From IMG/VR virus record IMGVR_UViG_3300027833_000011: a stretch of 64,000 bases of DNA; one strand, written 5' to 3'. The notes under the pieces are model-generated. The model made no database searches. It was not told where the DNA came from and was given only the letters and a program-made list of their open reading frames with translations. The translations under genes and the position numbers were made by a program. The stretch's first letter is position 1, and each line of letters begins with the position of its first letter. This stretch comes from a virus. Its lineage: Duplodnaviria > Caudoviricetes. Of this stretch, positions 1 to 64,000 are shown piece after piece.

Positions 1-978
1 AGAGCAGACTTTGATAGATTAACATCTAATTTAGTTGACCGTTCAATCAAACCTTGTGAAAAAGCATTGTCAGATGCGAACCTAACAATTGGTGAAATTG
101 ATGAGGTAATCTTAGTGGGAGGTTCAACTCGTATTCCAGCAGTACAGGATGCGGTTAAGAAGTTATTCGGTAAAGAACCAAATAAAGGTGTAAATCCTGA
201 TGAGGTTGTTGCGATGGGGGCATCGATTCAGGGTGGTGTATTATCCGGAGACGTTACAGATGTATTATTATTGGATGTCACTCCACTTTCATTAGGTATT
301 GAAACAATGGGTGGTGTTATGACAAAATTGATTGAATCAAACACAACAATCCCAACAAATAAATCACAGACGTTCTCAACCGCAATCGACAATCAAACAG
401 TAGTAGAGATACACGTTTTACAAGGTGAAAGACCAATGGCGACTAATAATAGAACATTAGGTAAGTTTAAATTAGAAAGTATTCCAATGGCACCGAGAGG
501 TATCCCACAGGTAGAAGTTACTTTTGATATTGACGCTAATGGTATTTTAAATGTTTCAGCGAAAGATAAAGGAACGGGTAAAGAACAAAAGATTAAGATT
601 GAATCCTCAACAGGTTTATCTGACGCAGACATCCAAAAGATGAAAGACGAAGCAGAACAAAATAGAGAAGAGGATAAAAAGAAGGAAGAAAAGATTAAAC
701 TTATTAATGAAGCCGATTCATATGTGTTTACAACAGAAAAACAAATGACTGAATTAGGTGACAAAATTTCTGAAGAAGAAAAAACAAACTTAGAGAAGTT
801 AATTGGAGAACTTAACGAGGCTAAGACTTCAGAAAATTTAGAACTTATCACAAGTAAAAAATCTGAACTTGAGGGAGTGTGGAATCAAATAACTACGAGA
901 CTCTATCAAACAGGAGAATCGGGTGATAGTGGTGGTCCTGATGAGGGGACACAAGATGTCGATTATGAAGAAGTTTAA
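1..978 (+). CDS. dnaK: DnaK/Hsp70 chaperone, C-terminal part (5' end lies outside the window)
   Basis: Frame is open from base 1 ([19 protein letters not shown]). Hsp70 motifs [37 protein letters not shown] and [12 protein letters not shown] are present. Confidence 0.97.
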
Positions 979-988
979 GTAGAATTTG

Positions 989-1014
989 AAACCCCTCGAA
1001 AGAGGGGTTTTCTA
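989..1014 (+). terminator. Intrinsic terminator after dnaK
   Basis: AAACCCCTC-GAAA-GAGGGGTTT 9-bp stem with GNRA loop, followed by T-rich sequence. Confidence 0.85.
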
Positions 1015-1059
1015 TTTTAATATAATTCTTAATATTTATATTAATAAACACGCGTATTT

Positions 1060-1317
1060 ATGGCAATTATCTCAGAAAAAATATCAGGTAAAAAAATTAA
1101 TGTTGTGTTAGATTCGTCTAACTTAAAAGAAGCGACATATCATACAGACAGTAAAACTCTTTTAGTAGAGTTTAAAAATGGTGTCGAGTACGAATATTCT
1201 GACGTTCCGTGGGAAATATTCACAAAATTCAGAATGGCAGATTCACAAGGAAGTTTCTTCAATAAAAATATTGGACGTGTTTTCGAATATAAAAAAATAG
1301 AAGACGATGAAAATTAA
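1060..1317 (+). CDS. KTSC-domain protein
   Basis: SSNLKEATY...TLLVEFKNG..YEYSDVP......F..ADSQGSFFNKNI matches the KTSC pattern. Confidence 0.85.
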   Translation: MAIISEKISGKKINVVLDSSNLKEATYHTDSKTLLVEFKNGVEYEYSDVPWEIFTKFRMADSQGSFFNKNIGRVFEYKKIEDDEN

Positions 1318-2071
1318 AGAACAGAAAGACCCTAAAATCATTCAGAGTTTTAAAACTAAGGATGAACTATGTGGAGATATTTGGGAAGGAACTGAAGGTA
1401 GCCCTAAAATGGTTTCTGAAATTAGAGAACGTTTAATGGAGATTACTAATGAATTTTTAGATTTTTTAGTTATTGAATTAGACATTGCTGATGTGATAAT
1501 GACAGGTTCTTTATCTAACTATAATTGGTCTGAGTTCTCAGATGTTGATTTGCACGTGGTTTTAGACTTTGAGGATGTTGGTGAAAACGTTTCATTCATT
1601 AAAGAATTTTTTGATAGTAAACGTATCAATTGGAATACATCACACAATATTCAAGTAAAAGGTTTTGAGGTTGAGTTATATGTACAAGACGCAAATGAAG
1701 CACATTTTTCTTCAGGGGTGTATTCAATATTAAAAGATAAGTGGATTGTAGAACCAAAATCAGGTGGTAGAGAACCTGATGAAGAAAAACTAATATCTAA
1801 AGTAACTCAATGGATGAAGATAATCGATGAGGTTGTTGAAGAATCTAAGGGTACGGGTGATTATGATAAAATCATGGAAGATATTAATAAAATCAGAAAA
1901 AAATTAAAACGTTTCCGTTCTACAGGGTTAGAAGAATATGGAGAGTATTCATATGAAAATTTAGTTTTCAAATTCTTAAGAAGAAACGGTTATATAGGTA
2001 AATTATTAGACGCAAAGAATGAGTTATACGATAAGTCTTTGTCATTAGATGAGGATAAAGTCGAAGAATAA
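1307..2071 (+). CDS. Pol-beta superfamily nucleotidyltransferase
   Basis: hG[GS]x9-13DxD motif (MTGSLSNYNWSEFSDVDLHVV), a third acidic strand (EVELYVQD) and a C-terminal helical domain. Confidence 0.8.
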   Translation: MKIKEQKDPKIIQSFKTKDELCGDIWEGTEGSPKMVSEIRERLMEITNEFLDFLVIELDIADVIMTGSLSNYNWSEFSDVDLHVVLDFEDVGENVSFIKEFFDSKRINWNTSHNIQVKGFEVELYVQDANEAHFSSGVYSILKDKWIVEPKSGGREPDEEKLISKVTQWMKIIDEVVEESKGTGDYDKIMEDINKIRKKLKRFRSTGLEEYGEYSYENLVFKFLRRNGYIGKLLDAKNELYDKSLSLDEDKVEE

Positions 2072-2145
2072 TATTTTTTTGTTAAAAACAGATATTTATA
2101 ATAGTATATACACGATAAACTAAATTTAGTTAAAGACATTTTAAA

Positions 2146-3678
2146 ATGAAAATGAAACCATTAGGTAGCGAAAAGCTAACAGGGCAAGAGAAAATTCAGA
2201 GAATTCTTGAGATTGCCAACTATAAAACAAACGACCATTCTATTAATGAGTCAACAACTGAATATACTAAATACGCAGTTGATGGAAATACTTATGCCAT
2301 TGTTAAAGAAAATGATGGGTATTACGTTAAAATAGGTTTAAACGAGTCATCATTAGATTATGTTGATGGTATCTTAAACAAAAATAAAAACAGATTCAGT
2401 TCGTATTCAGGAGCACTTAAGAAAATCAATTTAATGATTAAACCATTGAACGAACAGTTTAATGAAGGTAAAGAAGACCCTGTGTTAAATGAGACTAAAT
2501 ATGTTTTAAAGAAACCAGCAGCTCCTTCAGAAGAACCTGCTATGGACGAACCAATGATGGATGAACCAATGATGGATGAGCCATCAATGGACGTAGAGGA
2601 TGAAGATTTAGACTTATCAGGTCTTAATTTAGGTGACGATTCAGAAGAGGATATCGAAGGTGATTTAGATATGGATACTGAGATTGGAGAACCTAAAGAC
2701 GAAGAAGGAAGTGGGTCATTAAAAAAAGTACAAAAACTAACAGGTAAATTAGGACAGGCTTTAAGAGAGATTAAAATCGACTTAGAGTCTTCTGATATTA
2801 AATACGTATTAAATTCAATAATTTCAGCAGTAGACTTAACAAAGTTAAATTCTGAAGACTTAGAAGATGTTATGTCTAACTTTGAAGAGTTAGATGAATT
2901 CGAAATTGATGGTGAAGAATCATTAGATTCGTCAGATGAGGAATCAGGACTAGAGTCTTTAGGTTTAGATATGGATGATTTACCGACTGAAGAGGATGAA
3001 ATGGAGTTAGAAGATGATTTATCTGAAGTTATTGATATAGATGAAGAAGAAAAAGATATTAACGAATGGGGAAGTTCGGACCAAGGTTATTTTAACAAAT
3101 ATATACATGATGAGTTAGGTGAACCTGAAAAGATGCCATCACCATTTGCATCTGATTTTGAATCTGCGGCTGAATCAGCAGTAGACTATTATTGGGATGA
3201 TTGGGAAGAATATGAAACTGATAGACATGGTTTAATAGAAGACGCTAAAAGAGGTTACTTAAGAGCATACTTCAAAGAAACGTTTGATATGTTAGTTAAA
3301 ATGTTTGAACCAGCGGTTGAAGATGAGGATATGGGTATGGAACCAAATTTAGAAATGGATTTAGATGAAGGAGCGTTTATGGACGGTCTTAAAACATTAG
3401 GTTCTAAATTTTTAACATATTACAAAGAAAATCCTGAAGCTAGAAAGATGGTAAATGATTTAGGTGCTAAAGCACTTTCAAAGGGAACTAACAAAATTGC
3501 GGATAAATTAGACAAATCTGACACAATAGACACTGATGGAAAATTTTCTGAGAAGTTAAAGAACGTAAATCCAACGGATAGTGAAATTGATAAGTTAGGT
3601 AATTTAATCTTTGGAGACTTAAGTGAGAGTGAAGTTTCAACAAAAATAGATAACGTTTTAGGTAAATACTTCAAATAA
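2146..3678 (+). CDS. Acidic hypothetical protein, probably head-associated
   Basis: 510-aa ORF, very D/E rich, with EPMMD repeats and many [ILV]-x-E motifs. A late motif lies upstream. Confidence 0.6.
   Translation: MKMKPLGSEKLTGQEKIQRILEIANYKTNDHSINESTTEYTKYAVDGNTYAIVKENDGYYVKIGLNESSLDYVDGILNKNKNRFSSYSGALKKINLMIKPLNEQFNEGKEDPVLNETKYVLKKPAAPSEEPAMDEPMMDEPMMDEPSMDVEDEDLDLSGLNLGDDSEEDIEGDLDMDTEIGEPKDEEGSGSLKKVQKLTGKLGQALREIKIDLESSDIKYVLNSIISAVDLTKLNSEDLEDVMSNFEELDEFEIDGEESLDSSDEESGLESLGLDMDDLPTEEDEMELEDDLSEVIDIDEEEKDINEWGSSDQGYFNKYIHDELGEPEKMPSPFASDFESAAESAVDYYWDDWEEYETDRHGLIEDAKRGYLRAYFKETFDMLVKMFEPAVEDEDMGMEPNLEMDLDEGAFMDGLKTLGSKFLTYYKENPEARKMVNDLGAKALSKGTNKIADKLDKSDTIDTDGKFSEKLKNVNPTDSEIDKLGNLIFGDLSESEVSTKIDNVLGKYFK
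2533..2592 (+). repeat. Four 15-nt tandem coding repeats (EPAMD-EPMMD-EPMMD-EPSMD)
   Basis: gaacctgctatggac / gaaccaatgatggat x2 / gagccatcaatggac. Confidence 0.85.
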
Positions 3679-3679
3679 T

Positions 3680-4102
3680 ATGAGATTAATTTATGTTAAT
3701 GAACTTGGGCCAAACTACATAGGTAATAATATTTATGAATTTATATTTGGTAGTAATGAGGTGGAACCTTTTGGTGACGGATGGGAATCTGTACCAGCTG
3801 CGGGTAACGCAAATCCTCCTGAGTTACAATACATAAAAAAGGTTGGAATATTAAAAGAATCGAATTTAAAACTACACTTAATACAAAATTCAGACTATTT
3901 TTGTGTTTATGATGCAGTTGAAGATGTTGTCGCTTTAGGGTGGGAAGATGCTGATACTGAAGAGATTATAGACAAAGGTTTGACTCGTTTAGTATTTAGG
4001 TTTGGTGAATCGTTAGATTCAGTTTCAGACAAACTATACGAGAGGGATTTTGTTTTAACTTTTGATAAAGTAATTGATATCGTAGAACAAGATGAAGAAT
4101 AA
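3680..4102 (+). CDS. Hypothetical protein
   Basis: 140-aa ORF translationally coupled to its neighbours (TAAT-ATG; overlaps the next start). Confidence 0.7.
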   Translation: MRLIYVNELGPNYIGNNIYEFIFGSNEVEPFGDGWESVPAAGNANPPELQYIKKVGILKESNLKLHLIQNSDYFCVYDAVEDVVALGWEDADTEEIIDKGLTRLVFRFGESLDSVSDKLYERDFVLTFDKVIDIVEQDEE

Positions 4103-4928
4103 TAAAAAATATAATGACTTATTAAAAGAAGGGTTTACAGAAAAGACCCTATCTATTCTTAATGAGAAAAAAATAGAAATCTTACATAGTAGGATTTTCT
4201 CTGAAGCCACATATAAGGTTTCTTCAGATAATGTGGACCAAATTAAAGATAAAGTCGATAGTGATGACACTATTGAAGTTACTGAGGAGGATGAAACACA
4301 TGAAGAAGAATTAGATGAGGAGTCTGATTTCACTAAACCTGTATCTGCGGATAAGGGATGGAAACAAGACACACACTCAAAACAAGTGTCAGACAATAGA
4401 TTAGACAAAGCTGACGGAACATTAAACTCTGTTAAGTTTGTTGAAAAAGGGAAACAAGCTAAAGAAGTTTCTAAGTCGGGACATACAGGGTTTGCACAAC
4501 CAAAAGAAAAAGTTAATATTGGTGGTAAAAAGAAAGGGACTAAGTCCACTTCAGGGTCTTCAATGTCAGAATCAAAAACAACCAAAAAAGAATTGGTGAA
4601 ATTCATATCTGAAATGGTAGAAAACACTACCTTAGCATCTCAAACTAAAACAGATAAATTACCCGACTTTATGGATATAGACATTTTTGATGGAAAATTA
4701 GGTGACATATTAGGAAACTCACCTGTAGAGACACCTGTAAAACCAACAACAACACCAGGTATAAAACCAAGTAAACCAATTATTAAACCAAGACACTCAC
4801 CAAAACCAAAAGCACAGATGGAAGATGAAAACATCGAAGAAAATGGAAGAACTTTCGCTGGTGGTGATGAGAAGAAAGGTGGGTTACCTAAACAAAGAGG
4901 TTCTAAACCTCAACAAATGAAAAAATAA
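4092..4928 (+). CDS. Hypothetical protein with Pro/Thr-rich C-terminus
   Basis: 278-aa ORF in the operon; PVETPVKPTTTPGIKPSKP segment. Confidence 0.65.
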   Translation: MKNNKKYNDLLKEGFTEKTLSILNEKKIEILHSRIFSEATYKVSSDNVDQIKDKVDSDDTIEVTEEDETHEEELDEESDFTKPVSADKGWKQDTHSKQVSDNRLDKADGTLNSVKFVEKGKQAKEVSKSGHTGFAQPKEKVNIGGKKKGTKSTSGSSMSESKTTKKELVKFISEMVENTTLASQTKTDKLPDFMDIDIFDGKLGDILGNSPVETPVKPTTTPGIKPSKPIIKPRHSPKPKAQMEDENIEENGRTFAGGDEKKGGLPKQRGSKPQQMKK

Positions 4929-4931
4929 GGT

Positions 4932-6299
4932 ATGAAAGATTTTGGATTCATATCGAAAGGTAGTATCTTAGCTGAAATTAAAAAAAATTTAGACGAGATG
5001 CCAATGAAATTTGACGGGACTCAAAGACCCGACCCTTCGATAGAAAAAACTATAGCAGATAAAGACAGTCCATTATCTGACAACCCTGCGTTAGATATTG
5101 ACGTTGATAACAACGATATTCCTGATACTTTTGAAGAGCTTTTAGCCTCAGAGAGATACAAACAGGTGGTTGATAAATTTAAAGACGCTACAGGGTTCGA
5201 TTCAGACGTTCAAACAGGTATGCAAGGTATTATGCAATTAATGCCGATGATTGGTCAGTCATTCCAACAGGTTCAAGAAACAGAAAGTAGGTATAAGTCA
5301 GAGTTAGAAAGACTTTCTATTAAGTTAGTTGTTGATGAAGAAGGATTAACTGAATTTGAACCGGGGATATATGGAATAAAATCACACCCTGAAAAAAGAT
5401 TTAGATTAGAATCTAAATTGGTTGGTATGGGACAAGTAAAACAAGATGATTTTACACAAACACCCGAAGAACCAACAGAAGAAGAATTTGAACAAGAAGA
5501 ACAAGCATTTGAGACTTTCGAAGACTTAAAGTTAGAAAGAGCTAAAAGACGTTTCATAAACGCAATCATGCAAGGTTCATCTAAAAGAGGACATTACATG
5601 TACGCATTGGTACAAAGAGAGTTAAGAGAACTAACAGGTTCTGATAACTTATTCAATCAATATGGTATTATGATGACGGCTAATGATATGTTGTATTGGC
5701 AAGTACCAGCATCAACTATGTTACCTGGAGGTTCTCCTGGTGGTGGTGATGCACCTGTCGGTGGTAGAGAAGAGGTGGATATGGAAACTGACCCACCAAC
5801 GATTAAGGCTACGGCAATTTCGTTCCCTATTTTATTACACGAACTAATTAAAGGGATTAAAGAATACTTAGGAGCATATTCTATGGATGATTTATCACCT
5901 GACCAAGCAGATAAAGTAGTTGAATTAGAAGATACGTTAGATAAGGAGATATGGGATTTAAGATTAGGACCAGCGATTTGGGATAGATTCAGAGCGTCAT
6001 ACCCACAAGAAGTTTTAATGGATGACGACAAGAAATTCCTACAAAACGCTCTTTACGCTGAGTTTGTTGTGATGGACGCTAAAACATTACTATCATTATC
6101 TAAGGAGGTAATGAGTGGTACTGATAGAGGTAAGTTAGTTTTACAACAATTGGTTGATGGTATTATTGAAAGAATGAAAGGTGAGGAGTCTGAAGAAGCG
6201 ATGGAAGAGTTCCGTAACTCTATGGAAGATATTAATGATGGTTTTAGTGATGACGATTTAGGTGACTTTTTGAGTGACTTTGGAATCGGATTGAACTAA
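4932..6299 (+). CDS. Hypothetical protein with a zincin-like HExxK motif
   Basis: 455 aa; FPILLHELIKG followed by EIWDLRLGP. Confidence 0.6.
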   Translation: MKDFGFISKGSILAEIKKNLDEMPMKFDGTQRPDPSIEKTIADKDSPLSDNPALDIDVDNNDIPDTFEELLASERYKQVVDKFKDATGFDSDVQTGMQGIMQLMPMIGQSFQQVQETESRYKSELERLSIKLVVDEEGLTEFEPGIYGIKSHPEKRFRLESKLVGMGQVKQDDFTQTPEEPTEEEFEQEEQAFETFEDLKLERAKRRFINAIMQGSSKRGHYMYALVQRELRELTGSDNLFNQYGIMMTANDMLYWQVPASTMLPGGSPGGGDAPVGGREEVDMETDPPTIKATAISFPILLHELIKGIKEYLGAYSMDDLSPDQADKVVELEDTLDKEIWDLRLGPAIWDRFRASYPQEVLMDDDKKFLQNALYAEFVVMDAKTLLSLSKEVMSGTDRGKLVLQQLVDGIIERMKGEESEEAMEEFRNSMEDINDGFSDDDLGDFLSDFGIGLN

Positions 6300-6323
6300 A
6301 TACAAACAATCATATTAAATACT

Positions 6324-6352
6324 ATGGGGGCTTTATGTCCCCATTTTTTTTT
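6324..6352 (+). terminator. Intrinsic terminator
   Basis: ATGGGGGC-TTTAT-GTCCCCAT stem followed by a T run. Confidence 0.75.
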
Positions 6353-6376
6353 ATTTTAAATTATTATATACACACT

Positions 6377-7057
6377 ATGAGATTATTATTCGCACAACAC
6401 TTAGACCCTTTACTTAGGGCTGGGTTTGAGAAGGTCTTTAATAGAGACCTAAAAGAAGAGATTATCACTATGACCAGAGTCTCTATTAAATGTGCATTAC
6501 AATTTTATGATGATATTCATTTATACTGTGACAAAGACAGTGAAAAGCATTATAACGATTTACCCATAACATTACACGAATTAAAAACGACACCTGAATT
6601 TTTTTGTGGTGCGAAGTTGGAGGTATTAGAGGACCAAAAAGATTGCGATTTTATTTGGGTCGACCCTGACATTTTTATATCAACTAAGTTTAATATTAAA
6701 GACGATGTTAGGTTTATGTATGAGAAGAGTACGACGTTAGATGATTTTTACTACGAAAAACTGTCATATTTTTCAAAAAAGTACCCTGAATATCCTATGG
6801 TTAGGGAATGGTTAAATGCGGGATTGTTATGGTTTAAAGATGGGGAAGTTTTAGATTACCATATTAATTTATATAAGGAGTTAATGACTAAAACTTTAGA
6901 CGCTAGAATTGTTGAGACTTGGAATCTTTCACATTGCTCCACGAAATTTACAAGTCACGACTTTAGAACGACTACCGAGTATTTACATTTTGACGGGTAT
7001 AAAAAATTCTTTGGAATTAGTAGAGATATGATAAAACAATTAGATTTATATTTATAG
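6377..7057 (+). CDS. GT-A-fold glycosyltransferase-like protein (DUF6734-like)
   Basis: KLEVL...DFIWVDPDIFI (DxD) and LNAGLLWF motifs. The ATG at 6377 is preferred because the ORF-track start lies inside the terminator. Confidence 0.5.
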   Translation: MRLLFAQHLDPLLRAGFEKVFNRDLKEEIITMTRVSIKCALQFYDDIHLYCDKDSEKHYNDLPITLHELKTTPEFFCGAKLEVLEDQKDCDFIWVDPDIFISTKFNIKDDVRFMYEKSTTLDDFYYEKLSYFSKKYPEYPMVREWLNAGLLWFKDGEVLDYHINLYKELMTKTLDARIVETWNLSHCSTKFTSHDFRTTTEYLHFDGYKKFFGISRDMIKQLDLYL

Positions 7058-7060
7058 TAT

Positions 7061-8839
7061 ATGACTAAACAGGAATTAATTACAGAATATACTAAATGTT
7101 TAAAGGATACTCCTTACGCATTGAAGACTTATTTAGAGACGTATGATAATACACAGTCTAAGTATGTCCCATTTGAACTATTTCCTGACCAAGAACAACT
7201 AATAAAAGATTACGACACATATAATGAAAACTTAGCCCTTAAATATCGACAAGCTGGTGTGTCAACCGCTACTGCAGCATGGGTTAGTAAAAAACTACAA
7301 TTCGCATCACCTAAACAACCTGAGAAGGTTTTGATTATCGCCAATAAGCTTGACACTGCGAAGGAAATGGCTAACAAGGTTAGAGGTTTTTTAAACCAAT
7401 GGCCTGATTGGATTAATGTTGGATTTTCTAAAGATAAGGATTCCCAATCACATTTTAGACTACTTAATGGTTGTGAAGTAAAAGCGGTAGCCACATCGAT
7501 GGATGCACTAAGGGGTTACACTCCTACGGTTTTAGTCTTTGATGAGGCGGCATATATTGATGCCGGTAATGATTTCTGGGCAGCCTGTATGGCATCACTT
7601 TCTACGGGTGGTAAAGTAATCGTAGTATCAACACCTAACGGGTTTGATAAAATTTATTACGAAATATACGCTCAGAGTCAGCAAGGTTTAAACGATTTTA
7701 AGATTACGGAGATGGTTTGGTATAAAGACCCTCGTTTCACTAAAGATTTAAGATGGATTAAAACTAAAGACATTATCGATTATATCCTTAATCGAAATAG
7801 GTATGACGATAATGAGGTGGTACTAAATGAACTAGACCAGTCAAAATTTCCTGAAATCATGAAGAGTGGTTATAAACCATACTCTAGTTGGTTCGAACAA
7901 ATGTCAAAAAAATTAAAATACGATAGACGTAAAATTTCTCAGGAGTTAGAGAATAACTTTTTAGGTTCTGGTGATAATGTTATTCCTGCTGAAACAATCG
8001 AAATGATTAAGGAGAGAATGATTGAAGACCCTATCGAAAAATATATGGCAGGTCAAATGTGGGTGTGGAATGAACCAATAAAAGACCACAGATATATTAT
8101 GGGTGTCGACGTGTCGAGAGGTGATTCAGAGGATTCATCTTCAATATGTATTGTTGATTTTGATACGAGAGAACAGGTTGCCGAATACTTAGGTAAAATA
8201 CCACCAGATGAATTGGCGGATGTTTGTTACAAATGGGGAACAATGTATTCCGCATTTACGGTTGTGGATATTACAGGTGGTATGGGTGTCGCTACTGTAA
8301 GAAAATTACAAGAGTTAGGGTATAAGGACTTATATGTTGATGGTATTAACGCATTTGATAAATGGTCATGGAACCCTAAATCTCAAGAAAAGATGCCTGG
8401 GTTATCATTTAACAACAAACGTACACAGATAGTAGCTGCGTTTGAAGAATCATTAAGACATAATTTCGTTGTTAAGTCTAAACGTTTGGTTAATGAAATG
8501 AATACTTTCGTTTATATTAATGGTAAGGCTGACCACATGAGAGGTCATCACGATGATTTGATTATGGCAATGGCAATGTGTGTTTATGTTGGTGAGTTTT
8601 CTTTCTCATTATTAAAAAAATCTGAAGCATCGACAAAGGCATTATTAGAAGGTTGGACGGTCACTGAGTCACCAAACACTCCACGCCCATCAGTAAATAG
8701 GAATGGACAACAAGTTGGGTCATTGGACCCATTTAGAGGGATAAGCCCGAATAACTCATCAAATACAAATCGTAGTGCGAGTAAACAAGATTATTCAGAT
8801 TATTCGTGGTTAATGGGTAATAAAAGAAGAAATAATTAA
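7061..8839 (+). CDS. terL: Terminase large subunit (T4 gp17-like)
   Basis: LKYRQAGVST (Walker A region), LVFDEAAYI (Walker B), VSTPNG, YIMGVDVSRG nuclease motif and HDDLIMAMA. Confidence 0.95.
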   Translation: MTKQELITEYTKCLKDTPYALKTYLETYDNTQSKYVPFELFPDQEQLIKDYDTYNENLALKYRQAGVSTATAAWVSKKLQFASPKQPEKVLIIANKLDTAKEMANKVRGFLNQWPDWINVGFSKDKDSQSHFRLLNGCEVKAVATSMDALRGYTPTVLVFDEAAYIDAGNDFWAACMASLSTGGKVIVVSTPNGFDKIYYEIYAQSQQGLNDFKITEMVWYKDPRFTKDLRWIKTKDIIDYILNRNRYDDNEVVLNELDQSKFPEIMKSGYKPYSSWFEQMSKKLKYDRRKISQELENNFLGSGDNVIPAETIEMIKERMIEDPIEKYMAGQMWVWNEPIKDHRYIMGVDVSRGDSEDSSSICIVDFDTREQVAEYLGKIPPDELADVCYKWGTMYSAFTVVDITGGMGVATVRKLQELGYKDLYVDGINAFDKWSWNPKSQEKMPGLSFNNKRTQIVAAFEESLRHNFVVKSKRLVNEMNTFVYINGKADHMRGHHDDLIMAMAMCVYVGEFSFSLLKKSEASTKALLEGWTVTESPNTPRPSVNRNGQQVGSLDPFRGISPNNSSNTNRSASKQDYSDYSWLMGNKRRNN

Positions 8840-8841
8840 TA

Positions 8842-8870
8842 TTGACTTAGAATAATAATTCAACTAATAT
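8842..8870 (+). promoter_or_regulatory. Sigma70-like promoter upstream of portal
   Basis: TTGACT-N17-TAATAT, followed by the late motif TATTTATA at 8880-8887. Confidence 0.45.
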
Positions 8871-8894
8871 TATTACGAATATTTATATGTTAAC

Positions 8895-10730
8895 ATGGCA
8901 GAGCAAAATTATACAATTTATCAAAGATTAGGAAAACTATTTGGTGGTACCAATACAGGAGGAAGTCCTGTTAGTGACCCAGCACCTACATACAATTTTG
9001 ATAAGAAAGAATTGTTAAGGACTACGGATAGTGCGGAGTATGAACAGGAAAAACTACAAGCACAACAAGCGTTGTTCTTAAATAATCAATGGACTAAAAT
9101 CGATAGTCAGTTATACCAACAGGCGGTTTTTCATGAACCAAATAGGATGGCTGCGTATTATGATTATGAGTCTATGGAGTTTACCCCTGAGATATCAGCG
9201 GCTTTAGATATATATGCTGAAGAAGCAACGACATTGTCAGAACAAGGGTATATCTTAAATGTTTATTCAGAGAGTAAAAGAATTAAATCAATATTAGGCG
9301 ATTTATTTAACAACATATTAGACATTGACACTAACTTACCTATGTGGACTAGAAACACATGTAAGTATGGTGATAATTTTCTTTATCTTAAATTAGACCC
9401 AAAGAAAGGTATTATTGGTTGTAACCAATTACCAAATATGGAAGTTGAAAGAATAGAGAAAGGAATGAATGTTCACGGGTCAAGTGGTAATCAAAGTAAT
9501 TCTTCAGAATCAAGAGAAACCAAATATGTTTGGAAAGAAAAAGATATGGAGTTTAATGTGTGGGAAATAGCACACTTTAGATTATTGGGTGACGATAGAA
9601 AATTACCTTATGGTACTTCTATGTTAGAAAAAGCAAGACGTATTTGGAAACAATTAGTTTTATCTGAAGATGCTATGTTAATTTATAGAACTTCAAGAGC
9701 ACCTGAAAGAAGAGTATTTAAAGTTTTTGTAGGAAATATGGACGATAAAGATGTCGACCAATATGTACAACGTATCGCTAATAAGTTTAAGAGAGATAAT
9801 GTGGTTGACCCATCTAATGGACAAGTGGACCAACGTTATAATCAAATGGCAGTGGACCAAGATTACTTCATCCCTGTTCGTGACCCTAACGCACCTAACC
9901 CTATAGATACTTTACCAGGAGCTCAGAATTTATCTGAAATTGCTGATATCGAATACATACAAAAGAAATTATTAGCGGCACTTCGTATACCTAAGGCGTT
10001 CTTAGGATTTGAAGATGTTGTTGCGGATGGTAAGAATTTAGCATTACAAGATATACGTTTCGCAAGAACTGTTAATCGTATTCAAAAAGCTATGATTCAG
10101 GAGTTAAATAAAGTTGCCGTCATTCACCTATATATGTTAGGGATGGAAGATGAATTAAATAACTTTACATTAGGTTTAACAAATCCTTCTACTCAATCTG
10201 ACTTACTTAAAGTTGAAGCGTGGAAAGAAAAGATATTACTTTATAAAGATGCCGTTAGTGACCCAGGTAATGGTATATCAGCAGTGTCACATACATGGGC
10301 TAAGAAAACAATCTTAGGAATGTCTGATGAAGAGGTTAAACTTGACTTACAACAACAACGTTTTGAAAAAGCGATTGCTAATGAATTGGAAAGAACATCA
10401 GAAGTAATAAAGAAAACAGGTGTCTTTACAAATATAGATGAACTATACGGAGACCCTGACGCCCCTGAACCTACAGGTGATGTGGATGATGGTTCTGATA
10501 TGGGAGGTATGGGAGACACAGGTATGGATTCTCCAGCAACGGAAGAACCTGTTGACGATATCCCAATGGACACTGACGGTGGTGAATTAGGTGAGAGTAA
10601 TACCGAAGAAGATTTATCCATTATATTAGAAACTAAGGACTTTGGTGTCCCTAAAAAATTAAATCTAATGAAGGGTCAAAAAGTGACTCATGAGTTAGAA
10701 AAAAAACTTAAAAATATCTTAGGAGAGTAA
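8895..10730 (+). CDS. Portal protein (T4 gp20-like)
   Basis: YESMEFTPEISAALDIYAEE, YRTSRAPERRVFKVFVGNM, DYFIPVR, IDTLPGAQNL..I.DIEY...KL.AAL.IP; acidic C-terminal tail. Confidence 0.93.
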   Translation: MAEQNYTIYQRLGKLFGGTNTGGSPVSDPAPTYNFDKKELLRTTDSAEYEQEKLQAQQALFLNNQWTKIDSQLYQQAVFHEPNRMAAYYDYESMEFTPEISAALDIYAEEATTLSEQGYILNVYSESKRIKSILGDLFNNILDIDTNLPMWTRNTCKYGDNFLYLKLDPKKGIIGCNQLPNMEVERIEKGMNVHGSSGNQSNSSESRETKYVWKEKDMEFNVWEIAHFRLLGDDRKLPYGTSMLEKARRIWKQLVLSEDAMLIYRTSRAPERRVFKVFVGNMDDKDVDQYVQRIANKFKRDNVVDPSNGQVDQRYNQMAVDQDYFIPVRDPNAPNPIDTLPGAQNLSEIADIEYIQKKLLAALRIPKAFLGFEDVVADGKNLALQDIRFARTVNRIQKAMIQELNKVAVIHLYMLGMEDELNNFTLGLTNPSTQSDLLKVEAWKEKILLYKDAVSDPGNGISAVSHTWAKKTILGMSDEEVKLDLQQQRFEKAIANELERTSEVIKKTGVFTNIDELYGDPDAPEPTGDVDDGSDMGGMGDTGMDSPATEEPVDDIPMDTDGGELGESNTEEDLSIILETKDFGVPKKLNLMKGQKVTHELEKKLKNILGE

Positions 10731-10773
10731 TTAATACAAACTTTAAGATATTTATTAGTAAACACATTGTAAT

Positions 10774-11499
10774 ATGATTGCTTTAGGAAAATTAAGACAA
10801 CAGGTTTATACTCGCTTAGCCGAAGAATATACAAAGAAAGAATCGTTTAAGAAAACGTTTAATTCTATAATGACAGTATTAAATGAAAACAAATCTCTTA
10901 ATAAGGTTTTTAACATTTATACAGATTTCGAAACTAGACACATTTCTAGTAAAGAAATCGCTTCAGAGTTTATTGTTGAGGCGGTAAATGAAATTAAATC
11001 TTTAATGACTAAAGATTACGTTTCAGGAGTTAAAAAACTTTCTACGTTAGTAAGTCAAGTGAAATGTAATGAGAATGATACTACAAAACATTTAGACATT
11101 TTAGTTCATAATCACGGATACGAAACATTAGTGGAACGTATTGAGTCAAAGAATACTTTAGTTGGTATTTTAACTGAGACTAGAGAGATTAAGGAATCTA
11201 CTAATCCTGTAACACAATCAATATTATCTTCTTTATTGGTAACTAAATTTAATGACAAATTTTCGGTAATGACTGAATCTGAGAAAGAAAAGTTTAAGAA
11301 ATATACTGACATGAATACGTCAGAAGTTAATAATATAGTTACTGAATTAAAAGCACAACTTAGAGAGTCAATTAACGAATTGAAGTCTAATGTTGAATTA
11401 AAAGATATTGTTTTAGAGGTTGAAAAGAAAGTGGACGAGAGTGGTTCAGATTTATTATCTTTAGTAAAATTAGAACAACTTAAAGAAAGTTTATCTTAA
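10774..11499 (+). CDS. Hypothetical helical protein next to portal
   Basis: 241-aa ORF with the late motif at 10749-10756. Confidence 0.65.
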   Translation: MIALGKLRQQVYTRLAEEYTKKESFKKTFNSIMTVLNENKSLNKVFNIYTDFETRHISSKEIASEFIVEAVNEIKSLMTKDYVSGVKKLSTLVSQVKCNENDTTKHLDILVHNHGYETLVERIESKNTLVGILTETREIKESTNPVTQSILSSLLVTKFNDKFSVMTESEKEKFKKYTDMNTSEVNNIVTELKAQLRESINELKSNVELKDIVLEVEKKVDESGSDLLSLVKLEQLKESLS

Positions 11500-11690
11500 A
11501 GTTCTTCTCTATCACTTTTAGCTTGTAGGTATACCGCCTTAGATTTTTGTTTTCTTTTAATAGACGAAGGTTTCTCGTGATATCTATTTTCTCTTATTTT
11601 TTGTTGTTGTTTAACGTTACGAACTTTTCTTTTATATCTTTTCAAAGCTCTTTCGATAGATTCATTTTTTCCTAATTTTATAATTAACAT
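11496..11690 (-). CDS. rpsU: 30S ribosomal protein bS21 (Bacteroidia-type)
   Basis: ESIERALKRYKRK...RENRYHEKPS..KRK...KAVY; 64 aa; Tyr at position 54. Confidence 0.93.
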   Translation of the reverse strand: MLIIKLGKNESIERALKRYKRKVRNVKQQQKIRENRYHEKPSSIKRKQKSKAVYLQAKSDREEL

Positions 11691-11772
11691 AGATTGTGTT
11701 TAAATTCTTATTTATTATAAATATACGGAATATCTTTGTATTATACAAACCTTCTAAAAAAAAGTAAGTTTT

Positions 11773-11801
11773 TTGACATGTAGGGTTATTTTTACTATAA
11801 T
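11773..11801 (+). promoter_or_regulatory. Perfect sigma70 consensus promoter
   Basis: TTGACA-N17-TATAAT, 40 nt upstream of the ATG at 11841. Confidence 0.7.
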
Positions 11802-11840
11802 ATTATCAGGGACAATAAAAAGAAAAGATTATGACAATAT

Positions 11841-12278
11841 ATGAAATCAGGTAAATTCATAAATTTAAATGTTAATGAACAATTTAAATGTGGGTACGGA
11901 ACTGTAGACTCAAAAAACTTAAAATCGATATACTCTAAAATAACCTGTTGGATTGAACCAACAAATAACGTAACTAATTGGAATACCGTAATAGGTGGTT
12001 TAAAACGTAAGATATCAGGTAAATTAACAGAAACACTGAATATTACAGATAAATTTAAAAAGGATAGGTTTATTGTTGACTTAGATATTAGGGCGAGTGG
12101 ATTAGAAAAAGGTAAGAAGTCTTTTATGAACTGTGAAATAACACTGTTTACGAATGGTAGTTATGAGATTAGAGACATAGATTTTAAAACAGATGTTAAT
12201 CACATAATAGAGAATATAATCGATAATTCGGTTATCCCCTATTCAAGTTTTACGTACTATAAAAGTAAGAGAGGTTAG
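11841..12278 (+). CDS. Hypothetical protein
   Basis: 145-aa ORF with its own promoter and terminator. Confidence 0.7.
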   Translation: MKSGKFINLNVNEQFKCGYGTVDSKNLKSIYSKITCWIEPTNNVTNWNTVIGGLKRKISGKLTETLNITDKFKKDRFIVDLDIRASGLEKGKKSFMNCEITLFTNGSYEIRDIDFKTDVNHIIENIIDNSVIPYSSFTYYKSKRG

Positions 12279-12292
12279 TCCTCTCTTTTTTT
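12267..12292 (+). terminator. Intrinsic terminator overlapping the stop codon
   Basis: AAGAGAGG-TTAGT-CCTCTCTT followed by a T run. Confidence 0.8.
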
Positions 12293-12359
12293 ATGCTCAA
12301 ACTTTATAAAATTTTTCTTTGTATTAATATATTTATAGTATAGAAACATATGTAACATT

Positions 12360-13049
12360 ATGAAAATATTGAACCAAAACGATACGAACACAAGAGGTAT
12401 CCTTATAGAATATGATGCTGGTCATATAAAACCTTCTGAAAACAAATCAGTTATCAGAGAGATGAAGGAGATGAATAAAGATAACTTTGTGTTGTATGCA
12501 GTACTTCAAAAATACGATACCCCAAATAAAAACGGTAGAATCTACGGTGAAAGAATCCTAAAGAGAGAAACCGACAACTATAAAACTTTAATAGAACAAG
12601 GAAGAGCGTTAGGTGAATTAAATCACCCCGAAACTTCTTTAGTTGATTTAGAGAGAACATCACACCGTATTACTGAGTGTTGGTGGGACGGTAAAATATT
12701 AATGGGTAAAGTTGAATTATTAACATCTGAAGCATTTAGGTCTACAGGGCAAATTACATGTATGGGTGATATCGCAGCGAACTTATTATTACACGGAGTT
12801 ACATTAGGTATCTCATCAAGAGGTGTTGGGTCGTTAAAAAAATCAGGAGAATATAATGAAGTACAAGATGACTTCGAAATGGTTTGTTTTGATTTAGTAT
12901 CATCACCATCTACACCAGGAGCATATCTATTCCAAGACGAGGGGGATAGAGAGAAATATGCTGAGTCTATAGATAAGAAAGAACCTACAATTACTGATAA
13001 TAAGACACTAAATTTAATGAATAAATTAAACTCATTCTTAGGAAAATAA
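12360..13049 (+). CDS. Prohead core protease (T4 gp21-like)
   Basis: NKNGRIY, ALGELNHP (catalytic His), LGISSRGVGSL (catalytic Ser), FDLVSSPSTPGA. Confidence 0.92.
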   Translation: MKILNQNDTNTRGILIEYDAGHIKPSENKSVIREMKEMNKDNFVLYAVLQKYDTPNKNGRIYGERILKRETDNYKTLIEQGRALGELNHPETSLVDLERTSHRITECWWDGKILMGKVELLTSEAFRSTGQITCMGDIAANLLLHGVTLGISSRGVGSLKKSGEYNEVQDDFEMVCFDLVSSPSTPGAYLFQDEGDREKYAESIDKKEPTITDNKTLNLMNKLNSFLGK

Positions 13050-13151
13050 AAAAAAACTTAATATTTATTCGTTTGTAGTATGTTTTTTTCGTACTACAAA
13101 TATATTTATATAAGTATAATAAAATAAATACATTAAAAAAACATAGAAAAA

Positions 13152-14435
13152 ATGGCTAAATCAATCTTAGAAGAAGCATTACTTCAGGTGTCACAACTTG
13201 AGGAAGCGGTTAAGAACAACGCAAAAGAAATACTTGCATCTACAATGAAGCAAGAAATTGATGAGCTAGTAAGAGAATCTATGGAAGAACCTCAAGAGGA
13301 CGTAGAAGCATCATTAGAGATGGAACCTACAGAAGAATTATCAGAAGAATCTACAGATGTAGAAGAAACTGAATTAGACGAACAATTTGAGGGGTCTGAA
13401 GATGAAGACGAATCTGAAGAATCAGATGACGACGAAATAGAAGACGAAGACGAAGACAACGATGACGATGAGTCAGAGGAGTTAGAAGACTTCGATTCTA
13501 AAGAAGAGTCAGAAGAGGAATCGGAATTCGGAGACATTGAAATGCCAACGTTAGAATTACCATCACTTGATGATGAGGAGGACGAGGTTATTGATATGAC
13601 AGGCGCATCTGACGAAGAGATTCTAAAAGTCTTCAAATCCATGGGAGAAGAAGACGGTATCATCGTATCACAAGAAGAAGACGGAACTGTTCACTTAGAG
13701 GACGGAGATGACGAGTACAGAATTGAGGTTAACGAATCTGAAGACGAAGAGTCTGATGAGGAAGTTGCTGAAGAGGAAGTATCGGAATCGACGGAACCTA
13801 TCGAAGAGTCGTCTGATGAAGTAGTTTATGAAATAGAATTAGACGAAGAAGTTGCTGAAGAAGTTGCTGAAGAAGAAGTTACTGAAGAAGTAGTGGAAGA
13901 AGAAGTTACTGAAGAAGTTACTGAAGGGTCTGAGGAAGAAGAAGAAACTCCTGAAGCTGATATGGAAGAGGCATCAAGAACTCACGCAGCTGACGCAAGA
14001 GTCCCTTCAAATCAAGGTAAAAAATATAAAGCAGGTCGTGCTGACTTAAGCGAAGATATTAAAACTTTGAAGTCGAAGAACGGCGAATTAACTGAAGCCC
14101 TAAAGGTATTCAGAGACAAATTAAACGAAGTTGGAGTATTCAACGCAAACTTAGCATACGCTACTAGATTGTTTACGGAACACACAACAACGAAATCGGA
14201 GAAATTAAACATCTTAAAGAGATTTGACGGTATTGAAACGTTAAAAGAATCTAAGTCGTTATACAATTCGATTAAAAATGAATTAACTGCTTCAGATACA
14301 AAGTTAACTGAAACAGTTGTAAACAAAATTTCATCATCACCAAAATCAGGTTCATCTGAAAGATTAGTGGAGTCTAAAACTTATGAGAATCCACAGATTA
14401 GAAGAATCAAAGAGATGATGGGTATTGTTAAATAA
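13152..14435 (+). CDS. Prohead core scaffolding protein
   Basis: Extremely acidic, with a C-terminal coiled coil (LNEVGVFNANLAY). It lies between the protease and the major capsid gene. Confidence 0.75.
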   Translation: MAKSILEEALLQVSQLEEAVKNNAKEILASTMKQEIDELVRESMEEPQEDVEASLEMEPTEELSEESTDVEETELDEQFEGSEDEDESEESDDDEIEDEDEDNDDDESEELEDFDSKEESEEESEFGDIEMPTLELPSLDDEEDEVIDMTGASDEEILKVFKSMGEEDGIIVSQEEDGTVHLEDGDDEYRIEVNESEDEESDEEVAEEEVSESTEPIEESSDEVVYEIELDEEVAEEVAEEEVTEEVVEEEVTEEVTEGSEEEEETPEADMEEASRTHAADARVPSNQGKKYKAGRADLSEDIKTLKSKNGELTEALKVFRDKLNEVGVFNANLAYATRLFTEHTTTKSEKLNILKRFDGIETLKESKSLYNSIKNELTASDTKLTETVVNKISSSPKSGSSERLVESKTYENPQIRRIKEMMGIVK

Positions 14436-14470
14436 TAAAATAAATAAAATTAATATAAAACCAAATTAAA

Positions 14471-16195
14471 ATGGGAGCATTATTAGAATCAGGATTAGTT
14501 GGTAACATCGGGTTAAAACACCTAAAAGTTATCAAAGAAGACACAATTAACAAATGGGACAAATTAGGATTTTTAGAAGGTCTTAATGGTCACCAAAAAG
14601 AGAACGTTGCACAGTTATTTGAAAACCAAGCATCATACTTAATTAACGAGGCAGCTCACACGGATTCAGCAGGTTCATTCGAAACTGTAGTATTTCCAAT
14701 CGTAAGAAGAGTATTCTCAAAATTATTAGCTAACGATATCGTATCGGTACAAGCTATGAACTTACCAATCGGTAAATTATTCTTCTTCGTACCAAAGGTA
14801 CAAGATAGAAAAGATGACAATGGTCACTATAAGCCATTCGGATTCCCAGGTGGAACTGAATACGCTAACTCATCAATGGCAGGATATGAAAACGGTTCAA
14901 AGAATTTATATGATAGATTCTACGAAGACGGTTCAACTGACTCAGGAATGTTTGATTACTCAAAAGGTGATTTCATCCAAGGTTCTGTAGAAGGTGGAGA
15001 AGCAGTTGATGGAGTAGTTGTTTTAACAACATCTACGGATTTAGTAGATGCTAATGGCGATGCAATACTAGTCTCTAAAGTAAAATTAGACTTTAAAGGT
15101 TTCCAAGACAAAGGTGCTGGGAAATTACACGGACCAAACGGTCAAGAAGTAGATTCAGAAGAATTCTTAGCTTCATTAACAGTTAAATTAGACGGTAAAG
15201 AAGTAGACTTTAGAGTAGTAACTCAGAAGTATGGTAAAGGTATCGTTGGAGGTTTAACTTCAAAGTCTTCAGCAGACACACCAGGTGGTCAATTCCAACA
15301 AATATGTGATGCTGACGGTATCATACATTTAGAAGCTGATGTTGAAACATATGACGCAGCCGCTGGATGGTCACCACAATCAGTGGTAATTGAAGATTTC
15401 AAAGTAGAGTGGAGACAATATTCTGATTTAGAATTTGAAGACGCTATCGGTGAGGTTTCTTTTGACTTAGAGTCAGTAACTGTATCTGTAACGGAAAGAA
15501 AATTAAGAGCTTCTTGGTCACCAGAATTGGCACAAGACGTTTCTGCTTTCCATAACATCGATGCTGAAGCTGAATTAACGGCTTTATTATCTGAGCAAGT
15601 AGCAGCAGAAATCGATAGAGAAATCTTAAGAGACTTAAGAAAAGGTGCAGCATGGCAATTGAAGTGGGATGCTAACGAATGGAAATACGGTAACAACGGA
15701 GCTTCATTTGCGGGATACACTCAAAAAGATTGGAACCAAACGTTAATCACTAAGATTAACCAAGTTTCGGCACAAATTCACAAATCTACCTTAAGAGGTG
15801 GAGCTAACTGGATTGTTGTTTCTTCTGAAGTATCAGCTATCTTTGACGATTTAGAGTACTTCCACGTATCTAACGCATCACCTGAACAAGATTCATACAA
15901 CATGGGTATTGAAAAGGTTGGTACATTAGCAGGAAGATACCAAGTATTCAGAGACCCTTACTTCCCAGCAGGAAAAATCTTAATGGGACATAAAGGTACA
16001 TCTTTACTTGATACAGGATATGTATACGCACCATACGTGCCATTACAGTTAACTCCTACAATGTATAACCCGTTTAACTTTACTCCGATAAAGGGTATTA
16101 TGACGAGATACGCTAAGAAAATGGTTAATAACCGTTTCTATGGTGTTATTTCTGTTGCGGGTATTCAATCATTTGATATCTCTGAATTAAGATAA
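14471..16195 (+). CDS. Major capsid protein (T4 gp23-like)
   Basis: FPIVRRVFSKLLANDIVSVQAMNLPIG, RKLRASWSPELAQD, DAEAELTALLSEQVAAEIDREI, GYVYAPYVPL, IMTRYA. Confidence 0.96.
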   Translation: MGALLESGLVGNIGLKHLKVIKEDTINKWDKLGFLEGLNGHQKENVAQLFENQASYLINEAAHTDSAGSFETVVFPIVRRVFSKLLANDIVSVQAMNLPIGKLFFFVPKVQDRKDDNGHYKPFGFPGGTEYANSSMAGYENGSKNLYDRFYEDGSTDSGMFDYSKGDFIQGSVEGGEAVDGVVVLTTSTDLVDANGDAILVSKVKLDFKGFQDKGAGKLHGPNGQEVDSEEFLASLTVKLDGKEVDFRVVTQKYGKGIVGGLTSKSSADTPGGQFQQICDADGIIHLEADVETYDAAAGWSPQSVVIEDFKVEWRQYSDLEFEDAIGEVSFDLESVTVSVTERKLRASWSPELAQDVSAFHNIDAEAELTALLSEQVAAEIDREILRDLRKGAAWQLKWDANEWKYGNNGASFAGYTQKDWNQTLITKINQVSAQIHKSTLRGGANWIVVSSEVSAIFDDLEYFHVSNASPEQDSYNMGIEKVGTLAGRYQVFRDPYFPAGKILMGHKGTSLLDTGYVYAPYVPLQLTPTMYNPFNFTPIKGIMTRYAKKMVNNRFYGVISVAGIQSFDISELR

Positions 16196-16224
16196 TCTTA
16201 ATTCTTAGTAATATACTAAAAACT

Positions 16225-16252
16225 AAGGGTCCCTTCGGGGACCCTTTTTTTA
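16225..16252 (+). terminator. Strong terminator after the major capsid gene
   Basis: AAGGGTCCC-TTCG-GGGACCCTT (C(UUCG)G tetraloop) followed by a T run. Confidence 0.92.
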
Positions 16253-16345
16253 TGCTAAGAAAAAGGGATTTTCTTTACAATAGAGATGTAACGTGATAAG
16301 ATTTTTGAAATAACTTTACGGATGTGTGATATTAACTATAGGGAC

Positions 16346-16373
16346 AAAAAAAAACGAGAATTAACTCGTTTTG
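16346..16373. terminator. Bidirectional terminator
   Basis: AAAACGAG-AATTAA-CTCGTTTT flanked by A and T runs; it ends the minus-strand operon. Confidence 0.65.
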
Positions 16374-16375
16374 TA

Positions 16376-16642
16376 TTATTGTTTTTCTGATATGGTTATT
16401 TTAAGGTCACCAGTACCTTTAAATATTCTATGATAGACCATCTTAGGGATTTTATATGTTCGTCCTTCTAATAAGACCTGAGGTAGTTCTTCATCCATTT
16501 GTAACATCCACCCATTACTCTGCTCTATAAAAACCTCACGAGTGTTTAAATCTCTATGCCATACGAGTTCTTCAGAATCCACATCCTCAGTGAATGTCCT
16601 TTTGAATTTATCTTTACTAATATTTTCCTGTTCGTATACCAT
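16376..16642 (-). CDS. Small cupin-like protein
   Basis: ELVWHRD..TREV and YKIPKMVYHRIFKG resemble the two cupin metal-binding motifs. Confidence 0.55.
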   Translation of the reverse strand: MVYEQENISKDKFKRTFTEDVDSEELVWHRDLNTREVFIEQSNGWMLQMDEELPQVLLEGRTYKIPKMVYHRIFKGTGDLKITISEKQ

Positions 16643-18255
16643 TACCAGAATCTACCTGAAACGTTTGTACCGAAATCTTTGTGTGCTCTACAAGCCCAAT
16701 AACCCGCTTTAGTCTTATCTTTCTTCTCAGTACATCTATGTCTTGCTACGAATGATTTACGAGCTCCTGGGTCATTCCATTTGGCTGACATATCAGGAGA
16801 ACCGTAACTTATCTTTTTAACTTTACCCGTCTTAGGGTTTTTAACGTAAACATACCACTTCTTAGAACCTCCCGATTTAGGTTTGTTTAATTCGATGTCT
16901 TTACCTTTATATTCGGATTCATTAATCATTGGGAAGTCGAAAGGTAATCTCTCACCTTCATATATGAAAAATTTACCACAGTCAGATTCTAATAATTCAA
17001 TTTCCTCTTCAGACCATTCACCGACCCCTTTATTATAAAGTTCACGAGATTCGTTAATTAAATTAAAGTATTTCGGACTACCATGTCTAAATATATTTTC
17101 AGTAATTAAAAGATTATTACTTAAATGAAACTGTAACTCATTAGAACTTTCTTTTAAATCATTACCCATACCTTTAAAAACGGTACTCATTACTTTTCTA
17201 AATTTCGCTAACTCTTCAGGGGTTGCGTCTTTAACATCGGTAGTTTGATTATCTGACCATACAAGACTTGAAAAATTGTCTTTATTAAAACCACTATTTA
17301 CCCAATCTTCTTCGGTAAATTCGACACCTTCATCTTTGTTGATGTATCTCATAGGGTCCACTAACTTACCATTCTTTTTCATTTCGAAATGTAAGTGAGG
17401 TCCTGTAGAACGACCTCTATTTGGGTCATTTTTACCACCACCAGACAAACCAATAACCTGACCTCTTTTAACGGGAGTACCAAGTTTTAAAAAGTTTATC
17501 TTTTTAACGTGACAATAACGAGTCGTTATTTTACCACCATGTTGAATCTTTATTGTACCACCACAAGCATTATTATTATATCCGGTATCCTTAATTATAA
17601 CACCATCTAAAGGAGATACTATGTTACTACCCGATGGTAAAGCCAAGTCAACACCATAATGTGTTCTTGTACCACCACCTCTGGGTTCTTTAAATTTACC
17701 CGTAACCTTTGTTGATTTAACAGGGTTTAATATTGTGACTTCAGTTAACTCTTTAGAGGATTCTTCAAAATCTACCTGTAACTTATTAATTGTTTCTAAA
17801 TGATTAAGACTTTCAGATATAGTGTCATTTAATAATGGTATAGACGGCATATTAGATAAATGATTAGTTTTGAAATCAATAATCTTTTCTATAAACTTTT
17901 CTAATATTAAATCCTCTAAAAACCCAACACTAAAAGAAGTGATAGAACCAATACCTGAACCCGGTAATGATTCGATAACTCTTTGTACGACATCGATTAA
18001 ATCTCTTTTAAAACTATCTTCATATTCTGATAATTCTTTAATCGAATCTTCATTAATTTCAGGGTTAGATTTTATATACTCATCAAAGTTTTTGTTATTA
18101 CGTTTAAGCTCGAAAATATTCTTTGCCAATGCGGGGATTGTAACCAATAAATCAGGTCCATCAACCGTAGCGGCTAATTGTGGAATCGCATCTCCTAGTG
18201 TGTCTGTAATATAATCAAGTAACCCTGATTCTTTAATATAAATCTTCTTTTTCAT
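16642..18255 (-). CDS. Multi-domain protein with a central M23 peptidase domain
   Basis: HYGVDLA (HxxxD), TRYCH, STGPHLHFE (HxH); basic C-terminal domain ending RKSFVARHRC...AGYWAC. The ATG at 18255 is preferred over the GTG at 18270. Confidence 0.8.
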   Translation of the reverse strand: MKKKIYIKESGLLDYITDTLGDAIPQLAATVDGPDLLVTIPALAKNIFELKRNNKNFDEYIKSNPEINEDSIKELSEYEDSFKRDLIDVVQRVIESLPGSGIGSITSFSVGFLEDLILEKFIEKIIDFKTNHLSNMPSIPLLNDTISESLNHLETINKLQVDFEESSKELTEVTILNPVKSTKVTGKFKEPRGGGTRTHYGVDLALPSGSNIVSPLDGVIIKDTGYNNNACGGTIKIQHGGKITTRYCHVKKINFLKLGTPVKRGQVIGLSGGGKNDPNRGRSTGPHLHFEMKKNGKLVDPMRYINKDEGVEFTEEDWVNSGFNKDNFSSLVWSDNQTTDVKDATPEELAKFRKVMSTVFKGMGNDLKESSNELQFHLSNNLLITENIFRHGSPKYFNLINESRELYNKGVGEWSEEEIELLESDCGKFFIYEGERLPFDFPMINESEYKGKDIELNKPKSGGSKKWYVYVKNPKTGKVKKISYGSPDMSAKWNDPGARKSFVARHRCTEKKDKTKAGYWACRAHKDFGTNVSGRFW

Positions 18256-18259
18256 ATTA

Positions 18260-19630
18260 TTATTTTTCACTAATCACATAAAAACTAATTTCCTTTCTAT
18301 AGGTATTAACTTCTCTGTTTGTTTCTAATTGTAAATCCATATGATACTCCTTATTCGGTATTAACATACTAGTGTCTAATAAGAAATAATTTGAATTATA
18401 TGCTCTATTTACATCAGTGAATGGTATCACATCGATAGACGTATTACCTTCTTTAACATAAATCCTATATTTTAAGTTGTCTATTTGTACTCTATCGTCA
18501 TATGTAAATGGGACTTTAACATCCACATAAACCTTTCTAATATCCCCTCTAACGATTTTCTCGTCTCTTTTTAAACCAGTAAAAGAGTAACTATACTCTA
18601 TAGGGTTTAATTCGTCGGTTCCAATCTTAAATAGTTCCGAAGACGGTCTTAATGTGAATTCTTGATTAATCTCAGAAAGACTATACCCGTCTATTGAAAC
18701 TCCTTTCCACACATCATTTAAAATAAGTGGGGTAGGACAAGACTGTGGGTCAACAGTGAAAGATACTTTATATATTCCTTTACTAACATGTTCTGATTGT
18801 AAATTTGAAAGTAATATTTCGTCTCCGTTCATTATATCTACCGTAGGTTCAGTATCTAAATTTGTTGGTTCGTTACCTTGATTTACATATAATATTAAAT
18901 TTCTAACAACTCCTGTATAGAAGTCATTTCTGTGGTCAATGAAGTGGTCATTAAATGTAGTTTCTAAGTAAGGTTCAAAGAACGTTTGAGTATACTTAGT
19001 AAAAAATGCGACACTACGATATATCTGTAATGTATTGATTGCTTCGTAAGGAAGGTCAAAAGATATCCCTAACCCGTAATGTGTTTCAGTACCGTTTAAT
19101 ACATCATTGATATAATCAGTAACATCTAATTCTATATTTTCATTACCATTATCAAAATGTTGTGTTGAAATGATTTCACCTTCATTCACACCCGCCTGAG
19201 TCCAATCATTAAGATTAGTCGCACTAAACCAATTAGATGAAGTGTCAGAGTGAGTACTTTGTAATGGAAATTGGTTAGAAGTGTTAATATAATCATAACC
19301 AACACCCTCATCCCATTCTTTATTTACTTTAAACACTATTAAATCGAAAGATGTTGCCCTTTTAGAATTAAGACTCGTAATTTCATTAAAATACGAATTT
19401 TCTGTAGGGTTAATAGTATTAGTTAGTTTTAATATGTGTTTTTCAATTGAATTTGTATTGATATACCCATCAGTAATTTTATGGATTAATTCTGACAAAT
19501 CAATTTGTAATAGGAATCTAGTGTGAAACCCACCATAAAATAATTCACTAACAGGGTTCTTTGCCGTGTTGGTATACGAATCACTTATGATTGTGTTGTT
19601 CTTACTGAAATAAGATTTAAATATAGACAT
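18260..19630 (-). CDS. Putative virion structural protein (beta-rich, DNRLRE/Ig-like domains)
   Basis: TRFLLQIDL, WDEGVGYD and IELDVTDYINDVL..HYGLGI patterns; the late motif lies upstream. Confidence 0.45.
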   Translation of the reverse strand: MSIFKSYFSKNNTIISDSYTNTAKNPVSELFYGGFHTRFLLQIDLSELIHKITDGYINTNSIEKHILKLTNTINPTENSYFNEITSLNSKRATSFDLIVFKVNKEWDEGVGYDYINTSNQFPLQSTHSDTSSNWFSATNLNDWTQAGVNEGEIISTQHFDNGNENIELDVTDYINDVLNGTETHYGLGISFDLPYEAINTLQIYRSVAFFTKYTQTFFEPYLETTFNDHFIDHRNDFYTGVVRNLILYVNQGNEPTNLDTEPTVDIMNGDEILLSNLQSEHVSKGIYKVSFTVDPQSCPTPLILNDVWKGVSIDGYSLSEINQEFTLRPSSELFKIGTDELNPIEYSYSFTGLKRDEKIVRGDIRKVYVDVKVPFTYDDRVQIDNLKYRIYVKEGNTSIDVIPFTDVNRAYNSNYFLLDTSMLIPNKEYHMDLQLETNREVNTYRKEISFYVISEK

Positions 19631-19661
19631 TACAAATGTTTTATTTATAAATATCCAGTAA

Positions 19662-21173
19662 TTAGTTAATTCTAATTTTATTAGAAAGGATATTCTGTTT
19701 AAAGTTTTGAAATTTTTCCTCTATATCTAATTTTATGTTTGGAAATACAACGGGTGGCTCTGCGGGGTTATGTACGTGAGTTGTTAAGTAAAGATAAATT
19801 ATATCTAAAAGTTCGTGTAATTGTTCACCCCTTACCAACGCGTATGTTTCAGGTTCTATATTATTAATTATTTCATCCTGACTAATTTCGTAGTTAGATA
19901 TTTTAGAGAAGTTAATTCCTTTTTTAGATGTCGGGATATTATTACCGTAAGCGAGTATGTAATTTTTATCTGATAATACCACAATGTTTTTATTGGGTTT
20001 ATCAGAGTTTTTAACGATAGTCTCTTTTATTTTTATCTCCTTCTCAGGTGTGTTATCTTCTTCATTACTAAATAAAAGACCAAACCCTTTTCTTGTTTTA
20101 ATGTGTATATTTTTTAAAATCTCATTATTAAAAACATCGTTGGTTTTTTCTACCTCATATTGTGTTGGTACGTTTCTAAAATATAATGGAAATATTGATG
20201 TCATTTTTTGTGGGTCAACATTTGAGGGGTGTTTAATGTAGTTCTCTAAAGAACTTAACCCTGTTAATCCACGATTTATAATCTGTTTAATTTCATGTCT
20301 GATATTAAAAGATAAATCTTCTAAATCATCACCATTAACGATAGTAGAAAATAACAATTCTTTTTTATCGTTTTCAATTTCAGTTGTTTGATTAAAGTAT
20401 AACGTTTCTGTTATTTCTTTTTCTTTTGACAATTTATACACATAAAGTGTCGAAGTACAATTTCCATCACAATTAAGGTCATCAATAAGGTATTCAATTA
20501 ATACTTCAGTATGTACAAATTGATTCACTTTAGAGGTGATTTCTTTACCTTCACTTATTGTCGTTGTCGTATCAAATTTAGATACTTGAATCATTGCAGG
20601 ATTAGAGTCTCTAATGGGTTCTCTTTTTGAGACAACCTCATCGTCTTTAATTTTTCCAGCCCTAATCACTATCGCTTTTTGAGTCCAAATAATATCTGAG
20701 TTTAATCTACTCGATATTGCAAAATCTTCAGTTTTAGGAATTGCTCCGTCATAAGTTTTTTTAACAAACTCTCCCGTTGATTTATAAATGTCTTTTGCTT
20801 TCTTATACTTTAACCCCTCTTTTGATTGTGACATCATATGCTCCGCACTTGAAGGGTTTGGATATCCTTGGTCGACTATAGACATTGGTATATAGTATCC
20901 ATCTATAAATTTAGAGTCGGTGTCGGTATATAATATATTAACGGATTCGCCCACCTTAGGAACCATATTGATATGGTTAGGTAATAATGGTACAAACATA
21001 AACGGGTCAGAGACTGCGTTCCACCTGTCTTTTTGTTCTGAATACTTTCCTGAATATTCTGTAACATAAATCTCATCAGAAACAATCCATTCAACAGGGT
21101 CGATTCTAATTCTACCTAACGATTTTGGGTCTTTATTGTCTTTTACAACACCCTTAAAAATGAGTTTAGACAT
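19662..21173 (-). CDS. Baseplate central spike, gp5/VgrG-like (N-terminal OB fold)
   Basis: FKGVVKDNKDPKSLGRIR..PKVGESVNILY N-terminus; C-terminal LVRGEQL...THVH spike-tip pattern. Confidence 0.6.
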   Translation of the reverse strand: MSKLIFKGVVKDNKDPKSLGRIRIDPVEWIVSDEIYVTEYSGKYSEQKDRWNAVSDPFMFVPLLPNHINMVPKVGESVNILYTDTDSKFIDGYYIPMSIVDQGYPNPSSAEHMMSQSKEGLKYKKAKDIYKSTGEFVKKTYDGAIPKTEDFAISSRLNSDIIWTQKAIVIRAGKIKDDEVVSKREPIRDSNPAMIQVSKFDTTTTISEGKEITSKVNQFVHTEVLIEYLIDDLNCDGNCTSTLYVYKLSKEKEITETLYFNQTTEIENDKKELLFSTIVNGDDLEDLSFNIRHEIKQIINRGLTGLSSLENYIKHPSNVDPQKMTSIFPLYFRNVPTQYEVEKTNDVFNNEILKNIHIKTRKGFGLLFSNEEDNTPEKEIKIKETIVKNSDKPNKNIVVLSDKNYILAYGNNIPTSKKGINFSKISNYEISQDEIINNIEPETYALVRGEQLHELLDIIYLYLTTHVHNPAEPPVVFPNIKLDIEEKFQNFKQNILSNKIRIN

Positions 21174-21375
21174 CTGTTATACCTTTTCTTTTTTTAACTT
21201 CTTCGGAGATTTGATAATAACTATTTTCCACATTATCTAAATGGTGTGATAATTGAATCATTAATGTCTTAGTATCTTCAAATTCCTTTGTTAAAATAGT
21301 TGCCGCTTCGATTAAATCCTTATTAGACCTTTTCGATACGTTCTCTGCAATTTCTAAAATTATCTTTATATCCAT
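21166..21375 (-). CDS. Small coiled-coil hypothetical protein
   Basis: 69-aa ORF coupled to both neighbours. Confidence 0.6.
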   Translation of the reverse strand: MDIKIILEIAENVSKRSNKDLIEAATILTKEFEDTKTLMIQLSHHLDNVENSYYQISEEVKKRKGITDV

Positions 21376-23223
21376 TTAATATGATGTTAGTGGTACTGAC
21401 TTACCTGTTACAAATGGTGTTACTACAGGACCTAATGGGTGAGCTCCAGTCGCTGGTAATGACACAAATTGATTAACCCCATTCTCACCTAGTTCTTTCA
21501 TAGCTCCTTTCATAATAGAATCTATTAATAGTATATGTTTATTTGGTGAACCGTCAGGTAAACTACCAAGACTCACACCTTGTTTTTCCATGAATTGAAT
21601 CGCGTTGTTGTAAGCTCTTGTTGAGTTCGCCCCTTCCCTTGCGTATGCACCATAAAGAAGTGGAAACGGTACGCCTAAAGGTATGCCGGATTTAAGGTTA
21701 AGTAAAGATAATAGCCCCTGAATGATACCTATACACGTACTAAAGTCTGTTGTGGTTATAAATTTGTGTAACATAGATAATAGGGCGAGTATAATTGCAT
21801 ATCTCCCTCTTAATTGTTGTTTAGCGATTTCTTTAAGAACCATAGAAACTATTTGAGTTAACTCTTTTTTAATTTCATCCATTAGTTCTTTTTTATACAT
21901 ATCAAACACTCTTTTACCAACTCGAGTCATAAAACGTTTGTTATTTTCAGCGAATTCCTTCACATCTTTACCCTTTTCTTTGGATGAATCAATAGCCTTA
22001 GTTAATATAACAAATGGTAGAACCGCTTTTGGTCCCAGTACTTTACTCATTATTGTTGTTGGTAATTGTTTGAATATGTCTAAATTAAGGTTAAGATTTA
22101 TCGTAGGAACATCAAATCCTGATTGTTCTACGAACCCACTACCGATATTTTGTAATAACCCTTCTAATACCTCAGACTCAGAAATGTTATCTGAATCTAA
22201 ATCGAGTAAAGAATCGATTAATAAATCCGTATTCATCTCACCTTCAAAGTTCCCACAATCAACTAATTTATATATTTTATTAATTTTATAATTAAATTCT
22301 TCTTCAATTTGTCGTGTATCTTCATCATCAAACTCATAAGACAAATCTTCGTCTTGTGTTGACAAACCATCAATTAAACTTTCTTGTATTAACGCATCCT
22401 GTTCGTAAAAGTCACTACATAAACTAGCCAAAATTTGCATCATCTTGTTTAGTTCTGCAAATGACTTTACCCTTTTGGTTGAGACATCAATTGAAACCAC
22501 ACCAAATAGTTGGTCCATCAAATCAGACATTAAATCTTTTGTATTGAATAGTTCAAAAGATGAGTAATAGTGAGAGACAAAATCGGTTACGTTAATGTCC
22601 TTAAATTTTAAGTTATATTCTTGAGTGAAGTCGTCAAAACTAAGGTCAAACATTTCTTTACCGTTTGCTGAGGTAAATGTTTTAGGGGAATTTAGGTCAT
22701 TACTTATAGTAACGTCGTATAACATTTTATTAAGAGGTAACGGATACAGTTCGTTCTCTATATCACCTTTTTCGTACATTACTCTACCTGGCATTCCTTC
22801 AGGAGAAACTTTTAATAAATCAAAGAAGTCTATTTCTTCAGGAGACAGGTTTATTTCGATACCCGTTAATGAAAAATCGGTTTCACAATTAATAGCCCTA
22901 AATAATTCTTCAATAACAATTTTAGTTATTTTTGGTGAATCTGTAGAAACTTTCTTAATGATTTTTTTAACGAATATTTTGACTTTATCAGGACCACCAC
23001 CAGAACTTTGAAGTAATGTATTAACTAATTTACCAATAAAATCAGTGTTGATTGATTTTCCACTACCATCACCTAATAATTTTTTCTTTAACTTATTTGT
23101 GTCTAAATATGAGGAACCAACAGACTGAAGGTCGATTTTCTTCATGTCCGACATTGACTGTAATACCAACTTTATTGAGTCGATACCTTTATCTAACTTA
23201 CTTTGTTCCGTCTTTAATCCCAT
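21376..23223 (-). CDS. Hypothetical protein, probably baseplate-associated
   Basis: 615-aa ORF in the operon with the gp5-like gene. Confidence 0.55.
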   Translation of the reverse strand: MGLKTEQSKLDKGIDSIKLVLQSMSDMKKIDLQSVGSSYLDTNKLKKKLLGDGSGKSINTDFIGKLVNTLLQSSGGGPDKVKIFVKKIIKKVSTDSPKITKIVIEELFRAINCETDFSLTGIEINLSPEEIDFFDLLKVSPEGMPGRVMYEKGDIENELYPLPLNKMLYDVTISNDLNSPKTFTSANGKEMFDLSFDDFTQEYNLKFKDINVTDFVSHYYSSFELFNTKDLMSDLMDQLFGVVSIDVSTKRVKSFAELNKMMQILASLCSDFYEQDALIQESLIDGLSTQDEDLSYEFDDEDTRQIEEEFNYKINKIYKLVDCGNFEGEMNTDLLIDSLLDLDSDNISESEVLEGLLQNIGSGFVEQSGFDVPTINLNLNLDIFKQLPTTIMSKVLGPKAVLPFVILTKAIDSSKEKGKDVKEFAENNKRFMTRVGKRVFDMYKKELMDEIKKELTQIVSMVLKEIAKQQLRGRYAIILALLSMLHKFITTTDFSTCIGIIQGLLSLLNLKSGIPLGVPFPLLYGAYAREGANSTRAYNNAIQFMEKQGVSLGSLPDGSPNKHILLIDSIMKGAMKELGENGVNQFVSLPATGAHPLGPVVTPFVTGKSVPLTSY

Positions 23224-23597
23224 TACATATTAAAATTATCGTCAGACGGTGTGTCATTACCTAACCCATTAACCAAATCTTTTAACATTTCTTTATCATC
23301 ATCACTTAAAGAACCACCAATGTCTTCTCGACCTTCTGATGATTTTTGTATGATGACCTGTTGTAGTTTAGCTAATGATAGTTTTTTCTCTAAAACACTA
23401 TCTAATATCTTTTGTTGTTCTTTTATAATAGGACCCAATAAGGTTAAGTCTTCAGGTCCTTTCATAAACCCTAACATCTTATTTTGTATTCTAATTGCGG
23501 TATTTCTCTGCTCTACAGTTTCGTTATATATCTCCTGTAGAAGTGCCATTAAACTTTTTTGTGAAAAATTAATTTCTTTTTTAGTTGTTCTTCCCAT
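23223..23597 (-). CDS. Hypothetical protein
   Basis: 124-aa ORF; late motif 4 nt upstream of its ATG. Confidence 0.65.
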   Translation of the reverse strand: MGRTTKKEINFSQKSLMALLQEIYNETVEQRNTAIRIQNKMLGFMKGPEDLTLLGPIIKEQQKILDSVLEKKLSLAKLQQVIIQKSSEGREDIGGSLSDDDKEMLKDLVNGLGNDTPSDDNFNM

Positions 23598-23611
23598 ACT
23601 AAATAAATAGT

Positions 23612-24313
23612 TTATTCCTTAATTACCTGTAACATCATCTCAGAGTATATCTTTTTATACTTTTTCATTGACGTTCTAATTTCTTTTGTAGTCATAGATG
23701 TCATATCTCTTAATGACAATAATATAAGGTTCTTATTGAATTTATTTCCTTCTCCTCCTTGAAATATAACTTCGTAATTAGTGAACACTTCTATTAACGC
23801 GTATCCTAGCTTTTCTTCATTTTTATTAAGGTTAGTGATTTCCATAAAATCCTCTAATTCCTTAACTAAACGTTTAACAACATCTTCATAATCTAAAGAG
23901 TCGTTATGTAAGAAGTATGTCATATCAGGTCTACTCTCAACTGAGGATGATATGTCTTCATAAGATATTTTTCTATTTAATTCTTTTTGGTCTTTTAATA
24001 TTGCACCCATTAAATAGTTTTTACATATTGTACCGAAGTATGAATATGCTTTAGACCCTTTAGACGGGTCAAACTTATCCGCTTTAGTGATTAAAAAAGA
24101 TGATACGTCAGTATGTAAAGATTCATAATCGAAGTCTCTACGATATAGTTTATATCTACGAATTATGCTTTCGACCATTTTACTTAATGGTTTTCTAAGA
24201 CTCTGATTATAAATCAGATTTCTTTCCTCATAGGTTTCAGCTTCTAAATATTTTACTACTGCAGCTTCCTCCTCAGGACCAAAGTATTGTTTGTTTTTTC
24301 TAGGTCTAGGCAT
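23612..24313 (-). CDS. Phage RNA polymerase sigma factor (T4 gp55-like)
   Basis: Sigma region-2 pattern LITKADKFDPSKGSKAYSYFGTICKNY. The start is probably MPRPRKNK at 24313, which avoids overlap with the upstream gene. Confidence 0.75.
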   Translation of the reverse strand: MPRPRKNKQYFGPEEEAAVVKYLEAETYEERNLIYNQSLRKPLSKMVESIIRRYKLYRRDFDYESLHTDVSSFLITKADKFDPSKGSKAYSYFGTICKNYLMGAILKDQKELNRKISYEDISSSVESRPDMTYFLHNDSLDYEDVVKRLVKELEDFMEITNLNKNEEKLGYALIEVFTNYEVIFQGGEGNKFNKNLILLSLRDMTSMTTKEIRTSMKKYKKIYSEMMLQVIKE

Positions 24314-24321
24314 AATAAGTT

Positions 24322-25098
24322 TTAGTCTTGGTATGTTATCGCTCGGTCTTCTGTGAAAAATTGCTCTTTCTTTGCCGTCTCTAACCAAAACATTGCCTCG
24401 TCAGAACTTAACTTATTTTCTCCTTCTTTGTAATCCCAAAAAAGAGAACCTTTTCTAAAGTTTGTATGTCTATAAGTTAACTTAGGTATAACAAATACTT
24501 CATTAGACATATGTGTTAAACGAAGTAAAAATTCGTAACCAAAAGATAATTTAACTTTACTCTTAAGACCACCAACTTCGTTATATACAGACGTTTTAAT
24601 AATCATACCACTTGTTTGATAGTTTTCATAAGACGATAATGATTCATTGTCTAAGTACCCTATAGTTTCTGTTAAGTTCATTGCCCAAACAGATTCATTT
24701 GTAAATGATAAAAACTCACCATTTGAGTTAGTGTCTATGACGATAGGTAGAAAGGTTGATACATCAGGATATGCCTTAATGTGTTCTATAGCGTTTTGTA
24801 TGTATGTTGGAGTAATCTCATCATCTACCTCAGTAATAGCAATGTATTCTGATTTAGTGTTTTGTGCACCAAAATTAATTTGTGAACAAAAATCAGTTTC
24901 TCCGGTGTTTTCCAATAAGGACACATAAGATTCTAAGTTATATTCATTCAAATATTTTGTTAACTCCTTTGTTGGTTTATAAACAATAGTTAATGTAAAA
25001 TCCTTAACGGTTTGTTTAGATACTGATTCCATAAATGTCTCAAATCTCGACCTGAGTTCTTTATTGATTGTATGTATAGGTAAAATTAAATTAATCAT
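24322..25098 (-). CDS. Glycosyltransferase, GT2-like
   Basis: INLILPIH, FCSQINFGA...SEYIAITEVDDEI, GYEFLLRL. Confidence 0.75.
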   Translation of the reverse strand: MINLILPIHTINKELRSRFETFMESVSKQTVKDFTLTIVYKPTKELTKYLNEYNLESYVSLLENTGETDFCSQINFGAQNTKSEYIAITEVDDEITPTYIQNAIEHIKAYPDVSTFLPIVIDTNSNGEFLSFTNESVWAMNLTETIGYLDNESLSSYENYQTSGMIIKTSVYNEVGGLKSKVKLSFGYEFLLRLTHMSNEVFVIPKLTYRHTNFRKGSLFWDYKEGENKLSSDEAMFWLETAKKEQFFTEDRAITYQD

Positions 25099-26149
25099 TT
25101 TCTTCTAATTCTTTAAATTTATCGACTGTGAACTCTAATTGTTCTTTTCTCTTTTTTGTTATGTTAGTAAAAACATTTAACGTTTCTTTTGTGAATGTTT
25201 CATAAGTTAATTTACTTACCGTTGAATCCATTTCATCGTATAAGTCCGATGGTATTCTATCTTCTAACCATCCCTTAAATACAGACGCAACTAAATCCAC
25301 AACTTGGTTTGAATCTATAGTCCAAATACCATTATCCTCTGTCATCCAATCAGGTTTAAGAGTCGGTATTTTACCAATAACAGGTACTCCTGATTTCATA
25401 GACTCTAATGGGAATGTCCCATAACCTGAAACGTCATCAACCCAAACAGATAAACATGATTCTCTTAATGTTGTCGCGAATTCTTCTTGAGTTAATCCTC
25501 TCATATCTCTAAATGTAACCCATTTAAACTGTGGGTATTTCACATAGAAAGATTTAATTAATTTCATAGTATCTCTTTGGTCACGTGTGTGTATAGAAAT
25601 AATTGGTTTTTGTGGTTTATCTGACTTTGTAAACAATTCAGAAATAAAGGGTGTAATAACATCGATATTCTGTTTCTTAAATAAGTCATTAAGATATTGT
25701 TTTTGGTCTAAACTTGTAGTTATAACCTTATTAAACCCAAAGGAATTCCAAGTAGCACCTGGTTTTAATGTTTCAAATAAATAATCATATGACTGACATA
25801 GGACTACTTTATTACATGGCATATCCGCAATTTGTTCCATTACGTGAGCAAATAACTCAGGTATGATAACTAAGTCATCAGGTCTAACTTGAAGGCTACC
25901 CTCTTCTATTGAAACAACAGGTGTTTCATCATACTCTAATGGTAACCAAGAAGAAACCCCTTCATAGTCTTTATTTTCGACTAAGATATGAGCGTTGAAC
26001 TCATTCTCATTTAACGCTCTTACTAAATCGTAAGAATGTTTGATTGATGCTTTAGCATTACCTTTAGCATCTTGTACGAACACATAAACGTTCGACTCTA
26101 ATTTGTCGAGACGTTCGATAGCCTCGTTAATTACTTTTACTTTATCCAT
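25091..26149 (-). CDS. Glycosyltransferase, GT-B/GT4-like
   Basis: DLVIIPE and GYGTFPLESMKSGVPVIG (E-x7-E-type region). Confidence 0.7.
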   Translation of the reverse strand: MDKVKVINEAIERLDKLESNVYVFVQDAKGNAKASIKHSYDLVRALNENEFNAHILVENKDYEGVSSWLPLEYDETPVVSIEEGSLQVRPDDLVIIPELFAHVMEQIADMPCNKVVLCQSYDYLFETLKPGATWNSFGFNKVITTSLDQKQYLNDLFKKQNIDVITPFISELFTKSDKPQKPIISIHTRDQRDTMKLIKSFYVKYPQFKWVTFRDMRGLTQEEFATTLRESCLSVWVDDVSGYGTFPLESMKSGVPVIGKIPTLKPDWMTEDNGIWTIDSNQVVDLVASVFKGWLEDRIPSDLYDEMDSTVSKLTYETFTKETLNVFTNITKKRKEQLEFTVDKFKELEEND

Positions 26150-26187
26150 GCTCTTTATTTAATGGTTTAATAATTTATTTGTGAATC

Positions 26188-26358
26188 TTATCCTTGCTCC
26201 TCTACAGAAGATTTACGATAATCAGTTACTAATTTCTTAATCTCACCGATTGATTTACGTGCTCTTGTTTGAGACGCTTTAGTAGTTCCATTGTGGTTTT
26301 CTACAAAGTCATTGTAGTGACTTTCTATTGATTCGAAAATTTCTTGTTTTTTTGACAT
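26188..26358 (-). CDS. Histone H1-like (Hc1-type) nucleoid protein, missed by the ORF track
   Basis: Translated by hand: MSKKQEIFESIESHYNDFVENHNGTTKASQTRARKSIGEIKKLVTDYRKSSVEEQG. The TRARK...E.KK....YRK.S pattern resembles Bacteroidota Hc1-like proteins. Confidence 0.7.
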   Translation of the reverse strand: MSKKQEIFESIESHYNDFVENHNGTTKASQTRARKSIGEIKKLVTDYRKSSVEEQG

Positions 26359-26370
26359 TTTTTTTTGTTT

Positions 26371-26730
26371 TTAATTTAATGGTTTAATTATACCATAGTT
26401 TAGTAATGTATTGAAACTTAATTTAAATGAGAACGGCATTTTTTTAAATCCATATGATATTCCCATTGCGGAGTCAATATCTTCCCCGCCTTTTTCGTCC
26501 ATAACAACTTCTAAAACATATTTTAAAAGTTCATATTTGGAAACGTTTAATCCCCCATCTTCCATTTCTTCTATTTCACTTTCGACACCTTTCTCATCTT
26601 CTATCACTTTAACCACTTTTCTTGGTGGCATTTTAACGGCTTCGTGATAAGCGTCTAAATCTAAAATATACGATAACCCCTCAACGTCTAAGGTATATGG
26701 AATTAGATATGATTTGTCTTCGTTTGGCAT
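26371..26730 (-). CDS. Hypothetical protein
   Basis: 119-aa ORF coupled to the upstream gene. Confidence 0.6.
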   Translation of the reverse strand: MPNEDKSYLIPYTLDVEGLSYILDLDAYHEAVKMPPRKVVKVIEDEKGVESEIEEMEDGGLNVSKYELLKYVLEVVMDEKGGEDIDSAMGISYGFKKMPFSFKLSFNTLLNYGIIKPLN

Positions 26731-27314
26731 TATAACTCTATTTCTTTTACACTCGTTAATGTTTCTACTGAATGGTTAGATTCATAATCTTTATTATATT
26801 CAGTTTCAACCTTTATTGATATTTTATCGTTTGGTTTTTGGTCTAAAACCTCACAATCAGTTGTAATCCATATGTCACAATTTTCCCACATTGAATCAAT
26901 AGTGTCTTTTTTATAAAACTTATAGTTATCGACATAACTACTATTTTTAGACATAAAGAATAGAGACGCCGCTTTACCTTTACCTAATTCATCAGAGACT
27001 ATTGTGATTTCCCAATCTTTCTTTTCTTTCAAAAGGTCTGTTAGGTCTTTAAAAGCGCCCATATATGTTGGGGCAGAATGACCAAATATTTCCATAGCAA
27101 ATTCAATAAAGAAGAAATACTTTAATTCGTCTTCATCTTGAAATTTAAAATGGTTTGAGATGTTATTTGTGTTAACAGGTAAAACCATATCATATTCAAA
27201 ACTTTCCTCTTCTTCAGAATCTGATTCGATATAATACTTACGATATTCAGACGCTGCCTTTGCGAATGTGTCTCGTAATACTCCTGTAATGTTAATATAC
27301 ACTTGTTTCATCAT
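26730..27314 (-). CDS. 5'(3')-deoxyribonucleotidase-like HAD protein with degenerate motifs
   Basis: VYINITGVLRD in place of DxDGVL; WEITIVS (motif II); DIWITTD in place of DILIDD. Confidence 0.55.
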   Translation of the reverse strand: MMKQVYINITGVLRDTFAKAASEYRKYYIESDSEEEESFEYDMVLPVNTNNISNHFKFQDEDELKYFFFIEFAMEIFGHSAPTYMGAFKDLTDLLKEKKDWEITIVSDELGKGKAASLFFMSKNSSYVDNYKFYKKDTIDSMWENCDIWITTDCEVLDQKPNDKISIKVETEYNKDYESNHSVETLTSVKEIEL

Positions 27315-27356
27315 TAAAATATAGATTTATTATACTTAAAGTAAAGTTTGTTATAT

Positions 27357-28076
27357 TTAGTCGTATTTCTCTAAAATCTGTGAGATTAAAGGGTTCCTAA
27401 CGATATCTTTATTATCAAACTCAAATACTCCGACATCTTTCACATCACCTAAACGATTAACAATATCGTATAAACCTGATTGTCTTTTATCTTTGTATCT
27501 ATCTGTCTGTTCTAAATCCCCTGAAATGAAGAATTTAGAATTAAACCCAATCCTTGTCAGTAGTAGTTTCATTTGACCTGGAGTTGCGTTTTGTGCTTCT
27601 TCAAAAATTAAAATAGAATTATCGATATTCATACCCCTCATATAAGCAAGGGCAAATACTTCGATGTAATTCATCTCTTTTAATTTTTCTCTTTGTTCTT
27701 TTCCTATGATTTTGTTTAATAAGTAATATGTTGGAAATATATAAGGGTCTAACTTTTCTTCGACTCCACCGGGTAATGAACCTAGTTTCTCTTCGGCCTC
27801 AACGGCAGGTCTAACAATTATTATTTTTTCATACTTATTATCTTCTCTGTGTAGTAACTCAACGGCTTTCATCATAGCCACATATGATTTACCAACACCC
27901 GCAGGTCCTGAACATAGAGTTATTTGATTTTCTTCTAAGATATTCCAATAATCTTTCTGTGCTTCAGTTAGAAATTTTTTCTTAGGATTTTTTATGAGTG
28001 AACGTACAATCTCCTTTTTAGACATTCTATGTAAAGGTAGTTGTGGTTCTGTATTTTTATTTTTTCGTGCTCCCAA
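27357..28076 (-). CDS. phoH: PhoH-like ATPase
   Basis: SGPAGVGKSY, IVRPAVEAEEKLGSLPG, LAYMRG, FEEAQNAT, ISGDLEQTD, DIVRNPL. Confidence 0.95.
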   Translation of the reverse strand: MGARKNKNTEPQLPLHRMSKKEIVRSLIKNPKKKFLTEAQKDYWNILEENQITLCSGPAGVGKSYVAMMKAVELLHREDNKYEKIIIVRPAVEAEEKLGSLPGGVEEKLDPYIFPTYYLLNKIIGKEQREKLKEMNYIEVFALAYMRGMNIDNSILIFEEAQNATPGQMKLLLTRIGFNSKFFISGDLEQTDRYKDKRQSGLYDIVNRLGDVKDVGVFEFDNKDIVRNPLISQILEKYD

Positions 28077-28105
28077 ATTAATTGTATTTAATTTATCACT
28101 TTATG

Positions 28106-28134
28106 ATACTACTAATATCATCTATAACCGTCAA
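28106..28134 (-). promoter_or_regulatory. Sigma70-like promoter for phoH
   Basis: TTGACG-N17-TAGTAT on the minus strand. Confidence 0.55.
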
Positions 28135-28161
28135 AAATCAATAGATAGTCTAACCCCTTTA

Positions 28162-28785
28162 TTAATTTTTTCCTGTAGACCCAAAACCTCCATCACCTCT
28201 ATCAGTATCCGATAAAGAATCCACAGAACTCAAAGTGGCGCTTAACTTAGTTAGTACGGGACATAACACTGCTTGTGCTATTCTATCACCTTGTATTATC
28301 TTTGTAGTTTCATTAGATAAGTTGACTAAGATAATTTTAATCTCACCCGTATAACCTTGGTCCACTGTCCCCGGTGTGTTTAGTACAGTTAAACCTTGTT
28401 TTGCTGCTAAACCACTTCTTGGTCTAACCTGTACTTCATATCCCACAGGTATTTTAAAAAACAATCCTGTCGGTACGACATACCTTTCCAATGGCTTAAG
28501 CCATATTGCATCACCACAGTTAGCCCTTAAATCAAAACCACTATCTCCGTCATAAACATATTCAGGGTCTTTGTTACTTGATTTGTTAATAAACCCTAAA
28601 CTTACCACTGGTTTATTTTCTTCAATAATCGCTTTTTGAAGTTCATTAGTTAACTCAGAGAATTGTTCGTTTATTTTATTCTCATCAAAATCTACATCAT
28701 CGACATCAAAATTTTCGTCAGATAAGTTACCAAACTTTTCAGTGACAATACGTGTTAATTTTTCGTAATCAAAGTTATTTTCCAT
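28162..28785 (-). CDS. dut: Trimeric dUTPase with acidic N-terminal extension
   Basis: SGFDLRA, RPRSGLA, GTVDQGYTGEI, DRIAQ, RGDGGFGSTG. Confidence 0.95.
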   Translation of the reverse strand: MENNFDYEKLTRIVTEKFGNLSDENFDVDDVDFDENKINEQFSELTNELQKAIIEENKPVVSLGFINKSSNKDPEYVYDGDSGFDLRANCGDAIWLKPLERYVVPTGLFFKIPVGYEVQVRPRSGLAAKQGLTVLNTPGTVDQGYTGEIKIILVNLSNETTKIIQGDRIAQAVLCPVLTKLSATLSSVDSLSDTDRGDGGFGSTGKN

Positions 28786-29353
28786 TATTCATTTCTTTTT
28801 CTTCTAAAATGGCTAAGTCTGTCGCTTGTTTTAATAGTTGACCTAATTTAGTTGTGTACCATCTTACTTGTTTATCATCGTCACTTTTATCGTGATTTAA
28901 GATTGCTTGGTATTCGTCTTCCGTTAATTTAACACCGTTAGAGAGAGCGTAATGAGCACTCCTTTCTCCTACCCTCATTGACACTAACTCTTCGTTATAC
29001 TCAAAGTATTTACCCAAATTAGTCATATGCCACTCACTTTTACAAGGGGTGAATAAAAATGTCTTCCCAATTTCAGATAAAAACGAAACCTTAAGTATAG
29101 ATTCCATAGATTCCTGTATTGATTCGGGAATTGATTTATTCAGATAAACGGCATATTTAGCAACCTTTATGGTGTGGTCTAATAACCCACCAGGAAAGGC
29201 GTTATTCATATCCTTCATAGGAGATGCGGGGGATAGAAAAAATCCCTGACCTAAAAAGTCTAAAAGGTCTTTTGTGAAAATATTATATTTCTCATTAACC
29301 TCTTCAAACTTTTTAATGTTTCTCTCTAATTTTTGTTTATCTAATGTGACCAT
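28775..29353 (-). CDS. HD-domain (YhaM-like) protein with degenerate HD motif
   Basis: PAS...NAFPGGLLDHT, FLSEIGK (normally LHDxGK), AILNHD. Confidence 0.6.
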   Translation of the reverse strand: MVTLDKQKLERNIKKFEEVNEKYNIFTKDLLDFLGQGFFLSPASPMKDMNNAFPGGLLDHTIKVAKYAVYLNKSIPESIQESMESILKVSFLSEIGKTFLFTPCKSEWHMTNLGKYFEYNEELVSMRVGERSAHYALSNGVKLTEDEYQAILNHDKSDDDKQVRWYTTKLGQLLKQATDLAILEEKEMNNGK

Positions 29354-29355
29354 TT

Positions 29356-29592
29356 TTAATTAGTGTAATACTTTGGAGAAAGTGTTGAGTTTAATACGTC
29401 CTCATATGTCGCTTTAGTAATTGTTAATACTTCAGAACCTCTACTATCTTCACTTCTGTATTTTGCAATAACAATCATCGCCTCTTCAACGGACTGTGCC
29501 TCTACTAAGTAACGTGATTTTTTCATTTTAGGGTTTCCGTCTTTGTCTAAGTTTTCAGTTTCGTAACCTACTGTAATCGTGTAATTCATCAT
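29356..29592 (-). CDS. DUF4494-like protein
   Basis: KMKKSRYLVEAQSVEEA resembles the Bacteroidota DUF4494 YLVDAxSxTEAE pattern. Confidence 0.5.
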   Translation of the reverse strand: MMNYTITVGYETENLDKDGNPKMKKSRYLVEAQSVEEAMIVIAKYRSEDSRGSEVLTITKATYEDVLNSTLSPKYYTN

Positions 29593-29594
29593 TT

Positions 29595-30818
29595 TTATTT
29601 ATTTATTAATTGTTTATAAAATTCTTTTCTTTTCTCTGTAGTCGTTTTAAGGTGATACTTGTCTTTGACACTCTCATATAATCTCTCACCTAAATCCTCG
29701 ACTAACGAAGGATTGTTCATTAATCTCTTAATGTGTTCAAACCAAAATTTATGATTTTTATTTGAAGAAATCAAAAATGCGGTACCTTTATCGTTAAACT
29801 TACCTCTATTCCAAACATTGACTAATGTTGAGGAATACATACCAAAATCTTGAGAGATTAATGCTTTCTTATAGAAACCCGCTTCGATTATCTTTAATTC
29901 TGACTTCATTGAGTTAAATTCGTTTTCAACCAATGGGGCCAAAGATACGTCAAATTGAGTATAACCCAACGCGTATTTGTTAATCGGTTCAGTCCATATT
30001 CTACGATAGTTTTCGTTAGAATCGTCATACTCTAAATCTCTGTTGAATTTCAAAAGATGTTCCCTATAATCGTCAGATAAATTTTTAAACTTATTAGTTA
30101 GGGTTGCTTCATATCCAAACCAAGAGGTTTCCCATGGTTTAACGGGTCTTTTCTTCTGTCCCTGAGGGGTTTGTTCGATAATGTTACCACGAGTGTCATA
30201 ACCACAAAGAACAAACTGATACTTATCCTTAAATTGAGATTCCATCTTACCTGACATTCCATCCATAAGTTTAATGTCTTCACCGTGAGAAGAACCACCT
30301 AACCATCCAATCCTAAGTTTATCAGTTTTTTTAGTCTCACCTTTAAACTGTTTTTCTTCAGGGTCGATAGAGTTTTCAATTACTATGACATTTTTTATAC
30401 CAATACTTTTTAGTTTAGATGCAAAGATAGGTGTTGTTGTGGTTACATAGTCCACAGACCTTAATAACGATAATTGATTTTTAGAATATCCGTTATCATT
30501 ATATGTCTTCTGTAATGGATGACCATTAGGTAATAACCAATAATCATCAACGTCCATAACCACCTTAGAACCTCCTTTTTGGATTTCTTTAATCTTACTT
30601 ACTTGCCATTCAGTGTCTTTACCTCTGACCAGTCGTTTATGAAAATGTATGATGTGATAATCATTGAAATTAATATTCTCCACGTTATCAAAAACAATGT
30701 CAACAAAGAACTCGTCTGAGTAATGGTTGTTTAAGTAAATGTGTGGGTCTAATGAACGATATTTACCAATACCTGAAGTGTCGGATGGTAATACCAATAT
30801 TTTAATAAGCTCTGACAT
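29595..30818 (-). CDS. Glycosyltransferase, GT-B/GT4-like
   Basis: VVMDVDDYW, VTTTTP, LRIGWLGGSSH, DVSLAPL..NEFNSMKSELKIIEAG. Confidence 0.8.
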   Translation of the reverse strand: MSELIKILVLPSDTSGIGKYRSLDPHIYLNNHYSDEFFVDIVFDNVENINFNDYHIIHFHKRLVRGKDTEWQVSKIKEIQKGGSKVVMDVDDYWLLPNGHPLQKTYNDNGYSKNQLSLLRSVDYVTTTTPIFASKLKSIGIKNVIVIENSIDPEEKQFKGETKKTDKLRIGWLGGSSHGEDIKLMDGMSGKMESQFKDKYQFVLCGYDTRGNIIEQTPQGQKKRPVKPWETSWFGYEATLTNKFKNLSDDYREHLLKFNRDLEYDDSNENYRRIWTEPINKYALGYTQFDVSLAPLVENEFNSMKSELKIIEAGFYKKALISQDFGMYSSTLVNVWNRGKFNDKGTAFLISSNKNHKFWFEHIKRLMNNPSLVEDLGERLYESVKDKYHLKTTTEKRKEFYKQLINK

Positions 30819-30839
30819 AAATTATAATTTAACTACTTA

Positions 30840-30868
30840 AATGTAGTTAAACCATAATAATAAGTCAA
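30840..30868 (-). promoter_or_regulatory. Sigma70-like promoter for the GT/nucleotide cluster
   Basis: TTGACT-N17-TACATT on the minus strand. Confidence 0.5.
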
Positions 30869-30872
30869 AAGA

Positions 30873-31496
30873 TTACTTAACGTTTCTAACGTCTGTTATT
30901 TTTCCTATGAACATAGAGTCACCAACTCTAATTTGTAGATTCTCACTAATTTCTTTATTAGACTCCATTAACTTATTTAACTTAGATTCTACGATATCAT
31001 CTAAAGTCTCTGTAATAGCTTCTTTAATAAAACTCTTTAACTCTTCATTTAAGTTAAGAGAAGTGGTTTGTCTTTGTATTGGTTGTATTGGTTGTGTTGG
31101 TGTTACAGGTTGAGGTATTTTTTGTCCCCCTGAAGTGAACTTAGATTGTTCTTCCATTTTCTTAGCAACCTCATCTATAAAATCAGATGATAAGTTATTT
31201 TCAAAATTAACGGTAGGAATTGGATTCTCTAACATTAATTGTTTGATGTTGTCAGGTAGGTTTGAACCTTTAATTTTATCCTCTGACATATTACTTTTAA
31301 CATCTCTTTGTGTTCTATTAGAACTAACCTGTGTTTGTTGAGGAGATGGTTGTTGTGGTGAGGATTGTAAATTGTCTGTGTCCTGAGATAACATAGACGC
31401 ATCAACATTACCAGTTGTGTACGATTTATTATCAACCTTAGACATAACTTGCTTAGCGGCTAATAATGAGTTTTGTAACTTTTCGAATCCTTCCAT
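30873..31496 (-). CDS. Hypothetical protein (Gln/Pro-rich linkers)
   Basis: The start MEGFEK at 31496 avoids overlap with the WYL gene. Confidence 0.6.
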   Translation of the reverse strand: MEGFEKLQNSLLAAKQVMSKVDNKSYTTGNVDASMLSQDTDNLQSSPQQPSPQQTQVSSNRTQRDVKSNMSEDKIKGSNLPDNIKQLMLENPIPTVNFENNLSSDFIDEVAKKMEEQSKFTSGGQKIPQPVTPTQPIQPIQRQTTSLNLNEELKSFIKEAITETLDDIVESKLNKLMESNKEISENLQIRVGDSMFIGKITDVRNVK

Positions 31497-31533
31497 AATA
31501 CTATTTTTTAGTAAATATAAGTAATTTTTGTGA

Positions 31534-31911
31534 TTAGTCAAACTTTGCAATCTCAAAAACTTGAGACATGTGCTTATCCCCTTTTGGGTTAAAATACGGT
31601 CTAGGAGTTTCAAAAGTGTCGTTAGTTGGTGAACTATTATTTATCTTATCTAATCTAAATAACCTCCACCCTGGTTGGTTTTCAGGAGTATCACTCGACC
31701 CTCTAACTTGCCAAGCCCTTAATACAACGTTTCCCGATACGTTATGAGGACCAAAGGCAACAGGTTCGATTTCTCTATATCCTTTATTAATCGTTTGGTC
31801 ACCTGCGTAAAAAATAGTAATAACTTTTTTGTTACGTATTGCGTCAGCGATAGTATCACGACTAACGGCCTCTTTAATGATTAAGGATTTAAGTGACTGG
31901 ATTAGTTTCAT
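31534..31911 (-). CDS. Stand-alone WYL-domain protein
   Basis: ITIFY...REIEPVAFG...VLRAWQ...WRLFRLDKI; no HTH domain. Confidence 0.75.
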   Translation of the reverse strand: MKLIQSLKSLIIKEAVSRDTIADAIRNKKVITIFYAGDQTINKGYREIEPVAFGPHNVSGNVVLRAWQVRGSSDTPENQPGWRLFRLDKINNSSPTNDTFETPRPYFNPKGDKHMSQVFEIAKFD

Positions 31912-32297
31912 TAGAAATTAGGATATTCGTTTGATGGTCCGTATTGGTTAGACGATGTATTATTACCTCTTGTTAATATATCAGTCGTTCCACCAATAGT
32001 ATTAGTTTGTCCCTTACCCGCCTCATCACCATCTGATAGTGCGTTAGGGTGTGAAGAACCGTAAGAATTGGCTCCGTTATATTCGTTACTATTAACTAAT
32101 GTTTGTCTTGTTAGTATATCAGTCGAACTACCTGTTGTATTAGTTAACCCTTTACCTGCTTCATCACCATCTGATAATGCGTTAGGGTGGGTAGAACTAT
32201 ATTCATCACTCTCAGTACCATCGTAGGTGTTTGAGGTCATCAAAGCAGTTCTTTGTTGATTTGCGATTTCTGTTAGTTTTTCGTTTGCGTTTGACAT
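31911..32297 (-). CDS. Hypothetical protein with an internal 46-aa duplication
   Basis: HPNALSDGDEAGKG...TDILTR occurs twice, 138 nt apart. Confidence 0.7.
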   Translation of the reverse strand: MSNANEKLTEIANQQRTALMTSNTYDGTESDEYSSTHPNALSDGDEAGKGLTNTTGSSTDILTRQTLVNSNEYNGANSYGSSHPNALSDGDEAGKGQTNTIGGTTDILTRGNNTSSNQYGPSNEYPNF

Positions 32298-32316
32298 ATT
32301 CTTTTTATTATAAATA

Positions 32317-32754
32317 TTACTTAATTAGTTTATGGTATTTTTTAATACTTTCAGATAACCTGCTCACATCCACAGAAGGGACTTGACCATTCTTTTCATG
32401 TGACTTTCTATAAGCATTACTCTTACCCGGAGTTAAATCAGCCGCTCTTTGTGCCGATTTTTTCTGTTGTTCAATTTCTTTCCTAGCGTTATCTAATGTA
32501 GTATTAACCCACTTATACATAACCTCACCACCATTAAGGTTAAACGAGTCAGGATTTTCTTCTTGGTTTATATTTTTAAAGTCGTATTTTAATCTCTTAA
32601 GTTGTTGATACGTCATAACCCTTTCTTCGACCAATCTACGTAAACGTTTCATTCCCTCACCTTTAACGTGACCCATTTTCTTTAAAGTCTCGTTTAAGTG
32701 TTTAACAATGTTGTTCGGTATTTGAAATTCTTTGTTATGTAATTTACGATTCAT
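32317..32754 (-). CDS. Hypothetical basic protein
   Basis: 145-aa ORF in the operon. Confidence 0.6.
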   Translation of the reverse strand: MNRKLHNKEFQIPNNIVKHLNETLKKMGHVKGEGMKRLRRLVEERVMTYQQLKRLKYDFKNINQEENPDSFNLNGGEVMYKWVNTTLDNARKEIEQQKKSAQRAADLTPGKSNAYRKSHEKNGQVPSVDVSRLSESIKKYHKLIK

Positions 32755-32756
32755 TA

Positions 32757-33485
32757 CTACTTAAGTTTGTTAATAATATATTTTTTATCTTCGTCAGATA
32801 AATCTATTAAAAATTTTAATTTTCTATCTAATATTGGATTTGGTTCAGATTCAACATCATCTTCCTCCTCTATTGTTGGTTCTAAAATGTCTTTAGGTAA
32901 ATCTTTTTTTGATATTACCGAATCAACATATTCTTCAATCTGACCTTTAGTCATCTTTTCGATAAGTCTTACCTTATCTTCTGATGATGGGATATAACCC
33001 ATTTTTTCTAATCTTTCTTTAGCGTCGATTTCTTCGAAGTCTAATTCGTCCATAAAATATTTTAACGCCTCTTCATAAGATGCGTTCTTACCCATTGTTT
33101 CTTCAAATCCTAATGAATCGTCCATTTCTGACTCACCCCAATATCTTCTCATATAATGTCCTTTTTGGAATGGAGGTTGAGAGGTTGCACTTACTTGTGC
33201 ATCAGAGGTCTTTCTAGCGGTAACACTTTTAGCTCTAATATCTTTAGGTATTTTTGATGTCGGGATTGACCCGTCAAAATCTACAATTTCTTCAATATCT
33301 TCTTCAGTTGCCTTTTCAGGTAACTTTTTGAAGTTAGTATCTTTAGCGAATTCATCAGCCATATTACACCATTTCTTCTTTTCTTTTTTTGAAAGTGAAT
33401 CGTCATTACACTTAGCAAAGAAGAATTTTTGTTGTTTTTTTGACTCAAATTTCTCTAATACAATCTGTTTTAATCTTTGGTCCAT
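32757..33485 (-). CDS. Hypothetical protein
   Basis: 242-aa ORF; late motif upstream. Confidence 0.6.
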   Translation of the reverse strand: MDQRLKQIVLEKFESKKQQKFFFAKCNDDSLSKKEKKKWCNMADEFAKDTNFKKLPEKATEEDIEEIVDFDGSIPTSKIPKDIRAKSVTARKTSDAQVSATSQPPFQKGHYMRRYWGESEMDDSLGFEETMGKNASYEEALKYFMDELDFEEIDAKERLEKMGYIPSSEDKVRLIEKMTKGQIEEYVDSVISKKDLPKDILEPTIEEEDDVESEPNPILDRKLKFLIDLSDEDKKYIINKLK

Positions 33486-33541
33486 AGATAAAATTCTTTA
33501 TTTATAAATATCAAACAACTTTAAAGATATTTATTATTATC

Positions 33542-34684
33542 ATGAGTATAACAAATAAATATCAAAATTCAGGTTCTGAACTAGGATTATCCCTTAATAA
33601 AGGGTATTTCTACGATGTTACACCACAAGTAAAAAATATAACAAATATGAATTTATTGTATAGTAATCGTCTTTTTGATGATAAATTAGCGATAGATGTA
33701 AACCCAAACGATAGGGAAATCCTTTACATTAGTGATACAACTATCCCACAATCTATGATGGCAAACTTCGTAGGTAAGGATGGTTTTGATAACAATCTTT
33801 TTTATAGATATCACTTTAAAAAACCAGGAAAACAAGTTTTTCAAAATATAATGTCATGTGGTTGGACATTTGAAACAGTGATGAATTTCGACAATAAAGA
33901 TATGACCGATTTTAGTGTGTTTTATTATTTAGGTGTTGGTTTTGAAAAAGAATTAGTCGACGGAGAATTGGTGGACACATCAAGAAGTTACGAAAAAGAT
34001 TATTTACACAACAATATAGCATTTGGTTTTGATAAGAACAAAAGTATTGTTGTTCGTTCAGCAAGATACACTGAGGAGTGTTATGGTTGTGATGAAGAAG
34101 AAAAGAATTATTCTTCAACCGCATGTGGTGGAGATAGTAGTGTAACAGTTACTTCAGGTAATTTAGTTACGGGCTCTACGTTATACGAACATTCGTTTGA
34201 TAAGGCGATATGTAGTGATGATAATACTAACTTTTTAGTTACGGTTAAATTTGAAAGAGACTCAAGTATCATTAATAACATGTGTACCGAACTGGGAACT
34301 AAGTTTGTAGAGTCAGAATCAGAACGAATTGGTACTTTAAAGGTCTATGTTAATGGGTTACTATATGGTTCAATATATGGTTTTGAAGATATTGTTACTC
34401 GTAGAGCTAGTTTACCTGTTCATGAATTTGTACAGGGTTGGGGATTCTCAGATAATTTCTTCATTAGTGAAGATTATAATATGTTTGGAACGTTTGAGGG
34501 TAAACAACCAAGAGGTAGATTCCACTCAAACCCGTTGTCTTTATCTGAAATAAGACACAATTACAAACAATTAAAGGACTGTTATGATATCGTTGGTTGT
34601 TTTGAGGTTGGATGTGGACCATCGTTCCCAATTAGGGTTTTAGATGAATGTCCTGAAGATAAAAATAACACAACAACACTATAA
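33542..34684 (+). CDS. Putative LamG/concanavalin-like virion protein
   Basis: LKVYVNG and C-terminal FHSNPLSLSEIRHNY pattern; Cys-rich; late motif upstream. Confidence 0.45.
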   Translation: MSITNKYQNSGSELGLSLNKGYFYDVTPQVKNITNMNLLYSNRLFDDKLAIDVNPNDREILYISDTTIPQSMMANFVGKDGFDNNLFYRYHFKKPGKQVFQNIMSCGWTFETVMNFDNKDMTDFSVFYYLGVGFEKELVDGELVDTSRSYEKDYLHNNIAFGFDKNKSIVVRSARYTEECYGCDEEEKNYSSTACGGDSSVTVTSGNLVTGSTLYEHSFDKAICSDDNTNFLVTVKFERDSSIINNMCTELGTKFVESESERIGTLKVYVNGLLYGSIYGFEDIVTRRASLPVHEFVQGWGFSDNFFISEDYNMFGTFEGKQPRGRFHSNPLSLSEIRHNYKQLKDCYDIVGCFEVGCGPSFPIRVLDECPEDKNNTTTL

Positions 34685-34688
34685 TATT

Positions 34689-35033
34689 ATGGAACACTTT
34701 ATAAAACAACACTCACAGGAACCAATTTTATCGGTTACGTTATATAACGACGAAAAATTCTTTAAAGAACCTTTTGGTGATAGAATTGAGAATTCTATTA
34801 TTACTTTTAATATGGTCGATGAAAAAGGGGCTTATAAAATATTAAACGGTGAGTGTGACTTAATTTTTGAAAATGGTGATTACTCCATCATATATCTTTT
34901 TACCAAATCAGACACTAAAAAAATTGGTGAATATAAAGGAGAATTTAAAATACAATTCTTAAACGACACGTACAGAGTCTCTACTGAGACCATACTACCA
35001 ATAAAAGAAGAATTAATCGTTTCGATTATTTGA
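34689..35033 (+). CDS. BppU-N/Ig-like baseplate-associated protein
   Basis: MEHFIKQHSQEPILSVTL...YKGEFKIQF; ATG at 34689. Confidence 0.45.
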   Translation: MEHFIKQHSQEPILSVTLYNDEKFFKEPFGDRIENSIITFNMVDEKGAYKILNGECDLIFENGDYSIIYLFTKSDTKKIGEYKGEFKIQFLNDTYRVSTETILPIKEELIVSII

Positions 35034-35059
35034 TAATTTACCAGTTTTTCGTATCTTTG
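35029..35059 (+). promoter_or_regulatory. Bacteroidota housekeeping-type promoter upstream of DNA polymerase
   Basis: TTTG (35029-32)-N19-TATCTTTG (35052-59) matches the TTTG/TAnnTTTG consensus. Confidence 0.65.
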
Positions 35060-35101
35060 TTTTGAATGTCAAAGAGTAATCTCACCATTGTGTGAGAGAT
35101 A

Positions 35102-37972
35102 ATGTCTCAGACGAAAAACAATATTAAAATGGTAACTACAGAACAAATTGAATCCTTTCTACTAGGAGAAGACGACGAAAAATATATTGTCGCATTAGAG
35201 TATGACTACAGAACCGACAAGGTATACAAAGTTATTCAAGACCCTGAGAAGGGCAAACAAATCAAATCAGACACCTTTACTCCATTCGCTTGGGTTGGTG
35301 ACCTTAGAGGTAAGAACTTCTATAATGGGTCAAAAGCACAACAAAAAGATGCGATGACACATAACGGTATTATGATTGAAACTCTTAATACTATGGGTGA
35401 CCCGAGAATGGAATCAGGTCTTAGGTACATCGTAAAATCAACAAAATCTTATTCATCATTAGTAAACTTCTTTAGGAAGGGCGGTTTAGACCCGTGGAGT
35501 CGTGATAATTCAGATTGTATAACAATACTACCACCTGTGGAGATGTATTTAGTACAAAAAGAAAAAAGACTTTTTAAAGGGTTTGAAGAATATGACGAAC
35601 TACACCGTTTTGTTTTCGATATTGAAACAACAGGTCTATCACCTGAAACGAGTAAAATATTCTTAATAGGGATGAAAGATAATAAAGGGTATCATAAATC
35701 TTTATCTGCAGAAAACGAAGAAGAAGAGGCTAAGATTATTGAAGAGTTCTTTGAAGAAATACATAAAATAAAACCAACATTGATTGGTGGGTATAACTCC
35801 GCTTTTTTCGATTTTCCTTTTATATTACGTAGAGCCGAGATATTAGGTTTAGATATTAAAAAGATTGCTCGAACCTTACACCCTGAAAAACCATTACGAC
35901 AAAAAGATTCGATTCTTAAGTTAGCCAATGAAATGGAGGACTTCACACAAACAATGATGTGGGGGTATAATATTATTGATATTGCACATGCGGTACGTAG
36001 GACACAAGCAATTAACTCAGACATTAAGAGTTGGGGTCTTAAGTATATCACACAGTTCATTGGTGCTGAGAAAGAGAATCGTGTATATGTACAAGGGGAT
36101 AAAATTGGTAAAACCTACTTTGATAATGAACAGTTTTACTACAACCCTAAGTCGGGAGGGTTTAAGAAAATAGGTGACCCTGGTACAGAAAACATATTAC
36201 AGAGATTTCCAAACCAATTTGAAATTAAAACAGGTAAGAACATAATTGAAATGTATTTGGATGATGACCTTTATGAGACTATGGTTGTCGATGAAGAGTT
36301 CAATCAAGCAAACTTCTTACTGTCTAAGTTGGTACCAACAACCTACGAAAGATTATCAACAATGGGTACGGCAACATTATGGAAGATGATTATGCAGGCT
36401 TGGTCATATAAAAATGGTTTAGCCATTCCATCGAGAGGTGAGAAAAGACCATTTACGGGAGGTTTATCAAGGTTACTTGCCGTAGGGTATTCAACTGATG
36501 TACTAAAACTCGATTACTCTTCACTTTACCCATCAATACAATTGGTACATGATGTTTTTCCAAAGTGTGACGTAACAGGAGCAATGAAGATGATGTTAAA
36601 GTATTTCCGTGATACTCGTATTAAATATAAGAAATTGGCAGCTGATTTTTATGTAGAAGACCCTAAACTCTCTTCTCAGTATAATCGTAAACAATTACCG
36701 ATTAAGATTTTCATTAACGCCTTTTTCGGTTCATTATCAGCGCCACACGTTTTTCCGTGGGGAGATATGGATATGGGAGAACAAATAACATGTACAGGTA
36801 GACAATACCTTAGACAGATGATTATGTGGTTTATGGAGAGAGAATATAAACCATTAGTAATGGACACAGATGGTGTTAACTTCTCAGTTCCTGAGGGTAG
36901 AGATGAACACACATATGTCGGTAAAGGGTTAAACGGATTGGTTGTTGAAGGTAAAACGTATAGTGGTTCTGAAGCAGATGTTGCTGAGTATAATGACATC
37001 TTTATGAGAGACGAAATGGGGTTAGATACTGACGGACAATGGCCAGCAACAATTAACTTAGCACGTAAGAATTACGCCCTTTTAACCAATACGGGAAAGG
37101 TTAAGTTAACAGGTAATACCATTAAGTCTAAAAAAATGTCCACATATATTGCGGATTTTTTAGATAAAGGTTTAGCATTATTATTAGATGGTAAGGGTCA
37201 TGAATTTTTAGAGTACTATTATGAGTATGTGACTGTTATTTATAATAGACAGATACCTCTTTCTAAAATAGCGAATAAGGCACGTGTTAAACAATCAACC
37301 TCAGATTATAAAATACACATACAAAAGAGAACTAAGTCAGGTTCATTAATGTCTAGACAGGCACATATGGAGTTAATTTTAAAACACGAAATTAAAGTAG
37401 GTTTAGGTGATACAATATATTACGTTAACAATGGAGCACGTAAATCTCACGGTGACGTACAAAAAGTAAAAGATGTCGTAAAACTTAATTGTTATTTTAT
37501 ACCTGAAGATGATATCACAAAACACCCTGATAAGTTAGGAGAGTATAATATACCAAGATATATGGCAGCATTTAATAAACGTATTGAACCTTTGTTAGTT
37601 GTCTTTAATACGGAGATTAGAGATGAGATATTAGTTGATGACCCTAACGACAGACAATACTTCACACGAGGTCAAACAGAGTTGGTTAGAGGTTATCCTC
37701 GTAGAGACGGTGACCAAGACACATTAGATGAGGTATTAACACTATCTGACACAGAACTTAAGTTTTGGAAAGATGTGAATATAGACCCATATTATATGTA
37801 CGTAGACGGTACAATGTCATTGGTTGATAATAAAAGAATTGAACATAACCAATATTTATTAAAAAACTTTGTAGAGGTAGAGAAGAAAGTATCAATAACT
37901 AATAGAGTGATACCACAACCCAAACCTTTTGTTAAACCTAAAACAAATCAACAAACGTTTAAATTTAAATAA
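35102..37972 (+). CDS. Family B DNA polymerase
   Basis: Exonuclease motifs FDIETTG, GYNSAFFDF and YLDDD; polymerase motifs DYSSLYPSI, KIFINAFFG and MDTDG; RKNYA. The start may be ATG 35129. Confidence 0.95.
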   Translation: MSQTKNNIKMVTTEQIESFLLGEDDEKYIVALEYDYRTDKVYKVIQDPEKGKQIKSDTFTPFAWVGDLRGKNFYNGSKAQQKDAMTHNGIMIETLNTMGDPRMESGLRYIVKSTKSYSSLVNFFRKGGLDPWSRDNSDCITILPPVEMYLVQKEKRLFKGFEEYDELHRFVFDIETTGLSPETSKIFLIGMKDNKGYHKSLSAENEEEEAKIIEEFFEEIHKIKPTLIGGYNSAFFDFPFILRRAEILGLDIKKIARTLHPEKPLRQKDSILKLANEMEDFTQTMMWGYNIIDIAHAVRRTQAINSDIKSWGLKYITQFIGAEKENRVYVQGDKIGKTYFDNEQFYYNPKSGGFKKIGDPGTENILQRFPNQFEIKTGKNIIEMYLDDDLYETMVVDEEFNQANFLLSKLVPTTYERLSTMGTATLWKMIMQAWSYKNGLAIPSRGEKRPFTGGLSRLLAVGYSTDVLKLDYSSLYPSIQLVHDVFPKCDVTGAMKMMLKYFRDTRIKYKKLAADFYVEDPKLSSQYNRKQLPIKIFINAFFGSLSAPHVFPWGDMDMGEQITCTGRQYLRQMIMWFMEREYKPLVMDTDGVNFSVPEGRDEHTYVGKGLNGLVVEGKTYSGSEADVAEYNDIFMRDEMGLDTDGQWPATINLARKNYALLTNTGKVKLTGNTIKSKKMSTYIADFLDKGLALLLDGKGHEFLEYYYEYVTVIYNRQIPLSKIANKARVKQSTSDYKIHIQKRTKSGSLMSRQAHMELILKHEIKVGLGDTIYYVNNGARKSHGDVQKVKDVVKLNCYFIPEDDITKHPDKLGEYNIPRYMAAFNKRIEPLLVVFNTEIRDEILVDDPNDRQYFTRGQTELVRGYPRRDGDQDTLDEVLTLSDTELKFWKDVNIDPYYMYVDGTMSLVDNKRIEHNQYLLKNFVEVEKKVSITNRVIPQPKPFVKPKTNQQTFKFK

Positions 37973-38005
37973 AAAAAGAAACCCATCAATTACGATGGGT
38001 TTTTT
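37973..38005. terminator. Bidirectional terminator
   Basis: AAACCCATC-AATTAC-GATGGGTTT flanked by A and T runs between convergent genes. Confidence 0.85.
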
Positions 38006-38024
38006 AATTCGATGATACTCTAAA

Positions 38025-39134
38025 TTAAATTGCGTTGAATGGTCCTTGGAATGGTCTGTAAGAAAGAGTCTTATTAAGGTTTTCCGCCTCATTTGCTCTT
38101 CTTTCTAACATCTTATCAGGACGTAATCTTTCTAATCTTGTTTGTAGTTCTTCGATTAGTTTCATTTTTTCGTCTTTACCTTCGGTAAGTAATGAATCAT
38201 ATTCTAAACTTAATTCCGAATCAGGAACTTTTAAGTTTCCACCAAACTTACCTCTAACACGACCTAAAGCTTCTTTACAGGTTGCGATAAAGTATTTTCT
38301 TACCCAGTTTTGACCAGGTTTGTTTAACGTTTCCCATGACATATCCTCTGTTTCAACATCAGAAGGTAATTTAATAACGTCAGGGTTATCTTTCATACAA
38401 GCCTTTCTATCTTCAGTGTCGTAATACCAATACCATACTTTTGATTGGTTTAGCGATTTAGAACCAAAGTCAAACCTACCACCTGGTACGTTTAATAAGT
38501 GAATGAATTTACCACCATCAGGTGCTGCGGTAACTCTATATGTTAAATCACCACCGATAATTCTATTCTTTAAGTTACGGTCTTGCATCCTTAGTAAGAT
38601 GTCAAACGCTGGCATCATAAAGTATGACCCCATAACACCCATTTGTGCGAATCCACCACCACCTCCGATACCTGTACCACCAAAACCACCAAAACCACCC
38701 ATAAACGGGTCGATAAGTGATTCATTAAGTTCAGCTCGGTTAAACCAAAGTAGTTCGTTTAATTCACGTCCTTTTGGTATGTGATACATTTGTTGACCTT
38801 CTTGTAATTCTATAAAATCTTTTTGTAGTACCCAATCTCCTCCTGTTTGTAAACCAACAATCTTAGAGTATGCGTATGTATATTGTGTTTCGTAATCCAT
38901 ACTTCGAGTTGTAAAGGCTCTCGACAATGATTGTTCGTCAACATTTAATCCGTTTAACGATGTCCATTGTGATTCAATTAACCAATCTTGTATGAATTGT
39001 TCATATTCACCTAAAGAAATTTCCAACAAAGAATCCATTTGGTCGTCATCTAATTCGATTGAACGAATAGGTGCTCCCAACAAGTGCATCGTTTGTTTGT
39101 ATAATTTACCTTTGTTTTTTGAATTTATTACCAT
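38025..39134 (-). CDS. Neck/head-tail connector protein (T4 gp13-like)
   Basis: LLGAP..SIELDDDQM N-terminus; WVRKY..A.CKE.LG.VRGKF and LLTEGKDE C-terminus. Confidence 0.65.
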   Translation of the reverse strand: MVINSKNKGKLYKQTMHLLGAPIRSIELDDDQMDSLLEISLGEYEQFIQDWLIESQWTSLNGLNVDEQSLSRAFTTRSMDYETQYTYAYSKIVGLQTGGDWVLQKDFIELQEGQQMYHIPKGRELNELLWFNRAELNESLIDPFMGGFGGFGGTGIGGGGGFAQMGVMGSYFMMPAFDILLRMQDRNLKNRIIGGDLTYRVTAAPDGGKFIHLLNVPGGRFDFGSKSLNQSKVWYWYYDTEDRKACMKDNPDVIKLPSDVETEDMSWETLNKPGQNWVRKYFIATCKEALGRVRGKFGGNLKVPDSELSLEYDSLLTEGKDEKMKLIEELQTRLERLRPDKMLERRANEAENLNKTLSYRPFQGPFNAI

Positions 39135-39163
39135 TATGTGTTTTTATTATAAATATCTTTGTT

Positions 39164-40006
39164 TTATTTAAACTTAAGTAAGTTCATCATAATACTAAAA
39201 TCTTCATTCAGTTGTGATACTCCTTTTTGAAATAGTATCCCACCCTTTGAGACAAAATACGAACCTTTTAGCGGTTTACATTTTTTAGCGTCGGCAACTA
39301 TATAAGATGACCCCTTAACAAATACAATAAAATTAGTTCTATATTCTTTAGCTTGTCCCACCCCATTAATAAAATGACCATAATCAGATTTTTTAATGAA
39401 TGTGAAAGGTTTTATTTGAATTGTGTGTGTTATTTCATCAGGAGTGTTTTTATAAGTGATAGCGTCTACACCATCAATCATATCGGCACCAACACCAGAC
39501 CCTCCTAATTTTTCAATAGTTAACCCATTAAATAGAGGACAATCCTTAAGTAGTTTAATACTTTCTTCTTCAGTTTTTTCACCTCTAGCCGATGTTTTAC
39601 CAATCGTTGGTAAGACTATTGAATTATAAAGAGCCCCATCTTCAGAAACGATAGAACGATAATTTTTTCTAAAATACTGTATAAAAGACGCGTATATTAA
39701 GTCGGTCGGCTGATTTAGATTAACGCCTGATTCCTGTAGTAACTTACCCATAACAATATAATTTGTGTTAACCCTATTTAATATTGGGTGCCACACACCA
39801 TCATTGGTCCATACCCCTACCTTATAACGACCTTCGTTGTCTTTCTCACCGTACCACATATTAAGAGGTTTATAGACGTGTTCTAAAACTTTATTTAAAA
39901 AGACTCTCCATTCACTATTATATCCTTTACCGAACTCTATCATAAGTGTTTGTGCCACACTAATTGGTGATATACTTTCTGTTATTAACATACTCAAATT
40001 TTTCAT
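39164..40006 (-). CDS. Hypothetical protein with a PD-(D/E)XK-like motif
   Basis: GEKTEE...DMIDGVDAI...TIQIKP; probable start MKNLSM at 40006. Confidence 0.45.
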   Translation of the reverse strand: MKNLSMLITESISPISVAQTLMIEFGKGYNSEWRVFLNKVLEHVYKPLNMWYGEKDNEGRYKVGVWTNDGVWHPILNRVNTNYIVMGKLLQESGVNLNQPTDLIYASFIQYFRKNYRSIVSEDGALYNSIVLPTIGKTSARGEKTEEESIKLLKDCPLFNGLTIEKLGGSGVGADMIDGVDAITYKNTPDEITHTIQIKPFTFIKKSDYGHFINGVGQAKEYRTNFIVFVKGSSYIVADAKKCKPLKGSYFVSKGGILFQKGVSQLNEDFSIMMNLLKFK

Positions 40007-40072
40007 ACTATCCTTTTTATATAAATACCGTAAAAACATTAAACCCCATATTTCAAATCACATTAAAATAAG

Positions 40073-40104
40073 TTTGTAGTTATAGAATATTTTACTTATC
40101 TTTG
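40073..40104 (+). promoter_or_regulatory. Bacteroidota housekeeping-type promoter
   Basis: TTTG (40073-76)-N20-TATCTTTG (40097-104). Confidence 0.65.
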
Positions 40105-40140
40105 TAGTATAATAATAAGAACCATAAAAAAATAAATAAT

Positions 40141-40905
40141 ATGTCTACAGTTTACTCTTTCATCAGCGAATACAACGGAAACAACTCTTTCTTAAACTCT
40201 TTAAAGACGGGATACACAAAGTATGGTCGATTAACACCATCACAGTTGTCAGCTGCGGATAGAGTAATCACAAACATTCGTCAAAAAGTTAAATCAATGG
40301 CACCAATCGAAGTTCGTAAGAATATCGAGCAAATTATGGATTACAAAGGGGATAATAAATTCGTATTAGACCTTAAATCTAAGTATGAAAAATACGGAAA
40401 ACTAACCGAGAAACAAATCGATGCCGGTTTAAACGTTGTAAACCGTAAGGTTCAGAACAAAATGGTAAAACCTTTACGTTTACCTAAAGTTGAAACGATT
40501 GTGGTTGGTCAAAGAACGGGTCGTAATATCAAAGAAGAGAAGGGATTAGATTTCTTACCAATCCAAATTGATGTGTCTCACATAATCGGTGTTTCTCGTA
40601 AGGCGGTTCATTTGAGAGGTAAACTATCTACTGTTGTTGGTTCTGTGTGTCGTTGTTGTGGTAGAAAATTAACCGATGAGTTGTCAAAACTTACAGGTAT
40701 GGGTAGAACATGTGCCAAAAACACCAACGTACCATACGTTAAAAACACGGACGACCTTGAGCGTTTTATGGAAGACTTAAAAGTTCGTGTGGATGAAATT
40801 GGAGAATTTGATTTTTGGATTCCTAAATCACAAATTATCGAGTGGAAAGGAATTTACAAAGCAATGGCAAAAACAAGTTTCAGAACTTATGTAGTTACTT
40901 CTTAA
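40141..40905 (+). CDS. Zinc-binding (DUF6011-like) protein with a duplicated N-terminal module
   Basis: CRCCGRKLTDELSKLTGMGRTCA; two Y.G.N.F...LK..Y.KYG.LT..Q repeats. Confidence 0.65.
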   Translation: MSTVYSFISEYNGNNSFLNSLKTGYTKYGRLTPSQLSAADRVITNIRQKVKSMAPIEVRKNIEQIMDYKGDNKFVLDLKSKYEKYGKLTEKQIDAGLNVVNRKVQNKMVKPLRLPKVETIVVGQRTGRNIKEEKGLDFLPIQIDVSHIIGVSRKAVHLRGKLSTVVGSVCRCCGRKLTDELSKLTGMGRTCAKNTNVPYVKNTDDLERFMEDLKVRVDEIGEFDFWIPKSQIIEWKGIYKAMAKTSFRTYVVTS

Positions 40906-41503
40906 GTTTAATGATAATCTCGTCCCCTTTTCTTTTAATACTAAAGGAATCGGGGGATAGGTTTTTGTAGTAGTCTTCATACATTGAAAACTCATCTGTT
41001 GTTTTACTATTTTTAGATTCTCTTAGGTTTGTATTCTCTTTTTCATATATGTCATCAATAACGACTTCATTAGCTTCATAGTCTCTTAAATCTCTTTCTA
41101 TAAGTTCTAATTCGTGCCATTCTGATTCTTCAATAATCCTTTTTTCTACATCCTCCTCAGAATAACCTTCAAAAGTCCCTTCATAATAATCGGTACCATA
41201 ACCGCTCCACTGAACCGAAGTTGATATATGGTATGTTTTAAGTTTTGGTTCTTTAATAAAGTTTTCGTCATTTATATTGAACGTTGGTGAGAATTGAAAA
41301 CTAGCGATTGCTTTTTCAACTAAATGGTATTCTTGCCATTGAAAACCAAATTGTTTTGCGTATTTTCTAATATCGTTTTTTATTTTATCGGGGCTATCAC
41401 TAAATTTTTGATATTTAGATGATAACACTCTAGAAACAAAAACAAGAAATTGGTCATATTTAACCTCTGTTATTTCTTCCGTAATACGTTTTCTTAAATC
41501 CAT
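40895..41503 (-). CDS. Hypothetical protein
   Basis: 202-aa ORF; late motif at 41522-29. Confidence 0.6.
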   Translation of the reverse strand: MDLRKRITEEITEVKYDQFLVFVSRVLSSKYQKFSDSPDKIKNDIRKYAKQFGFQWQEYHLVEKAIASFQFSPTFNINDENFIKEPKLKTYHISTSVQWSGYGTDYYEGTFEGYSEEDVEKRIIEESEWHELELIERDLRDYEANEVVIDDIYEKENTNLRESKNSKTTDEFSMYEDYYKNLSPDSFSIKRKGDEIIIKLKK

Positions 41504-41533
41504 TAGTGTGTGTTGTAAAATAATAAATAGTCT

Positions 41534-43282
41534 TTAACCCTCTTTGAGAGCCGAAAGTAAGTCTTCCATAACCGAATTACCCATATTATCTTCGTTATCT
41601 CCCATAACCGTGTCTATAACATTTTTCTTTCTTTGTAAAATATCATAGATAATCATTTCTATAGAGTTCTCGAATACGGGATAAAAAACAGAAACGTTTG
41701 ACTGTTGTCCATAACGATATGCTCGGTCCTCGGCTTGTGAATGGTCTGAAGGAACAAATGATAAGTCATTAAAAACAACAACCTCACCCGCAGTTAAGGT
41801 AATCCCTACACCCGCAGCTTTAATGTTTCCAACAAAAACTTGTATTTTGTCGTCTGTTTGGAATAGGTCAACCGACTCTTGTCTTTTAACTTTACTCATT
41901 TTACCGTTTAGGGTTACTGACCGTTTGTTATATTTCCAAGCAATTTCTTCTAATGTCGATGTAAAGTTTGTGAAAACAATCACTTTTTTTCCTTGTTCGA
42001 TTGCGCTATCAATAATTTCATAAGTCGTATTTAACTTTGATTCTGCAATTATTTGTCTCGCCATCATTAGTTTTGATAGTTTAACCGCCAAAGTTTTTTT
42101 AGTGTTGTCATTATTGGCCCACTCGATATACTCACCGATTTCTCTTTCGTATTCTTTAGATTTTAGGTTAAGGTAAATGGGTGTGATAATCTTATATGGT
42201 AAATCTAAGATGTCTTCTTTTAATCGTCTAAGAACTTGTGGTTTTGTCCTATCTCTTAGCTCTTCTAAATTAGACGCTCCGTTAACATTCCACACTTTTC
42301 TATTACCCGCTTGGAATTGGTAACCGTCACAATATCTTTTAACATAACCCGCCCAATTAATAGTAAGTGGTGAGTCTACAATATGTAATAAGTTAAAATA
42401 GTTAATCGGTCTTGAGGTCATTGGTGTACCTGTAAGTAACCAAACACGACCAACCTGTCTAACCATGTGATTTACTAATTGAGTTCGTTTTGCCTGTTTA
42501 TTTTGGATATAATGGGCTTCATCGATTAACACTAAATCAAACCCCTCATCTAAGATTTTAGATTTAAATTCGTCGTCATTCTTTTTTGGTATTTCGTGAA
42601 AATTCTTTAGTATATCATAGTTGATAATAACAAACTTTCCATCGTCCCACTTCTTACCTTCAACTATAGCGACAGGTTCATCAGAGTAATTTTCAATTTC
42701 ACGTTTCCAATTTAATTTAAGAGATGCTGGACAGATAACTAAAACCTTATTAGCCCCACTTTCAACCGCGGCGATAATGGCTGAGGTTGTTTTACCTAAC
42801 CCCATATCATCTGCTAAAATATATTTATCGTTACCTAATAATTTTACGATTGCCTCTTTTTGGTGTTCCATTGGTGGTCTATGATTATATGGTTCCCAAT
42901 CGACCTCAACTTTTCGTTCATTGTACGTGATAATATGAGATTTAGGAATCCACATACACTCTAATACTGCTTTATCTAATATTTTACCATAGATGTGAAA
43001 AGCCTTTTCTGTTTGTGTTAGTAATTTTTCAATGTAGATTTTTTTAATTGGTTGTGGTAATAGTCTTTCTTCCCTTAACTTATCGCCAAAATAAGAATCC
43101 AATTCAACCCACTTCCTCGCCACTTTAGGGGTGCTTTCGTGGTTCTTAATTATGTATTCTGCTTGTGAGCGTGATGGTTTATAACTTTTAGTGAAGAATA
43201 GTTTTTCTTTACACCCAAGAATATAGTTATTTCCACCCTCATATTTTTTTAATATTTCTATTGCTTTTTGTTCTGGAATCAT
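41534..43282 (-). CDS. SNF2-family (SMARCAL1/HARP-like) helicase
   Basis: LADDMGLGKT, VICPASLKLNW, LIDEAHYI, LLTGTP, VLRRLKED, QAEDRAYRYGQ. Confidence 0.92.
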   Translation of the reverse strand: MIPEQKAIEILKKYEGGNNYILGCKEKLFFTKSYKPSRSQAEYIIKNHESTPKVARKWVELDSYFGDKLREERLLPQPIKKIYIEKLLTQTEKAFHIYGKILDKAVLECMWIPKSHIITYNERKVEVDWEPYNHRPPMEHQKEAIVKLLGNDKYILADDMGLGKTTSAIIAAVESGANKVLVICPASLKLNWKREIENYSDEPVAIVEGKKWDDGKFVIINYDILKNFHEIPKKNDDEFKSKILDEGFDLVLIDEAHYIQNKQAKRTQLVNHMVRQVGRVWLLTGTPMTSRPINYFNLLHIVDSPLTINWAGYVKRYCDGYQFQAGNRKVWNVNGASNLEELRDRTKPQVLRRLKEDILDLPYKIITPIYLNLKSKEYEREIGEYIEWANNDNTKKTLAVKLSKLMMARQIIAESKLNTTYEIIDSAIEQGKKVIVFTNFTSTLEEIAWKYNKRSVTLNGKMSKVKRQESVDLFQTDDKIQVFVGNIKAAGVGITLTAGEVVVFNDLSFVPSDHSQAEDRAYRYGQQSNVSVFYPVFENSIEMIIYDILQRKKNVIDTVMGDNEDNMGNSVMEDLLSALKEG

Positions 43283-43344
43283 AATTGCGCATTATACACA
43301 ATAATAAACATTAAACTAAACTTAATCAATAGATATTTATTAGT

Positions 43345-43857
43345 ATGAGTAAAAAGAAACAACCGATTAATAGATTAAACAAGTTTTTTTCGTATGACGA
43401 CTTTGACTTAGATTTATCTATGGGTGAGGAATGGTTACACGGAGACATAAACTTTGATTTAGTTTTATTTAGAGTTGATAGGTCTAAAACTGTTGATGAC
43501 GTATATGGTGAATCGGGTAAAGGAGAGATTAAGTTCTTACCACCGACCGAATTTAAAGGGATGGTTCTTATTGGTGCTCCTGACAACAAAACATATTCAA
43601 ATGGATTGGGTAGGTATTTAGAACCTGGTAATATGACAATATCAGTATATAAACACCATTTAGAAGAGAAGGGTATTGATGTGTCCTATGGGGATTACAT
43701 CGGATTCTATGAGTCAGAGACAAGGGTAAGATATTATGAGGTGGCCAATGACGGTAAAGTGGTTTCAGATAATAAACACACAATCGGGGGATTCAAATCT
43801 TTTTACAGAACATTACTTTGTACACCTGTAAGTGGTGACCAATTTAAAGGAGTATAA
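43345..43857 (+). CDS. Head completion/neck protein (T4 gp14-like)
   Basis: DDVYGE...IKF; G+ motif GDYIGF..YYEV; it precedes the tail-completion and sheath genes. Confidence 0.5.
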   Translation: MSKKKQPINRLNKFFSYDDFDLDLSMGEEWLHGDINFDLVLFRVDRSKTVDDVYGESGKGEIKFLPPTEFKGMVLIGAPDNKTYSNGLGRYLEPGNMTISVYKHHLEEKGIDVSYGDYIGFYESETRVRYYEVANDGKVVSDNKHTIGGFKSFYRTLLCTPVSGDQFKGV

Positions 43858-43858
43858 T

Positions 43859-45130
43859 ATGGGATTACCTAAGAAATATAAAAATGATATAAACGTATAT
43901 TCTAATAAAGAATTATTAGAAAGAAGACGTGAACTTCTTGAAGAGATTACAAATCAAGATACTAACCTTCCTGAGTCTATTTTACACGAAGACTTAGATT
44001 TTGGTATGTTGGAGTTTGTTAAGGACAATTTATTATTTCAAACGGGTGACGGTAATACTATTAATTTTATTGAAAGAATTTTAACAATACAAAGATGGGC
44101 AGAGATGTCGAACACATTTCCATTTACAGACGAAGATGGTAATATCGAGTTACCTTTTGTTGTTGTAATTAGAAAACCAGAAGTTCCTTTTGGAACCAAC
44201 CCATCACTACAATATACAATACCTGATAGACAATCGTTTTTTTATAGGAGAATACCAACGTGGAACGGAAATAGAATTGGAGCCGACATCTATAAGATAC
44301 CACAACCAATCCCTGTTGATATGTCTTTTGATATTGTTGTTGTTTGTAACAGAATGAGAGAGCTTAATAGGTTTAATAAAAAAATAATGCAAAAGTTTTC
44401 ATCGAGACAGTCCTATACTAAAGTTAAAGGTCATTATATACCTTTGGTTTTAGAAGGTATTTCAGACCAATCACAAATAGATTCATTAGAAGGTAGAAGA
44501 TACTACCAACAATCTTACACAATACAATTACAAGGGTTTTTAATTGATGATGAAGAATTTGAAGTAACTCCAGCGATTGACCGAACACTTATAATGACAG
44601 AGTTAATTGCAGATGTTAAGGGACCTTCTTCGGGTGTTATGACAAAAGTGATTAAAAACAATGTTGAAGTTACGACAGAAAAGTTTTTAAGTGATGGTGT
44701 CACAACGACATATAAAACACAAAAGAAAATAAACAATCTGTTCTATGTGGAATTAAATGGTTTAGTGTTGGTTAAACATGTTGATTATTTACACAACGGT
44801 AATAGTTCTAATATTATATTTACTACCCCACCACCATTAGACAGTGTGTTGAGGATTGTTTATACCTTTGATAATACTATGAGTTCTATGGAGGGGAGTG
44901 TTTTAAATCTTAAAAAAGAGACTATTGAATTTGTTGATGGACAGATGACATACCCATTAGAATTTCCAATATACGATATGATACTATTAGATGTTGGTGG
45001 TTTATTACAAATTGAATCTGACTATTATACGTTTAGTAAAGGTCAGTTTAGTATCACGGTCAATGAACTTCCACCTGTGACAACACCTACAACCAAAATG
45101 AGTTTGGTTTATCTAACTTCGGAGTTATAA
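43859..45130 (+). CDS. Tail completion/terminator protein (gp15-like) with C-terminal beta domains
   Basis: IELPFVVVIR, QPIPVDMSFDIVV, YYQQSYTIQLQGFL; position upstream of the sheath gene; ATG at 43859. Confidence 0.5.
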   Translation: MGLPKKYKNDINVYSNKELLERRRELLEEITNQDTNLPESILHEDLDFGMLEFVKDNLLFQTGDGNTINFIERILTIQRWAEMSNTFPFTDEDGNIELPFVVVIRKPEVPFGTNPSLQYTIPDRQSFFYRRIPTWNGNRIGADIYKIPQPIPVDMSFDIVVVCNRMRELNRFNKKIMQKFSSRQSYTKVKGHYIPLVLEGISDQSQIDSLEGRRYYQQSYTIQLQGFLIDDEEFEVTPAIDRTLIMTELIADVKGPSSGVMTKVIKNNVEVTTEKFLSDGVTTTYKTQKKINNLFYVELNGLVLVKHVDYLHNGNSSNIIFTTPPPLDSVLRIVYTFDNTMSSMEGSVLNLKKETIEFVDGQMTYPLEFPIYDMILLDVGGLLQIESDYYTFSKGQFSITVNELPPVTTPTTKMSLVYLTSEL

Positions 45131-45141
45131 TAATTACGACA

Positions 45142-45303
45142 TTATATTTCGTCTCCGTAGATATCTCTTTTCACTTTACAATTGTCCTCAATTAGTTTTT
45201 CCACGAAGTTAAACATCTTAAGACCCCCTTTATTACAGTGGTCTTTTAGTAGTTTATGGTGGTATTCCGAGATTTTTAAGTTTTTAACCCTTTTGTCGTT
45301 CAT
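45142..45303 (-). CDS. Small ribbon-helix-helix-like DNA-binding protein, missed by the ORF track
   Basis: Translated by hand: MNDKRVKNLKISEYHHKLLKDHCNKGGLKMFNFVEKLIEDNCKVKRDIYGDEI. The late motif lies at 45345-52 on the minus strand. Confidence 0.6.
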   Translation of the reverse strand: MNDKRVKNLKISEYHHKLLKDHCNKGGLKMFNFVEKLIEDNCKVKRDIYGDEI

Positions 45304-45438
45304 TATCTGTAGTGTGAAAAAAGTATGAATATAATCATACTCTTAATAAATATTCGGTTTAATAAAAAGTCTTTTATAAAAATACTGAATATTTATAGTA
45401 GTAAAGAAATAAATTACAATTAAAAAAATATTCAAATA

Positions 45439-48246
45439 ATGGCAAATTCTAACAGAGTTTTCGTCTCACCAGGAGTATTCACATCAGAAAAAGACTTGAG
45501 TTTTGTTTCTCAAAGCGTTGGTGTATCTACTTTAGGTTTAGTAGGTGAAACAAAAAAAGGTCCCGCATTTGAACCAGTATTGGTTTCGGGTTATAATGGA
45601 TTCAGAACAATGTTCGGTGGTTCTTCACCTGAAAAGATGGGTGAAACATTAAAATACCCACTTCCGTATTATGCAAAATCATACCTATCTCAATCATCAC
45701 AATTATTTGTGACAAGAGTATTGGGTTATTCAGGTTATGATGCAGGTTCGGCACATTCGATAAAAACTATCGCTGGTGTTAATACAACAACAATAGGACA
45801 ATCAAATTCACTTAAAGCGGATTTTGTTATTGAACTTGATAATGGTTCTTTAGATATCGCTGGTTTAGGTCAATTAGAAACAGATTATCTTAATACTTCA
45901 TTTGAATCAAATGCAGGTGTTACTACAAGTTTCTTAGATTTCGTAAACTTAAACCTATCAGAAGATAAGGTAATGGTTATGGGTCCATATTATAATACAT
46001 TCGATTGGAACGCTATTGGTGTTGATGATACGGATAAAGTTGTTTATCCAATGTCAGACTCTAAATGGGCAGACCAAATAGAATTTACAGGAACAAATGA
46101 AAGCGGATTAGCATTTTACGCAAGTAAATTCGACGACGCGGGGGTTATTAAAGTACAGATTGTGGTTATGGAATTAGATGTCGTAAGATTTTCAGAGTTT
46201 CATAATAAGACAATTGCTATATTACGTTCAAGAGCGGAATATACAGGTGACGATTTAAACTTCAATTTAAATAGTAATATTACGATTACTAGTGATGTGG
46301 TAAACGACAATGCTTTAGCTGACTTTGATTTATCATTCACATCTGCGGCAGGAGCACACAGTTTTACATGTAACTTATCACCATCGTCTAAGAAATTTAT
46401 AACTAAAGTGATTGGTGAATCGGCGTTTGATAAAAACCCTGATGATTATCCTGTTTATGTTGATAAGGTTTATGACAATTATTTAAATTGGTTAATCGCA
46501 ACAGGAAAAATTAAAGGATTATATACTGGAACTTTAGATAGTGTAAATGAGGGTGGAGACTTTAAGTCGAAATATACATCATCATATACTCCATATGTTG
46601 TTTCTGAAGTAAGAGGTGGTTTTGTATCTAATTTATTTAGATTCGCAACGATTTCAGACGGAGACGCATCAGCAAGAGAGGTTAAGATTTCTTTTGTAAA
46701 CATTTCAATTGAAAAACAAGAGTTCGATATCATTGTTAGAGATTTCTTCGATACGGATGCAAGTCCAATCGTTTTAGAAAAATTCTCAAGATGTTCTATG
46801 AATCCAGACGTACCAGGTTACGTAGCGAGAAAAGTAGGTACATCTGATGGTGAGTACGAATTAAAATCAAGTTATATTATATTAGAATTATCTGATGACG
46901 CACCGATAGACGCGGTACCATCAGGATTTAGAGGTTACGAGGTTAAAGATTATAACTTCGCTTCATCTTCTAACGCAAGTATTAACTATAAAAACGAATA
47001 CTACACTGCGGGACAGATTATCGGTATAGATAATGATGGTAATGATATTGTAGTAAACTCAGATAAAATAAGAAAAACATATTTAGGTGTTTCTAACACA
47101 GTTGGTTTTGACCCGTCATTCTTTGAATTTTCAGGTGATTACCAAGGTGTAGAATTACTTAAAGGTTTCCACCTTTCATCACAAGCTAACGGAGTTGAGT
47201 TTGTTAAGACTAATGAAAACTTTGAGTTATCAGAAGGAAACTTTGAAAAATTAGTTGGTTGTAAATTTACAATAGCACCTGTAGGTGGTTTTGACGGATT
47301 TGATATCTTTAGAAAAGAAAGAACTAACGGTGACCAATATATAAAAGGTAAATCACCATACTCAAACGCAGGGTTTGACCCTTACGTTGGTAATTCTGAT
47401 TACTACGCGTTCTTAGACGGTATTAGAACATATGCTAACCCTGAAGCGGTAGACATTAACTTATTCTCAACACCAGGTCTTAACTTCTTTGACAATTCAT
47501 CCTTAGTTGGTGAAGCAATCGATATGATTGAAGAAGAAAGAGCGGATTCATTATATGTAATTGATTCACCAAACAGGTCATCAGTAGATGAGATTGTAGG
47601 TGACATTGAGGATATCGGTTTTGATTCTAACTACTCAGCAACATATTGGCCTTGGATTCAGGTAAGAGATACTGAAAATTCAGTACAGGTTTACGTGGCA
47701 CCAACAGGTGAGGTATTAAAGAACATAGCTTTAACGGATAACGTGGCTTACCCATGGTTCGCATCAGCGGGTTACACAAGAGGTATAGTTAACGCAATTA
47801 AAGCGAAAAAGAAATTAACATTAGACGAAAGAGATGAGTTATATGTTAATAGAATTAACCCAATAGCAACATTCTCAGACGTAGGTACGATTATCTTCGG
47901 TAACAAAACATTACAAGTTAGAGAATCGGCATTAGACAGAATCAACGTAAGAAGATTATTACTACAAGCAAGAAAACTTATTTCAAACGTGGCGGTAAGA
48001 TTATTATTCGAACAGAATGATGAAGTTGTAAGAAACGAATTCTTAAGTTTAGTTAACCCAATTTTAGAGAACATAAAAAGAGAAAGAGGTTTAACAGAAT
48101 TTAAAGTTGTATTGTCATCTTCACCAGAAGATATGGATAGAAATCAGTTATCGGGTAAGATATACATTAAACCAACAAGAGCTCTTGAATTCATTGATAT
48201 TGAATTCTTAGTAACACCAACAGGAGCATCTTTTGAAAATATTTAA
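45439..48246 (+). CDS. Tail sheath protein (T4 gp18-like)
   Basis: VFVSPGVFTSEKD, YSATYWPW, YPWFASAGYTRG, RINPI, FGNKTL, LDRINVRRLL, FEQND, KPTRALEFIDIEF. Confidence 0.95.
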   Translation: MANSNRVFVSPGVFTSEKDLSFVSQSVGVSTLGLVGETKKGPAFEPVLVSGYNGFRTMFGGSSPEKMGETLKYPLPYYAKSYLSQSSQLFVTRVLGYSGYDAGSAHSIKTIAGVNTTTIGQSNSLKADFVIELDNGSLDIAGLGQLETDYLNTSFESNAGVTTSFLDFVNLNLSEDKVMVMGPYYNTFDWNAIGVDDTDKVVYPMSDSKWADQIEFTGTNESGLAFYASKFDDAGVIKVQIVVMELDVVRFSEFHNKTIAILRSRAEYTGDDLNFNLNSNITITSDVVNDNALADFDLSFTSAAGAHSFTCNLSPSSKKFITKVIGESAFDKNPDDYPVYVDKVYDNYLNWLIATGKIKGLYTGTLDSVNEGGDFKSKYTSSYTPYVVSEVRGGFVSNLFRFATISDGDASAREVKISFVNISIEKQEFDIIVRDFFDTDASPIVLEKFSRCSMNPDVPGYVARKVGTSDGEYELKSSYIILELSDDAPIDAVPSGFRGYEVKDYNFASSSNASINYKNEYYTAGQIIGIDNDGNDIVVNSDKIRKTYLGVSNTVGFDPSFFEFSGDYQGVELLKGFHLSSQANGVEFVKTNENFELSEGNFEKLVGCKFTIAPVGGFDGFDIFRKERTNGDQYIKGKSPYSNAGFDPYVGNSDYYAFLDGIRTYANPEAVDINLFSTPGLNFFDNSSLVGEAIDMIEEERADSLYVIDSPNRSSVDEIVGDIEDIGFDSNYSATYWPWIQVRDTENSVQVYVAPTGEVLKNIALTDNVAYPWFASAGYTRGIVNAIKAKKKLTLDERDELYVNRINPIATFSDVGTIIFGNKTLQVRESALDRINVRRLLLQARKLISNVAVRLLFEQNDEVVRNEFLSLVNPILENIKRERGLTEFKVVLSSSPEDMDRNQLSGKIYIKPTRALEFIDIEFLVTPTGASFENI

Positions 48247-48256
48247 AAAATTATAG

Positions 48257-48279
48257 AGGGGAGGGTTTCCTCCCCTTTG
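48257..48279 (+). terminator. Intrinsic terminator after sheath
   Basis: AGGGGAGG-GTTT-CCTCCCCT followed by TTGT. Confidence 0.75.
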
Positions 48280-48291
48280 TATGTATAATAT

Positions 48292-49143
48292 ATGAAACAA
48301 ACATTAATAGAATCAGAAATTAAAAGACTTATGGAAATCATGAGTGTTGAGGTGTCTGAAGGTTTTAACGAAGAGGGTTTACCTGATTTTAAGTATTACG
48401 CATTTGATTGGGATGATAACCTAATGTATATGCCAACTGAAATTATGGTGAAAAGTTTTGGAGACCAAGAAATAGGTATGGGTACTGCAGATTTTGCTGA
48501 GTACAGAGGACAGATAGGAAAAGAAGACTTTGACTATAAAGGTCATACTATTGTTGGTTTTGCTGAAAATCCTTTTAGAAATTTCGGCGTAGATGGAAAT
48601 GAACAATTTGTTAAAGATGCTATGATTGCTAAAACAGGTCCTTCATGGAATGATTTTATAGAATGTATTAACGGAGGTTCAATATTTTCTATTATCACGG
48701 CAAGAGGACATAACCCTGAGACATTAAGAGAGGGTGTAGAGGCTATTGTTAAAGACGGTAAGGGTGGTTTATCATTCGAATCGTGTGTAGAGTCACTTAA
48801 GAAATATAAAGGTGTTATAGACGGGGATGGTGAAGAATTATTTCAAGAATATTTAGACTTATGTAGATTTCATCCTGTTTCACACGGAGCTGGTAGTGCT
48901 GCTAACCCTGAAGAAGAAAAAATTAAAGCATTAGAACAATTTATTAAACATGTTAATTCTTTATCTGAAGAATTGGCGGTTACGATGGAGTTAGAAAATG
49001 ACATCAAAAATAATTTTGTCCCGATGATTGGATTTTCTGATGATGATAAGGCTAATGTCGACAACGTAAAAAAATACTTAGACGACAAAGGAGAAGAAAA
49101 TGTCAACGTGTATTACACTAAGACTGATAAAACAAAAATGTAG
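48292..49143 (+). CDS. HAD-superfamily phosphatase-like protein
   Basis: Motif I YAFDWDDNL, motif II IITARGH, motif IV IGFSDDD. Confidence 0.65.
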   Translation: MKQTLIESEIKRLMEIMSVEVSEGFNEEGLPDFKYYAFDWDDNLMYMPTEIMVKSFGDQEIGMGTADFAEYRGQIGKEDFDYKGHTIVGFAENPFRNFGVDGNEQFVKDAMIAKTGPSWNDFIECINGGSIFSIITARGHNPETLREGVEAIVKDGKGGLSFESCVESLKKYKGVIDGDGEELFQEYLDLCRFHPVSHGAGSAANPEEEKIKALEQFIKHVNSLSEELAVTMELENDIKNNFVPMIGFSDDDKANVDNVKKYLDDKGEENVNVYYTKTDKTKM

Positions 49144-49234
49144 ATACTAGAACTAGTATACTAGTAATATTTAAGTTATTATATTTTATATATTTTATTT
49201 CTTAAGTGTTTTTAAGTGAGGTATACTGGAACCT

Positions 49235-49263
49235 AGTTTAAACAAAATAATTAAAAGTGTCAA
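49235..49263 (-). promoter_or_regulatory. Sigma70-like promoter with no downstream gene
   Basis: TTGACA-N17-TAAACT on the minus strand, pointing into an AT-rich tract. Confidence 0.5.
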
Positions 49264-49334
49264 CTAATATCGAAAGATTTTTAAATTACTTGATATTTAT
49301 AGATAAATAAGAAACAAATTAAAAAAAATACAAA

Positions 49335-49823
49335 ATGGCTGATTTATTAATGAAAATGCCTGTTCCTTACGAACCAAAGAAAAAGAATAGGTTTATTTTA
49401 AGATTCCCTTCAAGTTTAGGGATAAATGAGTGGTATGTAAGTACAACATCTAGACCTTCAGCGAACATAGGTTCAGTTGAAATACCATTCCTAAACACCT
49501 CAACATTTGTTGCAGGTAGGTTTAATTGGAACACTATTAATGTAACGTTTAAAGACCCGATTGGTCCTTCAGCGGCACAAGCATTAATGGAATGGTTTAG
49601 ATTACACGCAGAATCTGTTACAGGTAGAATGGGTTATGCTGCGGGATATAAGAAAGATATCGAATTAGATATGTTAGACCCAACAGGTGTTGTGGTAGAA
49701 AAATGGATTATACAAGGAGCCTTTTTAACTGACTTAAACTTTAATGACTTATCTTACTCTGATGAAGGTTTAGCTGATATCTCAGTAACGTTAAGACCAG
49801 ATAGATGTATATTAGTATACTAA
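49335..49823 (+). CDS. Tail tube protein (T4 gp19-like)
   Basis: YEPKKKNRF, GRFNWNTINVTF.D, EWF, YKKDIEL.MLD..G.VVEKW...GAF; position after the sheath gene. Confidence 0.9.
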   Translation: MADLLMKMPVPYEPKKKNRFILRFPSSLGINEWYVSTTSRPSANIGSVEIPFLNTSTFVAGRFNWNTINVTFKDPIGPSAAQALMEWFRLHAESVTGRMGYAAGYKKDIELDMLDPTGVVVEKWIIQGAFLTDLNFNDLSYSDEGLADISVTLRPDRCILVY

Positions 49824-49850
49824 AACTATAACGGCCATATAAAATTAAAG

Positions 49851-49875
49851 AAACTCACATCATGTGGGTTTTTTT
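49851..49875 (+). terminator. Intrinsic terminator after tube
   Basis: AAACTCACA-TCA-TGTGGGTTT followed by a T run. Confidence 0.6.
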
Positions 49876-49926
49876 ATGCTTTACAATGTGATTATATGGT
49901 GTATTGTTAAAATAAAAGTGTTTAAT

Positions 49927-50676
49927 ATGGACGAACAGAATTATAAAATGGAAGTAGCCTTCGATGTAATACCGTTACCGACTAACGGGGTATTCTACAA
50001 AAATAAGAAAGACACACTTAAAGTTTCTTTTCTTACTGCATCGGATGAAAACATTTTAACCTCACAAAACTTAATCCAACAAGGTTTGGTTATTGATGAG
50101 TTACTTAAGGTTAAAATCTTAGATGACGATATTACCGTAGATGAATTACACGATTCAGACAAAGAAGCCGTTTTATTGTTTTTAAGAAATACCGCATATG
50201 GTTCTATGATTAAACTATCTGTAATTGACCCTGATACCGGTTCTTCGGTTGAGGTTGATTATGACCTACAAAATATTAAGTATAAAAAATTTACTCTAAC
50301 ATCTGATAGTGAAGGGTTATTTGATTATACACTACCAACATCTAAAAAAGTCGTTAAATTTAAGTTCTTATCACCAAATGATGAGAGAGAATTAGAAAAA
50401 ATTAGTGAGGTTTATAAAGATATGTTAATAAAACCAACAATTACTAAAAGGTTAGAAAAGATGATTATTTCAGTTGATGGTGAAAAAGACCCAATGAAAA
50501 TATCACACTTCATTAGTACAATACCTATTAGAGATTCTCAGAGTTTTAGGAAGTATGTCACTGACAACACACCAGGTTTAGACAAAGGGGTAGAGATAAC
50601 TTTACCTTCGGAAAAAAAAATACAAACATTCTTTAACCTTGACACAGAATTTTTTCGTCCATTCTACGGACTATAA
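49927..50676 (+). CDS. Tail/baseplate-hub assembly chaperone (gp26/lambda G-like)
   Basis: VIPLPTNGVFY, FLTASDENIL, DKEAVLLFLRNTAYG, LPTSKK..KFKFL; lies between tube and tape measure; ATG at 49927. Confidence 0.75.
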   Translation: MDEQNYKMEVAFDVIPLPTNGVFYKNKKDTLKVSFLTASDENILTSQNLIQQGLVIDELLKVKILDDDITVDELHDSDKEAVLLFLRNTAYGSMIKLSVIDPDTGSSVEVDYDLQNIKYKKFTLTSDSEGLFDYTLPTSKKVVKFKFLSPNDERELEKISEVYKDMLIKPTITKRLEKMIISVDGEKDPMKISHFISTIPIRDSQSFRKYVTDNTPGLDKGVEITLPSEKKIQTFFNLDTEFFRPFYGL

Positions 50677-50842
50677 AACATCTGTTTTAGAAGAAATCTA
50701 TTATTTAGGAAAACATTTGAATTTCACGTATAGTGATGTTATGATTATGCCTGTCTACGAAAGAAAGTTTTTTGTTAATATGTTAGTTGAGGAATTTGAA
50801 AAAAAGAAACAAGACTACGAGAACGAAAAGGCTAAAAGGTAA
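50639..50842 (+). CDS. Overlapping chaperone C-terminal ORF (gp51/lambda T-like), probably reached by frameshift
   Basis: EEIYYL..HLNFTYSDVMIMPVYERKFF; no ATG before the conserved-looking part; +1 frame relative to the upstream gene. Confidence 0.65.
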   Translation: MTQNFFVHSTDYKTSVLEEIYYLGKHLNFTYSDVMIMPVYERKFFVNMLVEEFEKKKQDYENEKAKR

Positions 50843-50901
50843 TCTACATTATACCCACAAAAAAAAGGTTAACAGGTATTTATAGTTATACTTAATACCA
50901 A

Positions 50902-52737
50902 ATGAATTTTAAAGACTTACTTGCTGACTTAAATATAACAGACCCTCAAGGTAAAGATAAACTGAATAGATATATTACTCAGGTTACTGAGGAGGCCACT
51001 AAAAAATCTAATAACAGTATGAGCAGTAGTGGCTCTGCGTTGGACGGGGTTAGTAACTATATAACAGGATTAGGTCAAGTTAATGCTTCTGCGATAACTT
51101 TTGATAGAAACATATTACAGTTAACTGATGATGTTATAGATTTTGGTAAGGCACTGGTTAGTATGGATTTTGGTAAAATTATGACCAGCTTAAGTACTGT
51201 CGCTAAACCAATAATTGCACTCGATGGTGCACTTAGAAAACAAGTAAATGTTAGTCTTGGATTAACAGGTGGATTAGCTAGAGACCTTAGAACCGACATG
51301 ATTGAGGTTGCTGAGGAGACTACAAAATATGGTATTGAAATAGAAGATGTTGCTGCGGCATATTCATCTTTTATAACCGACTTAGGACTTGCGGTTCCTA
51401 TCAGTAGGGATGTTGCTGAAGGATTGATGTTACAATCCAAAGCCGTAGGGTTGAGCGCAACTCAAGCAGGTTCTTTCTTAGCTACCTTAACAAATTTTGG
51501 GGTTGGTTTAGAAAAAGGACCTGAAACACTCAAAGAAATGGCTTCAACTGCGAGGTCAATGGGATTGTCTACCAACAAATTTATGAACTTTGCCACTACA
51601 AATTTAAAGATGATAAACACTTTAGGTTTCAGCAAGGGAATTAGAGGGTTCACTCAGATAGCCGCAAAGGCGTCCTCTATTGGTTACGACCTTGCTAGTG
51701 CACAGACTGCCGCTGAGAAACTTTTTGACATTGACGGTGCGGTTGAAATGGCGGCACAGTTAAATGTGTTGGGTGGTGATTTTGGTAAGTTAGGTAATGC
51801 TATTGATTTAATGTTCTCACCAACGAACGATATGGAAGGGTTTACTAATTCATTAATGGACGCGACTAAACAGTTTGTTTCTTTTAATTCTGAGAAAAAC
51901 ACATTCGACGTTAGTCCTTTAGATTTAAGACGAGCTCGTGAATTTGCTAAAGTAACAGGAATGAGTATAGAAGAAGTTATACGAAGTGGTAAGAGATTGG
52001 CGAAGATGGATATGATAAAGGATAAAATATCTTTCTTACCAGACTTATCCGAAGACGAAAGAACACTGATTGGAAATTTAGGTTCTATAAGTGATAGTGG
52101 TGAGGTTACCTTAAAAGGTAAAGTTGTTAGTGAAATGGGAAGTGTAGAACTTACAAATACACTTAGGTCTTTAAAACAAGAAGATAAGAAAAAAGCAATG
52201 ACTGAGAAAGAGATACTAAACGAACAGTTAAATATGTTTAGTAAATCGGTTTATTATTTAAAAGCAATTGCCTTACAGGTTACAGGTGCTGGAGACGGTG
52301 GTGGTGCCTTTACTGCGGTTGGGGATGATTTGAACGACTTGGTATATGATATGGTTAAAGACGATACTAAGAGAGAGGCTATGTTAGATAGTTTTATGAC
52401 GATGTTCGCCAAAAACGACATTAGAGGTATTGAAGCAAGTTTAGCTGCAAATGCTACTACATCTGACCAAAAAATTGCGGTACAAGGGATTAAAGACAAG
52501 ATGGCGTTGTATATGAAAGAATATCAAAATGTGATGGGGGTGTCTGCAAAGAATAGTGGTATCTCAGGCGTTGGTAGTTCTTTGAAAGGGAATGTTGATG
52601 TCAAGCTTAGTCCAACGACAAACGTTAGTGTTACAATCGATGGTCAATTAGCGGAAAATTTCACTAGTGGAGAAAGAAAAATACTTAAAAATTATGCTGC
52701 GAAAGTGGTTGTTGAAAACCCGACACCAAAAAGATAA
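50902..52737 (+). CDS. Tape measure-like protein
   Basis: Helical Ala/Gly/Met-rich protein located right after the chaperone pair. Confidence 0.65.
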   Translation: MNFKDLLADLNITDPQGKDKLNRYITQVTEEATKKSNNSMSSSGSALDGVSNYITGLGQVNASAITFDRNILQLTDDVIDFGKALVSMDFGKIMTSLSTVAKPIIALDGALRKQVNVSLGLTGGLARDLRTDMIEVAEETTKYGIEIEDVAAAYSSFITDLGLAVPISRDVAEGLMLQSKAVGLSATQAGSFLATLTNFGVGLEKGPETLKEMASTARSMGLSTNKFMNFATTNLKMINTLGFSKGIRGFTQIAAKASSIGYDLASAQTAAEKLFDIDGAVEMAAQLNVLGGDFGKLGNAIDLMFSPTNDMEGFTNSLMDATKQFVSFNSEKNTFDVSPLDLRRAREFAKVTGMSIEEVIRSGKRLAKMDMIKDKISFLPDLSEDERTLIGNLGSISDSGEVTLKGKVVSEMGSVELTNTLRSLKQEDKKKAMTEKEILNEQLNMFSKSVYYLKAIALQVTGAGDGGGAFTAVGDDLNDLVYDMVKDDTKREAMLDSFMTMFAKNDIRGIEASLAANATTSDQKIAVQGIKDKMALYMKEYQNVMGVSAKNSGISGVGSSLKGNVDVKLSPTTNVSVTIDGQLAENFTSGERKILKNYAAKVVVENPTPKR

Positions 52738-52772
52738 AAACAAAAAATAATTAAGAATACTATATATAATAT

Positions 52773-55700
52773 ATGTCTAATTTAAATTTTACAAATACTG
52801 AGATATTAAGAAACAGTTTACTTAGTAGGAATCTAGATGATTCTTATGGGTTTAGTACTCCTTTGCCTAATACTTTCACTGATTCCACATATGGAATACA
52901 AGGAACTTCAGACCTATCAGTAAATGACCAATTGGGTGTTAGTGAAACGGCAGAACCAATTATAGACACTATAGGTGTTTTAAATCAGTATGGTCCTGAA
53001 CAATATAGTATAACAAGTATTCAAACGGTAATTAGTAGTATTGGTAGTCAATTGGACTACTTACAGAGTTTTGTTCCTTCACCGAGTAGAGGTAGTTTAG
53101 GGTTAATTTCAATATTAACAGGTGATGATAATGGTGAGGGGGATACAGAAATGGTTTCTATAGCACGTGCCCAACTTAGGGGTATGGCATTGGAAACAAT
53201 GGGTGTTAAGTTACGAGAATCCACATTAGGGAGAATTAATGCGTTAGACGCAATTAATGACCCAACGGCTTTAGACGGGTTACTGACGGGTAGAGAAAAA
53301 ATAATTGAAAGAGATTACCAGATTACAGTTCCCGGTAATCCAATAACAAGAGCGGCTGAATATTTTGCAAGAGTTTCGGGGACACAGTTACCCGTTTCTT
53401 ATATTCCTGGTGAGTTCTTTGAAGAAAATATTGAAAAAGGTAAAGTTGAAGGGTTCTTAGACAAAGCGGGTAATGCGATTGGTCAAGTATTAAATTTAGA
53501 CTTTAACAGTCACAAAAAAACATATAGTCAAAAACTATTACAATATACTTCGGGTGGTCAAAAATCAAGACTATTTAAATCCGTAAATTATAACAAATAT
53601 AAACCAAACTTTGATAGTAGTGTTGGGGGTGTTTTAAACAATGTTGTTGGGTTTGTCCAAGGACTTGTAGGGTTAGACCCTTCAGATGGGTCTTTTTACG
53701 TTGGTTCGCCAGACTCAGACCCAGGAACAATCTTTAACTATGATAGTCAAAGTAACACACAAAAAGGGTTTATTGTTTCAGGACCGTCTAAGATGGTTAA
53801 AATGTTTGAGGGTGATATACCATTAAACACATACCCACAGAGTGGTAGAAAGTACTTAAACGGTACTAGACCAAGAAACACAGAAACCGATTTCATTTGG
53901 ATTGGTGATGGTAATGACATACCAAGAGGAACGATAGATGGTGTTGCCGTACAATCAAACGAGAAAACCATTAAAGAAGATACTCTTTTAGGGTTCACAG
54001 AAAAAATGGTTCAAGACGCATCCGCATTAGAGGGTGAGGCAAGATTAAAACATCCCGGTACTGTTATAAGTAACGTGGCCTACAAATATCATGATGGGTA
54101 CAAAATAATATCCAAAGGTAGTGGGGTTATAGGTGAGGATGATGACTTCTGTCGTGTATGGACTAAAGATTACGGATATGACCGTTATGGAAGGTTGGTT
54201 AGACATAAAGGAATACAAAATAATCAGAGAAGGGTTCCAGGGTCTGTAATTAGGTCACAAATGATGTTAAATATTGCACCAACTAAAGATAATAATGGTG
54301 ACAACATAAACTTTGGAACAGATAAAGAAGGTAATAACCTAACTAAGTATATGTTCTCAATTGAGAATTTAGCGTGGGTTGGTTCTGACAAATTAAAAGA
54401 CAGACCAATATGTGAACAAGGACCGAATGATGGTAGAATTATGTGGTTCCCACCATATGATTTAAAATATACTGATGATAATAGAGCAAGTTGGACTTCA
54501 CATACGTTCTTAGGTAGACCTGAACCTGTATACACATATAATAATTCAGAAAGAAGTGGTACCATCAACTTTAAAGTTGTTGTTGACCACCCTTCAATTG
54601 TTAATTTACTAAGAAAAAAATTAGAGAAGAATATACCTGTAGAGAAACAAGAGGAGATAATGACCGCTTTCTTTGCTGGTTGTAAAGATTATGATATTTA
54701 CGAATTAGCGAGTGAGTTTAGTTCACTATCAATGAACGATGTTGAAAGGCTTGACGACTATTTAAAATTAAAAGGGGATTTAAAGTCTGACGTAAAAGAT
54801 GGAGAAAAAGTAGTTGCTGAACCAGAAACAACGGTGACACCCATCAAGTCTATTTTCGAAACAAAATATGGTGCTAAAACGAAAGACATTCAACTATATT
54901 GGTTTAATGATGTACCAGGACCAAACACAACGGCAGATAAGACACCTAATTCTGCGTTTGATGATGACCTTAATGGGTATATTGAAAGGTTTGACGTACC
55001 TCAAGGGGAGGACAGTGATTATCAAAAAAAGGTTAACGAACTTACAGACGACGATTTATTTGAAGGCGATGTTAATTGGGGGGAAAATGAATTGTTGGTT
55101 TTTAAAGGTATTTTAGACAATATTAAAACGGTTGTTGAAGAACTAAAGACAACGGTTAATCAAACCCTTACCCAAGAAGACGACAAAGAGGATACGTTTA
55201 GTTTTGAAATAAAAATAAAAGCAACCACATCGGCAGTTGCTACACAGGCATATAACAATGCGTTAGCAAGTAGAAGAGCAGAATCACTTAAGAAATATTT
55301 GTTAGGTGATATAGACCAAAAAAGAATTAAAATAGTAATAGAGTCAACAGGTGAAAACCCTGATTTCCAAGGTTTAAATTGTACTAAATTACAAAACACA
55401 ACTAAAGGTAAAATATATTCAAAATCGGCAACCTATTGTCGTACTGCAACATCTACTATTACCGTATTAGGTGAACCAACAATAACAGAGTACAAGGAGG
55501 GAAAAACAGAACCAACATACAAGAAAGCAATAGATAAATTAGAAAAAAATCCTGAGAATAACGACGGTTGGGACTTAATATTAAAAACAATCCATTCTGA
55601 ATGTGATTACTTTTTAGAATTAAAAGAAACGGACCCATTGGTGTTTGGAAGTTTAGTGGAGAAGTTAAAATACTTCCAACCAGGGTTTCACTCAACAACA

Positions 55701-57365
55701 CCAGAAGGTCTAAACTCACGATTAACCTTTTTACAACAATGTTTAAGACCTGGTGAAACAATAAAAGTTTTCGATGAAAACAAAAATGAAGTTACAGACT
55801 TATCATCAAATAGTGCGTTTGGTAAACCACCTATTTGTGTGTTAAGAATTGGGGACTTTTTCCATACCAAAATGGTTGTTGATAATGTCAACTTTTCGTA
55901 TGATGACGCATTATGGGATATGAACCCTGAGGGTATTGGGTTGCAACCAATGATAGCGTCTGTTAATATGGGAGTTAAGTTTATTGGCGGTCACGGTATT
56001 AGTGGTGCAGTTAACGAATTACAAAACGCACTATCATTTAATTATTACGCAAACACAGAGGTTTATGACTGGATGTCAACTGAGACTGATGGTGGTAGAG
56101 ACCCTAAAAAGGTTGAAGAAATTCAAAACGCGTACAAAGATAGAATGACTAAACAATTGTCGGATAATTTAAACAACACAGAACTGTCAAAAGACGATGA
56201 CGAATATTGGGGTAATTTAATGGAAAGTGACAATGAAAATATTACATATAATCAGTTTTATAACAATTTTGCTGAGAGTCTTAATGATTACGCAAATGAG
56301 TTAATTACTCAAACGAAAAATGTATACGACAAATTTGGTAACTCTGCGGTACGACTACTTTACGAAAAAGAAAAAAGATGGAATATAAAATCCGTTACAA
56401 AATATAGTACAACCGATAGTGTTGAAATAGGGTATATTGGTAGAGATGAATATGATTACAATGATGCATATGACAAACTGTTATTTATTATTAAATCGGT
56501 GGTTGATAACGTAAATGAAAACTGGGATGTAATATATATTGAATTAAAGAAAACGATAAACTTCAACGAAGAGAAAAACGAAGAATTTATAAAAATAAAT
56601 AAACACTTATTAAAAGAGGTTAAAAATAAATTTTCAGATTTTGGAATACAAATACAGGATTCGATAAGTGCGGTACATAACAAACAGAAATCGTTACAAG
56701 AGTCGTTAGATGCTTTTAATATTATCTTAGGGGATGAAATTGATGGGTATAAAGATAAAGATGGAGAGTATGTTGTAAAATACCTTAATAATTTGACACA
56801 GGATAACGGAGACTTATCGGGTGATTTTGAAGCGGCGTTAAATAAAGCAAAAAAACTTTATGACGATTATGTGGATACATTATCTAATGATGTTAAAGAT
56901 TATGAAATAAGTACTAAAACTGACTTAACTGACAGAGGTACAGGCGACACATTAAACGCGGCTATTTATTATTACAATGAATTACTACCTTTATTTTTAA
57001 ATGATGGTATACTTGATATTGACGAACAAATCAAAAACAATGTAGAGTTTGATAGACGTATAAGAAGAAAATTCGCAGAACAGTTAGTGATTATAAAAAA
57101 TAAAAACGTTAAGACGGTTAATATTGATAGTGTTATTTGGGAAAACGTTGTTAAAACAAACCAAGTTTATGACTTTAGGTTAACCGATTCTATTGACCCG
57201 TCAAATAGTGATATATTAAAAGATTACTATACACAAGTTAATCCTAATAAAGAGGATTCTAAGGGAATATGGAACCCATTTACAATACCTAGTATCGGTG
57301 CTCCGGATTCTGCGGTACTTTATTTCCCGCCTAACCAATTTAGTAATGACCCTCAATTAGCCTAA
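52773..57365 (+). CDS. Large baseplate/tail-tube initiator protein with an embedded OmpA-like domain
   Basis: MWFPPYDLKYTD, FLGRPEPVYTY and PPICVLRIGDFFHTK..DNVNFSYD (tube-initiator-like segments); YNNALASRRAESLKKYL (OmpA-C-like). Confidence 0.6.
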   Translation: MSNLNFTNTEILRNSLLSRNLDDSYGFSTPLPNTFTDSTYGIQGTSDLSVNDQLGVSETAEPIIDTIGVLNQYGPEQYSITSIQTVISSIGSQLDYLQSFVPSPSRGSLGLISILTGDDNGEGDTEMVSIARAQLRGMALETMGVKLRESTLGRINALDAINDPTALDGLLTGREKIIERDYQITVPGNPITRAAEYFARVSGTQLPVSYIPGEFFEENIEKGKVEGFLDKAGNAIGQVLNLDFNSHKKTYSQKLLQYTSGGQKSRLFKSVNYNKYKPNFDSSVGGVLNNVVGFVQGLVGLDPSDGSFYVGSPDSDPGTIFNYDSQSNTQKGFIVSGPSKMVKMFEGDIPLNTYPQSGRKYLNGTRPRNTETDFIWIGDGNDIPRGTIDGVAVQSNEKTIKEDTLLGFTEKMVQDASALEGEARLKHPGTVISNVAYKYHDGYKIISKGSGVIGEDDDFCRVWTKDYGYDRYGRLVRHKGIQNNQRRVPGSVIRSQMMLNIAPTKDNNGDNINFGTDKEGNNLTKYMFSIENLAWVGSDKLKDRPICEQGPNDGRIMWFPPYDLKYTDDNRASWTSHTFLGRPEPVYTYNNSERSGTINFKVVVDHPSIVNLLRKKLEKNIPVEKQEEIMTAFFAGCKDYDIYELASEFSSLSMNDVERLDDYLKLKGDLKSDVKDGEKVVAEPETTVTPIKSIFETKYGAKTKDIQLYWFNDVPGPNTTADKTPNSAFDDDLNGYIERFDVPQGEDSDYQKKVNELTDDDLFEGDVNWGENELLVFKGILDNIKTVVEELKTTVNQTLTQEDDKEDTFSFEIKIKATTSAVATQAYNNALASRRAESLKKYLLGDIDQKRIKIVIESTGENPDFQGLNCTKLQNTTKGKIYSKSATYCRTATSTITVLGEPTITEYKEGKTEPTYKKAIDKLEKNPENNDGWDLILKTIHSECDYFLELKETDPLVFGSLVEKLKYFQPGFHSTTPEGLNSRLTFLQQCLRPGETIKVFDENKNEVTDLSSNSAFGKPPICVLRIGDFFHTKMVVDNVNFSYDDALWDMNPEGIGLQPMIASVNMGVKFIGGHGISGAVNELQNALSFNYYANTEVYDWMSTETDGGRDPKKVEEIQNAYKDRMTKQLSDNLNNTELSKDDDEYWGNLMESDNENITYNQFYNNFAESLNDYANELITQTKNVYDKFGNSAVRLLYEKEKRWNIKSVTKYSTTDSVEIGYIGRDEYDYNDAYDKLLFIIKSVVDNVNENWDVIYIELKKTINFNEEKNEEFIKINKHLLKEVKNKFSDFGIQIQDSISAVHNKQKSLQESLDAFNIILGDEIDGYKDKDGEYVVKYLNNLTQDNGDLSGDFEAALNKAKKLYDDYVDTLSNDVKDYEISTKTDLTDRGTGDTLNAAIYYYNELLPLFLNDGILDIDEQIKNNVEFDRRIRRKFAEQLVIIKNKNVKTVNIDSVIWENVVKTNQVYDFRLTDSIDPSNSDILKDYYTQVNPNKEDSKGIWNPFTIPSIGAPDSAVLYFPPNQFSNDPQLA

Positions 57366-57370
57366 AAATT

Positions 57371-57688
57371 ATGCAGTACTACGATAGATATTCTGAATTT
57401 CATTTTAACGGAGAACACAAAGTTGTTCCTGCGATTATTTTAAATAAAAAAGGTTCTGATGTTGTTGTTACCTATAAAAAGGGTGTTTCAAGATTAGATA
57501 AATTCTCACAACAATATTACGGAACACCGTTCTTTAATTGGTTAATATTACAAGCAAACCCAAAATATGGAGGTTTAGAGTGGAATATTCCGGATGGTGA
57601 TACTATAATTATACCATTCCCTTTGGTCCCAACTTTAGAAGAGTATAAGACAAAGGTAGACGAATATTACTACTACTATGGCAGATAA
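57371..57688 (+). CDS. LysM-like baseplate wedge protein (gp53/tail-X-like)
   Basis: YKKGVSRLDKFSQQYYGTP..NWLILQANP....I..G..IIIP. Confidence 0.7.
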   Translation: MQYYDRYSEFHFNGEHKVVPAIILNKKGSDVVVTYKKGVSRLDKFSQQYYGTPFFNWLILQANPKYGGLEWNIPDGDTIIIPFPLVPTLEEYKTKVDEYYYYYGR

Positions 57689-60600
57689 AATACAGAAAGG
57701 TAATATCTTTGTTCAGAAAGAGGAGAACAACTTAGTCATTATAGACCCGAATAAAGTACATACGGGTGGTAAGACAGGTGCGCCTGTTGACAGGTACGTA
57801 CCTCAAGAAGATTTAGTTTATTTTGTTAACTTAGAAGCTAACCCTGTACCACGTAGTATTTTAGATATTGGTGGGAACGAAGAAACGGTTAGGAACGTGG
57901 TTGCCTATGGTAAGGTAAACTACTTAGGACCAAACGGTGGTAAACCAATGGACACTTCATGGACCGAAGATTTTTCGGGTAAAACAAATAGTAAAACTGC
58001 GATATCAGATACTAAGAGAGAATATTATACGGGTAATGTTGATTACGATTTCCAAATGGAGAATCAATATAATACTCAGTTATTGGGTATTAAAGATATT
58101 AAGATTGATACTAAACCCGACAATTTAAAAACCTCAATCATTACGATTAGAATGGTTGACGTTAGGGGACGTGCTTTATTTGATAAAGGACCTTCTTCGA
58201 TTTACTCAACATTTTTTCATTTACCATATCCACAGTTTTATTTAACGGTTAAAGGTTATTATGGTGAAGCGATAACATATCAAATGGTATTATCGGGACA
58301 AGTGAAAACTTCGTTTGAGAGTGATGGTGATTATTATGTCACTGCATCATTTATGGCGACAAACCAAAAATTATTAAATGATATTCGATTAAAGGATGCC
58401 GAAGTGGCCCCTTATCTTTTTGAATATGTAAAACCAAAGACAGATGCTGATGGGGAGGTTAAAACCTGTAAATCAACCAAAGGATTCGACATACTAAATC
58501 AAATATATCTTAATTACGGTAAAGATAATTTAATTAGTGAAAAGTTGGCTAAAAAACCATTAACATTACCACAGTTAAGTAAGTTAGTTAAAAGGTTAGA
58601 TACATTCTTAGAGGATGATTTAATGGACGAAGCGGATATTAGTTTTTTCTCTGACATATCGGAGTATGGTAAAGTATTATCACAATTAAACACTGCGGTT
58701 ATTGAGTGGTTTAGTAAATTCTGTAACGTAAACAATCCAATACCTATTGATGACGATAAAGGAGGTCAATACTTTGAATTTAAAAAGGCGTATCAGGGTG
58801 GGATTCTAAAAACAAAAGTAGGGGATAAGGTAACAGGTTCGTTTAATATCCTTGAAAACAAAGAATATAACCAATCGATATATACGATTATAGACGGATA
58901 CCTTAAAAGGTTAAGTGAGATTAAGTATTTTGGTAAACATCAAAAACTTGTGTTAAAAACTGATGAAAAGGGAGGTATGAATGAAATCACATATACCTCA
59001 ATAAACACATCTAAATTAAATCATTCGTTATTGATTTATAATTTTAAGAAAAAACAAGTAAGAATTGATTTGTTTATTGATGAGTTAGAAAAAGTAATTA
59101 ACACATATACTCGTGAATACGAACAGATTAAAGACCAAGTCGAAGAGGTTTTAAGTAATGTACAAAACAATTACTTAGGGTTTGAACCTACACTTAAAAA
59201 CGTGATGGGAGTTATATTAGCAAACACAGAAGCATTTTTAAAGGTTATGAAATATACTCACGACCTGTCTTATAAGCAAAGGTTTAATGGAGACAGAAAA
59301 AAGGGTATTGATATGAAAGATAATCCCGATTCTGTTAATGACATAGTCTATCCGTTTCCTACGATATATGATAAAAACAAAGAGGGTAGATTAGAGGAGT
59401 ATTATCCTGGTGACCCTGCGGTTAAGAGTAAATTAAAGGGTTACGACACTGCGACATGGCCTGAAGTTAAATTGGTTGAAGAGTATCTTTCAGCATCAAC
59501 AACGAACGGGGCTATATCATCAGAATTTTGTGATACCGCAACGACTGACAAAACATCTAAGGTCTCGGATAAAGTGAGATATGGTGTTTTAACTAAGGAT
59601 TTAACCGATAATGAGGGGGCGTTTAACGAGTCATCATTTTCAGGTTTAATATATGGATTATATAATAGAGCAATTTATTCTGTATTAGGTACAGGGTTTT
59701 CTAAAAAGACTATTGATATTATTGGTTACGAAGATGCTAATAATGGTAAATACTCTATCAATCGACTACTTAACGGTAAGAACTTATTTAAGGATGGGGT
59801 AACTAATTTAAACGCATTGTTTGGTGGAGGTTATTTGGGTAAAGATATCCAACTAATAGAAACCGCTAAGAGTTTAATACTTACAAAATCCACTGAGAAA
59901 GATATAGAAGACCGTAATAGTTTTACGGTAATTGACACAATTGTTGATGAAACCGTTGTTAAGATAAGTCCTTTTGCAAATGCGGGGGACGTTTTAATGG
60001 AGGAGGTTAAAAAATACGAAACACACGGATTAGAGCCTTATCCATATACTAATGACGAATGGTGTAAAGACAATTTAAAAATTAACAAAACAAATAAGTT
60101 TAACAGAAAGGTTAGTACCACATATACGGAAAGTTTAAGGTATACGGTATCTAACTCGAACAAAGATGTTACAAAAGAAGATTTATTTCTTAGTTCAGAT
60201 ATAAATCCGTTACAAACACCTAATTTTGTTACAACAGACTCGGATATATCAAAAGCCTATTGGTTATTAAATACGATACCAACTAAGTCGATGACTGACA
60301 TTTACGAAGGTGAGGATTCGCTTAAACAAAACTACTTCGCAAGATTTTTAGGTGGGGACATAAAAGAGGTCTCTAATGTACAATTATTGAAGTGGGGGTC
60401 TATGTGGTATAGATATACACATCAACTCGAAACTAATGAAGATATCTTAGATAATGTTTGGGGTGATTTAGACATTAGTGGGTATAGTCAAAACCTATAT
60501 GATATTAAAGGAAACAGTAATGGAGTTGACACCTTTTTTAATTATGATATAACAAGTGAGAATATCTCTTTAGGGTTTTACCCTGAGTTGATAATTGACA

Positions 60601-63368
60601 AACTTAACAGGGTTATTAATGATGTTGAATTTAAGGTTGATAAGATACAAGAGTATATTAATTCGGGTAAACTAGTTATTAAAAAAATAGGAAACATTAT
60701 AACAACAGACGAGTTAGATAAACAAAGTATTGATTTGTATAGGTGTTATTATATAACAGAGGAAGGGATTATTAGATTACCTTCATACTCAGGACCTATC
60801 ACCCCTATTAGTAAAAATGAAATACCTGTGTTGGTTAACCGTTCAGTATCAGAAGATTGGGACGGTCAGTTTGATAAAGGTGTGTTTAAAGATTTACCGT
60901 TCTCAACAGTAAGTAGACCAAAAACCGATGAGCATGTCATTAACAGTGAGGGTACATTATCTTATGGTCATATTGAAAGTTTAGTGTCGTTGTTTAGTTA
61001 TGAAACGTTAGAAAAGTTTAAAACAATGTTTATGGACTTTGCTAAGAGAAAATCAGACAACGATGTGGGGTCTTATGAGAATTTCTACTATGAGTTATTA
61101 AAGTCGGATACCGAGTTAGAGGAGTCATTTGTAAAAAACAACATAGAAAACATTTCAAAAAATAAGGGTTTAATTGATGTTATTAAAATATCGTTTGATA
61201 AGGCAATAGACGTAAAACTTTCGGTATTATCATCATATGTTGATAGTTTTGTGAAAGAACCGATTAAGTTTGCGGAGTTTAAAACAATCGCAATGGACGA
61301 CAATTTATTCTTTAAGATAAATGGGTCTGTTAGTAGTGAGTTTGTTAATGGTGTAAGAAAAAGTTTTTTCGAGTTATCGGACATCGCTCCTACAGAACAA
61401 AACTTCAAGGACTTTAAGGGTATTGTTAATGTATGGGCGGAATGGAAGTTATCAAATACCGATGGTGATATCAATGGGTTTAAGAGTTCTTTATTACCTA
61501 CATTGACAGGTTTCATAGGTAAAATAGACGGGTATATTGACAATATATTCAAAAACTTTAGTGAGTTAATAAATGCCGAGGACGGTAACAGTGCATTGGA
61601 AAAAAGTGCTAGTGATATCTCAGGGGTTGAGTTACAGAAAATTACTTACCGTATATTAAAGAATATTAATGATACATGGATTGGTGGGTTCGATTGGGAT
61701 AAAGCTAACTTAGCTAAGTTATTTAAATATCTTAATTACCTTAACGAACCAATAGGGGATAAGTTCCTTATGGATGTTAGGGTGTTGAATAAGTACTTTA
61801 ATGAAGCAAATAAAGGGAAACCTATTGCGTCATTTATATCTATGATATTAAAAGATAATGCGTTATCAGAACCTATGTCATTTGCATCAAATGTGAATTT
61901 CTACGGTAATCTAACTAACTCGACTGAAAATATTAAAGACGCACAGAAATTAGCCAATGATGTGTTTGGTACACATACAACGGTTAATAAAAACGGATTA
62001 CCTGGTTTTGTTGTGTTCTTTAGGTCAAACGAGTCCGAGTACTTAAACATTAAAAAACCAAACTTCAAATACGGTAGTGACGGTTTTGACATTGCGGTTA
62101 AGAATCCAATATCGGATAAACCCACAGATGTAAAACAATTAAGAGAAGGTAATCGTGGAGTTTCGTTTAATGTTGACTTTGGAATTCAAAACCAAAATAT
62201 GTTTACCGATTTTAGTATTGAATCTTATGATGGGGTTAAATCGGGTGAAGAACTTATTGTTACTGAGAACATTGCCAATATGAGAAAAGGGACCACTGCG
62301 TCTTCTATTTCTACAAACTTATTGGATGTTATGAAAACGAGAGTTTATCAGTGTTCTATCAAAATGATGGGTAATGCGATGATACAACCGTTTATGTATT
62401 TCAACTTAAGATATATACCGATATATTCAGGAACTTATTTTATTCTATCTGTCGAACATACACTTTCACCAGATTCAGGAATGATTACGACGTTTAAGGG
62501 TGTAAGAATATCTAAGGCTAGTGTTTCTAACATCGATAAAGGGATGGTAAAAGCACGAAGAAATTTATTAGACAATTTAATCGAAAAATTAGTAACTAAG
62601 AAAAGGGCTACCGAACTTACAAAACCTAATGTTTATGGTGGTGACACTGAAAATCAAGGAAATACGGGTGTTAAACAAACTGCGGACGTTGGTTGTGTTG
62701 TTTCAAACTATTGGACTAATAACGGTAAGAATCCAATACCTAAGTATGATATACCAGACAGTCCTACAAGATTGACTGATTCAGAACTTAAAGGATTAAT
62801 AGAGACGGCAGCTGGTCAACTACCTAATTATGGTAATACTGTTAAAAATGGATTAATGGCTATGACATTTACGGTCTCTAAGAGAGAACAAGGTAGAGGT
62901 AATGGTGTAAGGTTCTTATACGATAACCCATTCGGATTACACTTAGACGGTGGTGGTCAGAGTACCTTTAGAGAGGAAATTAAAGGGTACTTCTGTCCTT
63001 CGACTAGTGATGGATATGCCAGGTCTACGGCAATATTCCATGATGTAAGTAAAGGAGAAAAGGTTGAAGACGGTATTGTAAACGCATATAAAGCATTTAT
63101 GAAGTCAATGAAGAAACGTGGGGAAACTTATTACGGAGTAAATCATTGGGAAAGTGAGAATTCCTCAAACCCTGAATATTTAGCTAGTTTATGGGCGTTC
63201 TATTGGAACACAAGTTACAAAGCGATTAAAGATGAAGGGGATACGAAAGGTAACTTAATAAGTGAGTATGACAATGGTAAGGTATCGTATAAGAATGGTA
63301 CTAACAAAGACTATTCAGATGAGTTTGATACCTTTACTAAGTACAATGCTACTTTTAATAAATTATAA
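57678..63368 (+). CDS. Very large baseplate hub protein (gp27-like) with a possible C-terminal lysozyme-like domain
   Basis: LGIKDIKI, IRMVDVRG, LFD..SS.YS.FF.LPYP.F.LTVKGYYG; CSIKMMGNAMIQP..YFNL...SGTYFILSVEHTL; C-terminal REQG...DNPFG. Confidence 0.6.
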   Translation: MADKIQKGNIFVQKEENNLVIIDPNKVHTGGKTGAPVDRYVPQEDLVYFVNLEANPVPRSILDIGGNEETVRNVVAYGKVNYLGPNGGKPMDTSWTEDFSGKTNSKTAISDTKREYYTGNVDYDFQMENQYNTQLLGIKDIKIDTKPDNLKTSIITIRMVDVRGRALFDKGPSSIYSTFFHLPYPQFYLTVKGYYGEAITYQMVLSGQVKTSFESDGDYYVTASFMATNQKLLNDIRLKDAEVAPYLFEYVKPKTDADGEVKTCKSTKGFDILNQIYLNYGKDNLISEKLAKKPLTLPQLSKLVKRLDTFLEDDLMDEADISFFSDISEYGKVLSQLNTAVIEWFSKFCNVNNPIPIDDDKGGQYFEFKKAYQGGILKTKVGDKVTGSFNILENKEYNQSIYTIIDGYLKRLSEIKYFGKHQKLVLKTDEKGGMNEITYTSINTSKLNHSLLIYNFKKKQVRIDLFIDELEKVINTYTREYEQIKDQVEEVLSNVQNNYLGFEPTLKNVMGVILANTEAFLKVMKYTHDLSYKQRFNGDRKKGIDMKDNPDSVNDIVYPFPTIYDKNKEGRLEEYYPGDPAVKSKLKGYDTATWPEVKLVEEYLSASTTNGAISSEFCDTATTDKTSKVSDKVRYGVLTKDLTDNEGAFNESSFSGLIYGLYNRAIYSVLGTGFSKKTIDIIGYEDANNGKYSINRLLNGKNLFKDGVTNLNALFGGGYLGKDIQLIETAKSLILTKSTEKDIEDRNSFTVIDTIVDETVVKISPFANAGDVLMEEVKKYETHGLEPYPYTNDEWCKDNLKINKTNKFNRKVSTTYTESLRYTVSNSNKDVTKEDLFLSSDINPLQTPNFVTTDSDISKAYWLLNTIPTKSMTDIYEGEDSLKQNYFARFLGGDIKEVSNVQLLKWGSMWYRYTHQLETNEDILDNVWGDLDISGYSQNLYDIKGNSNGVDTFFNYDITSENISLGFYPELIIDKLNRVINDVEFKVDKIQEYINSGKLVIKKIGNIITTDELDKQSIDLYRCYYITEEGIIRLPSYSGPITPISKNEIPVLVNRSVSEDWDGQFDKGVFKDLPFSTVSRPKTDEHVINSEGTLSYGHIESLVSLFSYETLEKFKTMFMDFAKRKSDNDVGSYENFYYELLKSDTELEESFVKNNIENISKNKGLIDVIKISFDKAIDVKLSVLSSYVDSFVKEPIKFAEFKTIAMDDNLFFKINGSVSSEFVNGVRKSFFELSDIAPTEQNFKDFKGIVNVWAEWKLSNTDGDINGFKSSLLPTLTGFIGKIDGYIDNIFKNFSELINAEDGNSALEKSASDISGVELQKITYRILKNINDTWIGGFDWDKANLAKLFKYLNYLNEPIGDKFLMDVRVLNKYFNEANKGKPIASFISMILKDNALSEPMSFASNVNFYGNLTNSTENIKDAQKLANDVFGTHTTVNKNGLPGFVVFFRSNESEYLNIKKPNFKYGSDGFDIAVKNPISDKPTDVKQLREGNRGVSFNVDFGIQNQNMFTDFSIESYDGVKSGEELIVTENIANMRKGTTASSISTNLLDVMKTRVYQCSIKMMGNAMIQPFMYFNLRYIPIYSGTYFILSVEHTLSPDSGMITTFKGVRISKASVSNIDKGMVKARRNLLDNLIEKLVTKKRATELTKPNVYGGDTENQGNTGVKQTADVGCVVSNYWTNNGKNPIPKYDIPDSPTRLTDSELKGLIETAAGQLPNYGNTVKNGLMAMTFTVSKREQGRGNGVRFLYDNPFGLHLDGGGQSTFREEIKGYFCPSTSDGYARSTAIFHDVSKGEKVEDGIVNAYKAFMKSMKKRGETYYGVNHWESENSSNPEYLASLWAFYWNTSYKAIKDEGDTKGNLISEYDNGKVSYKNGTNKDYSDEFDTFTKYNATFNKL

Positions 63369-63416
63369 AACCTGATATTTTAATATTTGGTTATATTTAT
63401 ATATAAACACATTATT

Positions 63417-63623
63417 ATGGAAAATAATAAATTACAAAACGCATTAAATCAGTTTTTAGGTAGAAACGTTGTTGTTGAAGACAAAGGTGACTATCAAGAA
63501 GTATGTGATTTACAAACAGGTGACTGTTACACTATCAGAACAAAAGACGGTTTAATCGAGAGACAAACAAGATTAGATAAAAAATTTATAACTGAGGACG
63601 GTAGAACGTTACTTAGAGGATAA
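63417..63623 (+). CDS. Small hypothetical protein
   Basis: Start MENNK at 63417, 15 nt after the late motif at 63394-63401. Confidence 0.6.
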   Translation: MENNKLQNALNQFLGRNVVVEDKGDYQEVCDLQTGDCYTIRTKDGLIERQTRLDKKFITEDGRTLLRG

Positions 63624-63634
63624 TATTATATATT

Positions 63635-64000
63635 ATGAAAAAAACACAAGAAGAACTTCTTAATGAGGAGTTAGGTAGGTTTATGTCTATCAACAAATAT
63701 GTTGGTACTATTAACGAACAAGAGTTAGGTGGTGAAGAGGAGGTGTCTACTGAATTACCAACAGGGTTGGATACAGAGACTCCTGAATTAGAGGACGAGG
63801 TTGAAACAGAAGATGAAGTATCAACTGAAGAACCAGGTGGTGGTTTGGATGATGCGTTATCGACTACTGAGGAATTACCTATGGGTGATGAAGAGGAGTT
63901 AGAAACAACAGAAGATTCAGATACTGAAGAAGTAGATGTTACAGATTTAGTTGACGGACAAAAAGAATTAGAGGAAAAATTTAAATCAACGGAAGAAAAG
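63635..64000 (+). CDS. Acidic hypothetical protein, truncated by the window end
   Basis: MKKTQEELLNEELGRFMSINKYVGTINEQE... open to base 64000. Confidence 0.7.
   Translation, partial: MKKTQEELLNEELGRFMSINKYVGTINEQELGGEEEVSTELPTGLDTETPELEDEVETEDEVSTEEPGGGLDDALSTTEELPMGDEEELETTEDSDTEEVDVTDLVDGQKELEEKFKSTEEK

Follow-up and report, generated by a model that had tools for sequence, protein, structure and literature searches.

The window analysed here, a stretch of 64,000 nucleotides of DNA from a marine phage, encodes a tail sheath, a tail tube, a chaperone locus read in two frames and a probable tape-measure protein, all on the plus strand (Table 1). The tube gene adjoins the first open reading frame of the chaperone locus, ORF1, on its upstream side, both in the window and in 21 of the 24 diverse related loci that were checked, with tube protein identities of 70-85% in most related loci and 45-50% in three distant ones. 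The next large gene after the chaperone is annotated as tape measure in phages immuto, HSE3 and LIS04, and the 611-aa protein encoded downstream of the chaperone in the window has language-model look-alikes in PhageMin_Tail/TMP clusters (score 0.92). Since Pfam and PHROG searches with the 611-aa protein returned nothing usable, its assignment as a probable tape-measure protein is based on position and on this look-alike lead; in tblastn comparisons with the annotated tape-measure genes of distant relatives, only one (locus L014) was matched. The 283-aa protein encoded between the sheath and tube genes likewise gave nothing usable in Pfam and PHROG searches. With the tube gene before it and the probable tape-measure gene after it, the chaperone locus has the arrangement of the G/GT type.

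Table 1. Features of the tail-chaperone region, in positions of the whole window
Feature	Position	Strand	Assignment or basis
Tail sheath gene	45439..48246	+	phrog_23 1e-57; PF04984, PF17482
Tail tube gene (gp19-like), directly 5' of ORF1	49335..49823	+	phrog_4542 tail tube 1.6e-27; weak PF06841
ORF1, zero-frame short product, 249 aa	49927..50676	+	gp26-like T4_baseplate (PF12322) hub/tail-assembly chaperone
Proposed shift site TTT TTT CGT CCA	50650..50661	+	conserved motif, bounding stops, codon bias
+1-frame extension (ORF2), 61 codons and TAA; 'T-like', resembling the gp51 C-terminus	50657..50842	+	homologous extension, codon-position differences, phrog_150, hhalign
Probable tape-measure protein, 611 aa, directly 3'	50902..52737	+	position and language-model look-alikes

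ORF1 most likely starts at the ATG at 49927; the GTG at 49864 given in the program's ORF list appears to be a spurious upstream start, because homologues share the initial 'MD'. The 3' end reads GAA (50647) TTT TTT CGT CCA TTC TAC GGA CTA TAA (50676). The product matches the PF12322 profile with 28.3 bits (curated gathering cut-off 24.5, E 1.8e-6), as do 11 of 13 ORF1 homologues, with a best E-value of 4e-20, and both gp26 and gp51 of phage T4. On phrog_150 (length 282), ORF1 covers positions 13-233, T4 gp26 14-235 and T4 gp51 13-280. Zinc-ribbon cysteine motifs (CPxC ... CPxCG) are present in T4 and most relatives (among them loci L016, L021-L026 and L002) and have been lost in the lineage of the window, where DP-DTG ... 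LPS-EKK is found in their place; as the HMM match holds without the cysteine motifs, we do not take the zinc ribbon as defining PF12322. The AF2 model of ORF1 (pLDDT 87) retrieved many proteins named 'baseplate hub' from BFVD but no PDB match at E<=0.001 in Foldseek. A wide VIA-align search gave suggestive matches, all of them below the reliability zone of the tool: 3fgx led with Z 6.0, followed by two tail assembly chaperones, 3klu, titled 'protein yqbn', with Z 5.2 and 2ob9, from HK97, with Z 4.5. By tblastn place counts, the complete genome of each relative has one PF12322-like locus, and no second PF12322-like (gp51-like) gene was found elsewhere within the 64-kb window.

An open stretch of the +1 frame, which starts at 50600 and is closed by the TAA at 50840-50842, overlaps the end of ORF1. 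An earlier note on this DNA had given the end of ORF1 with its site (50647-50676) exactly as it stands, and the peptide that it quoted is indeed encoded by this second frame. The note also spoke of a chaperone of the G/GT type, which needs qualification, as the protein is not a homologue of lambda G but a member of the T4 gp26/gp51 family, PF12322.

Of the related loci whose sequence continues beyond ORF1, all 105 encode a homologue of ORF2 in the +1 frame and none encodes one in the 0 or -1 frame, a layout far from anything that chance would produce; these loci (91 unique, 28-100% identity) are phylogenetically related, so that counts over the 91 overstate the number of independent observations. 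The same +1 extension is found in Flavobacterium phage immuto, Microcystis phage Mel-JY01, the uncultured phage record LR756508 and phages HSE3, SP-15, LIS04, GXN1 and LuckySocke, and a pattern scan confirmed at least 524 relatives with the forward-shift layout. The extension evolves as +1-frame coding sequence: differences in its alignment number 510, 268 and 1155 at the three codon positions, respectively, and of the population variants in the window, those at 50710 and 50717 are synonymous and the one at 50829 replaces lysine with arginine.

With modest confidence, the extension can be regarded as homologous to the C-terminus of gp51. When it is fused to ORF1, the phrog_150 match no longer ends at position 233 but at 279 of 282, and its score rises to 35.1 bits, from 30.1 for ORF1 by itself. 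In hhalign comparisons, the extension matches the gp51 C-terminal alignment with a P-value of 2.5e-4, and the fusion is collinear with gp51 through the junction; matches to single T4 sequences were weak, and the method became informative only once the gp51 family alignment was used. The extension also matches phrog_634 (E 0.0025). PF12322 comprises short and long forms, the latter with about 45 more residues at the C-terminus, and ORF1 and the +1 fusion show the same contrast. A word-indexed protein search of limited sensitivity for natural in-frame fusions of ORF1 and ORF2 matched nothing with the extension of the window as query. A 193-aa protein matched by the extension alignment was rejected as a natural fusion: it begins inside the extension and continues with about 130 unrelated residues.

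The place where the frame can change is narrowly confined. On the 5' side, several loci have a stop in the +1 frame 5 nt ahead of the first TTT; on the 3' side, ORF1 itself terminates 1-4 codons past CCN, which leaves an interval of about 7 codons. Aligning the homologous loci, a check that the earlier note had suggested, shows that the slip motif is conserved along with the +1 overlap. The motif is TTT TTT CGN CCN in 75 of the 91 unique loci, TTT TTT TGG CCT in eight and TTT CTT TGG CCT in four, with TTC TTT TGG CCT (two loci) and TTT CTA TTC CCT (one) as rarer variants. UUU followed by U or C is kept in every +1 lineage, and therefore re-pairing in the +1 frame yields UUY; a P-site codon able to re-pair in this way (UUU_C, UUU_U or CUU_U) is available in all of them. 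Where the next codon encodes arginine, it is CGN in 76 of 76 cases and CGG in 23 of them (30%), as opposed to a background in the bodies of the same genes of 69% AGA, 17% CGN and 0.7% CGG. From this codon usage, the zero-frame A-site codon is predicted to be slowly decoded. In the window, an in-frame TTT_CGN occurs only at the shift site among 15,442 codons; CGT itself makes up 15% of arginine codons, or 4.9 per 1000 codons, and is uncommon rather than very rare.

Three codons upstream of the site, glycine is encoded by GGG in 83% of cases, against a background of 12%, and 68 of the 91 loci have GGGG within 12 nt upstream, against 1% of background windows. This G-rich tract looks like a Shine-Dalgarno sequence of the kind that stimulates +1 shifting in prfB. 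The lineage of the window itself lacks the tract and has GAC ACA GAA instead, and RNA structure flanking the site is not significant as a stimulator (z -0.35 downstream, -0.40 upstream), so no stimulator is visible in the window beyond the codons themselves. A hairpin of 4 bp immediately 3' of the site was dismissed as a stimulator since it is not conserved. Likewise, the A9 run at 50611-50619 (GAA AAA AAA, with an A_AAA_AAA heptamer) was rejected as a site of shifting or slippage: the run is not kept in relatives, where +1-frame stops lie between its position and the FF motif, and a ribosome entering the -1 frame would meet a stop after 8 codons.

Tail-assembly-chaperone frameshifting in long-tailed phages has been reviewed, with T4 listed as the exception to G-T frameshifting (PMC5009743), and gp26 and gp51 of T4 are known as hub assembly chaperones (PMC3004832). 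ORF1 corresponds to the profile span of gp26 and the +1 fusion to that of gp51, and the terminal residues of T4 gp26, ...EFFELL, fall where ORF1 has its proposed shift site. In T4, however, the short and long forms are products of two diverged, divergently transcribed paralogous genes with no frameshift, whereas the window has one gene and a proposed shift; T4 also keeps the zinc-ribbon cysteine pairs that the protein of the window has lost. In distant family members (RsoM2USA, XacN1, RAS14, LR756511 and possibly PBECO4), the canonical -1 heptamers U_UUU_UUC, U_UUU_UUU or U_UUU_UUA occur at the same FF position and lead into a homologous extension. The window and its clade do not use an X_XXY_YYZ heptamer, and their frame is +1. 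Shifts of both signs at the same FF position indicate that it is recoding itself that is conserved, and not one particular frame.

On this comparative evidence, the phage of the window very probably produces its chaperone in a short and a long version, through programmed +1 ribosomal frameshifting at UUU UUU CGU. Most ribosomes would stop at the TAA at 50674-50676 and release the 249-aa short form. In the remaining fraction, with the poorly used CGU (50656-50658) still unfilled in the A site, the P-site tRNA-Phe on the second UUU (50653-50655) would slip forward and re-pair with UUC (50654-50656). Decoding would then restart at the GUC at 50657 and run in the +1 frame to the TAA ending at 50842. 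The predicted long form has 304 aa and the junction ...TEFF-VHSTDYK..., with ...LDTEFFVHSTDYK as the expected junction peptide; its extra 61 residues would be the counterpart of the C-terminal extension that sets T4 gp51 apart from gp26. Lambda G/GT suggests possible binding partners by analogy: the part common to both forms would bind the tape-measure protein, and the longer, less abundant form would connect the tape measure to another tail component when tube assembly is initiated. None of the records examined annotates a join of ORF1 and ORF2, and no paper in the open-access literature searched was found to describe a frameshift in gp26/gp51 or a 'baseplate hub' gene.

It is very unlikely that ORF2 is an independent small gene that has its own start (TTG 50639) or is coupled to ORF1, with an overlap that serves compactness only. 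The observation that no ATG precedes the conserved segment, made in the earlier note, is correct but overlooks the TTG at 50639, three codons before FF. An ATG, GTG or TTG (mostly TTG) is present 5' of FF in the +1 frame in 73 of the 91 loci, and the record of the E. coli jumbo phage PBECO4 lists the homologous ORF as a CDS of its own, with an ATG that overlaps the stop codon of ORF1. However, most of these TTGs simply result from TTT GGG (Phe-Gly) in the zero frame, and the other 18 loci have no upstream start at all; the first ATG there comes 11-32 codons into the conserved segment or past it, so a start codon for ORF2 is not conserved. An independent gene would have no need of a conserved UUU_Y followed by a rare CGN at its 5' end, and it offers no reason for an overlap that stays constantly at the same FF residues or for the switch to -1 heptamers elsewhere. 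It also fails to account for the collinearity of the fused sequence with gp51, a single chain in T4.

The frame might instead change by another route, namely a -2 slip on U6 (giving ...EFFFVHS...) or slippage of RNA polymerase on T6 with deletion of one U, both of which lead to the same frame. Six or seven consecutive T are present at the site in the window and most relatives, and the contig-level RNA data are compatible with a minority of slipped transcripts. We nevertheless consider this route quite unlikely, because the +1 layout is kept at broken or short T runs such as TTC TTT CGT (locus L038, HSE3 and GXN1), CTG TTT CAG (LuckySocke), TTC TTT TGG, TTT CTT TGG and TTT CTA TTC. At these sites -2 re-pairing and homopolymer slippage are implausible, whereas +1 re-pairing from UUU to UUY is always possible; of the two shifts that had been proposed for this locus, +1 or -2, the former is accordingly far better supported. 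The exclusive use of a rare CGN as the next codon points to a translational rather than a transcriptional signal, and the two contigs from RNA libraries carry unedited T6 and A9. These same two runs are typical places for indel errors, which would make the layout an assembly artefact if it is not a single gene that was broken recently. The likelihood of either is negligible: the end of ORF1 and the +1 ORF are identical to the window in nine independent IMG/VR contigs, contigs from four public runs of different studies (2 RNA and 2 DNA libraries) have no indel across 50400-50950, and the +1 layout, in which the zero frame continues past the site as a short conserved tail, is shared by lineages that are only 23-35% identical. 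The idea of a G/GT-like pair of products made by programmed frameshifting is strongly upheld by the conserved +1 overlap and slip motif, by coding selection on the extension and by the lack of a conserved start.

The gpG/gpGT pair of lambda reportedly exemplifies a tail-assembly-chaperone frameshift that is conserved among long-tailed phages. The locus of the window resembles it in lying between the tube and probable tape-measure genes, in yielding two predicted products with a common N-terminal body, in placing the proposed shift a few codons ahead of the stop of the zero frame and in keeping this layout while the sequence diverges. It differs in shifting by +1 at UUU_CGN instead of -1 at an X_XXY_YYZ heptamer, and its product belongs to a family, PF12322, that has no sequence similarity to G and a body that, at about 245 aa, is around twice as large as G. 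In mechanism, the proposed shift resembles that of bacterial prfB (RF2), which occurs at CUU_UGA_C with an upstream Shine-Dalgarno-like element. In both, a P-site tRNA on a U-rich codon would re-pair one base forward before the slowly filled A site is occupied; most relatives of the window also have a G-rich, Shine-Dalgarno-like tract a few nucleotides before the site, and in four lineages the slip sequence is CUU_U, exactly as in prfB. In contrast to prfB, what waits in the A site is not a stop but a rare sense codon (CGN or UGG), there is no autoregulatory logic, and the window itself is without the Shine-Dalgarno-like tract.

An identical core is found in the +1 site of influenza A PA-X, UCC_UUU_CGU (Jagger 2012, cited in PMC5009743). 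There tRNA-Phe, as proposed for the window, passes from UUU to UUC ahead of a CGU that is seldom used, but in the window the ribosome is bacterial and the gene encodes a phage structural protein, so that the likeness is one of convergence and not of homology. Listeria phage PSA is said to use +1 shifts in its capsid and tail genes, reportedly at sites of the CCC_UGA type rather than UUU_CGN. For the chaperone of the haloarchaeal myovirus HSTV-2, a +1 shift has been predicted (PMC5009743). As proposed for the window, a forward shift in these two phages would give a C-terminally extended structural or assembly protein; the protein families differ from that of the window.

Programmed frameshifting in tail chaperones is among the most conserved recoding events known and has been described as almost always -1 and absent from T4. 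The system of the window is very probably the G/GT paradigm with a forward shift. It adds a large unannotated phage group that uses such a shift, with a simple signal, UUU followed by a pyrimidine that opens a rare codon, and +1 and -1 solutions appear interchangeable at one protein position within one family. We lean towards the broader reading that the PF12322 family is the contractile-tail counterpart of lambda G/GT, ancestrally a single gene recoded at a conserved Phe-Phe, and that T4-like phages exchanged recoding for duplication into genes 26 and 51. The shift would then be +1 at UUU_CGN in many environmental, Bacillus, Flavobacterium, cyanobacterial and Streptomyces phages and -1 at U_UUU_UUN in jumbo phages of Ralstonia, Xanthomonas, Stenotrophomonas and possibly E. 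coli. The gene callers and curated records examined split or drop the long product, and annotation pipelines therefore miss a conserved assembly protein. Cultured relatives, namely SP-15, HSE3, immuto and 121Q/PBECO4, make the frameshift directly testable. The finding also suggests what gp26 and gp51 of T4 are for and, if the broader reading of PF12322 is true, would account for the standing of T4 as the textbook exception to the conserved tail frameshift.

The neighbourhood of ORF1 is a contractile-tail module, in which ORF1, in the zero frame, is overlapped by ORF2, in the +1 frame. The ATG of ORF1 was chosen at the 'MD' common to its homologues, and because they begin there, the GTG at 49864 in the ORF listing was read as spurious. 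Its 3' end, GAA TTT TTT CGT CCA TTC TAC GGA CTA TAA, is identical in the window to the sequence quoted in an earlier note, and the product of the +1 frame includes ...NFFVHSTDYKTSVLEEIYYLGK....

Tail-module features of the window
Feature	Coordinates	Product	Remark
Sheath	45439–48246
Gene without assignment	48292–49143	283 aa	between sheath and tube
Tube	49335–49823
ORF1	ATG 49927 to TAA 50674–50676	249 aa	after tube
ORF2	open from 50600 to TAA 50840–50842		after tube; +1 frame
Tape-measure candidate		611 aa	downstream of ORF1/ORF2; by position
Large protein	52773–57365	1530 aa	after tape-measure candidate
gp25-like wedge protein	57371–57688
Large protein		1896 aa	after gp25-like wedge gene

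No family match to Pfam or PHROG was found for the tape-measure candidate; its look-alikes in the atlas are TMP clusters, and the next large gene in relatives carries a tape measure annotation. Pfam and PHROG also gave no match for the 283-aa gene; since the tube gene directly follows the sheath gene in relatives such as immuto and HSE3, it looks like an insertion particular to the window's clade. The 1530-aa protein has a weak OmpA-like match at residues 812–856 (PF00691, E 8e-4, under the cut-off). The stretch is present in sequencing runs from 18 studies, most of them metagenomes and metatranscriptomes of seawater or marine origin; two of these runs are labelled as single organisms and might be host cultures or isolates.

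On sequence, ORF1 belongs to Pfam PF12322 'T4_baseplate' (28.3 bits; cut-off 24.5), which includes gp26 and gp51, chaperones of hub assembly in T4; 11 of 13 ORF1 homologues match it as well (best E 4e-20). Of the G/GT-like pair proposed in the earlier note, the frameshifted layout is strongly supported, but ORF1 itself is a PF12322 member and no lambda-G homologue. In BFVD the confident AlphaFold model of ORF1 (pLDDT 87) resembles dozens of large-myovirus proteins labelled 'baseplate hub'; no matching solved structure was found by Foldseek. The top rows of a wide VIA-align comparison, all below the reliable range of the tool, were 3fgx (Z 6.0), 3klu, titled 'protein yqbn' (Z 5.2), and the HK97 tail assembly chaperone 2ob9 (Z 4.5). 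These rows hint at a chaperone-like fold. The window's lineage has lost all four Cys of two CxxC zinc-ribbon motifs (alignments A1 and A3 of the family), which are kept in most family members and in T4 gp26 and gp51.

Of the loci compared, 104 came from two IMG/VR scans, the second of which confirmed at least 524 relatives; Flavobacterium phage immuto, Microcystis phage Mel-JY01, and an uncultured 484-kb phage were reached by tblastn against genomes of cultured phages. HMMs were made for ORF1 and ORF2 and run over every stop-to-stop frame. All 105 loci that extend beyond ORF1 (91 unique) carry an ORF2 homologue in the +1 frame, and the three loci without one reach a contig edge. In nine independent contigs the ORF1 end and the +1 ORF are the same as in the window, and contigs assembled from four runs of different studies (two of RNA libraries, two of DNA) differ across 50400–50950 by base substitutions only, with no indel. 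Together with the +1 layout of all 105 loci, this excludes a fresh pseudogene as well as an assembly error. In comparisons of related pairs past the ORF1 stop, +1-frame codon positions 1, 2 and 3 carry 510, 268 and 1155 differences, and of three population variants in ORF2, two are synonymous in that frame (50710 and 50717) and one is K>R (50829). The extension is, judging from these patterns, real coding sequence that has no conserved start: in 18 of the 91 loci the conserved segment is preceded by no ATG, GTG or TTG, and most others have only a TTG, a by-product of zero-frame TTT GGG codons. The window itself, as the earlier note had it, lacks an ATG there but does possess a TTG, at 50639.

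The slippery motif is conserved as well, with TTT TTT CGN CCN present in 75 of the 91 unique loci, TTT TTT TGG CCT in eight, TTT CTT TGG CCT in four, TTC TTT TGG CCT in two, and TTT CTA TTC CCT in one; one further locus has TTC TTT CGC TTT. In several loci just 5 nt separate a +1-frame stop (GTA GAN read as TAG) from the first TTT, and the ORF1 stop lies 1–4 codons past the CCN codon, which confines the shift to about seven codons. ORF1 also contains a textbook A_AAA_AAA -1 heptamer in an A9 run (50611–50619, GAA AAA AAA ATA). This run is not the site, because it lies outside the interval and is absent from relatives, and it is probably incidental, as the -1 frame behind it closes after 8 codons.

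Directly behind the U-run, Arg is encoded by CGT in 32, CGG in 23, CGC in 18, and CGA in 3 of the unique loci, and AGA and AGG are not used there at all; across the gene bodies AGA accounts for 69% of Arg codons and CGG for only 0.7%. The third base of the codon at the site is free, so that the +1-frame residue is V, G, A or D; selection therefore acts on the 'C-G' and on Arg in the zero frame rather than on the protein of the +1 frame. With the C of CGN the site reads UUU_C, and a +1 move brings tRNA-Phe onto UUC. Codons of the CGN class are little used (CGT, 4.9 per 1000 codons in the window and 15% of Arg), and the single in-frame TTT_CGN among 15,442 window codons is the shift site. Of the Gly codons three codons upstream, 83% are GGG, compared to 12% in the background, and 68 of 91 loci have GGGG in the 12 nt upstream, compared to 1% of background windows. 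A Shine-Dalgarno-like tract upstream stimulates the +1 shift of prfB, and the G-rich tract of the relatives appears from its sequence to be of this kind. It is missing from the lineage of the window itself (GAC ACA GAA). No significant local RNA structure was predicted at the window's site.

An overlapping extension at the Phe-Phe (FF) motif is also found in more distant cultured phages. It lies in the +1 frame in Bacillus phages HSE3 (TTC TTT CGT CCC) and SP-15 (TTT TTT CAC), Listeria phage LIS04 (TTT TTT AGT), GXN1 (TTC TTT CGT), and Streptomyces phage LuckySocke (CTG TTT CAG). Members with a -1 frame sit on canonical heptamers: GT T TTT TTT in Ralstonia phage RsoM2USA, T TTT TTA in Xanthomonas phage XacN1 and Stenotrophomonas phage RAS14, and T TTT TTC in the uncultured megaphage record LR756511 (ORF2 HMM E 3.6e-10) and E. 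coli jumbo phage PBECO4. On the family tree, they form one well-supported group plus LR756511. In PBECO4 (2190–2414 of locus L116), 121Q and other Asteriusvirus records, the extension follows CAT TTT TTC GAG TAA TG, which combines a U_UUU_UUC heptamer with an ATG of its own overlapping the stop; this extension may be made by frameshift, coupled re-initiation, or both.

The earlier note had allowed either a +1 or a -2 shift. The minimal element common to all +1 lineages is a UUU codon with a pyrimidine directly after it, and the +1 layout persists despite a broken or short T-run in HSE3, GXN1 and related locus L038 (TTC TTT CGT), in LuckySocke, and in lineages with TTC TTT TGG, TTT CTA TTC, or TTT CTT TGG, the last offering CUU_U as in prfB. 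Re-pairing after a -2 shift is impossible in such lineages, which makes +1 much the better supported of the two. RNA polymerase slippage on the homopolymer could also change the frame; it is implausible on the three or four T that some +1 lineages have at the site, and RNA contigs, which are blind to a rare slipped fraction, keep an unedited T6. A programmed +1 ribosomal frameshift at the site is thus the likely reading.

On the 282 positions of profile phrog_150, T4 gp26 (208 aa) spans 14–235 and gp51 (249 aa) 13–280, while ORF1 spans 13–233 and the +1 fusion without its first 35 residues (TTTC read as one step) 51–279. The similarly truncated ORF1 alone (50032–50673) covers 51–233, and the extension raises its score from 30.1 to 35.1 bits. 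In profile comparison, the 91 aligned extensions match the C-terminal extension of gp51, represented by a 92-member alignment (hhalign P 2.5e-4), and the full fusion is collinear with gp51 across the junction. T4 gp26 (7803–8429 of locus L028, minus strand) ends ...KEFFELL*, at the Phe-Phe motif where relatives shift, and gp51 runs on into the extension beyond the aligned ...DVFKLL.... By these matches, ORF1 is the counterpart of gp26 (short form) and the trans-frame product that of gp51 (long form). On the family tree the two T4 proteins cluster with each other (support 100/100), consistent with lineage-specific duplication. Besides PF12322, T4-like gp51 homologues have a precomputed match to another Pfam family, PF28602, which probably models the gp51 C-terminal extension. 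G-T frameshifting has been described as conserved among long-tailed phages 'except T4' (PMC5009743); we lean towards regarding gp26 and gp51 as the T4 equivalents of G and GT.

The ORF1-ORF2 join is absent from every annotated record examined, and no description of a frameshift in the gp26/gp51 family was found in the literature searched, subscription-only papers lying outside the search. With +1 and -1 members at the same FF position, what the family appears to conserve is recoding there and no particular frame, as in lambda G/GT, for which Xu, Hendrix and Duda reportedly described such a signature. In the proposed +1 shift, peptidyl-tRNA-Phe would occupy the second UUU (50653–50655) with the slowly filled CGU codon in the A site, re-pair on UUC, and allow decoding to resume at GUC 50657, yielding a 304-aa gp51-like long form besides the 249-aa gp26-like short form. 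From lambda we infer a division of labour between them, in which the common body would bind the tape-measure protein and the extension would recruit another tail component.
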